Below, piece after piece: positions 1 through 64,000 of a DNA stretch of 64,000 nucleotides. Below the pieces are notes generated by a model that was given only the letters and a program-made list of their open reading frames with translations, did not search any database and had not been told where the DNA came from. This stretch comes from Escherichia phage REP4. How positions within the stretch are numbered: the first letter of the stretch is position 1; the number at the start of each line of letters is the position of its first letter. Made by a program: the position numbers and the translations under genes. The stretch lies in the sequence record OQ174503.1. One strand, written 5' to 3'.

Positions 1-111
1 AACCAAAGTTACTTCATGACCATTTTTAATAAACCAATCACGTTGCTCAAGAGAAAATTTAGTTACACCACAACCTTCAAGACCTCGAGCCATAAAAATG
101 CATACTTTCAT
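1..111 (-). CDS. a-gt: alpha-glucosyltransferase, N-terminal 37 codons (gene continues beyond window start)
   Basis: Minus-strand translation from ATG at 111 reads MKVCIFMARGLEGCGVTKFSLEQRDWFIKNGHEVTLV, matching the T4 AGT N-terminus as I recall it. Confidence 0.75.
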   Translation of the reverse strand, partial: MKVCIFMARGLEGCGVTKFSLEQRDWFIKNGHEVTLV

Positions 112-354
112 TTAATATCCTCATTGTTTTGGTTTATTTTACCAAAAATTTATAAAGCAATATAGGAGCCGAAGCTCCTATCCACATAATACACCATACA
201 GAGGCTCATTAGAGCTTCTAAATTTTATGCGCTTATATGTTATAGTTCCTTCTGCTTTAGCTTTATCGTGAGCCTCTTTAAAGCGTCTCATCATTTCTAC
301 TTTAGAGGAACGAATTTTATTATAATCTATTTCAGAAGTCTGGGTGTTCATCTT

Positions 355-561
355 TCACAATTGCCACCATTTTTTGACTTGATAAGAATCAACCCACACT
401 TTCATATTAGGGTCTGCTCTTACAATAGGAGGATTAACTTCTTTGATTGAACTATCATGGTATTCTTTTTCAGAAATTTTCACGCAAAGATGACCGTTCA
501 AAGATTCAGTAAATCCTGCATTAATTTTAAGACGCTTGAATTTTACGTGTGTAAGCATCAA
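355..561 (-). CDS. hypothetical small protein
   Basis: 68-aa ORF in the a-gt/55 intergenic block; overlaps stop of the upstream ORF; no recognisable motif. Confidence 0.3.
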   Translation of the reverse strand: MMLTHVKFKRLKINAGFTESLNGHLCVKISEKEYHDSSIKEVNPPIVRADPNMKVWVDSYQVKKWWQL

Positions 562-844
562 TCATATCCTCAATCTGCGATCTAGTAGTCTTCCAAAGAA
601 TACTAATGAGTTCATCGTTATATGGCTGTTTTAGAATATCCCGACTTTTCTTGATAGCATATTCGTATTGAGCAAAATTATTGTTTTCAGCTGCAATCTG
701 AGCGTGCTTATAAAGACGGTTCAGTTCGCGTTTATTTTTAGACAATAACTTATTTGCTTTTCTTTCTGCTTCAAGACGGTTCTTTTCTTCAATAGAAGAA
801 ATAAGCTTTTCCACTTCATCATTAATTTCGGGTTTATCAGTCAT
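527..844 (-). CDS. hypothetical protein, charged/coiled-coil
   Basis: 105-aa ORF, tightly packed with neighbours on the early strand. Confidence 0.5.
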   Translation of the reverse strand: MTDKPEINDEVEKLISSIEEKNRLEAERKANKLLSKNKRELNRLYKHAQIAAENNNFAQYEYAIKKSRDILKQPYNDELISILWKTTRSQIEDMIDAYTRKIQAS

Positions 845-845
845 A

Positions 846-1064
846 TTATTTCTCTAATATAAAATAAAAATCATCATCTGTTAAATGATACCGATAGTTT
901 AATTCTACACCATTAGATTTAAAAGCGGTATCATACGGATTTTCTGGATCAATATCAATGTCAAGAGCTAAAACTTCCCTGAGATACATTTTAAGTAAAT
1001 AGGGAATAGCTTCAACTTCAGGTATTTCTTCCAAGAATCCGGAGAGGTTAATCGTTAGCCTCAT
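846..1064 (-). CDS. hypothetical protein
   Basis: 72-aa ORF whose start overlaps the 3' end of gene 55. Confidence 0.45.
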
Positions 1065-1605
1065 ATAAAAAATCCAAACTAGGAGAATCGTCTACAACAC
1101 TTTTCTTTTCAGCCCCTAGTGTTCTATAGGTTGATTCTTCGTAATGCGTCATTTTATCATAGATGTCTTGAATAAAAGTTTCATCTACTAACGCAACCAT
1201 ATCGTCGTCACGACTGTCATAGACATTGTGAACGAAGTAACTATATTTCTTTGCAACTTCCTTACGTTCTTTTTTAATACGTTGGACGAATGCATTAAAA
1301 CAAGCTTGAGTTATATATGCATGTGGGTTTTTATATTTCGTTTCATCAAAATTATGAAGCCCCTTAATAGAAGCTTCTATACCATCTGCAATCATTTCTT
1401 GTTTCCAGGATTGGGTGTATCCTGAAAAGTTGAAACGTTTAGATAAGCCTTCTGCAATAAGCATAATGGCTAATCCGATAGTATCATTCTGACGAACTAC
1501 TTTATTTGGGTCTTTATTATTTGCTAATTCTGTTTTCCAATCAATAATAGCTTGTAAAAGCTCTTTATTGTTTACGTAATTATATTTAGGCTTAGTTTCT
1601 GACAT
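1048..1605 (-). CDS. 55: late-transcription sigma factor gp55
   Basis: Reads [24 protein letters not shown]... 185 aa from the second ATG, matching T4 gp55 sequence and length. Confidence 0.9.
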
Positions 1606-1683
1606 TTTCACCTCTTAGCTCAATTCATAGATCTATTATATCATAATATTTGAAGATCTATCTTAAAGCATAGAGGATATCAG

Positions 1684-1953
1684 TTATCTAAGTAAACAGT
1701 ATGCTTGGAACACTTTCTCCATCATCTTTTTAAATTCATGAATATCTATGTAATGACTAGTTAAATCAGCATGATATAAAAAGTCTAAAAACTTTTCATG
1801 TGTGCTAACATATTCACTTTCATTTAATTCAGAAACATGGCTTTCCCAATATCCAACACCAGTCTTATTTGGGAAAAATGAAATTTTCATATATTGGTCA
1901 ACATAGAAAATTCCATAATTTTCAATAGTAATAGAAATATTAATAAATTTCAT
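1684..1953 (-). CDS. hypothetical protein
   Basis: 89-aa ORF; stop overlaps start of next ORF. Confidence 0.5.
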   Translation of the reverse strand: MKFINISITIENYGIFYVDQYMKISFFPNKTGVGYWESHVSELNESEYVSTHEKFLDFLYHADLTSHYIDIHEFKKMMEKVFQAYCLLR

Positions 1954-2165
1954 GCATTCATCAACTTAGCCGCTTCAAGAGCTGCATCTAGTGAATCAAA
2001 TTGGTCAACATATTCAATCAGTTTACCGTAATTGGCATATAACCACCATTGACTAAATTCATACTCAAGGATGAATCCGTTTCCTTCAATTTGAGTTAAA
2101 CCAATGCCGTTTGTATTTACTTCATATCCGGCAAGACGTAAATCGTTAATAAGAGCTTCGTTCAT
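1950..2165 (-). CDS. hypothetical protein
   Basis: 71-aa ORF, translationally coupled. Confidence 0.5.
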   Translation of the reverse strand: MNEALINDLRLAGYEVNTNGIGLTQIEGNGFILEYEFSQWWLYANYGKLIEYVDQFDSLDAALEAAKLMNA

Positions 2166-2167
2166 AA

Positions 2168-2494
2168 TTATGCCTTAGTAATTTTCAGGTCAGCAAATTT
2201 TTTCTTGCGTTGATTTTTCATACGACGAATAGTTTTATCAGAAATTTCATGCTTTTGATAAGCTTTAGATTCTACACCAAAAGCTTTAACATCAAATTCT
2301 GACAGGATATATTGAACCAACAATTCACGTATAGTATTGCGTCCAATTTTCTGATCATTCTTTTTCATCGTCTGATGAAGCTCTTTTTCCCATTTATCCA
2401 AAATTTGAGGAGTTACAATATCGCCTTTTTCTAGCAAAGAAACTACTTTATCATATGCATAAGAATTGATGGCGTTTTTAATTTGAATAGTCAT
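2168..2494 (-). CDS. hypothetical basic protein
   Basis: 108-aa ORF with lysine/arginine-rich C-terminus. Confidence 0.5.
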   Translation of the reverse strand: MTIQIKNAINSYAYDKVVSLLEKGDIVTPQILDKWEKELHQTMKKNDQKIGRNTIRELLVQYILSEFDVKAFGVESKAYQKHEISDKTIRRMKNQRKKKFADLKITKA

Positions 2495-2526
2495 ACATTA
2501 TCCTCAATTGCGTTAAAATTTTATTA

Positions 2527-2548
2527 TCCAAAAAGGGCCGAAGCCCTT
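2527..2548 (-). terminator. hairpin terminator (AAGGGC-UUCG-GCCCUU followed by U-run on minus strand)
   Basis: 6-bp GC stem with tetraloop at 2533-2548, T5 tract immediately 3' on the transcribed strand. Confidence 0.5.
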
Positions 2549-2747
2549 AGCTAAACTTTTTGGCACCCTTCCAGCCTTCGTACATCATTGCGGCTGATAT
2601 TAATATTGCTCCTGCGCATTTTGAATATTTGTGATTCCAAAACCAGTTCAGAAAAACTTCGTCATCAATACCTTGGGCTATCATATTTTCAAAGAACTGA
2701 CGACGAGCTTCGGCAATTCGTTGTGATAATTTAGATTCAGGATTCAT
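2547..2747 (-). CDS. hypothetical protein
   Basis: 66-aa ORF. Confidence 0.45.
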   Translation of the reverse strand: MNPESKLSQRIAEARRQFFENMIAQGIDDEVFLNWFWNHKYSKCAGAILISAAMMYEGWKGAKKFS

Positions 2748-2963
2748 TTAAATTTTCCAGTTACCGTTTTCATCAATGAATTTAATCCAGTCATTTACTG
2801 ACCACTTGGTCGTATCACCTTTTGGAGTAACATTTAAAGTGTATAATCCTTGTTTAAAAAGCATACGTTTGATATTCATATTTTCCTCAGCTGTAACGAT
2901 AACACTCGTTTGATTTGCGCTTAGCAACTCGTTGAGAAGTATTGTAATCAAAATCATCGTCAA
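2748..2963 (-). CDS. hypothetical protein
   Basis: 71-aa ORF. Confidence 0.45.
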   Translation of the reverse strand: MTMILITILLNELLSANQTSVIVTAEENMNIKRMLFKQGLYTLNVTPKGDTTKWSVNDWIKFIDENGNWKI

Positions 2964-3180
2964 TGTAAACTGATTTTTTCAACTTTCTTACTTCACTACG
3001 TAATTGACGATTTAGCTCATCTTTAACTTCTGAATCAATGCCTTTCATTCTACGCCATTTATCTGAGCGAAAAATGTTTTCAACCATATCTTTATGACTT
3101 ACACCATCAGGAGCTTTACGCTTTCCGAAATAGTCATAATCACGTACTTTTAAATCTTTACGACGATACGTTTTACCCAT
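2887..3180 (-). CDS. hypothetical basic protein
   Basis: Start refined to internal ATG (MGKTYRRKD...), which overlaps the stop of the upstream 58-aa ORF. Confidence 0.45.
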   Translation of the reverse strand: MGKTYRRKDLKVRDYDYFGKRKAPDGVSHKDMVENIFRSDKWRRMKGIDSEVKDELNRQLRSEVRKLKKSVYIDDDFDYNTSQRVAKRKSNECYRYS

Positions 3181-3349
3181 GGAGTTTAATTTCCTTAGCA
3201 ACTGAACTAAATACAGCACGATCACAAATCATGTGTTTGTTCCATTTAAGTACAGTATAATGAACATCTAGATCATCTACTGCTGTAACAATAACAATAT
3301 GTCCGTTAACACGATAATACTGATCCCTTTTAATCTCTTTATCAACCAT
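3173..3349 (-). CDS. hypothetical small protein (58 aa, not in ORF track)
   Basis: ATG at 3349 with GAGGAA ribosome-binding site, directly downstream of an early promoter; reads MVDKEIKRDQYYRVNGHIVIV... Confidence 0.4.
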   Translation of the reverse strand: MVDKEIKRDQYYRVNGHIVIVTAVDDLDVHYTVLKWNKHMICDRAVFSSVAKEIKLHG

Positions 3350-3379
3350 ATCAATTCCTCAAAGGCAATTCATATGTTA

Positions 3380-3409
3380 ATAATACCACAGTTTGAACTT
3401 GTTGTAAAC
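3380..3409 (-). promoter_or_regulatory. sigma70-type early promoter (-35 TTTACA, 17-bp spacer, -10 TATTAT)
   Basis: Member of the repeated GTTTACA...TGTGG-TA(c/t)(t/a)AT family seen throughout the early region. Confidence 0.55.
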
Positions 3410-3506
3410 AACTTTGTGAAAATTATTTTAGGGAATGATAAGAAGTGAATGATAGTTAGAATGGTAATATACAGAATGTGAGAAAGAAAGGCCCAGAGGG
3501 CCCGTC

Positions 3507-3830
3507 TTAGTCTTCTATGATATCTCTATCATATCCAAGTGAAATGAGAGTTTCTTTGAAGTGTTTAATGTTCTTTTGTCTAGAATCATTAATGAAAATG
3601 ACTGGATAACGAATGTTAAGAGATGTGAATCCAGCGCGTTTAGCAAGAGATACAATCAGTGGACGATCATACTCAATCTTACCATTATTTGTAAGAACTT
3701 TATAGAAAGTAAAAGGAGCATTGAGCTCCTTTAGAAGTTTTGTAACTGATTGACATCCAGGACAACGACCTACTTCATCTGGAATTCCATAGACTTCAAT
3801 CTTATTCTTTAAGTTCGAGTTTTGTTCCAC
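3507..3830 (-). CDS. nrdH: glutaredoxin-like protein (NrdH-like redoxin)
   Basis: CPGC redox motif after a beta-strand (KIEVYG...GRCPGCQ); sits next to nrdG as in T4. Start uncertain: proposed GTG at 3830 preceded by AAGGA; the 150-aa ORF-track version overlaps the upstream gene. Confidence 0.5.
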   Translation of the reverse strand: MEQNSNLKNKIEVYGIPDEVGRCPGCQSVTKLLKELNAPFTFYKVLTNNGKIEYDRPLIVSLAKRAGFTSLNIRYPVIFINDSRQKNIKHFKETLISLGYDRDIIED

Positions 3831-4113
3831 GAGAAATAATTCCTTGATAAGCCCAGTATGGCGGGTTAACAGAATCATCGCCAGAATTTTCTTCAGGAAA
3901 ATAAACCTGGATAACAAATCCAGATGCGTCAAAGGTAAAATACACCGTAGGTAATTCACCTAACAATTCAGCACGGTTATTAATTTCTTCGAGTTCTCGT
4001 TCTCGTCCAGCCCAAAAACTAGGATTTAGACTACATTCATAGAAATAATAGTCATTACCGAACATATCAAAACCCTTCCAACTCTCTACCACATACCGCT
4101 CAAAACTAATCAT
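3802..4113 (-). CDS. hypothetical protein
   Basis: 103-aa ORF between nrdG and the redoxin. Confidence 0.5.
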   Translation of the reverse strand: MISFERYVVESWKGFDMFGNDYYFYECSLNPSFWAGRERELEEINNRAELLGELPTVYFTFDASGFVIQVYFPEENSGDDSVNPPYWAYQGIISRGTKLELKE

Positions 4114-4115
4114 AA

Positions 4116-4355
4116 TTAAGCCTTTTTATCAAGAACAGCATTCAGCTTGTTAGTAATTTTATCCAGACGCTCATTGAACTCACTAGAAGATAAGCCTTTT
4201 TCTGGAGAAATTAAGCTAATCACGAAAAATATAGCAATAAAAGGAATAAGAAAAATAGCACCAACTGCCATAAACAAAAAGAACGTTACAGTTGTAAGAA
4301 AATCAGCTAAACCTTTACGAAATTTATACATATTTACCCTTAATTGATTAACCAA
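4116..4355 (-). CDS. small membrane protein
   Basis: 79 aa with one long hydrophobic segment (FLTTVTFFLFMAVGAIFLIPFIAIFFVISLI). Confidence 0.5.
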   Translation of the reverse strand: MVNQLRVNMYKFRKGLADFLTTVTFFLFMAVGAIFLIPFIAIFFVISLISPEKGLSSSEFNERLDKITNKLNAVLDKKA

Positions 4356-4445
4356 GCATTGATAAGTACTAAACTATACTGCGAATAAAATTCTGGACCA
4401 AAATGAAAAATCATATCATTTATAGTATCAATAATATAATTCAGT

Positions 4446-4916
4446 TTAATCATGTTTCCACACCCCATCGGTATTTGACCAAAGTCGCTGATTATCTGAA
4501 CCTCGCCACAGCTTTTTGGTCGGAAGATTTTTCTCATACTTCCCATCAATAATAACATCAACATATTTAAGCATTTCTAGTTGTTTAATATCTTCAAACT
4601 TATATCCTGTCCACAACCAAATGCTTTTATTTGGATAAAGATTTTTTACCGTTTGAACAATGCAATGAACATCATCTCGGTTATCAGGATAAAGAGGGTC
4701 TCCTCCAGTTATAGTTAATCCTTCTATATAATCATTATTCAAACATTCAATTAATTGTTCAAGTGTTTCACCAGTGAATGGAACGCCATTTCTAGCATTC
4801 CATGTTGATTTATTATAACACCCTTCACATTTATGCAAACACCCCGTAACGAAAAGAACGACCCTGCATCCAGGGCCATTCACAAAATCGCAGGGATAAA
4901 ATCTATCGTAATTCAT
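4446..4916 (-). CDS. nrdG: anaerobic ribonucleotide reductase activating enzyme (radical SAM)
   Basis: 156 aa, CxxxCxxC radical-SAM cluster motif (CLHKCEGC), ATGA overlap with nrdD. Confidence 0.9.
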   Translation of the reverse strand: MNYDRFYPCDFVNGPGCRVVLFVTGCLHKCEGCYNKSTWNARNGVPFTGETLEQLIECLNNDYIEGLTITGGDPLYPDNRDDVHCIVQTVKNLYPNKSIWLWTGYKFEDIKQLEMLKYVDVIIDGKYEKNLPTKKLWRGSDNQRLWSNTDGVWKHD

Positions 4917-6730
4917 TGGTGTTTAACCCTATGCATGATTTCTTTATTTTTGCCAAGATTAAATCCGCGTTCGTTCGGATTTCCCAAATAACCACAAGTT
5001 CTTCTTATTGTGTTCATCTTTTTAGGATCAGTTTCTCCACAAATAGAACAAACAAATCCGTTTTCAGTAGGAGTCATTTCATGGGTACTTCCACACGTAA
5101 AACATTTATCTACTGGCATGTTAACACCAAAATAATCTAAATGTTGTGCAGCATAATCCCATACAGCCTCAAGACCTTTTAGGTTATTTTTCATATCAGG
5201 AAGTTCAACATAAGAAATGTGACCGCCTGTCGCAATGAAATGATATGGGGCTTCGCGAGAAATCTTTTCAAACGGAGTAATATTTTCTTCTACTGAAACG
5301 TGGAAACTGTTGGTGTACCAGCCTTTATCAGTAACATCCTTTACACTTCCATATTTTTCGGTATCAAGTTTACAGAAGCGATAGCACAGGTTTTCAGCAG
5401 GAGTAGAATACAAACTAAAAGCAAAACCAGTTCTTTCAGTCCACTGCTTAAGACGAGCATTCATTTTAGTTAAAATTTCTTGTCCAATATCACGACCGAC
5501 AAGAATATTCAATTCGTGAATACCAATGTATCCTAGGGACACTGAACTTCTACCGTTTTTAAATAACTCAATTATGTCGTCGTCAGGTTTAAGACGAACC
5601 CCGAATGCACCTTCTTGGTAAAGAATAGGAGCAACAGTCGCTTTAACTCCTTTTAAGGAACTAATTCTACACATCAAAGCTTCAAAACATAAATCCATTC
5701 GTTCATTGAACAATTCGGCAAATTTCTGTTCATTGAACTGTGTTCCAGTATAAGAATCTAACGCAATACGAGGAAGATTCAGTGTTACAACACCAAGATT
5801 ATTACGTCCATCAAGAATTTCATTACCAGTCGAATCTTTCCATACACTCAAGAAACTACGACAACCCATTGGAGAAACAGGAATAGATGAACCGGTGATA
5901 GCTTTATTGTTCTTAGCCGAAATGATGTCAGGATACATTCTTTTGCTTGCACACTCTAAAGCAAGCTGCTTAATATCATAGTTCGGATCGTCTTTATAAA
6001 GATTAACACCCTCTTCAACGAACATAACAAGCTTAGGGAAAATAGGAGTTATCCCATCACGACCAAGGCCTTTAATACGATTTTTCAGAATTGCTTTCTG
6101 AATCATTCGTTCAGTCCAGTCAGTTCCCGTACCAAATGTAATTGTTACAAAAGGCGTTTGTCCGTTTGAACTAAAGAGAGTATTTACTTCATATTCATAA
6201 GCTTGGAACGCATCGTATACGTCTTTTTCTGTTTTAGACTGGGCGTAATTCAACGCATCAGCGATTTGCCATTTTTCTGCATCCTCAATATGTTTTGCGT
6301 AGGTGCGTTTAACATAAGGAGAAAGGACTTTATCTACATTCGCAAAAGTCGTTCCGCCATATTGATGGGAAGCAACCTGCGCAGTAATTTGTGCCATAAT
6401 TGCAGTAGCAACGCCAATTGATTTAGGAGTTTCAATCTGTGCATTACCGAGCTTAAATCCGTTCTCAAGCATTCCTTTTAAATCTACTAAACAACAATTA
6501 GTAAATGGAAGAGCAGGAGAATAATCAATATCATGGAAATGGATAATTCCGCTTTCATGCGCTTTCATAATAAAAGACGGGACCATATTTTTGGCAATGT
6601 GTTTAGACACAATACCAGCCATAAGGTCCCGTTGAGTTGGAAAAACACGAGAATCTTTATTAGCATTCTCGTTTAAAAGGTCTTTATTAGTTTTATGAAT
6701 TAATCCTTCAATTTCTTTTTCAATTGTCAT
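4913..6730 (-). CDS. nrdD: anaerobic ribonucleoside-triphosphate reductase, uninterrupted
   Basis: 605 aa; C-terminal glycyl-radical motif RRTCGYLG and Zn-ribbon cysteines; contiguous ORF with no intron. Confidence 0.95.
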   Translation of the reverse strand: MTIEKEIEGLIHKTNKDLLNENANKDSRVFPTQRDLMAGIVSKHIAKNMVPSFIMKAHESGIIHFHDIDYSPALPFTNCCLVDLKGMLENGFKLGNAQIETPKSIGVATAIMAQITAQVASHQYGGTTFANVDKVLSPYVKRTYAKHIEDAEKWQIADALNYAQSKTEKDVYDAFQAYEYEVNTLFSSNGQTPFVTITFGTGTDWTERMIQKAILKNRIKGLGRDGITPIFPKLVMFVEEGVNLYKDDPNYDIKQLALECASKRMYPDIISAKNNKAITGSSIPVSPMGCRSFLSVWKDSTGNEILDGRNNLGVVTLNLPRIALDSYTGTQFNEQKFAELFNERMDLCFEALMCRISSLKGVKATVAPILYQEGAFGVRLKPDDDIIELFKNGRSSVSLGYIGIHELNILVGRDIGQEILTKMNARLKQWTERTGFAFSLYSTPAENLCYRFCKLDTEKYGSVKDVTDKGWYTNSFHVSVEENITPFEKISREAPYHFIATGGHISYVELPDMKNNLKGLEAVWDYAAQHLDYFGVNMPVDKCFTCGSTHEMTPTENGFVCSICGETDPKKMNTIRRTCGYLGNPNERGFNLGKNKEIMHRVKHQ

Positions 6731-7200
6731 TTTAAACTCTTTCTAAGCTGCTTCTTAAATGAAGCTATTAATTGTGTTTTAGTGTCAGATTCATTATATT
6801 CAAATCCTCTTTGAAGCATCTCAGCCATCATTTCCTCTTTTCCTAAACGAGAAAATTCCTTTGATTTATCTCCAACAAAGTTAGGGTGAATATTATTTTG
6901 GGTGTAATCGGATTTTAAATAAGTAAGTAAATTTTCTAACCATTCAAGATAATCAACACCTTGTCCCTTTAAGCCAGAACGATTAAATTTATGCTTCATT
7001 TGACCTTCCGCAGCATTGCAAAGATTACAGAGCAATCCACGCACCTTTCCAGCTTTCGGTCCATTTAATTCATGGTCATGGTCAAGGTGATTAGCTTGAA
7101 CATCAGGATTTAGTTCTCGTTGGCAAATTAAGCATTTACCGTTTTGTGCATCATAAAATTTTTGTTTTTCTTCTTTGTACAATTTGCCAGTCAATAACAT
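6727..7200 (-). CDS. 49: endonuclease VII (Holliday junction resolvase)
   Basis: 157 aa, Zn-binding CxxC...CNLCN and HLDHDH motif; matches T4 gp49 length and sequence. Confidence 0.9.
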   Translation of the reverse strand: MLLTGKLYKEEKQKFYDAQNGKCLICQRELNPDVQANHLDHDHELNGPKAGKVRGLLCNLCNAAEGQMKHKFNRSGLKGQGVDYLEWLENLLTYLKSDYTQNNIHPNFVGDKSKEFSRLGKEEMMAEMLQRGFEYNESDTKTQLIASFKKQLRKSLK

Positions 7201-7249
7201 AATAAAACCCTTACCTTGAATAGATAAGGGTATTTATTATTTTCAAGTA

Positions 7250-7696
7250 TTAAAACGCTCGGTCAGAAAAAGAAATTTGAGTTTCAAGCCATTCAATATA
7301 TTCTGCCGCAGCTTGCATCAAATTTCCTTCATAACCATCGTTATTTTCTTGTGCAGCTAATTTAGCTAATGCATATGAAATACGTTCACCTTGAAAAGCG
7401 GCTTTAGGTTTATGAATAGTTTGATCAACTCGTTCTACAACTTCTTCAATTTCGCCATTTTCTACTGATTCAGTATTCCACAAGCACCAATACGTAATTG
7501 GCTTATCGTAGATGTTAATAATCTTTCCATCAGAAAGTTCAATTTCAATAATTCCAGTATCAGGTTCTATATCATCTTCACATTCTTTTGCAAGTTCACG
7601 AACTTTAAAGACAGTACCTGCACTAAGTTCAGGCCAGTAATTACACAGCCCTGTATCAGCACGATTAATTCTAAACCACTTATCTACTGTAATCAT
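7250..7696 (-). CDS. hypothetical protein at the T4 pin position
   Basis: ORF after gene 49; start refined to MITVDKWF..., which overlaps the stop of a small upstream ORF. Identity with pin not verified. Confidence 0.45.
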   Translation of the reverse strand: MITVDKWFRINRADTGLCNYWPELSAGTVFKVRELAKECEDDIEPDTGIIEIELSDGKIINIYDKPITYWCLWNTESVENGEIEEVVERVDQTIHKPKAAFQGERISYALAKLAAQENNDGYEGNLMQAAAEYIEWLETQISFSDRAF

Positions 7697-7835
7697 GTCC
7701 CATCTCCATATCAATTAAGTCATTTATTGTTGGTTCATTATATACTGTTTCTTCATCAGTGTAAACCGGTTCTTCCGGCTCTGGCTCTACTGTTTCCCAT
7801 CTAGCCGCCCACCAGGGTTTTATAGCGTAATCCAT
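7680..7835 (-). CDS. hypothetical small acidic protein (51 aa, not in ORF track)
   Basis: Reads MDYAIKPWWAARWETVEPEPEEPVYTDEE...; translationally coupled to flanking genes. Confidence 0.3.
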   Translation of the reverse strand: MDYAIKPWWAARWETVEPEPEEPVYTDEETVYNEPTINDLIDMEMGHDYSR

Positions 7836-8128
7836 TCTCGTACTGTCTGAGTTACTACACGTTCTCGAGGTTCGACTAGTTCAACAGTCGGAACTGCATA
7901 ATACCAGTCAGAATGGTAAGAACCTGAGCGAGATTCATTTACAGCCACATGAACATTGTGTTTTGGACTAAAATAAACACATTGCCGATATTGGCATTTG
8001 CCATCTTGTACCCAGTCTTCTATTTCGATAGGTTTAAGATAATCCGAAAAATCGAAATCATAGTTTTCTGAAAATGCATCATGGTCTTCGATTATTTCGC
8101 TCAGAACTGCATCAACATCGTAAATCAT
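7820..8128 (-). CDS. hypothetical protein
   Basis: 102-aa ORF between 49 and nrdC. Confidence 0.5.
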   Translation of the reverse strand: MIYDVDAVLSEIIEDHDAFSENYDFDFSDYLKPIEIEDWVQDGKCQYRQCVYFSPKHNVHVAVNESRSGSYHSDWYYAVPTVELVEPRERVVTQTVREWITL

Positions 8129-8130
8129 AT

Positions 8131-8346
8131 TTACCCCAGTTTAACCATGCAATCGCCATATTTCCATTTAGAAATAGACTTTTCACCATTAGAATAATAA
8201 ACTTCGAGTTTAGCGCGGCCATTTTTAATTTGAATAACTTTTGCTGTCATCAAAGTTCCATACCCATAATAAACTGCAACCTCATCACCCACATATACCG
8301 CGCTTCCACGGTAGTCATGGATATAATCAGTTCCTTCAAGCATCAT
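8131..8346 (-). CDS. hypothetical protein
   Basis: 71-aa ORF; ATGA-type overlap with nrdC. Confidence 0.5.
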   Translation of the reverse strand: MMLEGTDYIHDYRGSAVYVGDEVAVYYGYGTLMTAKVIQIKNGRAKLEVYYSNGEKSISKWKYGDCMVKLG

Positions 8347-8606
8347 TTAAAGTATTCACGCAATTGGTCAAATCCACCAATATGACTTCCGTCAGGAGCA
8401 AATACCTGAGGCATCGTCAATCCGATTTGAGTATCACGACCCAGTTTAGTCAGAAGCTCAGCGATTTTCTCATCATCAAAAACACCTTTTTCCGGCATAA
8501 TGTTGATAAATTCAAACGGCTGTTTCTTCACAGTCAAGAGACGTTTTGCATTATCGCAATACACACATTTGTGGATGTTGCTATCATAACCATATACTTT
8601 AAACAT
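8343..8606 (-). CDS. nrdC: T4 thioredoxin/glutaredoxin
   Basis: 87 aa, MFKVYGYDSNIHKCVYCDNAKRLL... with CVYC active site, matching T4 NrdC. Confidence 0.9.
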   Translation of the reverse strand: MFKVYGYDSNIHKCVYCDNAKRLLTVKKQPFEFINIMPEKGVFDDEKIAELLTKLGRDTQIGLTMPQVFAPDGSHIGGFDQLREYFK

Positions 8607-8607
8607 A

Positions 8608-8865
8608 TTATTCCTTAATTCCTAGTACTTGTTTAAAAGTCTCGTCATAATCAAGACTTTGGCCCGTTTGTTCTTTATGTTTGTATATAATATCACTTAC
8701 TTCTGATAGCATATTTTTATATGAACGAGTTAAAGCAGATTTAAGCACGCTGTATCTATCAGGAAATTTACCATGTTCATTATAATAAGCTATTGCTAAT
8801 TCACGGACTGCTTTTTCAGCAATCTCCATATATTCTTTACGCTTTTTCATTTTCTTCTCGGTCAA
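8608..8865 (-). CDS. hypothetical protein (nrdC.1 position)
   Basis: 85-aa ORF. Confidence 0.5.
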
Positions 8866-9154
8866 ATCGATGTTTACAATGACGACATTTATAACGAAGA
8901 TTACTAGTCTGCCAATGAACTAATTGTACCTGTTCAGTACCACATTTTGGGCAGTTCGGAACATTCTTAGAAGCCCTTTCGCGGCGTTCAACCATAGCCA
9001 TAATAGCATCCCAGGCTGGAGGTTTAAAATCTAAATCGTCACAACCATGAATCTTTCCACGCATTTCTAAATCGTCTTCTTCACCATCCATAATAATTTT
9101 AATTAGACTGGAATTACTTGAAGCTGCAATATCTTCTAATAAGCGCTTTTTCAT
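8837..9154 (-). CDS. zinc-ribbon protein (nrdC.2 position)
   Basis: 105 aa with CPKC...CRHC four-cysteine motif. Confidence 0.5.
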
Positions 9155-10083
9155 TTCAATACCTCAATAGCATTTCGTAAACCGTCAGCTTTTGCATTCA
9201 GAGCTTTTAATGATTTAGTTTGTTCTGCAATCCGGGCTTCGACTTCTTTCAGACGAGATTTGAGATATTCGCGTTCTTCTCTTAAGTTATCAACTTTTTC
9301 TGCTTTAGGCTCTTTAATAGGCTTAGGCTTATACTCATTAGGGTTCTTCAACTTAATTTGAATGTGAGAACTGTATAACATTGAACCATTATCTTCGGTT
9401 TCATCATACGTTTCTACTACGTCCATGATTCTTAACATCATGCGAAGTTTATAAGACAGCGAACGAATGGTTTTGTTGCGCTTATTAATTTCTTCGGCTT
9501 TCATGGTACCGAGATTACGTGAGTAGTAATAAGGAACCTGGATATCAATTGATAATGATGCGTTACCATTACCGGTTGGTTTGAATACTGCAGTAACCCA
9601 ATCTTTAACATGAACTTTATTTGTACGATCATCGCCGCCTGTGAATAATTTACGTGAATGTTTAAAAAGCATATTCACTTGGTTATTGAATTCACAAGCA
9701 AATTTATCAGCAAATTTAGTTTCAGGAATGGTAGATAACCAATCAGCTAAATGGGTCTTTTTAACATCGTTAACAATAGTAAATTCAACCAAATCAGTTA
9801 TAGATGTCGCAGATTTAATGAAGCTTGGCTTCATAAAGTTTTTAATGTTATCGCGAGCTACAGTAGAAGATAACATACGAGAACGTTTAAACCATTCAAG
9901 CAAATTGCCTAACGAATGAGAATAAGCGTTTTGAGTATCTTTACAGATATGATTTTCCTGGCCAACATATTGAAGGAAATCACGAAGAATATTATTGATT
10001 ACTGCTCTGTGCCCGATTTGATAATTACGGTGTTTAGTAATAAGACTGTCAAAATAATCAATATAATGTTTACGAGTTTTCAT
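9151..10083 (-). CDS. coiled-coil protein, paralog family member 1
   Basis: 310 aa; PKP-rich linker then about 40-aa C-terminal heptad coiled coil ([43 protein letters not shown]). Confidence 0.55.
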   Translation of the reverse strand: MKTRKHYIDYFDSLITKHRNYQIGHRAVINNILRDFLQYVGQENHICKDTQNAYSHSLGNLLEWFKRSRMLSSTVARDNIKNFMKPSFIKSATSITDLVEFTIVNDVKKTHLADWLSTIPETKFADKFACEFNNQVNMLFKHSRKLFTGGDDRTNKVHVKDWVTAVFKPTGNGNASLSIDIQVPYYYSRNLGTMKAEEINKRNKTIRSLSYKLRMMLRIMDVVETYDETEDNGSMLYSSHIQIKLKNPNEYKPKPIKEPKAEKVDNLREEREYLKSRLKEVEARIAEQTKSLKALNAKADGLRNAIEVLK

Positions 10084-10135
10084 GTTCTTCTCACTTGGTT
10101 AATGATTTATACTCCGAGCCATCCTTGGCTTTAAA

Positions 10136-11137
10136 TTACTTAATTAACTGTAAAGCTTGTTCAAGACGATCCAAGCGATTAACAGATTCTTCCCAAATCC
10201 TTTTAGCCTTCTCATATTCTTTCTGTGCTTTATTAGAAATTTCTAGAACTTCCTTATAAGCTTTTTCTAATGCAATAACTTCTGGACGAATTTCTACCGG
10301 TTTAGGCGAATCATCAAGATTATCCATTAGTTCCTCAAGGGTAGTTTCTTCTTTAGGAGTATTCACAATTTCATCACATTTTTGTTGGTAAATTTCTTTA
10401 TCAGTCGGTGAGTACGTACGTTTCACTTCACGAAGGCTAATTATAATTTTATATCCTTCCCAACCACACATATTTTTGAAAGGATATGTATGAATACTTT
10501 TTACGGTTTCCATACAGCCCAAAGCCGCCTCTAATTGATAAGTTATAGTGCTAGCAATTGAGAAAAATTTATTAATATTCTTTTGGTTAGCGTTTGGTGT
10601 AAAAAATCCATAATTCACAAAAATAGCTACTTTATTTTTATCAAGCTCATATTCTTTTACGATAACCATATCAGAAGCCAAAGGATGAATTTGACGATAA
10701 TCGCCATAACATAATTTAGAAGCTGATTTTAGAATCTGTCCTTTGAAAAGCCTGAAATTACTAATCCAACGACGAGTAAAAATATTCTCAGGGTCTTCTT
10801 TATTATTAAGATGATAAGAATTAACATCACCGAACCAATTATATCCTACTACATCTTTAGTTCGTTTAATTTCTTTCCCAAATTTACCAAGAATATCTCT
10901 GTTGACTAAGTATGAAAGAAGACGAGACCCTTTAAAGGTTTTCTTAATGTCATCTTTATCTGTACGACTAGAAATTTCACGAACTTCGTGAATAAATCTG
11001 CTGGAAGAAACAATGCTTACATCAATATTATTGAGCCATTGATTGATAATAGAAAGAACACTATTCTGACTAGACTTAGGTTTAACTTTATCATCAATAA
11101 CGCTATTGAATGATTTGATATATTCGTTACGAGTCAT
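10136..11137 (-). CDS. coiled-coil protein, paralog family member 2
   Basis: Start refined to MTRNEY... behind GAGGAG site; same architecture, C-terminal coiled coil. Confidence 0.55.
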   Translation of the reverse strand: MTRNEYIKSFNSVIDDKVKPKSSQNSVLSIINQWLNNIDVSIVSSSRFIHEVREISSRTDKDDIKKTFKGSRLLSYLVNRDILGKFGKEIKRTKDVVGYNWFGDVNSYHLNNKEDPENIFTRRWISNFRLFKGQILKSASKLCYGDYRQIHPLASDMVIVKEYELDKNKVAIFVNYGFFTPNANQKNINKFFSIASTITYQLEAALGCMETVKSIHTYPFKNMCGWEGYKIIISLREVKRTYSPTDKEIYQQKCDEIVNTPKEETTLEELMDNLDDSPKPVEIRPEVIALEKAYKEVLEISNKAQKEYEKAKRIWEESVNRLDRLEQALQLIK

Positions 11138-11165
11138 ATTAATCTCCTCAGTAGAAAGTAAGAAC

Positions 11166-11194
11166 ATTATACCACATCCTTGTGGCAAAGTAAA
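11166..11194 (-). promoter_or_regulatory. sigma70-type early promoter (-35 TTTACT, 17 bp, TG-extended -10 TATAAT)
   Basis: Consensus hexamers with 17-bp spacer immediately upstream of the 10136-11137 gene. Confidence 0.55.
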
Positions 11195-12217
11195 CTAGTT
11201 CAGTGCATTTAGTGCATTGTTCAGTTTAGAACGTTGCTTCGTGAGATTTTTGACTTTTTCTTGAGCTTTTTCTAGCATCTTTTCAGCTTCTAACACTTCA
11301 TTAGTTGCTTTAACGAGTTCATCATCTACTGCCTTGATAGACTTCTCAATCGCATCCGCGTGCCATTTTTCAACAGGTTTAAGACTCGGATTTTCAACAG
11401 GAAGAAAATTCGCTTTATTGAATTTCCATGCATCCTTATTACCTGAACTATACATCCAAAATTTAGGATCGTTTGATGAGTAATTGGATAAATTTAAGAT
11501 ATCTTGCACTTCTTGCTTTTTCTCTTGCGTGACTTCGTCCTTTCTCAAAAAATCGTATTTAAATGAAACGATCATATCAAGTTCATACGTTGTTGTGTCT
11601 AATTTAAATCGTTCAAAACGAGGTAAAATCTTAGACTGAACAGCGGCAACAACATCCATATACTTAAATGCTTCTGTCAACTGCGATTTAAGGCATTCGC
11701 AAATTGAAAGAGAATTTTTTGTATTAGGTTTAAAGCTAATTCGTGCAGTTCTATTATTTTCTTTTAATGGTCTTACTTCCATCTGAAGAGTATAACCATC
11801 AAATTTCAGATTCTTTAAGTTAATATCAGAACCTTTTAATCGACTCGCAGTTGATAAAATTTGCTTTAATTGTCTACGGAACAGAGCAATAAATCTCCAT
11901 TCAATACGATAATGATTTGGATTGAAAAATCCAGATGATAAATCGACCTTACTTTGACCAACGCCTTGAACAAATAGAGGATTTTTATAATCAATAGTTT
12001 TACAGAAATCGGTGAGCTGCTCACGGGCCGTCATTTGTGTAATATACCCTGCTTTACTAAAATTACGCACCCATTCACTGCTATTCGTATACTTAAAGTG
12101 ATGAATAACACGATTAACTTTATCAGGGTCTAAATTATTTTCACACAAAAATGTCATAACATCACGAGTATAGCTGGCATTACGAACCATATCTTCAATT
12201 TGAGAACGAGTTTTCAT
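11195..12217 (-). CDS. coiled-coil protein, paralog family member 3
   Basis: 340 aa, N-terminus MKTRSQ resembles member 1 (MKTRKH); C-terminal coiled coil. Confidence 0.55.
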   Translation of the reverse strand: MKTRSQIEDMVRNASYTRDVMTFLCENNLDPDKVNRVIHHFKYTNSSEWVRNFSKAGYITQMTAREQLTDFCKTIDYKNPLFVQGVGQSKVDLSSGFFNPNHYRIEWRFIALFRRQLKQILSTASRLKGSDINLKNLKFDGYTLQMEVRPLKENNRTARISFKPNTKNSLSICECLKSQLTEAFKYMDVVAAVQSKILPRFERFKLDTTTYELDMIVSFKYDFLRKDEVTQEKKQEVQDILNLSNYSSNDPKFWMYSSGNKDAWKFNKANFLPVENPSLKPVEKWHADAIEKSIKAVDDELVKATNEVLEAEKMLEKAQEKVKNLTKQRSKLNNALNALN

Positions 12218-12225
12218 GGTATTCC

Positions 12226-13116
12226 TTAAGATTTAAGTAAATCAACGATTTTAATTAACTTTTCACGCTCAGATTTAGCTTTACTACTCAATCCAGATAG
12301 TCTGAAAATTTCATCGTCATATTGTTGAATAGAAATATTCAGCTCTTCAATTTGCTTATTAAAATAATCAATTTGTTCAGAATGTTTTTCGTTACTACGA
12401 ACTGGTACAGGTTTTGTAGGCAATTTAGTTGAACTGGATTCATCCGGGCGATAAATTAAAATACAACTTGAACCAATAGGGCATTTTGCACCAGATGAAT
12501 ATTCTAATGTTCCAGCTTCTTTTAAAACTTCAAAAGCCAAACAGAGATGATGCCCCATATTAACATAATCTGTAGAGTGAGCTCTGATGTAATAATCATC
12601 TCCGCGAATACTGAATTTAAAGCATTTAAGGTCTTCTGTATTATTGGTCTTAAAAATCATTTGTTTATCTAGACCTTTAGCTAATCGAGCGCCTAATGCT
12701 AATAATCGTCGTTGATTTTCCCACAAATCCGTTATCATTTGATCGAATGATAATTTTGGCATTAGTCGACCATAAAGGTCATATCCTTTATTATAATTAC
12801 GAAGGATTTCGCTCGCATTAATACGAGACAACGCTCCAATTTTATTAAGGGCTTTCATAATGCGATTAGATAAACTCATTCCAGACCCGGTTGTTCGCTG
12901 CAAATGTTTTTCTAATCCAAATCCAATATCAACTTTAAACTTATCTAAAATTTCTGCATGAACATCTTTGTCGATAACATTCAAATCCAAAGTTGGGTTA
13001 AATCTATGAAAAAATTTATCTGGCTCTCCACGGCGAAGTACAGTCCATTCATTCATCGTTTTTTTATTAACTAATGATTTAATTACTGCATTGACATTAT
13101 TAATTACTACTGACAT
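12226..13116 (-). CDS. coiled-coil protein, paralog family member 4
   Basis: Start refined to MSVVINNVN...; C-terminal coiled coil (SKAKSEREKLIKIVDLLKS). Confidence 0.5.
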   Translation of the reverse strand: MSVVINNVNAVIKSLVNKKTMNEWTVLRRGEPDKFFHRFNPTLDLNVIDKDVHAEILDKFKVDIGFGLEKHLQRTTGSGMSLSNRIMKALNKIGALSRINASEILRNYNKGYDLYGRLMPKLSFDQMITDLWENQRRLLALGARLAKGLDKQMIFKTNNTEDLKCFKFSIRGDDYYIRAHSTDYVNMGHHLCLAFEVLKEAGTLEYSSGAKCPIGSSCILIYRPDESSSTKLPTKPVPVRSNEKHSEQIDYFNKQIEELNISIQQYDDEIFRLSGLSSKAKSEREKLIKIVDLLKS

Positions 13117-13123
13117 ATTTTCC

Positions 13124-13531
13124 TCACTCAATTTCAATTTTACTAAATACACAGAATATGATTGAACAGACTACATAAGCGCCACACACGGATTGAACTA
13201 ATACCATCCCAAAGAACCAAACAATATTATCAAACAGTGTCTGTTTTACGTCGAAAGGACGTAAACTTACAGTAATATTATCACCCTTTTCTATTGAAGA
13301 ATACATCTCTGGGGAAATATATTCACTAAATCTATAACCGTCTTTAAGTTCATATACGGCAATAAACGATAAACTAGACCCTTTTCCTTGTGTTCCTGTA
13401 ATGGTATTAACTACAGTAACATCATAATCTTTATAATGCATATAATCATTAATTGCGTAATAACCGTATGCAACTACTACACATAAACAACATATCAATA
13501 AATTCAATCTTTTAATTATCAACTGTTTCAT
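13124..13531 (-). CDS. membrane protein
   Basis: 135 aa, N-terminal and C-terminal hydrophobic helices. Confidence 0.5.
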   Translation of the reverse strand: MKQLIIKRLNLLICCLCVVVAYGYYAINDYMHYKDYDVTVVNTITGTQGKGSSLSFIAVYELKDGYRFSEYISPEMYSSIEKGDNITVSLRPFDVKQTLFDNIVWFFGMVLVQSVCGAYVVCSIIFCVFSKIEIE

Positions 13532-13589
13532 AATAATAATCTCAATTAAAAGGGCTTAGAACCATTATACCATCCTTGGTATAAAGCGG

Positions 13590-14117
13590 TTATGCGAGTA
13601 CCGTCTTTAACCGTTCTTCAAACTTCCGAAGAGTATTTTGGCGTTCAGCTCTTTGCTTTTTGTAAGTTTCAATACGCTCTGAAATGAGAGAGTATCGTTC
13701 ATTTACTGATTCTTTCATAAAATCAGGAATTTCACGAGAAGCTTTAATCTCATCAAATTTATCAATAACAGCTTGCTCTTCAGCAATTAAGTTATCATAC
13801 ATTAAAATATCTTTCTTGATGAACTCAATATCTTCTTGAGTTACACGAGATAATTTAGATGCTTTATCCTTTTTGTACTGTTCGTTAGTATCACGAGACC
13901 AGTGTAATGTACGATTTTTATTCGTATTTTTGTAAATTTCGACAATACCAATCTCATCAATAATAACGATCCAATTCCAACGGGATTTGTAAATTTGTCC
14001 TCCATCAACAGTGATTTCACCTCCGATTGAGATGTCGTTAAAGAACTTACTCTGTGCTTCAGATTTAAATTTACCATCGTTGTAATTTACCAGGTTGAAA
14101 ATATCTTTAGCGTTCAT
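13590..14117 (-). CDS. coiled-coil protein (shorter relative of the paralog family)
   Basis: Start refined to MNAKDIF... behind GGAGGA site; the ORF-track N-terminal extension is the promoter and leader read as protein. Confidence 0.55.
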   Translation of the reverse strand: MNAKDIFNLVNYNDGKFKSEAQSKFFNDISIGGEITVDGGQIYKSRWNWIVIIDEIGIVEIYKNTNKNRTLHWSRDTNEQYKKDKASKLSRVTQEDIEFIKKDILMYDNLIAEEQAVIDKFDEIKASREIPDFMKESVNERYSLISERIETYKKQRAERQNTLRKFEERLKTVLA

Positions 14118-14144
14118 TTTTGTTCCTCCGTAGTTGATAGTTGT

Positions 14145-14173
14145 ATAGTACCACAGAGGAACAGTCTTGTAAA
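14145..14173 (-). promoter_or_regulatory. sigma70-type early promoter (-35 TTTACA, 17 bp, -10 TACTAT) with conserved leader ACAACTATCAACTAC
   Basis: Hexamers and spacer on the minus strand; leader runs directly into the ribosome-binding site of the 13590-14117 gene. Confidence 0.55.
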
Positions 14174-14176
14174 CCA

Positions 14177-14479
14177 CTAAAAGAAACTTCTTTCACAATT
14201 TTTTCCACTGAACCATGCGCTCACTGCTTTCTTAGTCTCAGGAGCAGTGTTATCCATAAACCATTCAAAGGCAGCCTTTTTATGATTCTGGAGGGCTTCT
14301 CGGGCTTTAATCTGCTCACGGTCTATTAACACTAACATATGAGCCTTTCTTGTCACCATGGGCTTCTTATGATTTTTTGAATACTCCCAATCATTTGTCC
14401 ATCGCATCGTTGTTGCGAACTGAAATACTGCTTCTTTAATTTTAGTTTCGTAAATTTCACGAGCCTTTGAGTATAACAT
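14177..14479 (-). CDS. hypothetical protein
   Basis: About 100 aa; start refined to second ATG behind GGAGG. Confidence 0.45.
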   Translation of the reverse strand: MLYSKAREIYETKIKEAVFQFATTMRWTNDWEYSKNHKKPMVTRKAHMLVLIDREQIKAREALQNHKKAAFEWFMDNTAPETKKAVSAWFSGKNCERSFF

Positions 14480-14580
14480 CACTACCTCCATTCACCAGTT
14501 TAATTCTAGTCATCTTTTTAATGGCAGTCCATATAATCTATTTCTGAACTGCCTTTTTGTCATAGAAGTCCTCTTATGAA

Positions 14581-15549
14581 TTATTTCAGAAGAGTAACCT
14601 CAGCAATTTCTTCCCAACCGTTTTTGTCGGTCATAATAAAGTCAGCAAGATAAAGAGCAGTACGCAGTGAAACATTGCGTAAACGGTTAACATTAACTTT
14701 CATCCATGATAATGCTTTATAAGTTTCTTCATCAGAAAGACCACGCTTTTGCATCATGTCAGTTGAAAGAATAACATCTTCAACCCTGACCATAATTTCT
14801 TCATTAGTGTGAACACCCAAATCCAAATAAACCGAGCGGGACACTAATGCTTGTAAATGTGGAGCAAGTTTAGTACCACGGTCTAATTCGCGGTCAATGT
14901 CAACGTTTGTGATAAAAACAATCGTTCCTTTAAATTCAAACTCACGCTCAATGCCTTTTTCTTCTAAGTAAGAAGACGCAGTGCTCCAGCAGACTTTACG
15001 GATCTCTCCAGTGTCCAGAGCAGCTTTTAGAAGATTAAGAATGTCCATATCAGAGAAAACATCCACATCATCAATCAAAAGGACAGAATTCTCTTCACGA
15101 TTATTCCAAAGCTGCTCATAAAGACCAATACCAGAGATTTTACCATTAATGCTTTTATATTCAATGTATCCATTATCATTTGCTTTATTTAAAGCTTTAT
15201 CTAAAGAATACGTTTTACCAATACCTGCTGCGCCAGAGATAATTAATGAACGAATATTTCCATTAATAATACCATTCGTCATCATTCCCATAACATTAAA
15301 TCTTTTATTAATGCGGGTTTTCATATCTTCATACGATTCTTTAACTTCTTCAACTTTTACACCATCATATGAAATATCTGATTTGTAAACCCAAACACCG
15401 CGACGTTTACCGTCAATTTCAACAAAAACTTTACCATCTCCTTGTGCATCTACCGGAGCATTATCTGGGAACCATTCGCCTAAGAGCTCAAAAGTTCCAG
15501 AGATTTCTTTACCGAAGTAGATACCCTTATTGATAGTTACAGTTTTCAT
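14581..15549 (-). CDS. P-loop ATPase (AAA-like)
   Basis: Walker A GAAGIGKT and Walker B VLLIDDVD; start refined to MKTVTINKG... behind GGAGAA site, downstream of an early promoter. Confidence 0.6.
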   Translation of the reverse strand: MKTVTINKGIYFGKEISGTFELLGEWFPDNAPVDAQGDGKVFVEIDGKRRGVWVYKSDISYDGVKVEEVKESYEDMKTRINKRFNVMGMMTNGIINGNIRSLIISGAAGIGKTYSLDKALNKANDNGYIEYKSINGKISGIGLYEQLWNNREENSVLLIDDVDVFSDMDILNLLKAALDTGEIRKVCWSTASSYLEEKGIEREFEFKGTIVFITNVDIDRELDRGTKLAPHLQALVSRSVYLDLGVHTNEEIMVRVEDVILSTDMMQKRGLSDEETYKALSWMKVNVNRLRNVSLRTALYLADFIMTDKNGWEEIAEVTLLK

Positions 15550-15583
15550 TTTATTCTCCAAATCCGTATCAGTTGATAGTTGT

Positions 15584-15612
15584 ATAGTACCATAAAGCTT
15601 TATGCCTGTAAA
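15584..15612 (-). promoter_or_regulatory. sigma70-type early promoter with A/T-rich UP-like tract
   Basis: -35 TTTACA, 17 bp, -10 TACTAT, followed by the conserved ACAACTATCAACT leader; T-rich tract upstream. Confidence 0.55.
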
Positions 15613-15640
15613 CCGTTTTGTGAAAAAAAAAAAAATTTGA

Positions 15641-15669
15641 AATAAAAAAAAGGGAGCCCGAAGGCTCCC
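15641..15669 (-). terminator. hairpin terminator (GGGAGCC-UUCG-GGCUCCC + U8)
   Basis: Perfect 7-bp GC stem with tetraloop followed by a long T-run on the transcribed strand, just after the stop of the nucleotidyltransferase gene. Confidence 0.65.
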
Positions 15670-15671
15670 TA

Positions 15672-16685
15672 TCATTTATAATAACTTCGGTGGTTTTCAA
15701 GATAAACCCTCTCAAGGAAGTCATCCCAGAAACCCATGTCTACTTTTTGCTGCATACCGTTCTTAGAAGCTTCAATGGATGCTGCTTCTACTTGATCGAC
15801 CACATCTTCCAAAAACTCTTGAACAGTTTTAAATGGATGTTTACCCAGCTTCACGTCGAGAATAAATGGAGCGTCTTGAAGTGGATAAACTAAGTCACCA
15901 GTTTTGTAAATTTCCAATAGTTGGAGTCCACCACGGCAAGCATGACTAAGAGCTTTCCAGTCAATGCCCTCATTCGCTTCAGCCTTACGAGCACGTTCGC
16001 CGTATTCAGCATCTAATTTGTTCAGTGACTGCTTAAGCTCAATAAGAGAAAGTGTTGTCTGATATTTACGACCCAACACAGTGTAAAACGTTTGTGGACC
16101 TGTTTTCTCATGATTATGGAATACCCATTCGCAGAACTCGTTCTCTGGAAGACGATGCTTAATATCTTCAACTTTAGTTCGACGTTGCTTAATAGAACCA
16201 TCTTCTTGGTAATCAACCCATTGCTCAGGGATTTGATTAACTACTTTCAATACATCACGTAATGCGGCCAAACGAGAACCCTTAACACCATATTTAGAAG
16301 CTTGCTTGCGAACATATCCTAAATAGGATTTCATGTTAGTTGTATAAAACCGTGAACGATTGTCTTGAATAAACTTCCATACATCAGGCAAATCAGATTT
16401 AACTACCAGTTCAGGTGGAGTGTGGAGCATATCCAATGCTACAGTTTCACCATCTGCTGCTAATTTAAAGAAATATTTAAGACTGTATAGTTCATGGTCA
16501 ATATCATCTTTGGTGTTTTTAGATGATGTGTTGTTAGTGTTTTTACTCATATGCTCTTTAACATTTCCGATAAGAATATCACGAGCAGGAGGAACAAAGA
16601 TTTCTTTAAAATCTACATCAGATTCTGGAGTAGAAGTTCCATAAAGATGACTACCGAAATAGCTTTTCATTACTGTTTTCATCAT
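15672..16685 (-). CDS. predicted Pol-beta-superfamily nucleotidyltransferase
   Basis: 337 aa; N-terminal GS...DVD motif (YFGSHLYGTSTPESDVDF) characteristic of the minimal nucleotidyltransferase fold; 4-bp overlap with the ATPase gene. Confidence 0.55.
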   Translation of the reverse strand: MMKTVMKSYFGSHLYGTSTPESDVDFKEIFVPPARDILIGNVKEHMSKNTNNTSSKNTKDDIDHELYSLKYFFKLAADGETVALDMLHTPPELVVKSDLPDVWKFIQDNRSRFYTTNMKSYLGYVRKQASKYGVKGSRLAALRDVLKVVNQIPEQWVDYQEDGSIKQRRTKVEDIKHRLPENEFCEWVFHNHEKTGPQTFYTVLGRKYQTTLSLIELKQSLNKLDAEYGERARKAEANEGIDWKALSHACRGGLQLLEIYKTGDLVYPLQDAPFILDVKLGKHPFKTVQEFLEDVVDQVEAASIEASKNGMQQKVDMGFWDDFLERVYLENHRSYYK

Positions 16686-17143
16686 TCAGCCTTATATTCA
16701 ATAACAGGACATACTTTAGCTTTACGCGCTTTTAAAAATTCGACGATAATAGATTTCTTGGGTTGAATAGGAGGTAAACCTTTATATGCCCTATCAATAT
16801 TTTCTACATGTAAAGCATAATCCTTTTTCCATTTATAATCTTTATATTTTTCATGCAGTTGTGCAGGAATAACAAATGAACCGATAATAAGTAAAACAAG
16901 CAAAATAGCAAGTATAAATGCTGATGGAATAAGAGTCCATAAACTACCAAAAATAAGCCATTTCTGCATGATTTCTGCGCAGATGATAGTTAGACCTGCG
17001 AGTATAGTACATCCGAAAAAAGAAACGAAAAATGTAGGAATAACAATAGACCAAAAATACGCGCACAGTGTCTTAGGTCGTTTCCATTCATCATTAAACA
17101 TTTTGAATAATTTATAGTGCCAAGAGCTTTCATTAATAATCAT
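16682..17143 (-). CDS. multi-pass membrane protein
   Basis: 153 aa with 3-4 predicted transmembrane helices and a basic C-terminus. Confidence 0.5.
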   Translation of the reverse strand: MIINESSWHYKLFKMFNDEWKRPKTLCAYFWSIVIPTFFVSFFGCTILAGLTIICAEIMQKWLIFGSLWTLIPSAFILAILLVLLIIGSFVIPAQLHEKYKDYKWKKDYALHVENIDRAYKGLPPIQPKKSIIVEFLKARKAKVCPVIEYKAE

Positions 17144-17145
17144 AA

Positions 17146-17667
17146 CTATCCTTTCATTGAAGGTGTAACAGTTGTTAAATACTTAATCATAGCTTCAGCT
17201 TCTGATTTTGATAATGAAATTTCTCCATTGTTTTGACGAATAGAAATAAAATCCGGATGACGATCACCACCAGCCTTTAAAACACACATATAAGTATCAG
17301 TTTCATCTTCAATATTTGAAATGATTGAAGCAGTTCCACATGAATGTGGTTTTTGATAAATCAATGCAGCTTTTCTTCCACCGTTTGACTGTTCATAAAC
17401 TTTTAACACATCAAACAAATCACTTCTTTTATCAATAGCTAAGATGTTGTTTTCATCTTCAATGTTAAATCCTTCGGATACTTCATAAAGTGTCACCCAT
17501 AAATCACCTATATCGATAGTAGCATTTCCTTTTCCACGACTTTCAAGAATATGACAAATTTTCTTGATTTCGTCATAACTCATTTTAATAATATCATCTC
17601 CTTGAATAAGGAAGATGTCATTTTTAAATTCAACACGAATTAAACCGCTTTCACTTGAAATAAACAT
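17146..17667 (-). CDS. hypothetical protein, paralog A
   Basis: 173 aa; C-terminal motif SKSEAEAMIKYLTTVTPSM shared with the next ORF. Confidence 0.5.
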   Translation of the reverse strand: MFISSESGLIRVEFKNDIFLIQGDDIIKMSYDEIKKICHILESRGKGNATIDIGDLWVTLYEVSEGFNIEDENNILAIDKRSDLFDVLKVYEQSNGGRKAALIYQKPHSCGTASIISNIEDETDTYMCVLKAGGDRHPDFISIRQNNGEISLSKSEAEAMIKYLTTVTPSMKG

Positions 17668-17673
17668 ATTTCC

Positions 17674-18231
17674 TCACTTTGAAATCATAGTTGGAATGAC
17701 AGAATCAAGATAAGTCTTTAGCGCAATAGCTTCGTCTTTGGTAAATGTGACAATATGTGATCGAAAATCATCAATTTGACGAATAGTTAAGACATCTCCC
17801 TCTTCATAACATTTTGATACATTTAAAAGAGTTTCATCATTCTGATTGCAATCGTTAGTAATAATAGCATTGCAATTTTTGAGCCATTTTAAACTATGTT
17901 TTCTTTCATTAGAATAATAAAAATATTTAATCTTAGCTATAAAACTATCCCAATGAATAACTGATAAACACATTGACTCACTTTTAATATTAAATCCTGG
18001 GCATGAAGAATAAAAATGAATTTTGTGCTCATCATTGATGCTTACTATTTTATCAGTATAAGGATATTCAATTTGGGTTAAATGAATGATTTCACTAGGC
18101 GTAAAATACAGCATATCGTCTTCTTGCGTCAAACGATACATGTTATTTACTTTTTCTATAGCCAATTCACCAAAAAGCGGACTAACTTCTAATACTAATC
18201 GTTTCATATTGATTCTCTTCGACTCACTCAC
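17674..18231 (-). CDS. hypothetical protein, paralog B
   Basis: 185 aa; C-terminal motif TKDEAIALKTYLDSVIPTM. Start is GTG at 18231 (AAGGAG 9 nt upstream) or ATG at 18207. Confidence 0.5.
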   Translation of the reverse strand: MSESKRINMKRLVLEVSPLFGELAIEKVNNMYRLTQEDDMLYFTPSEIIHLTQIEYPYTDKIVSINDEHKIHFYSSCPGFNIKSESMCLSVIHWDSFIAKIKYFYYSNERKHSLKWLKNCNAIITNDCNQNDETLLNVSKCYEEGDVLTIRQIDDFRSHIVTFTKDEAIALKTYLDSVIPTMISK

Positions 18232-18233
18232 AA

Positions 18234-18338
18234 TTACATACTCCTTTGAATAATATCAATAATGTTGTTCACCAGATTATAAGTAAACATTGGGTAATTA
18301 TATTGAATCATCACATACACAACAAACAAAATTTTCAT
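18234..18338 (-). CDS. small hydrophobic peptide (34 aa, not in ORF track)
   Basis: ATG at 18338 behind AAGGAG, first ORF after an early promoter; reads MKILFVVYVMIQYNYPMFTYNLVNNIIDIIQRSM. Confidence 0.35.
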   Translation of the reverse strand: MKILFVVYVMIQYNYPMFTYNLVNNIIDIIQRSM

Positions 18339-18366
18339 TCTCTTCTCCTTGGCAGTTGACAAGATT

Positions 18367-18395
18367 ACTATACCATAACCTTGCCAACTTGTAAA
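18367..18395 (-). promoter_or_regulatory. sigma70-type early promoter (-35 TTTACA, 17 bp, -10 TATAGT)
   Basis: Promoter-family member upstream of the small peptide and paralog genes. Confidence 0.5.
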
Positions 18396-18399
18396 CCAT

Positions 18400-18572
18400 T
18401 AAATGACGTTTTCAATAAAATTCTGGAGTTTTGTGTGAGCATCAACCATAATTTTCATTTCTTCCTTTGCGAAAGCTGTACCTCTTTCACGAGAAGAATA
18501 CTCATAGTCAGAAACTGCATTAGCATATTCTTCAATTAGCTTCATTAAAAACATCTGCTTTTCAGTTTTCAT
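18400..18572 (-). CDS. hypothetical small protein (57 aa, not in ORF track)
   Basis: ATG at 18572 behind AGGTGG; reads MKTEKQMFLMKLIEEYANAVSDYEY... Confidence 0.4.
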
Positions 18573-18756
18573 TATTCCACCTAATCATTTCAAGATATTG
18601 AACTAACTTAGCTTTGGATTTATCCAAATCCTTTTTAGCTGCTTCTATACCATCGTACGAATATCCTTCACAATGCTCAACTGCCAATTGGTATGAATCT
18701 ATTTCAATATCACGTGCTAATTTAATGATTTTTTCAAACTGTTCACGTGTTAGCAT
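18562..18756 (-). CDS. hypothetical protein
   Basis: 64-aa ORF. Confidence 0.45.
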   Translation of the reverse strand: MLTREQFEKIIKLARDIEIDSYQLAVEHCEGYSYDGIEAAKKDLDKSKAKLVQYLEMIRWNNEN

Positions 18757-18758
18757 AC

Positions 18759-18962
18759 TTAAACTCTCGTATTATGATCGATAATTTCATCAAGAAACAT
18801 ATCTAAAGCTTCTACAGCATTATCAACTTTAGCTTCAAGTTCTTCAGCGCCTTTATTTGCAATGCCTGCCGAAAACCAAGCAAAGTCACTAAGTTCCTCG
18901 TCTGCTTTGCGAATTAAAGCTACCAATTCTTTAATTTTATCTGCTTGTTCGATACTAATCAT
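18759..18962 (-). CDS. hypothetical acidic protein
   Basis: Start refined to [13 protein letters not shown] behind GGTGG; TAATG overlap with upstream gene. Confidence 0.45.
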   Translation of the reverse strand: MISIEQADKIKELVALIRKADEELSDFAWFSAGIANKGAEELEAKVDNAVEALDMFLDEIIDHNTRV

Positions 18963-19150
18963 TATTCCACCACATATGAAAGAGAGAATATTGCACACGC
19001 CATATGAGTTGCAGCTTCATCACACATATCATAACGTTTCTTAAGAAGTTTTTCAAGTTCTTCACTAGTAACTTCATCCATGTCGACGAAAAAATCACCA
19101 TTAATGATGACGTAGATATTTCCTTCTTGATTAAGTGCTTCAATTTTCAT
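18962..19150 (-). CDS. hypothetical protein
   Basis: Start refined to [10 protein letters not shown]... behind GAGGAGAA, downstream of an early promoter. Confidence 0.45.
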
Positions 19151-19178
19151 GATGTTCTCCTCTTTATCTGATGGTTGT

Positions 19179-19207
19179 ATAGTATCACAGCTCAAATGGA
19201 AAGTAAA
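19179..19207 (-). promoter_or_regulatory. sigma70-type early promoter (-35 TTTACT, 17 bp, -10 TACTAT)
   Basis: Promoter-family member with conserved leader ACAACCATCAGA. Confidence 0.5.
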
Positions 19208-19218
19208 CCGGTAAAATG

Positions 19219-19243
19219 AAAAAAGTCTCCCGAAGGAGACTAA
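19219..19243 (-). terminator. hairpin terminator (AGUCUCC-UUCG-GGAGACU + U-run)
   Basis: 7-bp stem with tetraloop followed by a T6 tract on the minus strand after the stop of the 19246-19632 gene. Confidence 0.6.
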
Positions 19244-19245
19244 TG

Positions 19246-19632
19246 TTATTCGAGGGAAAGAAGATATTTACTCTGGTAAAACATTCCAGTAATATCATCT
19301 ATCGTGCTTTGAATGGCTGGAGGCATTTCTTTGTAAATGCTATTAGATTGGTCTAGTATGCGATCAATCATTTTAATTGTGTCGGTAGGAAGTTTACTAG
19401 CATCTGGAATTGAAGGTGTGTATTTTCTACCAGAATACCCCAAATACTGCTCACCAAATTTATCAATCAAATCTGGCAACTCAGAGAAAATAAAATCGTA
19501 TGCCTTGTGTCTAGCATAACTTTTAGTTTCAAAATGCGCAGAATGAAAATAAGCTTGCGCAGCCATTAATAAACCTAAGTATTCATCTGCCTTTGAAGGT
19601 TTTCCACTTTGTGAAAAGTCGCTGAATTTCAT
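19246..19632 (-). CDS. hypothetical protein
   Basis: 128-aa ORF; its ATG overlaps the reconstructed rI stop (ATGA). Confidence 0.5.
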
Positions 19633-19923
19633 TCAGTCTCCAATTTAATGTTCATAATTCTAGCGTATGATTGTGCCATCTCCGCGCCTCGTTCTATACA
19701 TTCAAAATCAGAAGAACACGGGTCATTTTTTATAAGTCGTTCGCATAAAACTATAGAACTGTTCAGATGATTCTACGCTTTTATTTTCAAAAAGCATATA
19801 AACGTGTCTAATACCAGATTCCATAAATTTATCAAAATGAGGATCGACATTCGCTTCAATTGGCGGAGATAAAGCAAACGCTAATCCTAGCATGGCAAAT
19901 AGTGCCGTTGCTTTTAAGGCCAT
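19629..19923 (-). pseudogene. rI: rI lysis-inhibition regulator (antiholin), disrupted by +1 frameshift in an A6 run
   Basis: N-terminal 66 codons (MALKATALFAMLGL...FYSFMRTTYK) stop after the run at 19726-19731; the +1 frame continues [32 protein letters not shown] to the expected stop. Span is 295 nt, one more than 3 x 98. Confidence 0.7.
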
Positions 19924-19935
19924 AAAGGCCTCCTA

Positions 19936-20148
19936 TCATTTTTGTCCTGTATTTACTTTATGCCGATGCACGGCCTTAACTTTATCAAGGTATTTTTCAA
20001 AATTTCGCAATCTAGTATAGTCTGCCGGAGATTGGTTAAGTGATACTTCTCGACGCAAAGCTGAAATGATATTTCCAACTTCCCTACGAATTTCATCTAA
20101 TTGAAGAACAGTAAGATTGCGAAGTTGCTTTTCAGTTAATTGTAGCAT
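19936..20148 (-). CDS. hypothetical protein
   Basis: 70-aa ORF between tk and rI. Confidence 0.45.
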
Positions 20149-20190
20149 ATATACCCCTTTAGTTAGATAAACCTATTTATAACTTTTGCA

Positions 20191-20772
20191 CTAACCGAGC
20201 TTTTTAGTTAATTCATTCCAATGTTTTCTACACAAAGAAACATAAATTTCATCACCAATACAGATTTGATTACCTTCTTTAACTGGTGTTCCATCTTCCA
20301 TTAATCGAGCTGTCATAATCGCTTTTTTACCGCAATGACAAACTGCCTTTAGTTCAATAAGTTTATCTGCAATCGCCAAAAGTTCTTTAGAACCTTCAAA
20401 TAATTTTCCAGCGAAATCAGTCCTTAGACCATAAGCCATAACAGGAACATTATATGTATCGACAATTCGGCTTAATTGATGTACCTGTTCAGTTTTTAAA
20501 AACTGAGCTTCATCTACAAATACACAATGAATATCTTTTTGTGCTTCAGCCCATTTATAGAACTCAAAAATATCCATATCATCCGTAATAATATTCGCTT
20601 CCTGCTTAATTCCAATGCGAGAAACGACTTCACAGACAGAATCACGAGTATCAATAGCAGGCTTAAGAACTAATACACCCATTCCGCGTTCTTTATAATT
20701 ATGCGCAGCAGTCAAAAGAGAAGCAGATTTTCCAGCATTCATTGCTGCATAAGTAAAAATTAAACTCGCCAT
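20191..20772 (-). CDS. tk: thymidine kinase
   Basis: 193 aa; P-loop NAGKSASLL and C-terminal Zn-binding cysteines; matches T4 Tk length. Confidence 0.9.
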   Translation of the reverse strand: MASLIFTYAAMNAGKSASLLTAAHNYKERGMGVLVLKPAIDTRDSVCEVVSRIGIKQEANIITDDMDIFEFYKWAEAQKDIHCVFVDEAQFLKTEQVHQLSRIVDTYNVPVMAYGLRTDFAGKLFEGSKELLAIADKLIELKAVCHCGKKAIMTARLMEDGTPVKEGNQICIGDEIYVSLCRKHWNELTKKLG

Positions 20773-20781
20773 ATCACCTTC

Positions 20782-20967
20782 TTAAAGCGTATTCACATAA
20801 GCTATTAATTCGTTTTCTTTCTTATCAAACCGGTCAGCAAATTCTTCCTGTTGTTCGGGAGATAGCGGGCCGTATTCATCATAAAAGGTGTTTGCTTCTA
20901 TATGCTCATCTAGAAGTTCATGGATAAGCTCAAACAATTTATCTTTTTGTTCTTTACTCAGACTCAT
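20782..20967 (-). CDS. hypothetical acidic protein
   Basis: 61-aa ORF. Confidence 0.45.
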   Translation of the reverse strand: MSLSKEQKDKLFELIHELLDEHIEANTFYDEYGPLSPEQQEEFADRFDKKENELIAYVNTL

Positions 20968-21137
20968 ATATTAATTTCCAGAAGTTTTAAAATAATTCGC
21001 TTTTGCTTAAATATTTCCATAGTTAAATGATCAGTATCTTTTTGACCAATTCCGATGGCAAAACCTTTATTAACAGCGAGTTCAATTAAATTATCAAGCT
21101 CACGTAACACTTCATATTGTAACTCAGAACTATTCAT
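20964..21137 (-). CDS. hypothetical small protein (57 aa, not in ORF track)
   Basis: ATGA overlap with the upstream gene; reads MNSSELQYEVLRELDNLIELAVNKGF... Confidence 0.35.
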   Translation of the reverse strand: MNSSELQYEVLRELDNLIELAVNKGFAIGIGQKDTDHLTMEIFKQKRIILKLLEINI

Positions 21138-21361
21138 TTTGGTTTACCTTCTTTAACAAAATCGGGATAAGGATAAAATCCTGAATAAAATCCTTCACCT
21201 TTATGATTAATGCATCCTTTATTAGAGCAATAGCACCAATAATCGAAATCACAAGCCATTTCATCATTGCATAAAGCAAAAACAACTGGCCATTTACACT
21301 TTTCACAATGTGCATTTTTAAGAATGCTAGTTTGGCTCATAACCGTGTAACCTTTAAGCAA
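21134..21361 (-). CDS. cysteine-rich small protein (putative Zn-binding)
   Basis: 75 aa with nine Cys including CEKC and CxC pairs. Confidence 0.45.
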   Translation of the reverse strand: MLKGYTVMSQTSILKNAHCEKCKWPVVFALCNDEMACDFDYWCYCSNKGCINHKGEGFYSGFYPYPDFVKEGKPK

Positions 21362-21549
21362 TATTCTTCTACATGCTGTTTACGACCTTTCTTATCAATA
21401 AAGGTATATTCAACGAATGTTCCAATATAGTCTTTATCTACATCATGTGGACTATTAATTGGGCATTTAGTACGGCAAATGCGTTCCCATTGACGAATAA
21501 TTTCCACTTTGTTTTTAGGATCAAACGGATGCGGGTAATGTGCTTTCAT
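21337..21549 (-). CDS. hypothetical protein
   Basis: 70-aa ORF. Confidence 0.4.
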   Translation of the reverse strand: MKAHYPHPFDPKNKVEIIRQWERICRTKCPINSPHDVDKDYIGTFVEYTFIDKKGRKQHVEEYCLKVTRL

Positions 21550-22000
21550 AATCCACCACTATTAAATCAATATCAGGAGTAAACATGTCGATTAATTTAG
21601 AAACCTTATCCCAATCGCCGCCAGCAATACCGCAACCTATGCGTGGAATATAAATTACTGGTTTAAACAAAAGGGTCTCTGCCTGTAGATTTAATTCTAT
21701 CATGCAGTTTACTAAAGCACCATAATCAAGATTAGGACCCGGTTCGTATTGCGTATAAAGGTTATAGCATATACCAAATCCTGTAGGACTGTGTTTAAAA
21801 ACAATAGACATATCGCCTAATTTATCACGAGAACCGTACTCGGTAGTGGTTTTATCTATTTCTAAAATTTTGGGATAGGCTTTTGCTAATTGACCTGCTA
21901 CGCCAGAGCCCATTGTGTGGAAGCAATTGCACCCGTGCGCAATAATATTACCTTGAAGAAATAGGGCGACAATATCGCCCTTGATATATTTTACAATCAT
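21521..22000 (-). CDS. macro-domain protein (putative ADP-ribose binding/processing)
   Basis: 159 aa; N-terminal GDI...QGNIIAHGCNCFHTMGSGVAGQLAKA and later IPRIGCGIAGG resemble macro-domain motifs (GDIT / NAAN / GGGV / G-x-G-G). Confidence 0.55.
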   Translation of the reverse strand: MIVKYIKGDIVALFLQGNIIAHGCNCFHTMGSGVAGQLAKAYPKILEIDKTTTEYGSRDKLGDMSIVFKHSPTGFGICYNLYTQYEPGPNLDYGALVNCMIELNLQAETLLFKPVIYIPRIGCGIAGGDWDKVSKLIDMFTPDIDLIVVDYESTLPASV

Positions 22001-22338
22001 CTAGTACTCAATCCTCGATTATAAGAATCTACCAAACGGTCAACCATTGAATGACAAGCGGCTTTATCTTTCTCCTCCGCAACTGAACATTCTAAGGTAT
22101 TCCACTTTTTAGCATATCGTTTTAATAAAGTATCATTTTTGTATCTGCTTGATTTATCTCTTTCTCCGTCTTTATATGCATATATTAATTTCTGCGCAAA
22201 TTCAGCTTGGCATGCTTTATTTTTCCCGCAATAATCCGCGGCAGTACGGTTTACATACTCTCTAATTTCAGTATATGATGTATTTGCTAACGCAGAAAAT
22301 GAAATTAATCCTATACATAAAACCAAAATTTTAGTCAT
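21997..22338 (-). CDS. small secreted/periplasmic protein
   Basis: 113 aa with N-terminal signal peptide (MTKILVLCIGLISFSALA) and four Cys. Confidence 0.5.
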   Translation of the reverse strand: MTKILVLCIGLISFSALANTSYTEIREYVNRTAADYCGKNKACQAEFAQKLIYAYKDGERDKSSRYKNDTLLKRYAKKWNTLECSVAEEKDKAACHSMVDRLVDSYNRGLSTR

Positions 22339-22876
22339 TTACTATTTCCAAAAGTTTATTATTTTTAAGGTAGTTAGCCTTTTCTAGGACTTCAGAAGCA
22401 TATTTAGAACCTGCTTTAACATTCCATCCCGAATTATAAGAGGATATTGCCTTTCTTATATCACCCTTATGTATATTTAACCAATAAGAAAGTTCAATGT
22501 ACGCCCAGGAAGCTGAATTGGACCGTTTATTCAACATTCTTTTTATTTCGGCATCGGTCATATTATAACCAAGTTCCTTAATTCTTGCTCGCATGGTCGG
22601 CAAATAATTTTGGAACATTCCGTAGGCATGATGCTTTGGTTTAGATTTTAAATTAACTCCGGCAGAGCTTTCTTGCCATAAAATAGCAGCCATTATATGA
22701 CCTAATCCACTCTTGTGGATATTTTTGTGTGTTTTATATTTTCCATCCTTAGAAAATTGTTCCCCGAATTGATACGCGTAACGCATGTTATCGAGTTGGA
22801 CATTACTGAAAGTATGCTCGGAGCTATGTGCCATCATAGAAATGGCCAATAGACCAGCGAGTAGTGCTTTTCTCAT
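22331..22876 (-). CDS. periplasmic lytic transglycosylase-like protein (SLT domain)
   Basis: 181 aa; signal peptide then SLT-type motifs (LWQESS, GMFQ, SYNSGW). Confidence 0.6.
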   Translation of the reverse strand: MRKALLAGLLAISMMAHSSEHTFSNVQLDNMRYAYQFGEQFSKDGKYKTHKNIHKSGLGHIMAAILWQESSAGVNLKSKPKHHAYGMFQNYLPTMRARIKELGYNMTDAEIKRMLNKRSNSASWAYIELSYWLNIHKGDIRKAISSYNSGWNVKAGSKYASEVLEKANYLKNNKLLEIVND

Positions 22877-22883
22877 GCTTACC

Positions 22884-23345
22884 TCATTGAGTTTTAATTA
22901 CTGCTTTAGAAGCCTTTCCTGGTAAACGACGACTGTTGATAATTGCCATCCTGCATTGAAGCGACGGGTCTTTGAACTTCGCATTAGGTTTACAAACTGT
23001 AAATCCAAGCCAAAGATTTCCATCGGTGATTTCTAAACGCCCAGGACGATATTCAACCCCATCAATAAAATCCTCGTCAATGTCAGGACGCGGAGGCATA
23101 CTTAGGAATTCATTAACTTCTAAAACATGGTCTTTTATTTTATGGAATAATTCAAAAACATATGTCTCATCAATCTCCCGTTGAATTGCGCGATCAAGAA
23201 GATGCTGAGAATATTTTAGATGAAACGATGAGACCCCTGCTGCTTTTGATGCCTCACGAATCTCATTGTTAATTTGACGAAACTCCGACTCAAAGTGACG
23301 ACGGAGCTTATTTCGACGGATAAAAACTTCTGTGTTGATAGTCAT
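22884..23345 (-). CDS. regB: RegB site-specific endoribonuclease
   Basis: 153 aa matching T4 RegB in length; early promoter immediately upstream. Confidence 0.8.
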   Translation of the reverse strand: MTINTEVFIRRNKLRRHFESEFRQINNEIREASKAAGVSSFHLKYSQHLLDRAIQREIDETYVFELFHKIKDHVLEVNEFLSMPPRPDIDEDFIDGVEYRPGRLEITDGNLWLGFTVCKPNAKFKDPSLQCRMAIINSRRLPGKASKAVIKTQ

Positions 23346-23372
23346 GTTATTCTCCTCTTAACTGATAGAAAA

Positions 23373-23401
23373 ATTATACCACAGTCAAGAGGAAAAGTAA
23401 A
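23373..23401 (-). promoter_or_regulatory. sigma70-type early promoter (-35 TTTACT, 17 bp, TG-extended -10 TATAAT)
   Basis: Consensus hexamers upstream of regB. Confidence 0.55.
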
Positions 23402-23404
23402 CAG

Positions 23405-23725
23405 TTATTCTTTAAATCTAATCAATTTATTCATAGACTTTGAAACTTCTGCACGAACCTCATGTAGGTTTTTAAGCTGTTCAAGACGCTGCTCATAGTA
23501 AGCAATTTCATCTTCTTCGAGACAGTCCTGTGAATCTTCTTTAAGATAACGTGCATAGTCCTGGAAAGCTTTACGGACTACTTCCTGGAAGTCATCAAGA
23601 CTTTGAATTTTCTTAGGAGCAACAGATACACGACGAGGGGCAGTATAATACTCATAACCAAACCCTGCGCTTAATTGAGCCATTAATATTTTTCCTCTGG
23701 TTGAAACACAGCACGACAAGCCCAC
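23405..23725 (-). CDS. hypothetical protein (vs.3 position)
   Basis: 106-aa ORF. Confidence 0.5.
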
Positions 23726-23985
23726 ATACTAGCTTCTTTGAGTTTCGTTTTAGCAATAGTTAACTGATCGATGCTTTCAGCATAATTCTTCGCGAATTCA
23801 TAGTCTTCACAATTATTTAGCACTTCCCAGAATTCGTCGTATAAAGCATCAAAGATAAGTCCTAAACGAACTTCAGCGTCTTTGATTGCATTCACTTTAC
23901 CGATTTTCTCTTCAGTATGGGGCTTATAACCTTTAATGTCTTCAATCATATTTGACTTCCTCACCAGTACATAAATCATATTCAA
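23683..23985 (-). CDS. hypothetical protein (vs.4 position; candidate Acb2-like cyclic-nucleotide sponge)
   Basis: About 90-100 aa helical protein at the position of T4 vs.4; assignment is by synteny only. Confidence 0.35.
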
Positions 23986-24163
23986 CTAAACGAATAGGTT
24001 CATGAATGCCATATCCCTGAACGGAAATTTCTGTCGTAGGATAAATTCCACTAATATCACCCATGTTCCATGCTTCATTAAATTGCTGTTCGCCTGAATT
24101 ACTAAACCATTCGGCGAAAGCATTTAGCACATCTTCAGAACCTTCAATAATTATCTTTGCCAT
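23942..24163 (-). CDS. hypothetical protein
   Basis: 73-aa ORF. Confidence 0.45.
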   Translation of the reverse strand: MAKIIIEGSEDVLNAFAEWFSNSGEQQFNEAWNMGDISGIYPTTEISVQGYGIHEPIRLVEYDLCTGEEVKYD

Positions 24164-24525
24164 TACAGGCTCTCAGTAAAGGTACGAGCGATAACGTCGC
24201 GCTGCTGTTCCGGAGTCAGAGAGTTAAAGCGAACTGCATAACCGGATACACGGATGGTCAGCTGCGGATATTTTTCCGGATGCTTAACTGCATCTTCCAG
24301 AGTTTCACGACGCAGAACGTTAACGTTCAGGTGTTGACCACCCTCGATTTTAACTGTAGGTTGTGTTTCAATTTCAATTTCACGGGCATGCAAACCATAG
24401 AAAATTTCTGGGTCTACAAAAGAGTCCTCTTTAAAAGTTTTAGAGACAATAATTCGTGCTTGAATACCATCTTCAAAATAAATAGTACCTTTATGCGTGC
24501 CTTCAAGAATTTGATATGCTTTCAT
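24163..24525 (-). CDS. autonomous glycyl-radical cofactor (GrcA/YfiD-like)
   Basis: 120 aa; C-terminal about 60 aa carry the glycyl-radical motif [25 protein letters not shown] and look identical to E. coli GrcA as I recall it. Confidence 0.75.
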
Positions 24526-24532
24526 ATAAACC

Positions 24533-24862
24533 TCAATTAGAAAATAAATTTATCCAAGATTGTTCTTTAATTAAAAATGGCTCAGAATCATATGCCATTA
24601 AACTCTGTGTGATTAGTCCTTTAAAAGGCCCATCAATAAATTCCATAGTAAAATATGGAATTTTATTCATTAGCCGTGCATTAGGAGCCGTGCACAAAAC
24701 TCTGCATCCTTTGAATACGCCTTTTTGTAATTTGTATTGCTTAGGATAAAATTCGCTCAAAATGTTATTTTTTGCTAAAATTTCAAAATGATTCACCAAT
24801 TTATTTTTAATAGTTTTTGGCGAAAAATAGAGATATTCGAAAAGCTGAGTGTCTGTCATCAT
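24533..24862 (-). CDS. hypothetical protein
   Basis: Start refined to [10 protein letters not shown]..., overlapping the stop of the upstream gene. Confidence 0.45.
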
Positions 24863-25398
24863 TGCATTCCGATTACGAAAAACTGTGGACGAGTAATACC
24901 ACCAATGCAACATTTAATATTACAGCAGCAGTGTACAGTGTCAATATGGACACTATAAATCTTATCCATATCAGGAGATTTGACAGGCTCATCAATTATA
25001 TATAAAATTCGCGAAAGCTTTAAACCTCTGAACTTGCTTCCTTTATTACCGATAAAACTGCGCACAGAATCAGTAAATAAACGAAAACGTATATCATCAT
25101 TAGAATAACGCGAAAATTCCTTTTTAATGTTATTTGCAGAAATTTTAGCGTAAGCTGAAGTATTAGAAAGAACAATAACTGTTCCGCCATCATACAACCA
25201 ATTAGCAGCAAAGTTAGTCACAGCAATTGATTTACCGGATTGACGTCCACCGTCTAGTCGAAGTGTGCAATACTGTTTAAGTAATTCTTCAAATGGCGGG
25301 ATATATTCGTTTTTACAAATTTCTTCTACTCTAGCATCAGAATGGTGTGTAAAAGCATTCATCAGGGATAGATAAGGACCAGTTAAAAATGTTCTCAT
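24859..25398 (-). CDS. P-loop NTPase-like protein
   Basis: 179 aa; Walker A-like GGRQSGKS and Walker B-like ILYIIDE. Confidence 0.45.
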   Translation of the reverse strand: MRTFLTGPYLSLMNAFTHHSDARVEEICKNEYIPPFEELLKQYCTLRLDGGRQSGKSIAVTNFAANWLYDGGTVIVLSNTSAYAKISANNIKKEFSRYSNDDIRFRLFTDSVRSFIGNKGSKFRGLKLSRILYIIDEPVKSPDMDKIYSVHIDTVHCCCNIKCCIGGITRPQFFVIGMQ

Positions 25399-25538
25399 TT
25401 CTTCTCTCTAAATTTGGGCCATTCCGTGGCGCATGAATTGTCCATTTCTGTATTTACCCATTACCGCACTTGGGCTCGACCTTATTACAGGTTGGCGGGA
25501 ATCCCTCACAGAATCATGAGGTCCAGGTTGTTCCCATA

Positions 25539-26012
25539 TTATTTGAACGATTTAACGTACTGAATAGAACCTTTACTATTCACGAAAGCGATTTTACCAT
25601 TTTTATTATACATGGTAGCAGTACGCTGATAGCCATAAGTTTGCTTACCAGATTGATAACCAACTAATGCAAAATTATCTTCACCCATTTTATTCTGTTT
25701 AGCGCGAATGCGTTCATGACCATGTGCCATAAGAACCTTAGCATCACCAGTTGCAATGGATCGACGAGTTTTTTCATCTTCAACTGTATTAACAAAGTCG
25801 TCAAATGAATCAAATTTAGCATGAGATTTATTATACAGTTTTCCATCTACTGCATAATTATATCCCTGTACATCCATCTCAACTTCTGTACCATCATCCA
25901 ATACAGCAGTGATTTTCTGTCCTTTTTTAAATTTCAAAAGATCAGTAAAAGATTCAGCAATAATTTGAGAATTAATAGTTGCTTCAGTAATAAATTCTTG
26001 ATATGTTTTCAT
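25539..26012 (-). CDS. internal-protein-like head protein with N-terminal capsid-targeting sequence
   Basis: 157 aa beginning MKTYQEFITEA, the conserved internal-protein leader shared with ipI. Confidence 0.6.
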   Translation of the reverse strand: MKTYQEFITEATINSQIIAESFTDLLKFKKGQKITAVLDDGTEVEMDVQGYNYAVDGKLYNKSHAKFDSFDDFVNTVEDEKTRRSIATGDAKVLMAHGHERIRAKQNKMGEDNFALVGYQSGKQTYGYQRTATMYNKNGKIAFVNSKGSIQYVKSFK

Positions 26013-26028
26013 GTGTATCCTTTAATTT

Positions 26029-26346
26029 TTATTCTTTAGGGAAGTTTTTAGAATATGCATCATAAAGCTTATTTCCAATACGGCGGAAAACTCTAGCCGC
26101 AAAACGATTTTCTGGGTTTTTAATCATGATTTGCATCATATAAGTACCCGCGTCAGAAAGAGCTTCTTCATAGTACCCGTTAATTTCTTTAAGAGTCCTA
26201 CGTTTACCACCAGGACCATCAACAGTGATTTTCCATTTACCTGTAGAAGTGCGACTTGGCGGCTCAACTTGTTCAATCCAGATATAACCGCCTTCTACAC
26301 GTTGTCCTTGGGCAGATTCTGCAATAAATTCTTTAAACGTTTTCAT
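26029..26346 (-). CDS. internal-protein-like head protein with capsid-targeting sequence
   Basis: 105 aa beginning MKTFKEFIAES; early promoter upstream. Confidence 0.6.
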   Translation of the reverse strand: MKTFKEFIAESAQGQRVEGGYIWIEQVEPPSRTSTGKWKITVDGPGGKRRTLKEINGYYEEALSDAGTYMMQIMIKNPENRFAARVFRRIGNKLYDAYSKNFPKE

Positions 26347-26383
26347 ATGGTTCCTTTAAATATTTTAATTAGTAACTATGAAT

Positions 26384-26412
26384 ATACTATCACAGTTCTA
26401 GGAGAAAGTAAA
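26384..26412 (-). promoter_or_regulatory. sigma70-type early promoter (-35 TTTACT, 17 bp, -10 TAGTAT)
   Basis: Promoter-family member at the 3' end of e, driving the internal-protein genes. Confidence 0.5.
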
Positions 26413-26417
26413 CAACT

Positions 26418-27386
<969 letters not shown>

Positions 27387-27405
<19 letters not shown>

Positions 27406-27890
27406 TCAGTGATAAAATTATTTAAATTTTGAGTATATTTCTTTTCATCAAAAATCTTTTGCTGCCTACGTAACCGCCATGGCATTTCAATGAACACGCA
27501 CCATATTCCTGATAGTACTGCTGCTGTAAAAATATTAACAAGTATAATTAAAAGAATCCAATCTTCCGTTCTGCCTACTGGACTTTCTCCAAAGAAGCAA
27601 AATACAAATGATGTCACAGGAAAACTAATAATATACCACAGAATCATAATCTTATCTGTGAACCAATCAGCGTTCGTTAATTTAGCGCGACCATTATGAA
27701 TACACACGAATTTATCATCTGTTGCAGTAGATGGCTTAACTGGTTGATATCCCATTCTAAACTCCCTAATCAGCAAATTTTTCATATCTTCGGAACAGCC
27801 ATTCCAGTCAACTCTATCAACTGAAATGCCATCATCCCCGTCATCTAAATCATACCAGCGAGTTTTTAAAATCATTTGATTTTCCTGCAA
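27387..27890 (-). CDS. membrane protein, tandem paralog 1
   Basis: 167 aa; transmembrane hairpin; C-terminal motif FITECRKLK. Confidence 0.5.
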
Positions 27891-28234
27891 TCACTCACAA
27901 ACTCTTTCATTGATTCATTTTCAATATAAGACATGTAGCTATTATATTCTTTTAATTGTATTTTGTAATCCTTTTTTCTTTGCCAATTTATTTTAAAATT
28001 ATCATAATGAAAATATAGCATGGTACCAAAGAATGAAAATAATGAAATAATTTTAGTATAGCGAAGTTCACTCCAAACTTCTATTATATTTACTGTGCCG
28101 TCGATGTTTAAAATAAGACAGTCAATTAATAATCCAAAAAGACTACCCGCAAGAGCTGCAGCCAACGCCACAGCAAAAATTAAAAATGACTCAGGAAGCG
28201 AATATTTGACTTTATTTAGTTTTGGCTTTTGCAT
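27872..28234 (-). CDS. membrane protein, tandem paralog 2
   Basis: 120 aa; transmembrane hairpin; C-terminal motif FVSDCRKIK. Confidence 0.5.
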   Translation of the reverse strand: MQKPKLNKVKYSLPESFLIFAVALAAALAGSLFGLLIDCLILNIDGTVNIIEVWSELRYTKIISLFSFFGTMLYFHYDNFKINWQRKKDYKIQLKEYNSYMSYIENESMKEFVSDCRKIK

Positions 28235-28629
28235 CGTGATTCCTTAACAAATTTCATAATTTCATCAAATTCATACGCAGCAAGTTTAAGCTGATGTTCC
28301 TTTTTAATCTTTTTACACTGTGCTTTCCAATCACGTACGCGTTTACGATAATGCCTTCCTTGATACCAGTATCCTACCCAATTTACAGGTACTAATAAAA
28401 GTGGAACTATTAATGGAAGAATTAGCATTAACACAAGTATTTCGCCAGAATCAATATCAGTCATAACATCTAAAACACCTCCAATAATCAATAGAATTAC
28501 AAATGATATGAGTATAACAGGACCTATTAATACATCAGTAGGAATTAGCTGGCGCTTTAATTCATACTTCAAAGGTTTACTTGGAAGGTATAGTGATGGC
28601 TTTGACATATTCTCTACATTCCTTAACAA
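28216..28629 (-). CDS. membrane protein, tandem paralog 3
   Basis: 137 aa; two hydrophobic helices; C-terminal FVKESRCK. Confidence 0.5.
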   Translation of the reverse strand: MLRNVENMSKPSLYLPSKPLKYELKRQLIPTDVLIGPVILISFVILLIIGGVLDVMTDIDSGEILVLMLILPLIVPLLLVPVNWVGYWYQGRHYRKRVRDWKAQCKKIKKEHQLKLAAYEFDEIMKFVKESRCKSQN

Positions 28630-29185
28630 ATTTTTCTAGTAATAAATCACTTTCAAAATTAGGATTTTCCACTAATTTATCAAAAAGATCATCAACAATA
28701 TTCAAGATATTTCTTTTACTAAGAATACGTTTATTTTCATGCTTCGTTTCAGAATCAACTATAAGAGTAAAGAAATATTTCTTTCCCTGAAATTTTACTG
28801 TAGTATCAATATAGAATAAATTTGACTTTTGTAAGTTACGTTTAAACCATGCGTCACTTAAACTATAAACACCGAGATAATCAAAATCGTCGTTTAAATA
28901 ACAAACTGTCCATTCAGGAGAAATGAAATCAGTAAATTCAACATCAAAATCACATGTCAATAAATGAATTGATTCAATATTGTTAATAAGTATTCCAGGA
29001 CGTATTAAAGACTTTTTACCTCTGGAAAATCTTCCAGAAAGACTTTCATCAGTTTCATATGAAGAACCCCAATAATAATTACGTCCTTCTGCCATACGTT
29101 TAAGAGCATTTAGTAATTGATCTGGAACATCAACCTGTCTTTGGAACTCTTCAAACATTGAATTGAAATCACTTTGCATTTTCAT
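28577..29185 (-). CDS. hypothetical protein
   Basis: 202-aa ORF. Confidence 0.5.
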   Translation of the reverse strand: MKMQSDFNSMFEEFQRQVDVPDQLLNALKRMAEGRNYYWGSSYETDESLSGRFSRGKKSLIRPGILINNIESIHLLTCDFDVEFTDFISPEWTVCYLNDDFDYLGVYSLSDAWFKRNLQKSNLFYIDTTVKFQGKKYFFTLIVDSETKHENKRILSKRNILNIVDDLFDKLVENPNFESDLLLEKFVKECREYVKAITIPSK

Positions 29186-29226
29186 TCCTATTTACTCCAA
29201 GTAATAGGGGCCGAAGCCCCTTATCA

Positions 29227-29820
29227 TTATTTCAGAGAATTAATGTATTCCTGAACATCGGCAGAAGTAGTTTCAACCCCAGAAATATTACCGTTAAAGG
29301 TTTCAACTCGAGCAAGGGTATCTTCAATATCAACCTTAGTCAGTGCTGCAATTTCAACTACATCATCAGCAGTACTAATTCCAAGGGCATTTGCCGCACG
29401 AGTTTCACGGATATATTCCAATTTAACTGCAAGTTCTTGGCGAGCATCATCTAACTCAACTACTTTCTTAGCGATTTCAATTCGCATTTCGGCATAACCG
29501 TCAGCCTTAGTAGTCAACTGCTCAGCTGTTCGACGATATAGTAAACCAAGTTTAGCATGCATTGTTACATCTTGACCTTCGGAAAGAAGCTTGCGAATTT
29601 CACGCTCTTTTGATTCGGCCTGTCGATTCTTTTCGATAACAAGTTCACGAATACGTTTTTCTTCATTAATAGATTTAACGGAAGCAGTTTTTAGATCTTT
29701 AATTTTATCAAGTAGTTTTGCTGCTGCAGCAGTATACTGTTCTTCAACAGATAGATTTTTAGCCATAGCAGAACCAAGTTTAGTGCGAATAAAATCAACA
29801 ATTTTCTTCAGTGTGTTCAT
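29227..29820 (-). CDS. coiled-coil protein
   Basis: 197 aa, highly charged helical sequence. Confidence 0.5.
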
Positions 29821-29864
29821 AGTATTTCCTTAGGTTAATTAAGATTTAAAATCCATGAGAGTAT

Positions 29865-30040
29865 TATACTCCGGATAGTTTGTAAACTATTTCAACATCG
29901 CCTTTTGCTGCTTTATAACCTTCAGCCCAAGATACAACCGAGTTTTTATCTGAAGATTCAAATTCTGGCATTGGACTTTCATCAATGTTCACACAGTATG
30001 TTTCTTCATTTTCGTCAAACCAAATAGTTAAAGTAGTCAT
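29865..30040 (-). CDS. hypothetical small acidic protein (58 aa, not in ORF track)
   Basis: ATG at 30040 behind GGAGAA; reads MTTLTIWFDENEETYCVNIDESPMPEFE... Confidence 0.4.
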
Positions 30041-30108
30041 TTATTTCTCCGCTTCTGTGATTGTTTTGATAAGTCTATAATAACACCGTCCTTGGTGTTT
30101 GTACACAC

Positions 30109-30372
30109 TTATTTCATATTATTGAAATATTCTTCTGCGATTTCATCGTTATCGTGGTAAACTTTAGAAGACAGTTTAACATAACCTTCAGCAGTGAACA
30201 TATTAATCACAACTTTTACAGTATACCACTGACCGTCTTCATTACCCATTACTGCGTAAGTTTCAAACATCGGATGGTCAGGACCGATGACTTTAATATC
30301 ATTCACTGTACGACCGAAATCTTCTGAAACGCATTTCATAAAGAAGTTGAACAGTTCGCCGTAATTATCCAT
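30109..30372 (-). CDS. hypothetical protein
   Basis: Start refined to MDNYGELFNFF... behind GGAGAA, directly downstream of an early promoter. Confidence 0.5.
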   Translation of the reverse strand: MDNYGELFNFFMKCVSEDFGRTVNDIKVIGPDHPMFETYAVMGNEDGQWYTVKVVINMFTAEGYVKLSSKVYHDNDEIAEEYFNNMK

Positions 30373-30406
30373 TTCATTCTCCAAGTTGTTTTTCTGTATC
30401 AGTAGT

Positions 30407-30435
30407 TGATAGTTGTATAGTACCACGGAAGAACA
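30407..30435 (-). promoter_or_regulatory. sigma70-type early promoter (-35 TTTACA, 17 bp, -10 TACTAT)
   Basis: Promoter-family member with conserved leader ACAACTATCAACTAC. Confidence 0.55.
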
Positions 30436-30579
30436 GGGATGTAAACAATTTTGTGAAAAAATTTTTAAAAAGTTTTAGGGAATTCTAGGGAAGGGAGGGG
30501 CAATTAAAGGATAGGATAATATATTATAAAGGGTAGAAACTAAATGATGCCTAGAGAGGTCCAGAAAGGCCTAGATATC

Positions 30580-30604
30580 AAAAAGCCCTATCATTTAGAT
30601 AGGG
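30580..30604 (-). terminator. hairpin terminator (CCCUAUC-UAAAU-GAUAGGG + U-run)
   Basis: 7-bp stem, 5-nt loop, T5 tract on the minus strand, just after the stop of the 30613-31176 gene. Confidence 0.55.
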
Positions 30605-30612
30605 ATTTAAAA

Positions 30613-31176
30613 TTATTTACCTAGTTTAGTTATTATAGCTTCTGCGGCAGCTTTTAGTTTAGATGCGGTGTTAATACGATTTTTAATTTCAGTATACGCA
30701 TCGCCAAGAACGTCAAGGCTATCAGAATAAACGCTTACACTATTGCGTTCGCTATTTGAAATAGAACCTTTAGTTTTACGATCAAAATCAATGTACACGT
30801 CTTGAAGATCATGGGCTGCCTTCTTTGCATCATCCAATGCATCAAGAGCTTTATTCAAAGCATTAACGTATTTTTTAGTGTCGAACATATTCTTAGAAAT
30901 TTTAACAGGCGCACGTTCAGGAGTAGCTAAGGCAGATTTAGGAACCTGAGCGCCAGATGCCAGTTTCTTAGAAATTTTGAAAAATGCTTTATTGAATTTA
31001 TTTTCTTGACTCATCGTAAAAGAACTATTATCGATGTTATACATTTCAATAGCTTTAGCTTTCCACTTAAGAAAATCGCCACGGTCTTTTGGGTCCAATT
31101 GGAAGAATACTTTAGTAAGTTCTGCTTCAGATGGTAATTTTGCTGCTTCGGTTAAAAATTCGGCATAAGTTTTCAT
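30613..31176 (-). CDS. internal-protein-like protein with capsid-targeting sequence
   Basis: 187 aa beginning MKTYAEFLTEAA; no T4 counterpart at this position that I recall. Confidence 0.55.
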   Translation of the reverse strand: MKTYAEFLTEAAKLPSEAELTKVFFQLDPKDRGDFLKWKAKAIEMYNIDNSSFTMSQENKFNKAFFKISKKLASGAQVPKSALATPERAPVKISKNMFDTKKYVNALNKALDALDDAKKAAHDLQDVYIDFDRKTKGSISNSERNSVSVYSDSLDVLGDAYTEIKNRINTASKLKAAAEAIITKLGK

Positions 31177-31263
31177 TTAAAATCCTTGAAATAATCTATC
31201 GGTTGGTTATTAATTATTTATTACTTTGTTATTATCCGTAACAGCGTTATCCGAGTGATTCAA

Positions 31264-31296
31264 ACTAAAAAGCCCCAACCTTTCGGTCGGGGCTAA
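31264..31296 (-). terminator. hairpin terminator (GCCCCGACC-GAAA-GGUUGGGGC + U5), copy 1 of a 33-bp direct repeat
   Basis: 9-bp stem with GAAA tetraloop and T5 tract on the minus strand, after the stop of the 31302-31775 gene. Confidence 0.65.
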
Positions 31297-31301
31297 GAAT
31301 G

Positions 31302-31775
31302 TTATTTGATTTGTTTAGCAGACCAAATGCGGTCTTTGATGATTTTTTGGAGATCTTCAACATACTCTAGGTCATGAGCATGTGGATTATCTTTGAAACT
31401 ATAGGCACGGGCTAATTTTTGGCCTTCGGTTTTAATTACTAAAAGCTCTTTAAGGATAGCTTCATATTTAGCGATAATTCCTTTAACAATATTTTTTTCT
31501 TGTGCAGCTTTAGGATCTGCTTTAGGAGCAGGTTTACCCGAAGCCTTTGCAAAAGCAGCACCAGTAGCAACTAAACTTTTCCAGGCCATACTAACCGCAT
31601 TTCCTGTAAATCCTTCTGCTTTCATGTCGCGAGCAAACTGGAATCGTGATTCGTCAGAAGCATCTTTATAGGAATATTTACCCGCTGCAATGGCTGCTTT
31701 TGCGACAGCTTGAATTTCGGTGCTAGATGCTTCATTTAACACCGCTTCATTTAAAAATTGAGCATATGATTTCAT
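31302..31775 (-). CDS. internal-protein-like protein with capsid-targeting sequence
   Basis: 157 aa beginning MKSYAQFLNEA; Ala/Lys-rich; late promoter upstream. Confidence 0.55.
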   Translation of the reverse strand: MKSYAQFLNEAVLNEASSTEIQAVAKAAIAAGKYSYKDASDESRFQFARDMKAEGFTGNAVSMAWKSLVATGAAFAKASGKPAPKADPKAAQEKNIVKGIIAKYEAILKELLVIKTEGQKLARAYSFKDNPHAHDLEYVEDLQKIIKDRIWSAKQIK

Positions 31776-31815
31776 CTTATTTCCTGTTTTAATTCGTGGA
31801 TTTAATATACTACTA

Positions 31816-31823
31816 TATTTATA
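31816..31823 (-). promoter_or_regulatory. late promoter (TATAAATA)
   Basis: Exact TATAAATA on the minus strand upstream of the 31302-31775 gene. Confidence 0.5.
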
Positions 31824-31855
31824 CTAAAAAGCCCCAACCTTTCGGTCGGGGCTAA
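31823..31855 (-). terminator. hairpin terminator, copy 2 of the 33-bp direct repeat
   Basis: Identical to 31264-31296 (ACTAAAAAGCCCCAACCTTTCGGTCGGGGCTAAG on the plus strand). Confidence 0.65.
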
Positions 31856-31904
31856 GCCTTGCGGCAACCTTGTCGGGGTTCCACCTGCTAAGGCAAGTGT
31901 TTGT

Positions 31905-32061
31905 ACGAAACGCCGGGATTCGAACCCGGTTATTAAGCAGTTGACGCTACTTAATATTTTTAAAAGGCCATATCTCGACCATATCCGAACGTTCCGTCAA
32001 AAACGCTACTCGGCTTACGGCAAAGATATTTCCTCGAATCGATAATTCGGTGCGCCGTTTC
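31905..32061 (-). ncRNA. putative stable small RNA with tRNA-like acceptor/T-arm (T4 species-1/rnaC-like)
   Basis: Perfect T-arm (CCGGG-UUCGAAU-CCCGG) and a closing helix GAAACG/CGUUUC, about 155 nt, no ORF, followed by a terminator; boundaries approximate. Confidence 0.4.
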
Positions 32062-32164
32062 TGCTGTGATGTAAGAGGGCATCAACAAATCATAAAGATT
32101 TATTAACACAATTCCTTACCCAGGGAACATCAGTCCGACGACTTACCGGTAGCGACCCGGTTTC

Positions 32165-32515
32165 TTAATATTCTTTTAAAGCATCAATCTGTTCACGACG
32201 TTTACGCCATAAATCAATTGCTTCATACGCAGATTCAGCATTTCGAATTGGACGGCATTTATATAAAGACTTGTGATTTTGATATTGCGTAGATAACGGA
32301 ATTTTATCTAAAAGGTCTTTACGTTCAAAGTATTCGTAACCATCTAAGCCAAATGAACGATTTTTGAGAAATTGCCAATGACCAAATTCGTTTTGAATAT
32401 AAATATAATCCGCGTGTTGATAAAGTAAATTAATTTCACGAAATGAGATATGTTTTTCATATTCATTGAAGTAAAATGTTAAATCATGAACTACTAAATA
32501 AACATTACCTTTCAT
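32165..32515 (-). CDS. hypothetical protein
   Basis: 116-aa ORF between tRNA-Arg and the small-RNA region. Confidence 0.5.
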   Translation of the reverse strand: MKGNVYLVVHDLTFYFNEYEKHISFREINLLYQHADYIYIQNEFGHWQFLKNRSFGLDGYEYFERKDLLDKIPLSTQYQNHKSLYKCRPIRNAESAYEAIDLWRKRREQIDALKEY

Positions 32516-32533
32516 ATTTTCCTCACTTATAAT

Positions 32534-32609
32534 TGGTCGAGGCAGTAGGGATCGAACCTACGACCTAGGACTTAGAAGGTCCTTGCTCTTCCTTCTGAGC
32601 TATGCCCCG
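32534..32609 (-). tRNA. tRNA-Arg (anticodon UCU)
   Basis: Hand-folded cloverleaf: acceptor CGGGGCA/UGCCUCG, anticodon loop CUUCUAA, T-loop UUCGAUC, CCA encoded. Confidence 0.85.
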
Positions 32610-32613
32610 TAAT

Positions 32614-32689
32614 TGGGGTGACCGATGGGAGTCGAACCCATGACTACGAGAATCACAATCTCGAGTTCTACCAACTGAACTACGGCCAC
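32614..32689 (-). tRNA. tRNA-His (anticodon GUG)
   Basis: Acceptor GUGGCCG/CGGUCAC, discriminator C73, anticodon loop UUGUGAU, CCA encoded; base at -1 is U, not G. Confidence 0.75.
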
Positions 32690-32802
32690 ATTAATACCTA
32701 CTCCAACAATCAAGATGTCTTCACACGAAATTAAGAGAAGAGTGATCAGTTCAACCCTATAATCGCGTCAAGTAGATATTAATGTGACAGTTGTCACAAA
32801 TT

Positions 32803-32877
32803 TGGCGGACGTGATAGGATTCGAACCTATAACCAATCGCTTAACAGGCGATCGCTCTGCCATTGAGCTACACATCC
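32803..32877 (-). tRNA. tRNA-Asn (anticodon GUU)
   Basis: Acceptor GGAUGUG/CACGUCC, anticodon loop CUGUUAA, T-loop UUCGAAU, CCA encoded. Confidence 0.75.
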
Positions 32878-32881
32878 AAAT

Positions 32882-32968
32882 TGGTGGGGAGTGATGGAGT
32901 CGAACCACCCGAGTCGCAATGACAATGGATTTACAGTCCACACCGCTACCTCTACGGGATAACTCCCC
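32882..32968 (-). tRNA. tRNA-Tyr (anticodon GUA), long variable arm
   Basis: Acceptor GGGGAGU/ACUCCCC, anticodon loop CUGUAAA, 87 nt with long variable arm. Confidence 0.7.
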
Positions 32969-32981
32969 TTAATTCTTAATT

Positions 32982-33056
32982 TGGTGGCCCTGGGTGGAAT
33001 TGAACCACCATCTGGCGATTATGAGTCGCTTGCTTGAACCTTCCAGCTACAGGGCC
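32982..33056 (-). tRNA. tRNA with anticodon CAU (Ile2-type by T4 synteny, or Met)
   Basis: Acceptor GGCCCUG/CAGGGCC, anticodon loop CUCAUAA, T-loop UUCAAUU; sits where T4 has tRNA-Ile. Confidence 0.7.
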
Positions 33057-33057
33057 T

Positions 33058-33133
33058 TGGTGCTGATTGACGGAATCGAACCGCCGACCTTCTCATTACA
33101 AGTGAGTTGCTCTACCTACTGAGCTAAATCAGC
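33058..33133 (-). tRNA. tRNA-Thr (anticodon UGU)
   Basis: Acceptor GCUGAUU/AAUCAGC, anticodon loop CUUGUAA. Confidence 0.85.
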
Positions 33134-33138
33134 AAAAC

Positions 33139-33228
33139 TGGCGGAGGCGATAGGATTTGAACCTATGAGTCGCCGGAGCGACTGCCGGTTTTCAAGACCG
33201 GTGCATTAAACCACTCTGCCACGCCTCC
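33139..33228 (-). tRNA. tRNA-Ser (anticodon UGA), long variable arm
   Basis: Acceptor GGAGGCG/CGCCUCC, anticodon loop CUUGAAA, 90 nt. Confidence 0.85.
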
Positions 33229-33230
33229 AG

Positions 33231-33304
33231 TCTCCATACAAGGATTTGAACCTTGGACCTCCTGATCCCAAATCAGGCGCTCTACCAAACTGAGCTACAC
33301 GGAG
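33231..33304 (-). tRNA. tRNA-Pro (anticodon UGG), CCA not encoded
   Basis: Acceptor CUCCGUG/UAUGGAG, anticodon loop UUUGGGA; only 2 nt from tRNA-Ser (dimeric precursor). Confidence 0.8.
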
Positions 33305-33314
33305 TAAATTAAAT

Positions 33315-33388
<74 letters not shown>

Positions 33389-33393
33389 AAATT

Positions 33394-33480
33394 TGGTGCG
33401 AGAAGTGGGACTCGAACCCACAAGGAAATCATTCCGCAGCATTTTAAGTGCTGTGCCTTTACCAATTTGACCATTCTCGC
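33394..33480 (-). tRNA. tRNA-Leu (anticodon UAA), long variable arm
   Basis: Acceptor GCGAGAA/UUCUCGC, anticodon loop CUUAAAA, 87 nt. Confidence 0.85.
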
Positions 33481-33481
33481 G

Positions 33482-33554
33482 CTGGGAATAAAGGACTCGA
33501 ACCTTTGCATCCTGGAATCAAAATCCAGTGCCTTACCAACTTGGCTAATTCCCA
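33482..33554 (-). tRNA. tRNA-Gln (anticodon UUG), CCA not encoded
   Basis: Acceptor UGGGAAU/AUUCCCA, anticodon loop UUUUGAU; 1 nt from tRNA-Leu (dimeric precursor). Confidence 0.8.
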
Positions 33555-33651
33555 ATTATTAACAAAGGCTCTCAAGCAAGAACCCTTGATGATAGAGGGT
33601 ATTAATCAGTGCGATATGAGTTAATAATAACAAATAATTCTTAAAGCATAT

Positions 33652-33939
33652 TTACCATTTATGATAATACATATTTACGATGCATTCAAGACCCAAAGGA
33701 TTCTTGAAAATATCATATTCAAGAGGACCTTTTTCCGTTTCAATAAAGAAATCAAAATTTACTGTATTAAATTTACGGTCTTCCTTCACTAATTTAACTT
33801 GAGAAGATGAACGATCAATGTAAACCTTTTCAACTTCAAAACATGTTAAAATGCCATAATCATCAATCAAGGCTTTAGCTGCTTCTTGATCATATTTATA
33901 TCCATTTTCAATGGATGATACTTTCGCATAAAGAATCAT
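33652..33939 (-). CDS. hypothetical protein
   Basis: 95-aa ORF. Confidence 0.5.
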   Translation of the reverse strand: MILYAKVSSIENGYKYDQEAAKALIDDYGILTCFEVEKVYIDRSSSQVKLVKEDRKFNTVNFDFFIETEKGPLEYDIFKNPLGLECIVNMYYHKW

Positions 33940-33941
33940 TA

Positions 33942-34346
33942 TTAACCTTTATCAACAATAGTATGTGTATGGGCATTTACGATTTGCCACCAGTCAAAAC
34001 TATCGCCAAATCGTTTTGATTTATTGTCTTCAATAATTTGGCGTAATTCATCTTCTGTTTCAGCATACGCAATCAAATCATCATATCCACCGCAAGGATA
34101 GTAATTATCGCCTGCGAACAAAAGAAAATTTACTTTAGATGGGTCTACATAATAATGCTCTTTAGGATATTTAGTTCCTTTCCAATCAGTTACTTCAACA
34201 TAACGATAAGAAAATCCATTTTTACTTTCAACCCAACTCCACGCTTCAAAAGGAGTATTAAAAACTCTATCAGGTATTAAATTACCTTCAAAATGAGAAG
34301 GATTTGCATAATCCCCAGCATAAACATAATATTCGTTAATATTCAT
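33942..34346 (-). CDS. hypothetical protein
   Basis: 134 aa, aromatic-rich. Confidence 0.5.
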   Translation of the reverse strand: MNINEYYVYAGDYANPSHFEGNLIPDRVFNTPFEAWSWVESKNGFSYRYVEVTDWKGTKYPKEHYYVDPSKVNFLLFAGDNYYPCGGYDDLIAYAETEDELRQIIEDNKSKRFGDSFDWWQIVNAHTHTIVDKG

Positions 34347-34532
34347 TTATTCACCTTTAGAAATTTTATCCATAACAATAGCGATTAAACCAATTAAAAA
34401 TGCTACTACAAGTGAAAAAACATTTTCTGCTGTAGTCAATAATCCACATATAAATCCAACAAACATTGAAAAACTAAAAGCAGAAGCAGAAATTGCAATA
34501 GCAACATTTCGAATTAATTCACAACGTTTCAT
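34347..34532 (-). CDS. small membrane protein
   Basis: 61 aa, mostly hydrophobic; early promoter and AGGAGAA site upstream. Confidence 0.5.
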   Translation of the reverse strand: MKRCELIRNVAIAISASAFSFSMFVGFICGLLTTAENVFSLVVAFLIGLIAIVMDKISKGE

Positions 34533-34560
34533 TTTATTCTCCTCAGTAGTTGATAGGGTA

Positions 34561-34589
34561 ATAGTATCACAACTAAAACCCTATGTAAA
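34561..34589 (-). promoter_or_regulatory. sigma70-type early promoter (-35 TTTACA, 17 bp, -10 TACTAT)
   Basis: Promoter-family member; -10 flanked by inverted repeat TAGGGT/ACCCTA. Confidence 0.5.
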
Positions 34590-34608
34590 CAACTTTGTGA
34601 AATATTTA

Positions 34609-34896
34609 TTACAAAAGATTTTTAGCAATAATCTTGAGATGTGCCGCAGAAATGTGTTTAGCTTTAAACAACGCAGTTTCTTCAGCAGGAGAGATAATGA
34701 TTGTAGCACCATCCTTTTTAGCAGACCACCCATCACCTAGGTAAACAGTACCTTTGATTTCTTCGCCATCAACCAAACTAATCATTGGTTTACCTTCTCG
34801 TCCTTTATTTGCTTTAATAACTTCAGAAGTAAGAGTAGCTTCAGTAATAGTAGAAACCGGGGTAGTTGTAGAAGTAAATTCTTTGAAAGTTTTCAT
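34609..34896 (-). CDS. ipI: internal protein I (injected head protein)
   Basis: 95 aa beginning MKTFKEFTS..., body ATLTSEVIKANKGREGKPMISLVDGEEIKGTVYLGDGWSAKKDG matches T4 IPI as I recall. Confidence 0.8.
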   Translation of the reverse strand: MKTFKEFTSTTTPVSTITEATLTSEVIKANKGREGKPMISLVDGEEIKGTVYLGDGWSAKKDGATIIISPAEETALFKAKHISAAHLKIIAKNLL

Positions 34897-34926
34897 TTTA
34901 TTTTCCTAATTAATTTTGATGAGATA

Positions 34927-34955
34927 ATAGTATCACTACCTCATCAACGTGTAAA
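34927..34955 (-). promoter_or_regulatory. sigma70-type early promoter for ipI
   Basis: -35 TTTACA, 17 bp, -10 TACTAT; -10 flanked by inverted repeat TTGATGAG/CTCATCAA. Confidence 0.5.
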
Positions 34956-34968
34956 CAACTTTGTGAAA

Positions 34969-35665
<697 letters not shown>

Positions 35666-35666
<1 letters not shown>

Positions 35667-36379
35667 TATAGTACCTTTAGTGTATTTTTAATTTTAGAAA
35701 AAAGTTCTTCAAGAGAACCATCGTTTGTAATTACTAAATCGCCATCACGAATTGGCAATCCAGCTTCTGTAATATGAGTATCATTGGATTTTTGACCAGG
35801 ACGAACTACATGAATTACTGTAGCACCCATCGCCCTAGCCGCATCCATTTCATGATCTTGACGAGTATCAGGAACGATATAATAATCATAACCTGAGTTA
35901 AATTTATCAAGATAATCTAAAGCAAATAATTTTACCCAATACATGCGGTCGAAGTTATTAACAATCAAATCCGTACCTAGGGCTTGCATCAGACGACGGA
36001 CTGACCATTGATCTTCAATATTATTTATAACGTCAGCAATCTTGTTAAATGCTACGAAATTAACTGCGTCATCAAAAACAAACACACCTTTAATTGGGCT
36101 TTTACTATTAAGATAGCAAAATGCTTGTTCCATAATCGTAATTACTTCTAATTTAGTCAGATTTAAATTAGTCTCACGATCATAGTCAATTCCTTCAAAC
36201 TCTTTACGAGTTAAACAAGGATAGTCAGTGTTTGCTGCAAATACACCCCATGCATAAGCCAATGCATCCTTAATAGGACCAGCAAGTTGATATTTAACTG
36301 CAGAATAATTATTCATAATAAAATCTGCAGTAGTATCTTTTCCACTACGCTTTACACCACTTAAAAAGATTAGTTTCAT
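35666..36379 (-). CDS. 1: deoxynucleoside monophosphate kinase
   Basis: 237 aa; P-loop GVKRSGKDT; T4 gene order. Confidence 0.85.
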
Positions 36380-36428
36380 ATGTTTCTCCTCAAATTTAGT
36401 TAAGATTATAACACATGAAACTGAAGCA

Positions 36429-36959
36429 TTAAACTTCTGCTATAATTTTGCCATCTTTTTCTACTTGAAAATACGTATAAGGAATCGTTGCTGTGCATAC
36501 TAAGGCTGGGTCTGAATCTTCCGTGTAGCTAAATTCTACTTCAGACAGGTCAGAAACCCAAGGCTTATAAAAATTTATTGACATCACGATTTCAGTTTTA
36601 CTATTATCTAAAATGTAAAGCGTAATGTATTCAGGACCTGTTTTTTGGGCAGTATTTTCGCCTGTAAGATAGTTACTAGTTCCTAGCATCCATTCATACA
36701 TTCCTATCCACGACTTAAGCTCTTCATCAACTATAAATCTCACGATGAGTGGGTCGTACTCAAATGTAACACCTGGACGTTGTGCTCGGCCTAGTCCAAA
36801 CGGCCCAGTCACGGTATCAGTAACAGGTATCCTAATTCCCGGAATAGGAACTGACTGAGCATTTAAAGTAAAAGCGGATGTAGTATTACTATGCGGTATT
36901 GATACTACAAAGTTAGTTGTATTTGCTTGGTTAAAAATTTGTTGTAGTGCTTGCGACAT
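36429..36959 (-). CDS. 3: gp3 tail tube terminator / sheath stabiliser
   Basis: Start refined to MSQALQQIF..., giving 176 aa as in T4. Confidence 0.8.
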   Translation of the reverse strand: MSQALQQIFNQANTTNFVVSIPHSNTTSAFTLNAQSVPIPGIRIPVTDTVTGPFGLGRAQRPGVTFEYDPLIVRFIVDEELKSWIGMYEWMLGTSNYLTGENTAQKTGPEYITLYILDNSKTEIVMSINFYKPWVSDLSEVEFSYTEDSDPALVCTATIPYTYFQVEKDGKIIAEV

Positions 36960-37065
36960 ATATTCCTCATAATGCTTCATAAATGTTGGTGGTATAATGG
37001 GTCTAAGTCCCTTCCATTCAATTCCAATTAGAACAAACAATAGAAAAGAATGGAAGATAATAGAA

Positions 37066-37890
37066 TTAGATATTTGACCAGACTTTGTTTGCAGAGAAAC
37101 GTTTTCCTTTTGAAACGAACTGCTGAAGTGGCATTAATACAACGTTCGCCCAGTCTTTCGGGGCGATTTCAACAAGGCTACCCATGATATTACCAGGTAT
37201 ATATGCCTTAATCATTTGGTCTGCACCTCTAAATCCTTTCACTTGACTCCAATCAATTTTTAATTTCGTTTTATTAGTAATAGTAGGTGTATTTGAATAT
37301 TGCTTTAAAAGCTCTTCTAGAAATTGCTGACGAGCTTTAGGTGGAATATAGTGCAAGTTCAATCCGTACATTAAATTATGTTTACCTAAACCGAGGTAAA
37401 TTATCAAAGGAAATTTATCCCAGTAAGGAAGAGTTTCTTTGTGTTTAGCATCGTAAGCAAAAGCATATATTCGTCCCGGCTGCGGGCGAACAACTTTATG
37501 TCCTTTTACCTGCTTAATAGTTTCAGCAAACCACTTTCTGGTTTTATTATTAATTGCTGCGCCTTCATTACGAATTTTATCACGCAATGTTTGCCTGAAT
37601 GAATTTATCATAAGCAGTTGTCTTTCTTGCTTATTGAGTTTATTCATTGGTTTTGATTCAAGCTTTTGAATCTTTTCAGCCGTTTTAATTCCTGAAGCAT
37701 ATTTTGACATTGCCGAAGTAAACGTAGAGTATTTGATTCCTCTTTCTTCAGCAAATTGCTTTCCTGTCATTCCTTTTGCTTTGGCCTTTTTGTATTCAAG
37801 ACCTATCTGAATCCATTTCTTTTCGTTTAATGATTGCTTAACCTTTGGAACTTGGGGAGTGCTTTCATTAATTATTTGAAAAATAGCCAT
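37066..37890 (-). CDS. 2: gp2 DNA end-protector protein
   Basis: 274 aa, T4 length and order. Confidence 0.8.
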
Positions 37891-38342
37891 TATGCCCCCT
37901 TAAAGCCAAGAGCTCGTAATCCATCTTCTGTTAGAATTCTAAATTTTATTCCACGCTTTTCAGCTAAAGCTTGCGCTGCTTTCCATTTATCAGTATTAAC
38001 GGAATATGTATAAATTTCATTCATAAATCTTTTCTTCGCTGCGGTTGTTAGATGTGCCGGTTTAACTGGTGGTTGTGTTTCTTTTTTAGGTTTTATTTCA
38101 ATAAAAAATTCTTGTCCAGAAGAATCTTTCATCCAAATATCCATGAAGTATCTACGTTTTTTCCCTTCTGCATTACAAAAATAAGGAATTACTGCTGTTT
38201 CACTACCCCATGCAATAATTTCTGGATTTTTATCTAACCATTCAAAAAAGAATTTTTCCCAATTTGATCTATACGTAATTTTTTTAGGGTCACCTCTATA
38301 TTTTGATATATTTTTAGGAACCCATTTTCCAGAATATGCCAT
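37890..38342 (-). CDS. 4: gp4 head completion protein
   Basis: 150 aa, T4 length and order. Confidence 0.8.
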
Positions 38343-38353
38343 TGGATTCTCCT

Positions 38354-38376
38354 TATAAATAGATAATATATTTATA
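38354..38376. promoter_or_regulatory. divergent late promoters (TATAAATA on each strand) between genes 4 and 53
   Basis: Plus-strand TATAAATA at 38354-38361 for gene 53; minus-strand TATAAATA at 38369-38376 for gene 4. Confidence 0.55.
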
Positions 38377-38389
38377 AACAGGAGGGCCC

Positions 38390-38980
38390 ATGCTCTTTAC
38401 ATTTTTTGATCCGATTGAATATGCGGCCAAAACGGTGAATAAAAACGCGCCGACTATTCCTATGACAGATATTTTTAGAAACTATAAAGACTATTTTAAA
38501 CGCGCTCTTGCGGGATATCGCTTACGTACTTATTATATTAAAGGTTCACCACGCCCGGAAGAATTAGCAAATGCTATATATGGAAATCCACAGTTGTATT
38601 GGGTTTTATTGATGTGTAATGATAATTATGATCCGTATTATGGATGGATTACTTCGCAGGAAGCTGCTTATCAAGCATCTATACAAAAATACAAAAATGT
38701 AGGTGGAGACCAAATAGTATATCATGTGAATGAGAACGGTGAAAAATTTTATAATTTAATATCATACGATGATAATCCGTATGTTTGGTATGACAAAGGC
38801 GATAAAGCCAGAAAATATCCTCAATATGAAGGAGCACTTGCTGCGGTCGATACGTATGAAGCTGCTGTTCTTGAAAATGAAAAACTTCGTCAAATAAAAA
38901 TAATAGCAAAATCAGACATTAATTCATTTATGAACGACCTTATACGTATAATGGAGAAATCTTATGGAAATGATAAGTAA
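38390..38980 (+). CDS. 53: gp53 baseplate wedge protein
   Basis: 196 aa, T4 length and order. Confidence 0.9.
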   Translation: MLFTFFDPIEYAAKTVNKNAPTIPMTDIFRNYKDYFKRALAGYRLRTYYIKGSPRPEELANAIYGNPQLYWVLLMCNDNYDPYYGWITSQEAAYQASIQKYKNVGGDQIVYHVNENGEKFYNLISYDDNPYVWYDKGDKARKYPQYEGALAAVDTYEAAVLENEKLRQIKIIAKSDINSFMNDLIRIMEKSYGNDK

Positions 38981-40691
38981 TAACCTTAATTGGTTTGTTG
39001 GTGTTGTTGAAGATAGAATGGACCCATTAAAATTAGGTCGTGTTCGTGTTCGTGTGGTTGGTCTGCATCCGCCTCAAAGAGCACAAGGCGATGTAATGGG
39101 TATTCCAACTGATAAATTACCATGGATGTCAGTTATTCAACCTATAACTTCTGCAGCAATGTCTGGAATTGGAGGCTCCGTTACTGGTCCGGTAGAAGGA
39201 ACTAGAGTATATGGTCATTTTTTAGACAAATGGAAAACTAACGGAATTGTCCTTGGCACGTATGGTGGGATAGTTCGCGAAAAACCTAATAGACTTGAAG
39301 GATTTTCTGACCCAACTGGACAGTATCCTAGACGTCTAGGAAATGATACTAACGTATTAAACCAAGGCGGAGAAGTAGGATATGATTCGTCTTCTAATAT
39401 TATCCAAGACAGTAATTTAGATACTGCAATAAATCCAGATGATAGACCGCTATCAGAAATTCCAACTGATGATAATCCAAATATGTCAATGGCTGAAATG
39501 CTTCGCCGTGATGAAGGATTAAGACTAAAAGTTTATTGGGATACTGAAGGATATCCGACAATTGGTATTGGTCATCTTATCATGAAGCAGCCAGTTCGTG
39601 ATATGGCCCAAATTAATAAAGTTTTATCAAAACAAGTTGGTCGTGAAATTACCGGAAATCCAGGTTCTATTACAATGGAAGAAGCGGTAACTTTATTTGA
39701 ACGCGATTTGGCTGATATGCAACGTGACATTAAATCACATTCTAAAGTTGGCCCAGTTTGGAAAGCAGTTAATCGTTCTCGTCAAATGGCGTTAGAAAAT
39801 ATGGCATTTCAGATGGGTGTTGGCGGTGTAGCTAAATTTAACACAATGTTAACTGCTATGTTAGCCGGAGATTGGGAAAAAGCATATAAAGCTGGTCGTG
39901 ATTCATTGTGGTATCAACAAACAAAAGGCCGTGCATCCCGTGTTACCATGATTATTCTTACCGGGAATTTGGAATCATACGGTATTGAAGTGAAAACGCC
40001 AGCTAGGTCTTTGTCTGCAATGGCTGCTACTGTAGCAAAGTCTTCTGACCCGGCTGATCCTCCTATTCCGAATGATTCGAGAATTTTATTTAAAGAACCT
40101 GTTTCTTCATATAAAGGTGAATATCCGTATGTTCACACAATGGAAACTGAAAGCGGTCATATTCAGGAATTCGATGATACCCCTGGGCAAGAGCGATACA
40201 GATTAGTTCATCCGACTGGAACGTATGAGGAAGTATCACCATCAGGAAGAAGAACAAGAAAAACTGTTGATAATTTGTATGATATAACAAATGCTGATGG
40301 TAATTTTTTGGTAGCCGGTGATAAAAAGACTAACGTCGGTGGATCAGAAATTTATTACAACATGGATAATCGTCTTCACCAAATAGATGGAAGCAATACA
40401 ATATTTGTGCGTGGCGATGAAACTAAGACAGTTGAAGGTAATGGAACTATCCTAGTTAAAGGTAATGTTACTATTGTAGTTGAAGGTAATGCTGACATTA
40501 CAGTTAAAGGAGATGCTACCACTTTAGTTGAAGGAAATCAAACTAATACAGTAAATGGAAATCTTTCTTGGAAAGTTGCTGGGACAGTTGATTGGGACGT
40601 TGGTGGTGATTGGACAGAAAAAATGGCATCTATGAGTTCTATTTCATCTGGTCAATACACAATTGATGGATCGAGGATTGACATTGGCTAA
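38964..40691 (+). CDS. 5: gp5 baseplate hub / tail-associated lysozyme
   Basis: 575 aa; internal lysozyme domain (MAEMLRRDEGLRLKVYWDTEGYPTIGIGHL) similar to e; C-terminal VEGN repeat beta-helix. Confidence 0.95.
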   Translation: MEMISNNLNWFVGVVEDRMDPLKLGRVRVRVVGLHPPQRAQGDVMGIPTDKLPWMSVIQPITSAAMSGIGGSVTGPVEGTRVYGHFLDKWKTNGIVLGTYGGIVREKPNRLEGFSDPTGQYPRRLGNDTNVLNQGGEVGYDSSSNIIQDSNLDTAINPDDRPLSEIPTDDNPNMSMAEMLRRDEGLRLKVYWDTEGYPTIGIGHLIMKQPVRDMAQINKVLSKQVGREITGNPGSITMEEAVTLFERDLADMQRDIKSHSKVGPVWKAVNRSRQMALENMAFQMGVGGVAKFNTMLTAMLAGDWEKAYKAGRDSLWYQQTKGRASRVTMIILTGNLESYGIEVKTPARSLSAMAATVAKSSDPADPPIPNDSRILFKEPVSSYKGEYPYVHTMETESGHIQEFDDTPGQERYRLVHPTGTYEEVSPSGRRTRKTVDNLYDITNADGNFLVAGDKKTNVGGSEIYYNMDNRLHQIDGSNTIFVRGDETKTVEGNGTILVKGNVTIVVEGNADITVKGDATTLVEGNQTNTVNGNLSWKVAGTVDWDVGGDWTEKMASMSSISSGQYTIDGSRIDIG

Positions 40692-41220
40692 TATACTTCC
40701 AATGAGCGCTGATTTAGGAGAATCCATGGAAGGTTCTTCTATCGACGTCACCTTTACCGCTCAATTAGAAACAGGTGAAACGTTAGTATCTATAAATATA
40801 ACTAGTTACGAAGAAACTCCTGGGGTTTTAGTAGAAGAAAATCATTTATATGGAACGTATGAATCTGTGTTTGGATTTGGAAATGACGCATTGAAATATC
40901 GTTTAGATGATGAATTTAAAACTGCTGCTTCATGGGAAGACCTTCCAACTGATTCTAATACTCAGTTATATTTGTGGAAAGCTCCTCAAAACCTCCAGAA
41001 GACATTCACTTATGAAGTAACATTAATATATGACTACCAAGAACAAAGTGAATCTGGAGGTTCTGGCAGTAATTCTAGGTCATCTTCTGATACTACTGAA
41101 CCAACGAATCCTCCAGCTCCAATAAGAAAAACTCTTGTTAAAAATTACACAAAAACTATAGTTGGAAATTGGAGTCGTTGGGCTAATAAATTGAGAAGCT
41201 ATGTGTATGAGAGGCCATAA
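40663..41220 (+). CDS. 5.1: gp5.1
   Basis: 185-aa ORF directly after gene 5. Confidence 0.7.
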
Positions 41221-41514
41221 ATGTCAGGATTAAGTTATGATAAGTGTGTTACTGCTGGCCATGAAGCATGGCCTCCAACAGTTGTGAATGCCACACAAAG
41301 TAAAGTATTCACCGGAGGAATTGCTGTTCTCGTAGCAGGTGATCCAATTACAGAACATACAGAAATTAAAAAGCCATATGAGACACATGGCGGAGTGACA
41401 CAACCTAGAACTTCTAAGGTATATGTCACTGGAAAGAAAGCTGTTCAAATGGCTGATCCAATATCATGCGGTGATACTGTGGCTCAGGCATCATCTAAAG
41501 TATTCATTAAATAG
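41221..41514 (+). CDS. 5.4: gp5.4 spike-tip protein
   Basis: 97 aa, directly follows 5.1 with no intervening gene. Confidence 0.75.
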
Positions 41515-41522
41515 GATTTAAA

Positions 41523-43505
41523 ATGGCAAATACCCCTGTAAATTATCAATTAACAAGAACAGCAAATGCTATTCCCGAGATATTCGTCGGGGGTACATTT
41601 GCTGAAATAAAACAAAACCTCATTGAATGGCTTAATGGTCAAAATGAATTTTTGGATTATGATTTTGAAGGCTCAAGATTAAACGTTCTGTGCGACCTTT
41701 TAGCTTATAATACATTATACATTCAGCAGTTTGGTAATGCTGCTGTGTATGAAAGCTTTATGCGTACTGCTAACTTACGTAGTTCAGTAGTTCAAGCTGC
41801 ACAAGATAATGGATATTTACCTACTTCAAAATCAGCTGCTCAAACTGAAATTATGCTAACTTGTACAGACGCATTGAATAGAAATTACATTACTATTCCT
41901 CGTGGTACTCGCTTTTTAGCATATGCAAAGGATACTTCTGTTAATCCTTATAACTTTGTCTCTACCGAAGATGTTATTGCTATTCGTGATAAAAATAACC
42001 AATATTTTCCACGTTTAAAATTGGCCCAGGGACGTATAGTAAGAACTGAAATCATTTATGATAAATTAACACCTATTATCATTTATGACAAAAATATAGA
42101 TAGAAACCAAGTTAAATTATACGTTGATGGAGCAGAATGGATTAACTGGACAAGAAAGTCAATGGTTCATGCTGGTTCTACATCAACAATTTACTACATG
42201 CGTGAAACTATTGATGGAAATACTGAATTTTATTTTGGTGAAGGCGAGATTTCCGTCAACACGGCAGAAGGAGCATTGACTGCTAATTATATTGGAGGTC
42301 TTAAACCTACCCAGAACTCTACGATTGTTATTGAGTACATCAGTACTAACGGTGCAGATGCGAATGGCGCAGTCGGATTTTCATACGCAGATACATTAAC
42401 AAATATAACTGTTATCAATATTAATGAAAACCCAAACGATGACCCAGATTTTGTTGGGGCAGACGGTGGCGGTGATCCAGAAGATATTGAGCGTATTCGC
42501 GAATTGGGTACTATTAAACGCGAAACTCAGCAACGATGCGTAACTGCGACTGACTATGATACATTCGTTTCAGAGAGATTTGGTTCTATTATTCAAGCAG
42601 TTCAGACTTTCACTGATTCTACTAAACCTGGTTATGCATTTATTGCTGCTAAACCTAAATCAGGGCTGTATTTAACTACTGTACAGCGTGAAGATATTAA
42701 AAATTATCTCAAAGACTACAATTTAGCTCCTATTACGCCATCAATTATTTCTCCTAATTATCTTTTTATTAAGACTAATTTAAAAGTCACATATGCTTTA
42801 AATAAGCTGCAAGAATCCGAACAGTGGCTCGAAGGTCAAATAATTGATAAAATTGATCGTTATTATACCGAAGATGTAGAAATTTTTAACTCATCTTTCG
42901 CTAAATCTAAGATGTTGACATACGTAGATGATGCAGATCATTCTATCATTGGCTCATCGGCGACAATTCAAATAGTACGTGAAGTACAAAACTTCTATAA
43001 AACGCCTGAAGCGGGTATTAAATACAATAATCAAATAAAAGATCGTTCTATGGAATCTAATACGTTTTCATTTAATTCTGGACGAAAGGTTGTAAATCCT
43101 GATACTGGTTTAGAAGAAGATGTATTATATGACGTTCGTATAGTATCAACAGACCGAGATTCTAAAGGAATTGGTAAAGTTATTATTGGTCCATTTGCTT
43201 CTGGCGATGTTACAGAAAATGAAAACATTCAGCCGTATACAGGCAACGATTTTAACAAATTAGCAAATTCTGATGGACGCGACAAATACTATGTTATCGG
43301 TGAAATAAATTATCCGGCTGATGTGATTTACTGGAATATCGCTAAAATTAATTTAACATCTGAAAAATTTGAAGTTCAGACTATTGAATTATATTCTGAC
43401 CCAACCGATGATGTTATCTTTACTCGCGATGGTTCACTGATTGTATTTGAAAATGACTTACGTCCACAATACTTAACTATCGATTTGGAGCCTATATCAC
43501 AATGA
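41523..43505 (+). CDS. 6: gp6 baseplate wedge
   Basis: 660 aa, T4 length and order. Confidence 0.9.
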   Translation: MANTPVNYQLTRTANAIPEIFVGGTFAEIKQNLIEWLNGQNEFLDYDFEGSRLNVLCDLLAYNTLYIQQFGNAAVYESFMRTANLRSSVVQAAQDNGYLPTSKSAAQTEIMLTCTDALNRNYITIPRGTRFLAYAKDTSVNPYNFVSTEDVIAIRDKNNQYFPRLKLAQGRIVRTEIIYDKLTPIIIYDKNIDRNQVKLYVDGAEWINWTRKSMVHAGSTSTIYYMRETIDGNTEFYFGEGEISVNTAEGALTANYIGGLKPTQNSTIVIEYISTNGADANGAVGFSYADTLTNITVININENPNDDPDFVGADGGGDPEDIERIRELGTIKRETQQRCVTATDYDTFVSERFGSIIQAVQTFTDSTKPGYAFIAAKPKSGLYLTTVQREDIKNYLKDYNLAPITPSIISPNYLFIKTNLKVTYALNKLQESEQWLEGQIIDKIDRYYTEDVEIFNSSFAKSKMLTYVDDADHSIIGSSATIQIVREVQNFYKTPEAGIKYNNQIKDRSMESNTFSFNSGRKVVNPDTGLEEDVLYDVRIVSTDRDSKGIGKVIIGPFASGDVTENENIQPYTGNDFNKLANSDGRDKYYVIGEINYPADVIYWNIAKINLTSEKFEVQTIELYSDPTDDVIFTRDGSLIVFENDLRPQYLTIDLEPISQ

Positions 43506-46500
43506 CAGTAAAAGCACCTTCAGTCACTAGTCTCAGAATTTCCAAGTTATCCGCAAATCAGGTGCAAGTACGCTGGGATGACGTTGGTGCTAATTTCTAC
43601 TATTTTGTAGAAATCGCTGAGACAAAAACAAACTCGGGGGAAAATCTCCCGAGTAATCAATATAGATGGATTAACTTAGGATATACTGCAAATAACAGCT
43701 TCTTTTTTGACGATGCTGACCCGTTGACATCATACATTATCAGAGTAGCTACTGCTGCGCAAGATTTTGAGCAGTCTGATTGGATTTATACCGAAGAGTT
43801 TGAAACTTTTGCTACAAATGCTTATACATTTCAAAACATGATTGAAATGCAATTAGCTAATAAATTCATTCAGGAAAAATTTACTCTTAATAATTCTGAT
43901 TATGTCAATTTTAATAATGACACTATAATGGCTGCATTAATGAATGAATCATTTCAGTTCAGCCCATCATATGTTGACGTTTCATCAATAAGTAATTTTA
44001 TTATTGGTGAAAATGAGTATCATGAAATACAGGGTTCTATTCAGCAAGTATGTAAGGATATTAACCGAGTTTATTTGATGGAATCAGAAGGGATTTTATA
44101 CCTTTTTGAGCGCTATCAACCTGTAGTTAAAGTATCCAATGATAAAGGACAAACTTGGAAAGCTGTAAAGCTCTTCAATGACCGCGTAGGATATCCTTTA
44201 TCTAAGACAGTATATTACCAATCTGCGAACACAACATACGTTCTAGGATACGACAAGATTTTCTATGGCCGCAAATCTACTGATGTTAGATGGTCAGCTG
44301 ACGATGTCAGATTTAGTTCGCAGGATATAACATTCGCTAAACTTGGCGACCAATTACATCTAGGATTTGATGTAGAAATTTTTGCCACTTACGCAACTTT
44401 GCCAGCGAATGTATATCGCATTGCAGAAGCTATTACTTGCACCGATGATTACATTTACGTTGTCGCCAGAGACAAAGTTAGATACATAAAAACGAGTAAT
44501 GCACCTATAGATTCTGATCCATTATCTCCGACATATTCGGAAAGACTTTTTGAACCTGATACTATGACTATAACTGGAAATCCTAAAGCAGTATGCTATA
44601 AAATGGATTCTGTCGGTGATAAAGTTTTTGCTCTTATTATTGGTGAAGTTGAAACACTAAATGCTAATCCTAGAACATCAAAAATAATTGATTCTGCTGA
44701 TAAAGGAATATATGTTTTAAATCATTACACAAAAACATGGAAAAGAGTTTTTGGCAACACTGAAGAAGAAAGAAGACGTATTCAACCAGGGTATGCGAAT
44801 ATGTCAACTGATGGTAAATTAGTTTCTCTATCATCGAGTAATTTTAAATTTTTAAGTGATAATGTTGTTAATGACCCTGAAACTGCGGCAAAATATCAGT
44901 TAATCGGTGCCGTTAAATATGAATTTCCTCGTGAATGGCTAGCTGATAAACATTATCATATGATGGCATTTATAGCGGATGAAAAGTCTGATTGGGAAAC
45001 TTTTACTCCTCAGCCGATGAAATACTACGCAGAACCATTCTTTAACTGGTCTAAAAAATCTAACACACGTTGTTGGATAAACAACTCTGATAGGGTTGTA
45101 GTAGTTTATGCTGATTTAAAATACACTAAAGTTATAGAAAATATTCCGGAAACATCACCAGATAGATTAGTTCATGAATACTGGGATGATGGCGATTGCA
45201 CTATAGTAATGCCAAATGTTAAATTCACTGGATTTAAAAAATATGCATCTGGGATGCTTTTCTATAAAGCCTCTGGTGAAATAATTTCTTACTATGATTT
45301 TAACTATCGTGTTAGAGACACTGTCGAAATTATTTGGAAGCCAACTGAAGTATTTTTAAAAGCATTTTTACAAAACCAAGAGCATGAAACTCCTTGGTCG
45401 CCCGAAGAAGAGCGTGGATTAGCTGACCCTGATTTAAGACCATTGATTGGCACAATGATGCCTGATTCTTATTTGTTACAGGATTCGAATTTTGAGGCAT
45501 TTTGCGAAGCATATATTCAGTATCTTTCTGATGGATATGGAACTCAGTATAACAATTTACGAAATTTAATTCGTAACAAATATCCACGAGAAGAGCATGC
45601 ATGGGAATATTTGTGGTCAGAGATATATAAAAGAAACATTTATTTAAATGCTGACAAACGTGATGCTGTTGCAAGATTTTTCGAATCACGCAGCTATGAT
45701 TTTTATTCTACTAAAGGAATTGAAGCATCATACAAATTTCTTTTTAAAGTTCTTTATAATGAAGAAGTTGAAATTGAAATTGAATCTGGAGCTGGTACTG
45801 AATATGATATAATCGTTCAATCTGATTCTTTGACTGAAGATTTAGTAGGACAAACGATTTATACAGCTACAGGAAGATGTAATGTTACTTATATAGAAAG
45901 AAGCTATTCTAATGGTAAATTGCAATGGACCGTAACTATTCATAATCTTTTGGGAAGATTAATTGCTGGTCAAGAAGTTAAAGCAGAAAGACTCCCTAGT
46001 TTTGAAGGCGAAATTATTCGCGGGGTTAAAGGAAAGGATTTGCTTCAAAATAATATAGACTATATTAATAGAAGTCGATCATATTATGTAATGAAAATTA
46101 AATCCAATTTACCTTCTTCCCGCTGGAAATCTGACGTTATTCGTTTTGTTCATCCAGTAGGATTTGGATTTATAGCAATTACTCTTTTAACAATGTTTAT
46201 TAATGTTGGTTTAACTCTTAAACATACAGAGACTATAATTAATAAATACAAAAACTATAAATGGGATTCTGGATTGCCTATTGAATATGCTGATAGAGTA
46301 GCTAAATTGACTCCAACCGGTGAAATTGAGCATGATTCGGTAACAGGCGAAGCAATTTATGAACCTGGCCCAATGGCTGGTGTAAAATATCCTCTTCCTG
46401 ATGACTATAATGCTGAAAATAATAATTCAATATTTCAAGGTCAATTGCCATCTGAACGACGTAAATTAATGAGTCCTCTATTTGATGCATCTGGAACAAC

Positions 46501-46600
46501 ATTTGCACAATTTAGGGATTTAGTTAATAAACGTCTAAAAGATAATATAGGAAATCCAAGAGACCCTGAAAATCCAACACAGGTTAAAATAGATGAATGA
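43502..46600 (+). CDS. 7: gp7 baseplate wedge
   Basis: 1032 aa, T4 length and order. Confidence 0.9.
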   Translation: MTVKAPSVTSLRISKLSANQVQVRWDDVGANFYYFVEIAETKTNSGENLPSNQYRWINLGYTANNSFFFDDADPLTSYIIRVATAAQDFEQSDWIYTEEFETFATNAYTFQNMIEMQLANKFIQEKFTLNNSDYVNFNNDTIMAALMNESFQFSPSYVDVSSISNFIIGENEYHEIQGSIQQVCKDINRVYLMESEGILYLFERYQPVVKVSNDKGQTWKAVKLFNDRVGYPLSKTVYYQSANTTYVLGYDKIFYGRKSTDVRWSADDVRFSSQDITFAKLGDQLHLGFDVEIFATYATLPANVYRIAEAITCTDDYIYVVARDKVRYIKTSNAPIDSDPLSPTYSERLFEPDTMTITGNPKAVCYKMDSVGDKVFALIIGEVETLNANPRTSKIIDSADKGIYVLNHYTKTWKRVFGNTEEERRRIQPGYANMSTDGKLVSLSSSNFKFLSDNVVNDPETAAKYQLIGAVKYEFPREWLADKHYHMMAFIADEKSDWETFTPQPMKYYAEPFFNWSKKSNTRCWINNSDRVVVVYADLKYTKVIENIPETSPDRLVHEYWDDGDCTIVMPNVKFTGFKKYASGMLFYKASGEIISYYDFNYRVRDTVEIIWKPTEVFLKAFLQNQEHETPWSPEEERGLADPDLRPLIGTMMPDSYLLQDSNFEAFCEAYIQYLSDGYGTQYNNLRNLIRNKYPREEHAWEYLWSEIYKRNIYLNADKRDAVARFFESRSYDFYSTKGIEASYKFLFKVLYNEEVEIEIESGAGTEYDIIVQSDSLTEDLVGQTIYTATGRCNVTYIERSYSNGKLQWTVTIHNLLGRLIAGQEVKAERLPSFEGEIIRGVKGKDLLQNNIDYINRSRSYYVMKIKSNLPSSRWKSDVIRFVHPVGFGFIAITLLTMFINVGLTLKHTETIINKYKNYKWDSGLPIEYADRVAKLTPTGEIEHDSVTGEAIYEPGPMAGVKYPLPDDYNAENNNSIFQGQLPSERRKLMSPLFDASGTTFAQFRDLVNKRLKDNIGNPRDPENPTQVKIDE

Positions 46601-47597
46601 TTCAAGTGTTATCTATCGTGCGATAGTTACTTCAAAATTTAGAACAGAAAAAATGTTGAATTTTTATAATTCAATTGGAAGTGGTCCGGATAAAAACACT
46701 ATCTTTATCACATTTGGAAGATCAGAACCATGGTCATCAAATGAAAATGAGGTGGGATTTGCCCCACCTTATCCCACCGATTCTGTATTAGGTGTAACTG
46801 ACATGTGGACTCATATGATGGGAACCGTGAAGGTTCTTCCATCTATGCTTGATGCAGTTATTCCTCGTCGAGATTGGGGAGATACTAGATATCCGGATCC
46901 ATACACATTTAGAATTAACGATATTGTAGTATGTAACTCAGCTCCTTACAATGCTACCGAATCAGGCGCAGGCTGGTTAGTATATCGTTGTTTAGATGTT
47001 CCTGATACCGGAATGTGTTCAATTGAGTCTTTAACTAATAAGGATGAATGCCTTAAGTTAGGTGGAAAATGGACTCCTTCTGCTAGGTCAATGACTCCTC
47101 CTGAAGGTCGAGGAGACGCGGAAGGAACAATTGAACCTGGAGACGGATATGTTTGGGAATATCTTTTTGAGATTCCGCCTGATGTGTCTATAAATAGATG
47201 CACGAATGAATATATCGTGGTTCCTTGGCCTGAGGAATTAAAAGAAGACCCGACTAGATGGGGATATGAAGATAATCTCACATGGCAGCAAGATGATTTT
47301 GGATTAATTTACCGGGTTAAGGCAAATACTATTCGTTTTAAAGCATATTTAGATTCAGTTTATTTTCCTGAAGCTGCATTGCCGGGAAATAAAGGATTTA
47401 GACAAATATCAATAATCACGAATCCTCTTGAAGCTAAAGCTCATCCAAATGACCCAAACGTTAAAGCTGAAAAGGATTATTATGATCCGGAAGATTTAAT
47501 GAGGCATTCGGGCGAAATGATTTATATGGAAAATAGGCCACCTATTATCATGGCAATGGATCAAACAGAAGAAATCAATATTCTGTTTACATTTTAA
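46593..47597 (+). CDS. 8: gp8 baseplate wedge
   Basis: 334 aa. Confidence 0.9.
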   Translation: MNDSSVIYRAIVTSKFRTEKMLNFYNSIGSGPDKNTIFITFGRSEPWSSNENEVGFAPPYPTDSVLGVTDMWTHMMGTVKVLPSMLDAVIPRRDWGDTRYPDPYTFRINDIVVCNSAPYNATESGAGWLVYRCLDVPDTGMCSIESLTNKDECLKLGGKWTPSARSMTPPEGRGDAEGTIEPGDGYVWEYLFEIPPDVSINRCTNEYIVVPWPEELKEDPTRWGYEDNLTWQQDDFGLIYRVKANTIRFKAYLDSVYFPEAALPGNKGFRQISIITNPLEAKAHPNDPNVKAEKDYYDPEDLMRHSGEMIYMENRPPIIMAMDQTEEINILFTF

Positions 47598-47602
47598 CTT
47601 AA

Positions 47603-47629
47603 GGGAGCCCATGGGCTCCCTTTTTCTTT
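47603..47629 (+). terminator. hairpin terminator after gene 8 (GGGAGCCC-AUGGGCUCCC + U-run)
   Basis: Perfect GC-rich palindrome followed by TTTTTCTTT; late promoter TATAAATA follows at 47629-47636. Confidence 0.65.
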
Positions 47630-47636
47630 ATAAATA
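47629..47636 (+). promoter_or_regulatory. late promoter (TATAAATA) for gene 9
   Basis: Exact TATAAATA 25 nt upstream of the gene 9 ATG. Confidence 0.6.
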
Positions 47637-47660
47637 CTATAAACTCATAAGGAAACCGCT

Positions 47661-48527
47661 ATGTTCATTCAAGAACCAAAGAAATTGATTGATACCGGCG
47701 AAATTGGTAACGCTTCTACTGGTGATATCTTATTCGACGGTGGTAATAAAATTAATAGTGATTTTAACGCAATTTATAATGCGTTTGGCGATCAACGTAA
47801 AATGGCAGTAGCAAATGGCACTGGAGCAGATGGTCAAATTATCCATGCTACTGGATATTATCAAAAACACTCTATTGCAGAGTACGCAACTCCAGTAAAA
47901 GTTGGCACTAGACATGATATTGATACCTCTACTGTAGGTGTTAAAGTTATCATTGAAAGAGGCGAACTTGGCGACTGCGTTGAATTTATTAACTCAAATG
48001 GATCAATATCAGTTACTAATCCTTTAACGATTCAAGCTATTGATTCAATTAAAGGCGTTTCAGGTAATTTGGTAGTAACTAGCCCATATAGTAAAGTAAC
48101 TTTACGCTGTATTTCATCTGATAATTCTACATCGGTTTGGAATTATTCTATTGAAAGTATGTTTGGACAAAAGGAATCACCAGCTGAAGGTACATGGAAT
48201 ATTTCTACATCCGGATCAGTTGATATTCCACTATTTCATCGTACTGAATATAACATGGCTAAATTGTTAGTTACATGTCAATCAGTAGATGGAAGAAAAA
48301 TTAAAACGGCAGAAATAAATATTCTTGTAGATACTGTTAATTCAGCGGTCATTTCTTCTGAATATGCTGTCATGCGAGTTGGGAATGAAACCGAAGAAGA
48401 CGAAATCGCTAATATTGCATTTAGTATTAAAGAAAATTATGTAACGGCGACTATAAGTTCTTCAACTGTCGGTATGAGAGCAGCAGTTAAAGTTATCGCT
48501 ACGCAGAAAATCGGGGTGGCTCAATAA
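47661..48527 (+). CDS. 9: gp9 baseplate, long-tail-fibre socket
   Basis: 288 aa. Confidence 0.9.
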   Translation: MFIQEPKKLIDTGEIGNASTGDILFDGGNKINSDFNAIYNAFGDQRKMAVANGTGADGQIIHATGYYQKHSIAEYATPVKVGTRHDIDTSTVGVKVIIERGELGDCVEFINSNGSISVTNPLTIQAIDSIKGVSGNLVVTSPYSKVTLRCISSDNSTSVWNYSIESMFGQKESPAEGTWNISTSGSVDIPLFHRTEYNMAKLLVTCQSVDGRKIKTAEINILVDTVNSAVISSEYAVMRVGNETEEDEIANIAFSIKENYVTATISSSTVGMRAAVKVIATQKIGVAQ

Positions 48528-50335
48528 TGAAACAAAATATTAATATCGGTAATGTTGTTGATGATGGTACCGGTGACTACCTGCGTAAAGGTGGTATAAA
48601 AATAAATGAAAACTTTGATGAGCTTTATTACGAGCTTGGTGATGGAGATGTTCCATATTCAGCCGGTGCCTGGAAAACTTATGATGCTTCATCTGGTCAA
48701 ACACTAAAAGCCGAATGGGGAAAATCATACGCTATTAATACCTCTTCTGGAAGAGTGACTATAAATCTTCCAAAAGGAACTGTCAATGATTACAACAAGG
48801 TAATTAGAGCTAGAGACGTATTTGCTACATGGAACGTCAACCCAGTTACACTAGTAGCTGCTTCCGGCGATACGATTAAAGGGTCTGCAGTACCAGTTGA
48901 AATTAATGTTCAATTCAGCGATTTAGAATTAGTGTATTGCGCCCCAGGACGTTGGGAATATGTCAAAAATAAGCAAATTGACAAAATTACCAGTTCAGAC
49001 ATTAGTAATGTAGCTCGTAAAGAATTTTTAGTCGAAGTCCAAGGACAAACAGACTTTTTAGATGTTTTCCGTGGAACTAGTTATAATGTAAATAACATCA
49101 GAGTAAAACATCGTGGTAACGAATTGTATTACGGCGATGTATTTAGTGAAAACAGCGATTTTGGCTCTCCGGGCGAAAACGAAGGTGAATTAGTTCCTCT
49201 TGATGGATTTAATATTCGATTAAGACAGCCTTGTAATATTGGTGATACTGTTCAAATTGAAACATTTATGGATGGCGTATCACAGTGGAGAAGTTCATAT
49301 ACAAGACGTCAAATTAGAGTGTTAGATTCAAAATTAACGTCAAAGACTTCTTTAGAAGGAAGCATTTACGTTACTGATTTATCAACAATGAAATCAATTC
49401 CGTTTTCAGCTTTTGGATTAATTCCAGGTGAACCTATTAATCCTAATTCTCTTGAGGTTCGTTTTAATGGAATTTTACAAGAATTGGCTGGAACAGTTGG
49501 AATGCCATTATTTCATTGTGTTGGTGCCGATTCAGACGATGAAGTAGAATGCTCTGTTTTAGGTGGAACTTGGGAACAGTCTCATACAGACTATTCAGTT
49601 GAAACTGATGAAAACGGCATACCAGAAATTTTACATTTCGATAGAGTATTTGAGCATGGTGACATTATCAATATCACCTGGTTTAATAATGATTTAGGTA
49701 CATTATTAACAAAAGATGAGATTATCGATGAAACTGATAATCTCTATGTATCGCAAGGACCAGGAGTAGATATTTCCGGTGATGTAAATTTAACAGACTT
49801 CGATAAAATTGGTTGGCCAAATGTAGAAGCAGTTCAATCCTATCAACGCGAATTTAATGCTGTTTCAAATATCTTTGATACGATTTATCCTATTGGAACT
49901 ATATATGAAAACGCTGTTAATCCAAATAACCCTGTTACATATATGGGATTCGGCTCATGGAAATTATTTGGGCAAGGAAAAGTTTTAGTTGGATGGAATG
50001 AAGATATTTCGGACCCTAACTTTGCTCTAAATAATAACGATTTAGATTCGGGTGGAAATCCTTCACATACGGCGGGTGGAACAGGCGGTTCTACTTCTGT
50101 TACATTGGAAAATGCTAATCTTCCTGCAACTGAGACAGATGAAGAAGTTCTAATAGTTGATGAAAATGGATCAGTCATTGTTGGTGGATGTCAATACGAC
50201 CCAGATGAATCCGGTCCAGTTTACACGAAATACCGTGAAGCTAAAGCATCTACTAACTCTACTCATACTCCGCCAACATCAATAACTAACATTCAACCAT
50301 ATATTACAGTTTATCGTTGGATAAGGATTGCATAA
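48527..50335 (+). CDS. 10: gp10 baseplate wedge
   Basis: 602 aa. Confidence 0.9.
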
Positions 50336-50994
50336 TGAGTTTACTTAATAATAAAGCGGGAGTTATTTCCCGCTTAGCCGATTTTCTTGGTTTTAGACCT
50401 AAAACTGGCGACATCGATGTAATGAATCGTCAATCAGTTGGGTCAGTGACAATTTCTCAATTAGCGAAAGGATTTTATGAACCAAACGTAGAATCAGCTA
50501 TTAATGACGTTCATAATTTTTCTATAAAAGACGTTGGTACAATTATTACTAATAAAACTGGTGTTTCTCCTGAGGGTGTTTCTCAAACTGATTATTGGGC
50601 ATTTTCGGGAACTGTAACAGATGATTCGCTTCCTCCTGGTTCTCCTGTTACTGTGTTAGTATTTGGTCTTCCAGTTTCAGCAACAACTGGAATGACAGCT
50701 ATTGAGTTTGTCGCCAAAGTTCGTGTTGCTCTACAAGAAGCTATTGCGTCATTTACTGCTATCAATTCATATAAAGACCATCCAACAGATGGTAGTAAAT
50801 TAGAAGTTACTTATTTAGATAATCAAAAACATGTATTAAGCACATATTCTACATATGGAATAACTATTTCTCAGGAAATTATTTCAGAATCTAAGCCTGG
50901 ATATGGCACATGGAATTTGCTTGGTGCACAAACTGTAACTTTAGATAATCAGCAAACTCCGATAGTACTTTATCATTTTGAGAGAACAGCATGA
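50335..50994 (+). CDS. 11: gp11 baseplate wedge, short-tail-fibre attachment
   Basis: Start refined to MSLLNNKAG..., giving 219 aa as in T4; ATGA overlap with gene 10. Confidence 0.85.
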
Positions 50995-52574
50995 GTAATA
51001 ATACATACCAACACGTTTCTAATGAATCTCGCTATGTAAAATTTGATCCAACTGGTACAAATTTTCCAGCAGAGATTACTGATGTTCAGGCTGCTATAGC
51101 AGCCATTTCTCCTGCTGGTGTAAATGGAGTTCCTGATGCATCATCAACAACAAAGGGAATTTTATTTCTTGCCACTGAACAGGAAGTTATCGACGGAACT
51201 GATAATACCAAAGCAGTTACACCAGCAACGTTGGCAACAAGATTATCTTATCCAAACGCAACTGAAACTGTTTATGGATTAACAAGATATTCAACCAATG
51301 ATGAAGCAATTGCCGGAGTTAATAATGAATCTTCTATAACTCCTGCTAAATTTACTGTTGCCCTTAATAATGCCTTTGAAACTCGTGTTTCAACTGAATC
51401 AAAGAATGGAGTTATTAAAATTTCATCTCTACCGCAAGCATTAGCTGGCGCAGATGATACTACTGCGATGACTCCGTTAAAAACGCAGCAGTTAGCTATT
51501 AAACTAATTGCGCAAATCGCTCCTTCTGAAACCACAGCTACCGAATCGGACCAAGGTGTTGTTCAATTAGCGACAGTAGCTCAAGTTCGTCAAGGAACCT
51601 TAAGAGAAGGCTATGCAATTTCTCCTTATACGCTAATGAATTCTACTGCTACTGAAGAATATAAAGGCGTAATTAAATTAGGAACACAATCAGAAGTTAA
51701 CTCGAATAATGCTTCTGTTGCGGTTACTGGCGCAACTCTTAATGGTCGTGGTTCTACAACGTCAATGAGAGGCGTAGTTAAATTAACTACAACCGCCGGC
51801 TCACAGAGTGGAGGTGATGCTTCATCAGCATTAGCTTGGAATGCTGATGTTATCCACCAAAGAGGTGGTCAAACGATTAATGGAACACTTCGCATTAATA
51901 ATACGCTCACAATAGCTTCAGGCGGAGCAAATATTACCGGAACAGTTAACATGACCGGTGGTTATATTCAGGGTAAGCGTGTTGTAACACAGAATGAAAT
52001 AGATAGAACTATTCCTGTCGGAGCTATTATGATGTGGGCGGCAGATAGTCTTCCTAGTGATGCTTGGCGCTTCTGTCATGGCGGAACTGTTTCAGCATCA
52101 GATTGTCCGTTATATGCTTCTAGAATTGGAACAAGATACGGCGGAAGCTCATCAAATCCTGGATTACCTGATATGCGCGGTCTTTTTGTTCGTGGCTCTG
52201 GTCGTGGCTCTCACTTAACAAATCCAAATGTTAACGGTAATGACCAATTTGGCAAGCCTAGATTAGGCGTAGGTTGTACTGGTGGGTATGTTGGTGAAGT
52301 ACAGAAACAACAGATGTCTTATCATAAACACGCTGGCGGATTTGGTGAGCATGATGATTCTGGAGCATTCGGTAATACCCGTAGATCAAATTTTGTTGGT
52401 ACACGTAAAGGACTTGACTGGGATAACCGTTCATATTTCACCAATGACGGATATGAAATTGACCCAGCATCACAACGAAATTCCAAATATACACTAAACC
52501 GTCCTGAATTAATTGGAAATGAAACACGTCCATGGAACATTTCTTTAAACTACATAATTAAGGTAAAAGAATGA
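50991..52574 (+). CDS. 12: gp12 short tail fibre
   Basis: 527 aa. Confidence 0.9.
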
Positions 52575-54034
52575 CAGATATTGTACTGAATGACTTACCA
52601 TTCGTTGACGGCCCTCCTGCAGAGGGCCAGAGCCGCATTTCCTGGATTAAAAACGGCGAAGAAATATTAGGAGCTGACACACAGTATGGAAGTGAAGGTT
52701 CAATGAATAGACCTACAGTTTCTGTACTAAGAAATGTTGAAGTTCTTGATAAAAACATTGGAATACTCAAAACATCTTTAGAATCCGCGAATAGTGATAT
52801 TAAAACAATTCAGGGCATCTTAGATGTATCTGGTGATATTGAAGCTTTGGCCCAAATAAGTATCAATAAAAAGGATATTTCTGACCTTAAAACGCTAACC
52901 AGTGAACATACAGAAATATTAAATGGAACTAATAGTACAGTTGACAGCATTCTTGCTGATATTGGTCCATTTAACTCCGAGGCCAACTCTGTATACAGAA
53001 CGATCAGAAATGATTTACTGTGGATAAAGCGTGAACTTGGGCAATATACAGGCCAAGATATTAATGGTCTTCCTGTTGTAGGAAATCCTAGCACAGGAAT
53101 GAAGCATCGCATTATTAATAATACTGATGTCATCACTTCACAGGGAATACGTTTAAGCGAATTAGAAACAAAATTTATTGAATCTGATGTAGGTTCTTTA
53201 ACTATTGAAGTTGGTAATCTTCGCGAAGAACTTGGACCTAAACCACCATCGTTTTCACAAACCGTTTATAGTCGCTTAAATGAAATTGACACTAAACAGA
53301 CAACAGTTGAGTCTGACATTAGTGTTATTAAGACCTCAATAGGATATCCAGGAAATAATTCGATTATTACGAGTGTTAATACAAACACTGATAATATTGC
53401 ATCTATTAATTTAGAGCTAAATCAAAGTGGAGGTATTAAACAACGTTTAACCGTTATTGAAACTTCTATTGGTTCAGATGATATTCCTTCGAGTATTAAA
53501 GGCCAAATCAAAGATAATACAACTTCAATCGAAGCTCTAAATGGAATCGTCGGTGAAAACACTTCATCCGGTTTAAGAGCGAATGTTTCGTGGTTAAACC
53601 AAATTGTTGGAACTGATTCTAGCGGTGGACAACCTTCTCCTCCTGGGTCTCTTTTAAACCGAGTTTCTACAATTGAAACTTCTGTTTCAAGCTTGAACAA
53701 CGATGTTCAAAACCTACAAGTAGAGATTGGTAATAACAGCGCAGGAATTAAAGGGCAAGTTGTAGCGTTAAATACTTTAGTAAATGGAACTAATCCAAAC
53801 GGTTCAACTGTCGAAGAACGTGGATTAACCAATTCAATAAAAGCTAACGAAACCAACATTGCATCAGTTACACAAGAAGTGAATACAGCCAAAGGCAGTA
53901 TATCTTCTCTGCAAAGTGATGTTCAAGCTCTACAAGAAGCAGGTTATATTCCTGAAGCTCCGAAAGATGGTCAAGCTTACGTTCGTAAAGACGGCGAATG
54001 GGTATTACTTTCTACCTTTTTATCACCAGCATAA
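52571..54034 (+). CDS. wac: fibritin (whisker antigen control)
   Basis: 487 aa; long heptad coiled coil; C-terminal foldon [27 protein letters not shown]. Confidence 0.95.
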
Positions 54035-54066
54035 CATGGGGCCGCAAGGCCCCAAAGGATTTTTAA

Positions 54067-55768
<1,702 letters not shown>

Positions 55769-55809
55769 TAAATATTATAAACTAATTAAAGCCCAGATTA
55801 GGAGAAATC

Positions 55810-58950
<3,141 letters not shown>

Positions 58951-58978
58951 TATTAAAGCATATTAAAGAGGATTAAAA

Positions 58979-60958
58979 ATGACTTTATTATCTCCGGGCA
59001 TTGAGCTCAAAGAAACTACGGTTCAAAGCACCGTGGTTAATAACTCTACTGGTACAGCAGCTTTGGCCGGTAAATTCCAGTGGGGTCCTGCTTTTCAGAT
59101 TAAACAGGTTACAAATGAAGTAGATTTAGTTAATACTTTTGGTCAACCTACAGCTGAAACTGCTGATTATTTTATGTCTGCAATGAATTTCTTACAATAT
59201 GGAAATGATTTACGAGTTGTGCGCGCTGTCGATAGAGATACCGCTAAAAACTCATCTCCGATTGCTGGTAATATTGAATACACTATTTCTACCCCAGGTA
59301 GTAACTACGCGGTTGGAGATAAAATCACAGTTAAGTATGTTTCAGAAGACATTGAAACGGAAGGTAAAATTACCGAAGTAGATGCTGATGGAAAAATTAA
59401 GAAAATTAATATTCCTACCGCAAAAATTATCGCTAAAGCGAAAGAAGTCGGTGAATATCCAGCATTAGGTTCTAACTGGACCGCGGAAATTTCTTCGTCT
59501 TCCTCTGGTTTAGCTGCAGTAATAACTCTTGGAAAAATTATTACTGATTCTGGTATTTTATTAGCTGAAATTGAAAATGCCGAAGCTGCTATGACAGCGG
59601 TTGAATTTCAAACAAATCTTGAAAAATATGGAATTCCAGGAGTAGTAGCTCTTTATCCAGGCGAGTTGGGCGATAAAATCGAAATTGAAATCGTATCTAA
59701 AGCTGACTACGCAAAAGGCGCTTCTGCATTACTCCCAATTTATCCAGGTGGCGGAACACGCGCATCTACTGCAAAAGCAGTGTTTGGATATGGACCACAA
59801 ACTGATTCACAATATGCTATTATAGTTCGTCGCAATGATGCTATTGTTCAAAGCGTTGTTCTTTCAACAAAGCGTGGTGAAAAAGATATTTACGATAGTA
59901 ACATCTATATTGATGACTTTTTCGCAAAAGGTGGTTCAGAATATATTTTTGCAACTGCACAAAACTGGCCAGAAGGCTTCTCTGGAATTTTAACTCTGTC
60001 TGGCGGATTATCATCAAATGCTGAAGTAACAGCAGGAGATTTGATGGAAGCTTGGGACTTCTTTGCTGACCGTGAATCCGTTGATGTTCAGTTGTTTATT
60101 GCTGGCTCTTGTGCCGGTGAATCTTTAGAAACAGCATCTACTGTCCAAAAACATGTTGTTTCAATCGGGGATGCTCGTCAGGATTGCTTAGTATTATGCT
60201 CACCACCGCGTGAAACTGTAGTTGGAATTCCTGTAACTCGTGCTGTCGATAACTTAGTCAATTGGAGAACTGCAACTGGTTCATACACTGATAATAACTT
60301 TAATATCAGTTCAACCTATGCAGCAATTGATGGTAACTACAAATATCAGTATGACAAATATAATGATGTAAATCGTTGGGTTCCATTAGCAGCTGATATT
60401 GCTGGTTTATGCGCAAGAACTGATAACGTTTCTCAGACTTGGATGTCTCCAGCTGGTTATAATCGCGGCCAGATTCTTAACGTTATTAAACTTGCTATTG
60501 AAACTCGCCAGGCTCAGCGCGACCGTTTATATCAAGAAGCTATCAACCCGGTAACCGGTACAGGTGGTGATGGTTACGTATTGTATGGTGATAAAACAGC
60601 TACTTCTGTTCCTTCTCCATTTGATCGTATTAACGTTCGTCGTCTGTTTAATATGTTGAAAACGAATATCGGACGTAGTTCAAAATATCGTTTGTTCGAA
60701 TTAAACAACGCGTTTACTCGTTCATCATTCCGCACAGAAACTGCCCAATACTTACAGGGAATTAAAGCTCTCGGTGGAATTTATGAATATCGTGTAGTTT
60801 GCGATACAACAAATAACACTCCGTCAGTAATTGATAGAAATGAGTTTGTTGCAACATTCTACATCCAACCGGCTAGAAGCATTAACTACATTACCTTGAA
60901 CTTCGTAGCAACTGCTACTGGTGCAGATTTCGATGAGTTAACTGGTCTTGCAGGTTAA
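58979..60958 (+). CDS. 18: tail sheath protein
   Basis: 659 aa. Confidence 0.95.
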   Translation: MTLLSPGIELKETTVQSTVVNNSTGTAALAGKFQWGPAFQIKQVTNEVDLVNTFGQPTAETADYFMSAMNFLQYGNDLRVVRAVDRDTAKNSSPIAGNIEYTISTPGSNYAVGDKITVKYVSEDIETEGKITEVDADGKIKKINIPTAKIIAKAKEVGEYPALGSNWTAEISSSSSGLAAVITLGKIITDSGILLAEIENAEAAMTAVEFQTNLEKYGIPGVVALYPGELGDKIEIEIVSKADYAKGASALLPIYPGGGTRASTAKAVFGYGPQTDSQYAIIVRRNDAIVQSVVLSTKRGEKDIYDSNIYIDDFFAKGGSEYIFATAQNWPEGFSGILTLSGGLSSNAEVTAGDLMEAWDFFADRESVDVQLFIAGSCAGESLETASTVQKHVVSIGDARQDCLVLCSPPRETVVGIPVTRAVDNLVNWRTATGSYTDNNFNISSTYAAIDGNYKYQYDKYNDVNRWVPLAADIAGLCARTDNVSQTWMSPAGYNRGQILNVIKLAIETRQAQRDRLYQEAINPVTGTGGDGYVLYGDKTATSVPSPFDRINVRRLFNMLKTNIGRSSKYRLFELNNAFTRSSFRTETAQYLQGIKALGGIYEYRVVCDTTNNTPSVIDRNEFVATFYIQPARSINYITLNFVATATGADFDELTGLAG

Positions 60959-60993
60959 TACGGTGCATTCTAAAGGCCTGTTTCGGCAGGCCA

Positions 60994-61060
60994 TATAAAT
61001 ACACTATATCCTTAATTCTTTAATTCTATATGCCCTAGGTTAAACATAGGGATATAAATA
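60994..61060 (+). promoter_or_regulatory. two late promoters (TATAAATA) for gene 19
   Basis: Exact TATAAATA at 60994-61001 and 61053-61060; GGCCUG...CAGGCC hairpin just upstream. Confidence 0.55.
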
Positions 61061-61074
61061 CTACAGAGGCTAAT

Positions 61075-61566
61075 ATGTTTGTAGATGATGTAACACGAGC
61101 GTTTGAATCTGGTGATTTTGCTCGACCTAACTTATTCCAAGTAGAAATTTCTTATCTTGGACAAAATTTTACGTTTCAATGTAAAGCCACTGCTTTACCA
61201 GCTGGTATTGTAGAAAAAATTCCAGTCGGATTTATGAACCGTAAAATTAACGTAGCAGGCGATCGTACATTCGATGACTGGACTATTACAGTAATGAACG
61301 ATGAAGCACATGATGCTCGCCAGAAGTTTGTTGATTGGCAAAGCATTGCTGCTGGGCAAGGGAACGAAATTACTGGTGGAAAACCAGCAGAATATAAAAA
61401 GAGCGCTGTTGTTCGCCAATATGCTCGTGACGCTAAAACTGTAACAAAAGAAGTCGAAATTAAAGGCTTGTGGCCTACTAACGTGGGTGAACTTCAATTA
61501 GATTGGGATTCAAACAATGAAATCCAAACCTTTGAAGTAACTCTCGCTCTCGATTATTGGGAATAA
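61075..61566 (+). CDS. 19: tail tube protein
   Basis: 163 aa. Confidence 0.95.
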   Translation: MFVDDVTRAFESGDFARPNLFQVEISYLGQNFTFQCKATALPAGIVEKIPVGFMNRKINVAGDRTFDDWTITVMNDEAHDARQKFVDWQSIAAGQGNEITGGKPAEYKKSAVVRQYARDAKTVTKEVEIKGLWPTNVGELQLDWDSNNEIQTFEVTLALDYWE

Positions 61567-61598
61567 AATGAATGGGGAGAAATCCCCATCCTGCTTAA

Positions 61599-63223
<1,625 letters not shown>

Positions 63224-63224
<1 letters not shown>

Positions 63225-63472
63225 TGGAAGGTTTAATTGAAGCTATTAAATCAAACGACCTCGTAGCCGCTCGTAAATTATTTGCTGAAGCCATGGCTGC
63301 AAGAACGATTGATTTAATTAAAGAAGAAAAAATCGCTATCGCTCGTAATTTCTTAATCGAAGGTGAAGAACCTGAAGACGAGGATGATGACGAAGACGAA
63401 GATAGTGATGATAAAGACGACAAAAAAGACAAAGACTCTGACGAAGATGACGAAGACGAGGATGATGAATAA
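63224..63472 (+). CDS. 67: prohead core protein gp67
   Basis: 82 aa with extremely acidic Asp/Glu C-terminal tail. Confidence 0.85.
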
Positions 63473-63897
63473 TGCTTCTGATCCCTGAAACTCATGAATT
63501 AGTTCTCGAGAATGTCGAAGCACTTATTCCTGAAGCACAGGGTCGCTTTGACGAATTGTCTTCTGCTTTAAATAAAGACGATATAAATACAATTGTCGAG
63601 AATATGCTTGATGATGAAACTGATTTAGCAGTTGCATTAGCTTCTATTAATGAAAATATGCCGTTAAATGAATTCATTGTTAAGCATGTTTCAGCTCGTG
63701 GTGAAATTACACGTACTAAAGACCGCAAAACACGCGAACGTAATGCATTTCAAACCACTGGGCTGTCTAAAGCAAAACGTAGACAAATTGCTCGCAAAGC
63801 TACCAAAACGAAGATTGCCAATCCAGCAGGTCAATCTCGTGCTCAGCGTAAGCGTAAAAAAGCTCTTAAACGCCGTAAAGCATTAGGATTAAGCTAA
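63472..63897 (+). CDS. 68: prohead core protein gp68
   Basis: 141 aa, basic C-terminus. Confidence 0.85.
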
Positions 63898-64000
63898 TGA
63901 ATGAACCCCAATTACTAATTGAAACTTGGGGTCAACCTGGCGAAATTATTGATGGTGTGCCAATGCTTGAATCCCACGATGGAAAAGACTTAGGTTTAAA
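63897..64000 (+). CDS. 21: prohead core protease gp21, N-terminal fragment (continues beyond window end)
   Basis: Begins [34 protein letters not shown]; TAATG overlap with gene 68. Confidence 0.8.
   Translation, partial: MNEPQLLIETWGQPGEIIDGVPMLESHDGKDLGL

What the first reader, a model, noticed from the sequence alone, without database searches (positions are those of the whole stretch)
32614..32690. The tRNA-His gene does not encode the G-1 residue
The candidate has a bacterial-type tRNA-His acceptor stem (GUGGCCG/CGGUCAC), discriminator C73 and anticodon loop AUUGUGAUU. However the genomic base immediately 5' of position 1 is U (plus-strand A at 32690), not the G that bacteria encode to pair with C73 and that histidyl-tRNA synthetase uses as its main identity element. 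The tRNA may be poorly charged, may depend on unusual 5' processing, or may have a non-canonical role.
Basis: partly seen in the sequence, partly recalled or inferred. Interest (0 to 1): 0.45.

Follow-up and report, generated by a model that had tools for sequence, protein, structure and literature searches.

The report
Phage tRNA-His lacking G-1, structured leader
This T4-like phage carries a working histidine tRNA gene that has U instead of the near-universal extra G before its first base, and that U lies inside a conserved RNA helix, also present in phage T5, which probably controls how the tRNA's 5' end is cut.

Summary
The minus-strand tRNA-His(GUG) at 32689..32614 has C73 and an encoded CCA, but U at -1 (32690). 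The host E. coli gene encodes G-1 in 5426 of 5426 genomes.

It is not an error or a decaying gene. Every Straboviridae relative examined has U-1, and their tRNA bodies show compensatory changes in 12 of 21 stem pairs. Phage T5 and relatives, a FelixO1-like phage and a mycobacteriophage also have U-1 with C73. In an IMG/VR sample, -1 was G in 104 genes, T in 15, and never A or C.

New here: the leader (-14..-1) plus G1-C5 pairs with an upstream segment (32788..32770) in a 19-bp helix. Across T4-like and T5-like phages, 95.7% of cells are paired, 12 of 19 pairs are compensatory, and there are 41 G·U cells and no A·C. The A:U(-1) pair never varies. No other tRNA in the cluster has such a helix.

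In the T5 records the tRNA-His starts at U-1, and the ends of stable RNAIII form a duplex with a 2-nt 3' overhang, the RNase III signature.

Best reading: helix-directed, non-canonical 5' maturation, possibly leaving pU-1 as a partial substitute for G-1. The mature 5' end and charging are untested.

The parts
32614..32689 (-). tRNA-His(GUG) gene, 76 nt. Acceptor stem GUGGCCG/CGGUCAC with a G4·U69 wobble, C73, encoded CCA.
   Evidence: ARAGORN; Rfam tRNA model, 65.1 bits. In 15 Straboviridae variants 98.4% of cloverleaf cells are paired and 12 of 21 pairs show compensatory change.
32690..32690 (-). Position -1, which is U (plus-strand A) instead of the G that the host gene encodes. It pairs with A32783 in the precursor helix.
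   Evidence: Sequence. T at -1 in all T4-like and T5-like relatives. The A:U(-1) pair is invariant in 17 of 17 sequences.
32685..32703 (-). 3' arm of the precursor helix: leader -14..-1 (GAGUAGGUAUUAAU) plus G1-C5 of the tRNA.
   Evidence: RNAfold minimum-free-energy structure; ungapped pairing search, 20 of 22; covariation.
32770..32788 (-). 5' arm of the precursor helix (GUCACAUUAAUAUCUACUU). It pairs base for base with 32703..32685: 19 of 19 pairs, 3 of them G·U.
   Evidence: 41 G·U cells against 0 A·C cells show RNA-level pairing on the tRNA sense strand.
32704..32769 (-). Spacer enclosed by the helix, about 66 nt, conserved among Tequatro-, Karam- and Jiaodavirus. Candidate excised small RNA, by analogy with T5 RNAIII.
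   Evidence: Alignment. No Rfam family. No similarity to T4 rnaC/rnaD or T5 RNAI/RNAIII. The analogy to T5 RNAIII rests and is an inference.
32783..32798 (-). Local palindrome UGUGACA-AC-UGUCACA. Its 5' half mimics U-1..C5 of tRNA-His and can compete for the first bases of the 5' arm. Seen only in Tequatrovirus.
   Evidence: Read directly. Not seen in Karam- or Jiaodavirus loci. Function not tested.
32803..32877 (-). Upstream tRNA-Asn. In most other genera the GCCA 3' end of the upstream tRNA is itself the start of the 5' arm.
32534..32609 (-). Downstream tRNA-Arg(UCU), 4 nt after the CCA of tRNA-His, so the two form a His-Arg dimeric unit.

Best explanation
This is a genuine, selection-maintained tRNA-His of a T4-like phage (Tequatrovirus). 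Its gene carries U, not G, at -1 as a fixed family trait. It keeps every other E. coli HisRS determinant: C73, G1:C72 and the GUG anticodon loop.

Shown here: in the polycistronic precursor, the 14-nt leader and the first five tRNA bases pair with an upstream segment. This forms a 19-bp helix with an invariant A:U(-1) pair. An alternative conformer of nearly equal predicted energy has the cloverleaf folded and a 14-bp leader helix stacked directly on G1:C72.

Inferred: this helix blocks or redirects ordinary RNase P access, and 5' maturation starts with a double-strand-specific cut, most likely by host RNase III. By analogy with T5, the cut would fall between -2 and -1. That would release a spacer RNA and a tRNA-His bearing pU-1. 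The pU-1 would supply the 5' phosphate at position -1 that HisRS needs and partly replace G-1. Some molecules may be trimmed further to pG+1 by RNase P.

The tRNA would then be histidylated by host HisRS, less efficiently than host tRNA-His, and would read CAU and CAC for the phage.
For: - Functional tRNA: 98.4% of cells paired, 12 of 21 pairs compensatory, 0 of 500 shuffles as good.
- Family trait: T at -1 in Tequatro-, Karam-, Jiaoda-, Gelderland-, Kanagawa-, Moon-, Gualtar- and Angelvirus loci.
- Helix: 19 of 19 pairs in the window. Over 17 T4-like and T5-like sequences, 95.7% of cells are paired against 41-47% when the partner is slid. 12 of 19 pairs are compensatory, with 0 of 500 shuffles as good.
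- RNA-level pairing: 41 G·U cells and 0 A·C cells.
- Specificity: only tRNA-His among the 11 window tRNAs has the helix, scoring 20 of 22 against 13-17. Host hisR scores 16 of 22, which is noise.
- Same design in unrelated Demerecviridae: T5 20 of 22, S114 20 of 22 with a completely different distal sequence, and a Proteus phage hairpin.
- T5 records annotate a 78-nt tRNA-His starting at U-1, RNAIII spanning -107..-2, and RNAI ending in CCA at -112. Position -107 pairs with -4, which gives 2-nt 3' overhangs on both cut ends.
- RNase III needs only about 6 nt beyond the cut and dislikes G:C next to the scissile bond (PMC1540722). Here 6 bp (-1..+5) lie beyond the predicted cut, and the flanking pairs are A:U.
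- RNase III takes part in T4 tRNA maturation (PMC4810235 citing McClain 1979).
- Sequestering a leader blocks RNase P (PMC7897497, abstract listed).
- The extra nucleotide positions the 5' phosphate for E. coli HisRS (PMC3064791). U-1 tRNA-His supports yeast growth, with only a 5- to 6-fold loss (PMC6471195).
- The T5 U-1 tRNA-His converted to CUA is annotated as an effective amber suppressor, so it is matured and charged in E. coli.
Against: - No 5'-end or charging data exist for this phage.
- The T5 coordinates are annotation. I could not trace their experimental basis.
- The helix length measured from -1 varies: 7-9 bp in Aeromonas phages, 12 bp in the Proteus and Kanagawa types. This fits a single RNase III ruler poorly.
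- U at -1 is also what RNase P prefers just 5' of its cut. A and U pairs near the junction would melt easily, so RNase P could still cut at -1/+1.
- Other U-1 lineages (mycobacteriophage Issimir, several IMG/VR contigs) lack a long helix.
- The 5- to 6-fold tolerance for N-1 was measured with yeast HisRS, not the E. coli enzyme.
- The 5' arm in each sequence was chosen as the best-pairing segment. This inflates pairing somewhat, although the arm is positionally homologous across sequences.
Confidence: 0.45

Rival explanations
1. Canonical RNase P cleavage between U-1 and G+1 gives a tRNA-His with a plain 7-bp acceptor stem and no -1 nucleotide. It is a poor HisRS substrate, more than 100-fold down, but high phage tRNA expression makes up for this. 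The helix only separates or times the precursor pieces, for example the 3' release of the upstream tRNA, and has nothing to do with the -1 problem.
For: - Whenever -1 is not G it is T: 15 of 15 in the IMG/VR sample, plus T5, S114, the Proteus phage, Arno18 and Issimir. This matches the known RNase P preference for U just 5' of the cut.
- In G-1 genes the T sits at -2 instead.
- In U-1 genes -2 is not U-biased, so nothing favours a -2/-1 RNase P cut. U-2 and G-1 are the published positive determinants of that cut (PMC5499578).
- Some U-1 lineages have no helix.
- Yeast survives without G-1 if the tRNA and HisRS are overproduced (PMC3064791).
Against: - It does not explain why a 15-20 bp helix spanning exactly the -1/+1 junction, with an invariant A:U(-1) pair, occurs at tRNA-His and at no other tRNA in two unrelated phage families.
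- The T5 records place the tRNA 5' end at U-1 and the RNAIII 3' end at -2.
- C73 is a negative determinant for canonical cleavage (PMC5499578).
- A more than 100-fold charging defect is hard to square with long-term conservation.
Confidence: 0.35
2. The RNA is not used for translation. It acts as a decoy or sponge for a host tRNA-targeting nuclease or toxin, or as a regulatory RNA, so loss of the HisRS identity element does not matter.
For: The extra tRNAs relative to T4 include Tyr, Asn and His, the GUN-anticodon group that colicin E5-type nucleases cut (own knowledge). PARIS AriB gives minor cleavage products of tRNA-His. Phage tRNAs are known to counter tRNA-cleaving defences (papers listed).
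Against: C73, encoded CCA, G1:C72, the anticodon loop and every stem are conserved, as expected for a chargeable, ribosome-competent tRNA. A replacement tRNA must be charged to rescue translation. The T5 counterpart works as an amber suppressor.
Confidence: 0.06
3. G-1 is added after transcription by a Thg1-like 3'-5' nucleotidyltransferase of phage or host origin, templated by C73.
For: Archaeal and bacterial Thg1-like proteins can add G opposite C73 (abstracts listed). C73 is strictly retained.
Against: E. coli and T4-type phages are not known to encode a Thg1-like protein (own knowledge). The seven ORFs flanking the cluster show no such Pfam domain. The rest of the genome was not scanned.
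Confidence: 0.03
4. It is a decaying pseudogene or a sequencing artefact.
For: The G50 copy has an A28·C42 mismatch. The Moonvirus copy has a damaged T-loop, a G7·A66 mismatch and no tRNA annotation.
Against: 187 records are at least 99% identical across the region. Compensatory substitutions across eight genera keep 98.4% of cells paired. U-1 is invariant.
Confidence: 0.02

Closest known systems
Phage T5 tRNA-His with the adjacent stable RNAs RNAI and RNAIII (Demerecviridae)
   Same: U at -1, C73, encoded CCA, and a bacterial-type acceptor stem (identical to E. coli's in T5). A roughly 20-bp helix joins an upstream segment that starts at a GCCA 3' end to the leader plus G1-C5, with an A:U(-1) pair. 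The helix encloses a 35-78 nt spacer.
   Different: Unrelated phage family. The tRNA body is only about 60% identical, and the spacer shows no detectable similarity. In T5 the spacer product is an annotated stable RNA; in T4-like phages nothing is annotated there. T5 has a 9-nt D-loop.
Canonical bacterial tRNA-His (E. coli hisR): encoded G-1 paired with C73, retained by an RNase P cut at -2/-1
   Same: GUG anticodon loop, C73, G1:C72, first acceptor pairs GUGGC, 8-nt D-loop, encoded CCA.
   Different: The host has G at -1, U at -2 and no leader helix (16 of 22, noise). The phage has U at -1, A at -2 and a 19-bp helix.
Alphaproteobacterial tRNA-His without G-1 (Caulobacter type) and its co-evolved HisRS
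   Same: No G at -1 in the gene.
   Different: That class has A73, G1:U72 and an extra U20a in a 9-nt D-loop, and depends on a divergent HisRS (PMC3064791). The phage tRNA has C73, G1:C72 and an 8-nt D-loop, and must use the ordinary E. coli HisRS.
(8/4) tRNA-His of alphaproteobacterial phages
   Same: A phage-encoded tRNA-His lacking G-1 (PMC5389517).
   Different: Those have an 8-bp acceptor stem with a 4-bp T stem and A73 or U73. This one is a standard 7/5 cloverleaf with C73.
Eukaryotic and archaeal tRNA-His completed by Thg1
   Same: G-1 is not encoded, so the -1 nucleotide must come from a separate step.
   Different: No guanylyltransferase is known or seen next to the cluster. The nucleotide available here is an encoded U.
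RNase III processing stalks (rRNA operons, T7 early RNAs, T4 tRNA precursor)
   Same: A long-range double helix of about 20 bp flanks an excised RNA. A:U pairs sit at the presumed scissile bonds. The T5 product ends carry 2-nt 3' overhangs. RNase III has been reported to act in T4 tRNA synthesis.
   Different: Here one arm includes the first five bases of a tRNA, and the presumed cut would define the tRNA's own 5' end. That has not been described for RNase III as far as my searches show.

Membership tests
Bacterial G-1:C73 type tRNA-His | GUG anticodon in a standard 7/5 cloverleaf | tested here: met
Bacterial G-1:C73 type tRNA-His | Discriminator C73 | tested here: met
   Invariant in 15 of 15 relatives.
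Bacterial G-1:C73 type tRNA-His | Genome-encoded G at -1 able to pair with C73 | tested here: not met
   U at -1. T in all Straboviridae relatives. The host has G in 5426 of 5426 genomes.
Bacterial G-1:C73 type tRNA-His | U at -2, the positive determinant of the RNase P -2/-1 cut (PMC5499578) | tested here: not met
   A at -2 in the window. In relatives -2 is A, C, T or G. G-1 genes have T at -2.
Alphaproteobacterial tRNA-His without G-1 | No G at -1 | tested here: met
Alphaproteobacterial tRNA-His without G-1 | A73, G1:U72, and U20a in a 9-nt D-loop (PMC3064791) | tested here: not met
   C73, G1:C72 and the 8-nt D-loop AGUUGGUA.
T5-type U-1 tRNA-His module | U at -1 with C73 and encoded CCA | tested here: met
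T5-type U-1 tRNA-His module | A helix of at least 14 bp joining an upstream segment to the leader plus the tRNA 5' strand, with an A:U(-1) pair | tested here: met
T5-type U-1 tRNA-His module | Mature tRNA begins at U-1 and the spacer accumulates as a stable RNA | not testable with these tools
   Only the T5 annotation is available. There are no RNA data for this phage.
E. coli RNase III processing site | Roughly two turns of double helix, at least about 6 bp beyond the cut, and no G:C next to the scissile bond (PMC1540722) | tested here: met
   19 bp. For a cut at -2/-1 there are 6 bp (-1..+5) on one side and 13 bp on the other, and the flanking pairs are A:U and U:A. The cut position itself is assumed from T5.
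E. coli RNase III processing site | Canonical proximal-box and distal-box sequence content | tested here: inconclusive
   I read only the text of PMC1540722. The box positions could not be mapped reliably without the figures.
E. coli RNase III processing site | Staggered cut with 2-nt 3' overhangs, dependent on rnc | not testable with these tools
   The annotated T5 ends fit this geometry. No data exist for the window phage.

The most novel reading that the evidence does not exclude
A third route to the special 5' end of tRNA-His. In T4-like and T5-like coliphages, a conserved precursor helix would make a double-strand-specific nuclease (RNase III), rather than RNase P, cut between -2 and -1. 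This would leave an encoded pU-1 that stands in for G-1 with the host HisRS. The tRNA would then mature independently of the unusual RNase P reaction and of Thg1, and the cut would also release a small stable spacer RNA.
Probability: 0.3. Interest if true: 0.8.

Novelty: new variant of a known kind. Interest (0 to 1): 0.6.

Why it matters
G-1 is treated as an almost universal identity mark of tRNA-His. The known exceptions come with a co-evolved HisRS or a dedicated G-adding enzyme.

Here hundreds of sequenced coliphages, from two unrelated families, carry a conserved tRNA-His that lacks G-1 but keeps C73. They infect hosts whose HisRS loses more than 100-fold activity without G-1.

The linked helix gives a concrete and cheap-to-test handle: which nuclease makes the 5' end, whether U-1 stays, and how well the tRNA is charged.

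The answer bears on several questions:
- how phage tRNAs actually function;
- whether RNase III can define a tRNA terminus;
- how tRNA-His genes in phage genomes should be annotated and interpreted;
- whether such tRNAs could serve as partly insulated tRNA-His variants.

Tried and rejected
- **Alternative register placing a G at -1.** Rejected. U8 and A9, the D-arm, the Rfam alignment and colinearity with E. coli tRNA-His fix G1 at 32689.
- **My first automatic re-registration script.** It was faulty, because the G-1:C73 pair also gives 7 pairs when shifted. I discarded it and redid the count with a U8 anchor.
- **A promoter in the Asn-His spacer that would start transcription at or near +1.** No sigma-70-like site on the minus strand there, and no terminator in the cluster. 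By eye, hexamer spacings would put a start inside the tRNA.
- **Known RNA family in the spacer.** None at E <= 1.
- **Homology of the spacer to T4 rnaC/rnaD or T5 RNAI/RNAIII.** None.
- **The inverted repeat as a DNA-level element (cruciform or protein site).** Disfavoured: 41 G·U cells against 0 A·C cells, which points to the sense-strand RNA.
- **Small leader hairpin proposed by RNAalifold on -45..+10.** Weak, -2.5 kcal/mol with no compensatory pairs. It was superseded by the long-range helix.
- **Mini-ORF reading (GGAG ... AUG UGG CCG UAG).** Considered and dropped. The would-be start varies among AUG, CUG, UUG and GUG, and GGAG is not conserved.
- **RegB GGAG site.** Not conserved.
- **tRNA-editing enzyme next to the cluster.** The seven flanking ORFs gave only IPI, Acb1 and a weak DUF. 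The whole genome was not scanned for Thg1-like proteins.
- **Literature.** Nine full-text searches found no description of a phage tRNA-His with U-1 and C73, or of the helix. Giegé 1998, Himeno 1989, Wang 2007 and Rosen 2006 are not held.

Full report
**What the window is.** The 2-kb stretch around the finding is 99.7% identical to Escherichia phage vB_EcoM_G50 (Tequatrovirus, Straboviridae), and more than 270 T4-like records cover it. The minus strand carries a tRNA cluster: Gln-Leu-Gly-Pro-Ser-Thr-Met(CAU)-Tyr-Asn, then a 113-nt spacer, then His-Arg. Up to Thr the order matches T4. T4 itself continues with Ile, segB, Arg, rnaD and rnaC, and has no tRNA-His.

On the minus strand the sequence reads ...GGAGUAGGUAUUAAU|GUGGCCGUAGUUCAGUUGGUAGAACUCGAGAUUGUGAUUCUCGUAGUCAUGGGUUCGACUCCCAUCGGUCAC-C-CCA-AUUA. 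ARAGORN and the Rfam tRNA model (65.1 bits) both put G1 at 32689. Position -1 (32690) is U, -2 is A, the discriminator is C73, and CCA is encoded. From +1 onward the tRNA is colinear with E. coli tRNA-His. The E. coli sequence including G-1 matched at 100% in all 5426 complete E. coli genomes, with T at -2 and G at -1. No alternative register supplies a G at -1.

**It is a conserved, functional gene, not an accident.**
- The 141-nt stretch that includes -1 is at least 99% identical in 187 phage records.
- I fetched relatives from eight Straboviridae genera: Tequatro-, Karam-, Jiaoda-, Gelderland-, Kanagawa-, Moon-, Gualtar- and Angelvirus. All have T at -1.
- Across 15 distinct tRNA bodies, 98.4% of cloverleaf cells are standard pairs, against 33-50% when the partner is slid.
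- 12 of 21 pairs show changes on both sides, concentrated in the anticodon and T stems.
- C73, CCA, G1-C5 and the anticodon loop do not vary.
- Occasional copies look damaged: G50 has an A28·C42 mismatch, and the Moonvirus copy has a damaged T-loop. These are exceptions.

**How common this is among phages.** A pattern scan of IMG/VR returned 119 tRNA-His genes.

| Set | G at -1 | T at -1 | A or C at -1 |
|---|---|---|---|
| All 119 genes | 104 | 15 | 0 |
| Genes inside tRNA clusters | 40 | 12 | 0 |

The T-1 genes belong to several lineages besides the T4-like phages. U-1 with C73 also occurs in:
- phage T5;
- two other Demerecviridae genera;
- a FelixO1-like Pectobacterium phage;
- mycobacteriophage Issimir, one of about 160 similar records.

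In G-1 genes the base at -2 is almost always T. In U-1 genes -2 is A, C, G or T without bias. So a U sits just 5' of the expected RNase P cut in both classes. Nothing in the U-1 genes favours the special -2/-1 RNase P cut, whose published determinants are U-2, G-1 and C73 (PMC5499578).

**The leader is one arm of a conserved helix.** The 14 nt upstream of the tRNA are conserved across genera (consensus GAGUGAAUAUUGAU), while sequence further upstream is not. Folding the precursor showed why. Leader -14..-1 plus G1-C5 (32703..32685) pairs with 32788..32770 (GUCACAUUAAUAUCUACUU). This gives 19 of 19 pairs, three of them G·U, enclosing about 66 nt.

- An ungapped search gave 18-20 of 22 pairs in T4-like loci, against a background of 16-17 or less.
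- Among the 11 tRNAs of the window only His has such a helix: 20 of 22 against 13-17.
- Host hisR has none: 16 of 22.
- Most G-1 phage genes have none.
- In most genera the 5' arm begins with the GCCA 3' end of the preceding tRNA.
- Aeromonas T4-like phages have a shorter version, pairing +6 to -9.

**The same design in T5-like phages.** Phage T5 is unrelated to T4.
- T5: GCCACAAUUGAAAAUUCGUA pairs with GCGAGUUUUCAAUU|GUGGC, 20 of 22, enclosing 78 nt.
- Salmonella phage S114 keeps the helix with an entirely different distal half and a 35-nt loop.
- A Proteus phage has a contiguous hairpin covering +3 to -12.

**Covariation across both families.** I aligned 17 T4-like and T5-like arm pairs and counted pairs.
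- 95.7% of cells are paired, against 41-47% in slid controls.
- 12 of 19 pairs have compensatory changes.
- 0 of 500 shuffles reach any of the measures.
- The A:U(-1) pair is invariant.
- There are 41 G·U cells and no A·C cells, so the pairing acts in the RNA strand that contains the tRNA, not in DNA.

One caveat applies. Each 5' arm was picked as the best-pairing segment, which inflates the pairing figure somewhat. The arms are, however, positionally homologous.

**Two conformers.** Nearest-neighbour energies put two structures within 0.4-4 kcal/mol of each other.
1. The long helix forms, with the tRNA's 5' acceptor strand sequestered.
2. The cloverleaf folds, and a 14-bp leader helix stacks directly on G1:C72, with C73-CCA protruding at the junction.

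In both, U-1 is base-paired and the leader is not single-stranded. Designed leader sequestration is known to block RNase P (PMC7897497, abstract listed).

**What the T5 records add.** Three independent T5-group records annotate the following:
- a 78-nt tRNA-His that starts at U-1;
- stable RNAIII from -107 to -2;
- RNAI ending in ...GCCGCCA at -112.

Reading the sequence, -107 pairs with -4, so RNAIII has a paired stem with a 2-nt 3' overhang. The complementary cut ends (upstream fragment ending at -108, tRNA starting at -1) also leave a 2-nt 3' overhang. This is the geometry of an RNase III double cut, which is established knowledge. RNAI's CCA end would follow by trimming four bases.

Further points fit the same reading:
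- RNase III tolerates as little as about 6 nt beyond the cut and is inhibited by G:C next to the scissile bond (PMC1540722). Here 6 bp (-1..+5) lie beyond a -2/-1 cut, and the flanking pairs are A:U.
- RNase III has been reported to act in T4 tRNA synthesis (PMC4810235 citing McClain 1979).
- The T5 tRNA-His with a CUA anticodon is annotated as an effective amber suppressor, so this type of tRNA is matured and aminoacylated in E. coli.

**Consequences for charging.**
- Without G-1, E. coli HisRS loses more than 100-fold in efficiency. The extra nucleotide acts mainly by positioning the 5' phosphate in an arginine cluster (PMC3064791).
- Yeast HisRS accepts other N-1 bases with only a 5- to 6-fold loss, and a U-1 tRNA-His supports yeast growth (PMC6471195).
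- A retained pU-1 together with C73 would therefore be a much better substrate than a tRNA starting at pG+1. I recall from Rosen et al. 2006 that the 5' phosphate and the C73 amine are the main E. coli determinants, but I could not retrieve that paper.

**Best explanation and what remains open.**
- Shown: the gene is functional, U-1 is a fixed trait, and U-1 lies in a covarying helix specific to tRNA-His and shared by two phage families.
- Inferred: the helix governs 5' maturation, probably through RNase III; the cut falls between -2 and -1; pU-1 is wholly or partly retained and partly replaces G-1.

The main rival is ordinary RNase P cleavage at -1/+1. That would give a poorly charged tRNA with a 7-bp acceptor stem, with the helix serving only to separate precursor pieces. 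Three things favour the rival: the general U preference of RNase P, the variable helix length, and U-1 lineages that lack a helix. The decoy, Thg1-like addition and pseudogene readings are unlikely.

**Comparison with known systems.**
- It is not a member of the canonical G-1:C73 class, because G-1 and U-2 are not met.
- It is not a member of the alphaproteobacterial class without G-1, because A73, G1:U72 and U20a are not met (PMC3064791).
- It is not one of the 8/4 phage tRNA-His (PMC5389517).
- It matches the T5 tRNA-His module in every feature I could test.

**Novelty.** U-1 in T5 is visible in public annotation. Nine literature searches found no description of the trait in T4-like phages, of its recurrence, or of the junction-spanning helix. 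I rate it a new variant of a known kind.

Noticed in passing
window 32534-33554 (minus strand): Compared with T4 (Gln-Leu-Gly-Pro-Ser-Thr-Ile-segB-Arg-rnaD-rnaC), this phage has Met(CAU), Tyr, Asn and His and lacks segB, rnaC and rnaD. Tyr, Asn and His (plus Asp in Karam- and Jiaodavirus) are the GUN-anticodon tRNAs that colicin E5-type anticodon nucleases target (own knowledge).
   Followed up: no
window 32783-32798 (minus strand): Perfect palindrome UGUGACA-AC-UGUCACA just after tRNA-Asn. Its first half mimics U-1..C5 of tRNA-His and could compete with the tRNA for the 5' arm of the helix, giving a three-way alternative pairing. Seen only in Tequatrovirus.
   Followed up: partly
window 32704-32769; predicted excised RNA about 32691-32780 (minus strand): The spacer enclosed by the helix is conserved among Tequatro-, Karam- and Jiaodavirus. 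It could yield a stable RNA of about 90 nt, analogous to T5 RNAIII, which is annotated 'stable RNA with unknown functions'. No Rfam hit, and no similarity to T4 rnaC/rnaD or T5 RNAI/RNAIII.
   Followed up: partly
L129 and L135 (Aeromonas T4-like phages), leader -14..-9: The motif GAGUGA/GAGUAA is conserved with the enterobacterial T4-like leaders. Here it lies in the hairpin loop rather than in the helix, so pairing does not explain its conservation.
   Followed up: no
L001 (G50) 2115-2190; L128/L141 (Citrobacter phage Moon): G50's tRNA-His has a G28-to-A change that makes an A·C mismatch. The Moon copy has UUAGAAU in the T-loop, a G7·A66 mismatch and G37, and is annotated as a hypothetical protein. 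These are signs of occasional relaxation or loss of the gene.
   Followed up: partly
L153 (Pectobacterium phage Arno18, Ounavirinae), just upstream of its tRNA-His: Another U-1 tRNA-His. The GCCAAA 3' end of the upstream tRNA-Gln can pair with UUUGGU(-1), a 6-bp hairpin that again places U-1 in a helix together with the neighbour's CCA end.
   Followed up: no
L131 (Mycobacterium phage Issimir) 1501-1575: A cluster-C mycobacteriophage tRNA-His shares the acceptor stem GUGGCCG/CGGUCAC with the T4-like phages. Its U-1 is the single spacer nucleotide after tRNA-Glu. It has no helix and no encoded CCA.
   Followed up: no
window 32982-33056 (minus strand): ARAGORN calls this tRNA Met (anticodon CAT), and it sits where T4 has its tRNA-Ile. 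It is 47 of 75 identical to T4 tRNA-Ile and shares the first 12 bases. It may be a lysidine-dependent tRNA-Ile2 rather than an elongator Met.
   Followed up: partly
window 33481-33554 and 33230-33304 (minus strand): tRNA-Gln and tRNA-Pro lack an encoded CCA, whereas the other nine tRNAs encode it. Gln abuts Leu with no spacer.
   Followed up: no
window 34609-34896 and 34969-35424 (minus strand): Upstream of the cluster lie homologues of T4 IPI, a nuclease inhibitor (PF11634, E = 2e-53), and the anti-CBASS protein Acb1 (PF23474, E = 2.6e-60).
   Followed up: no
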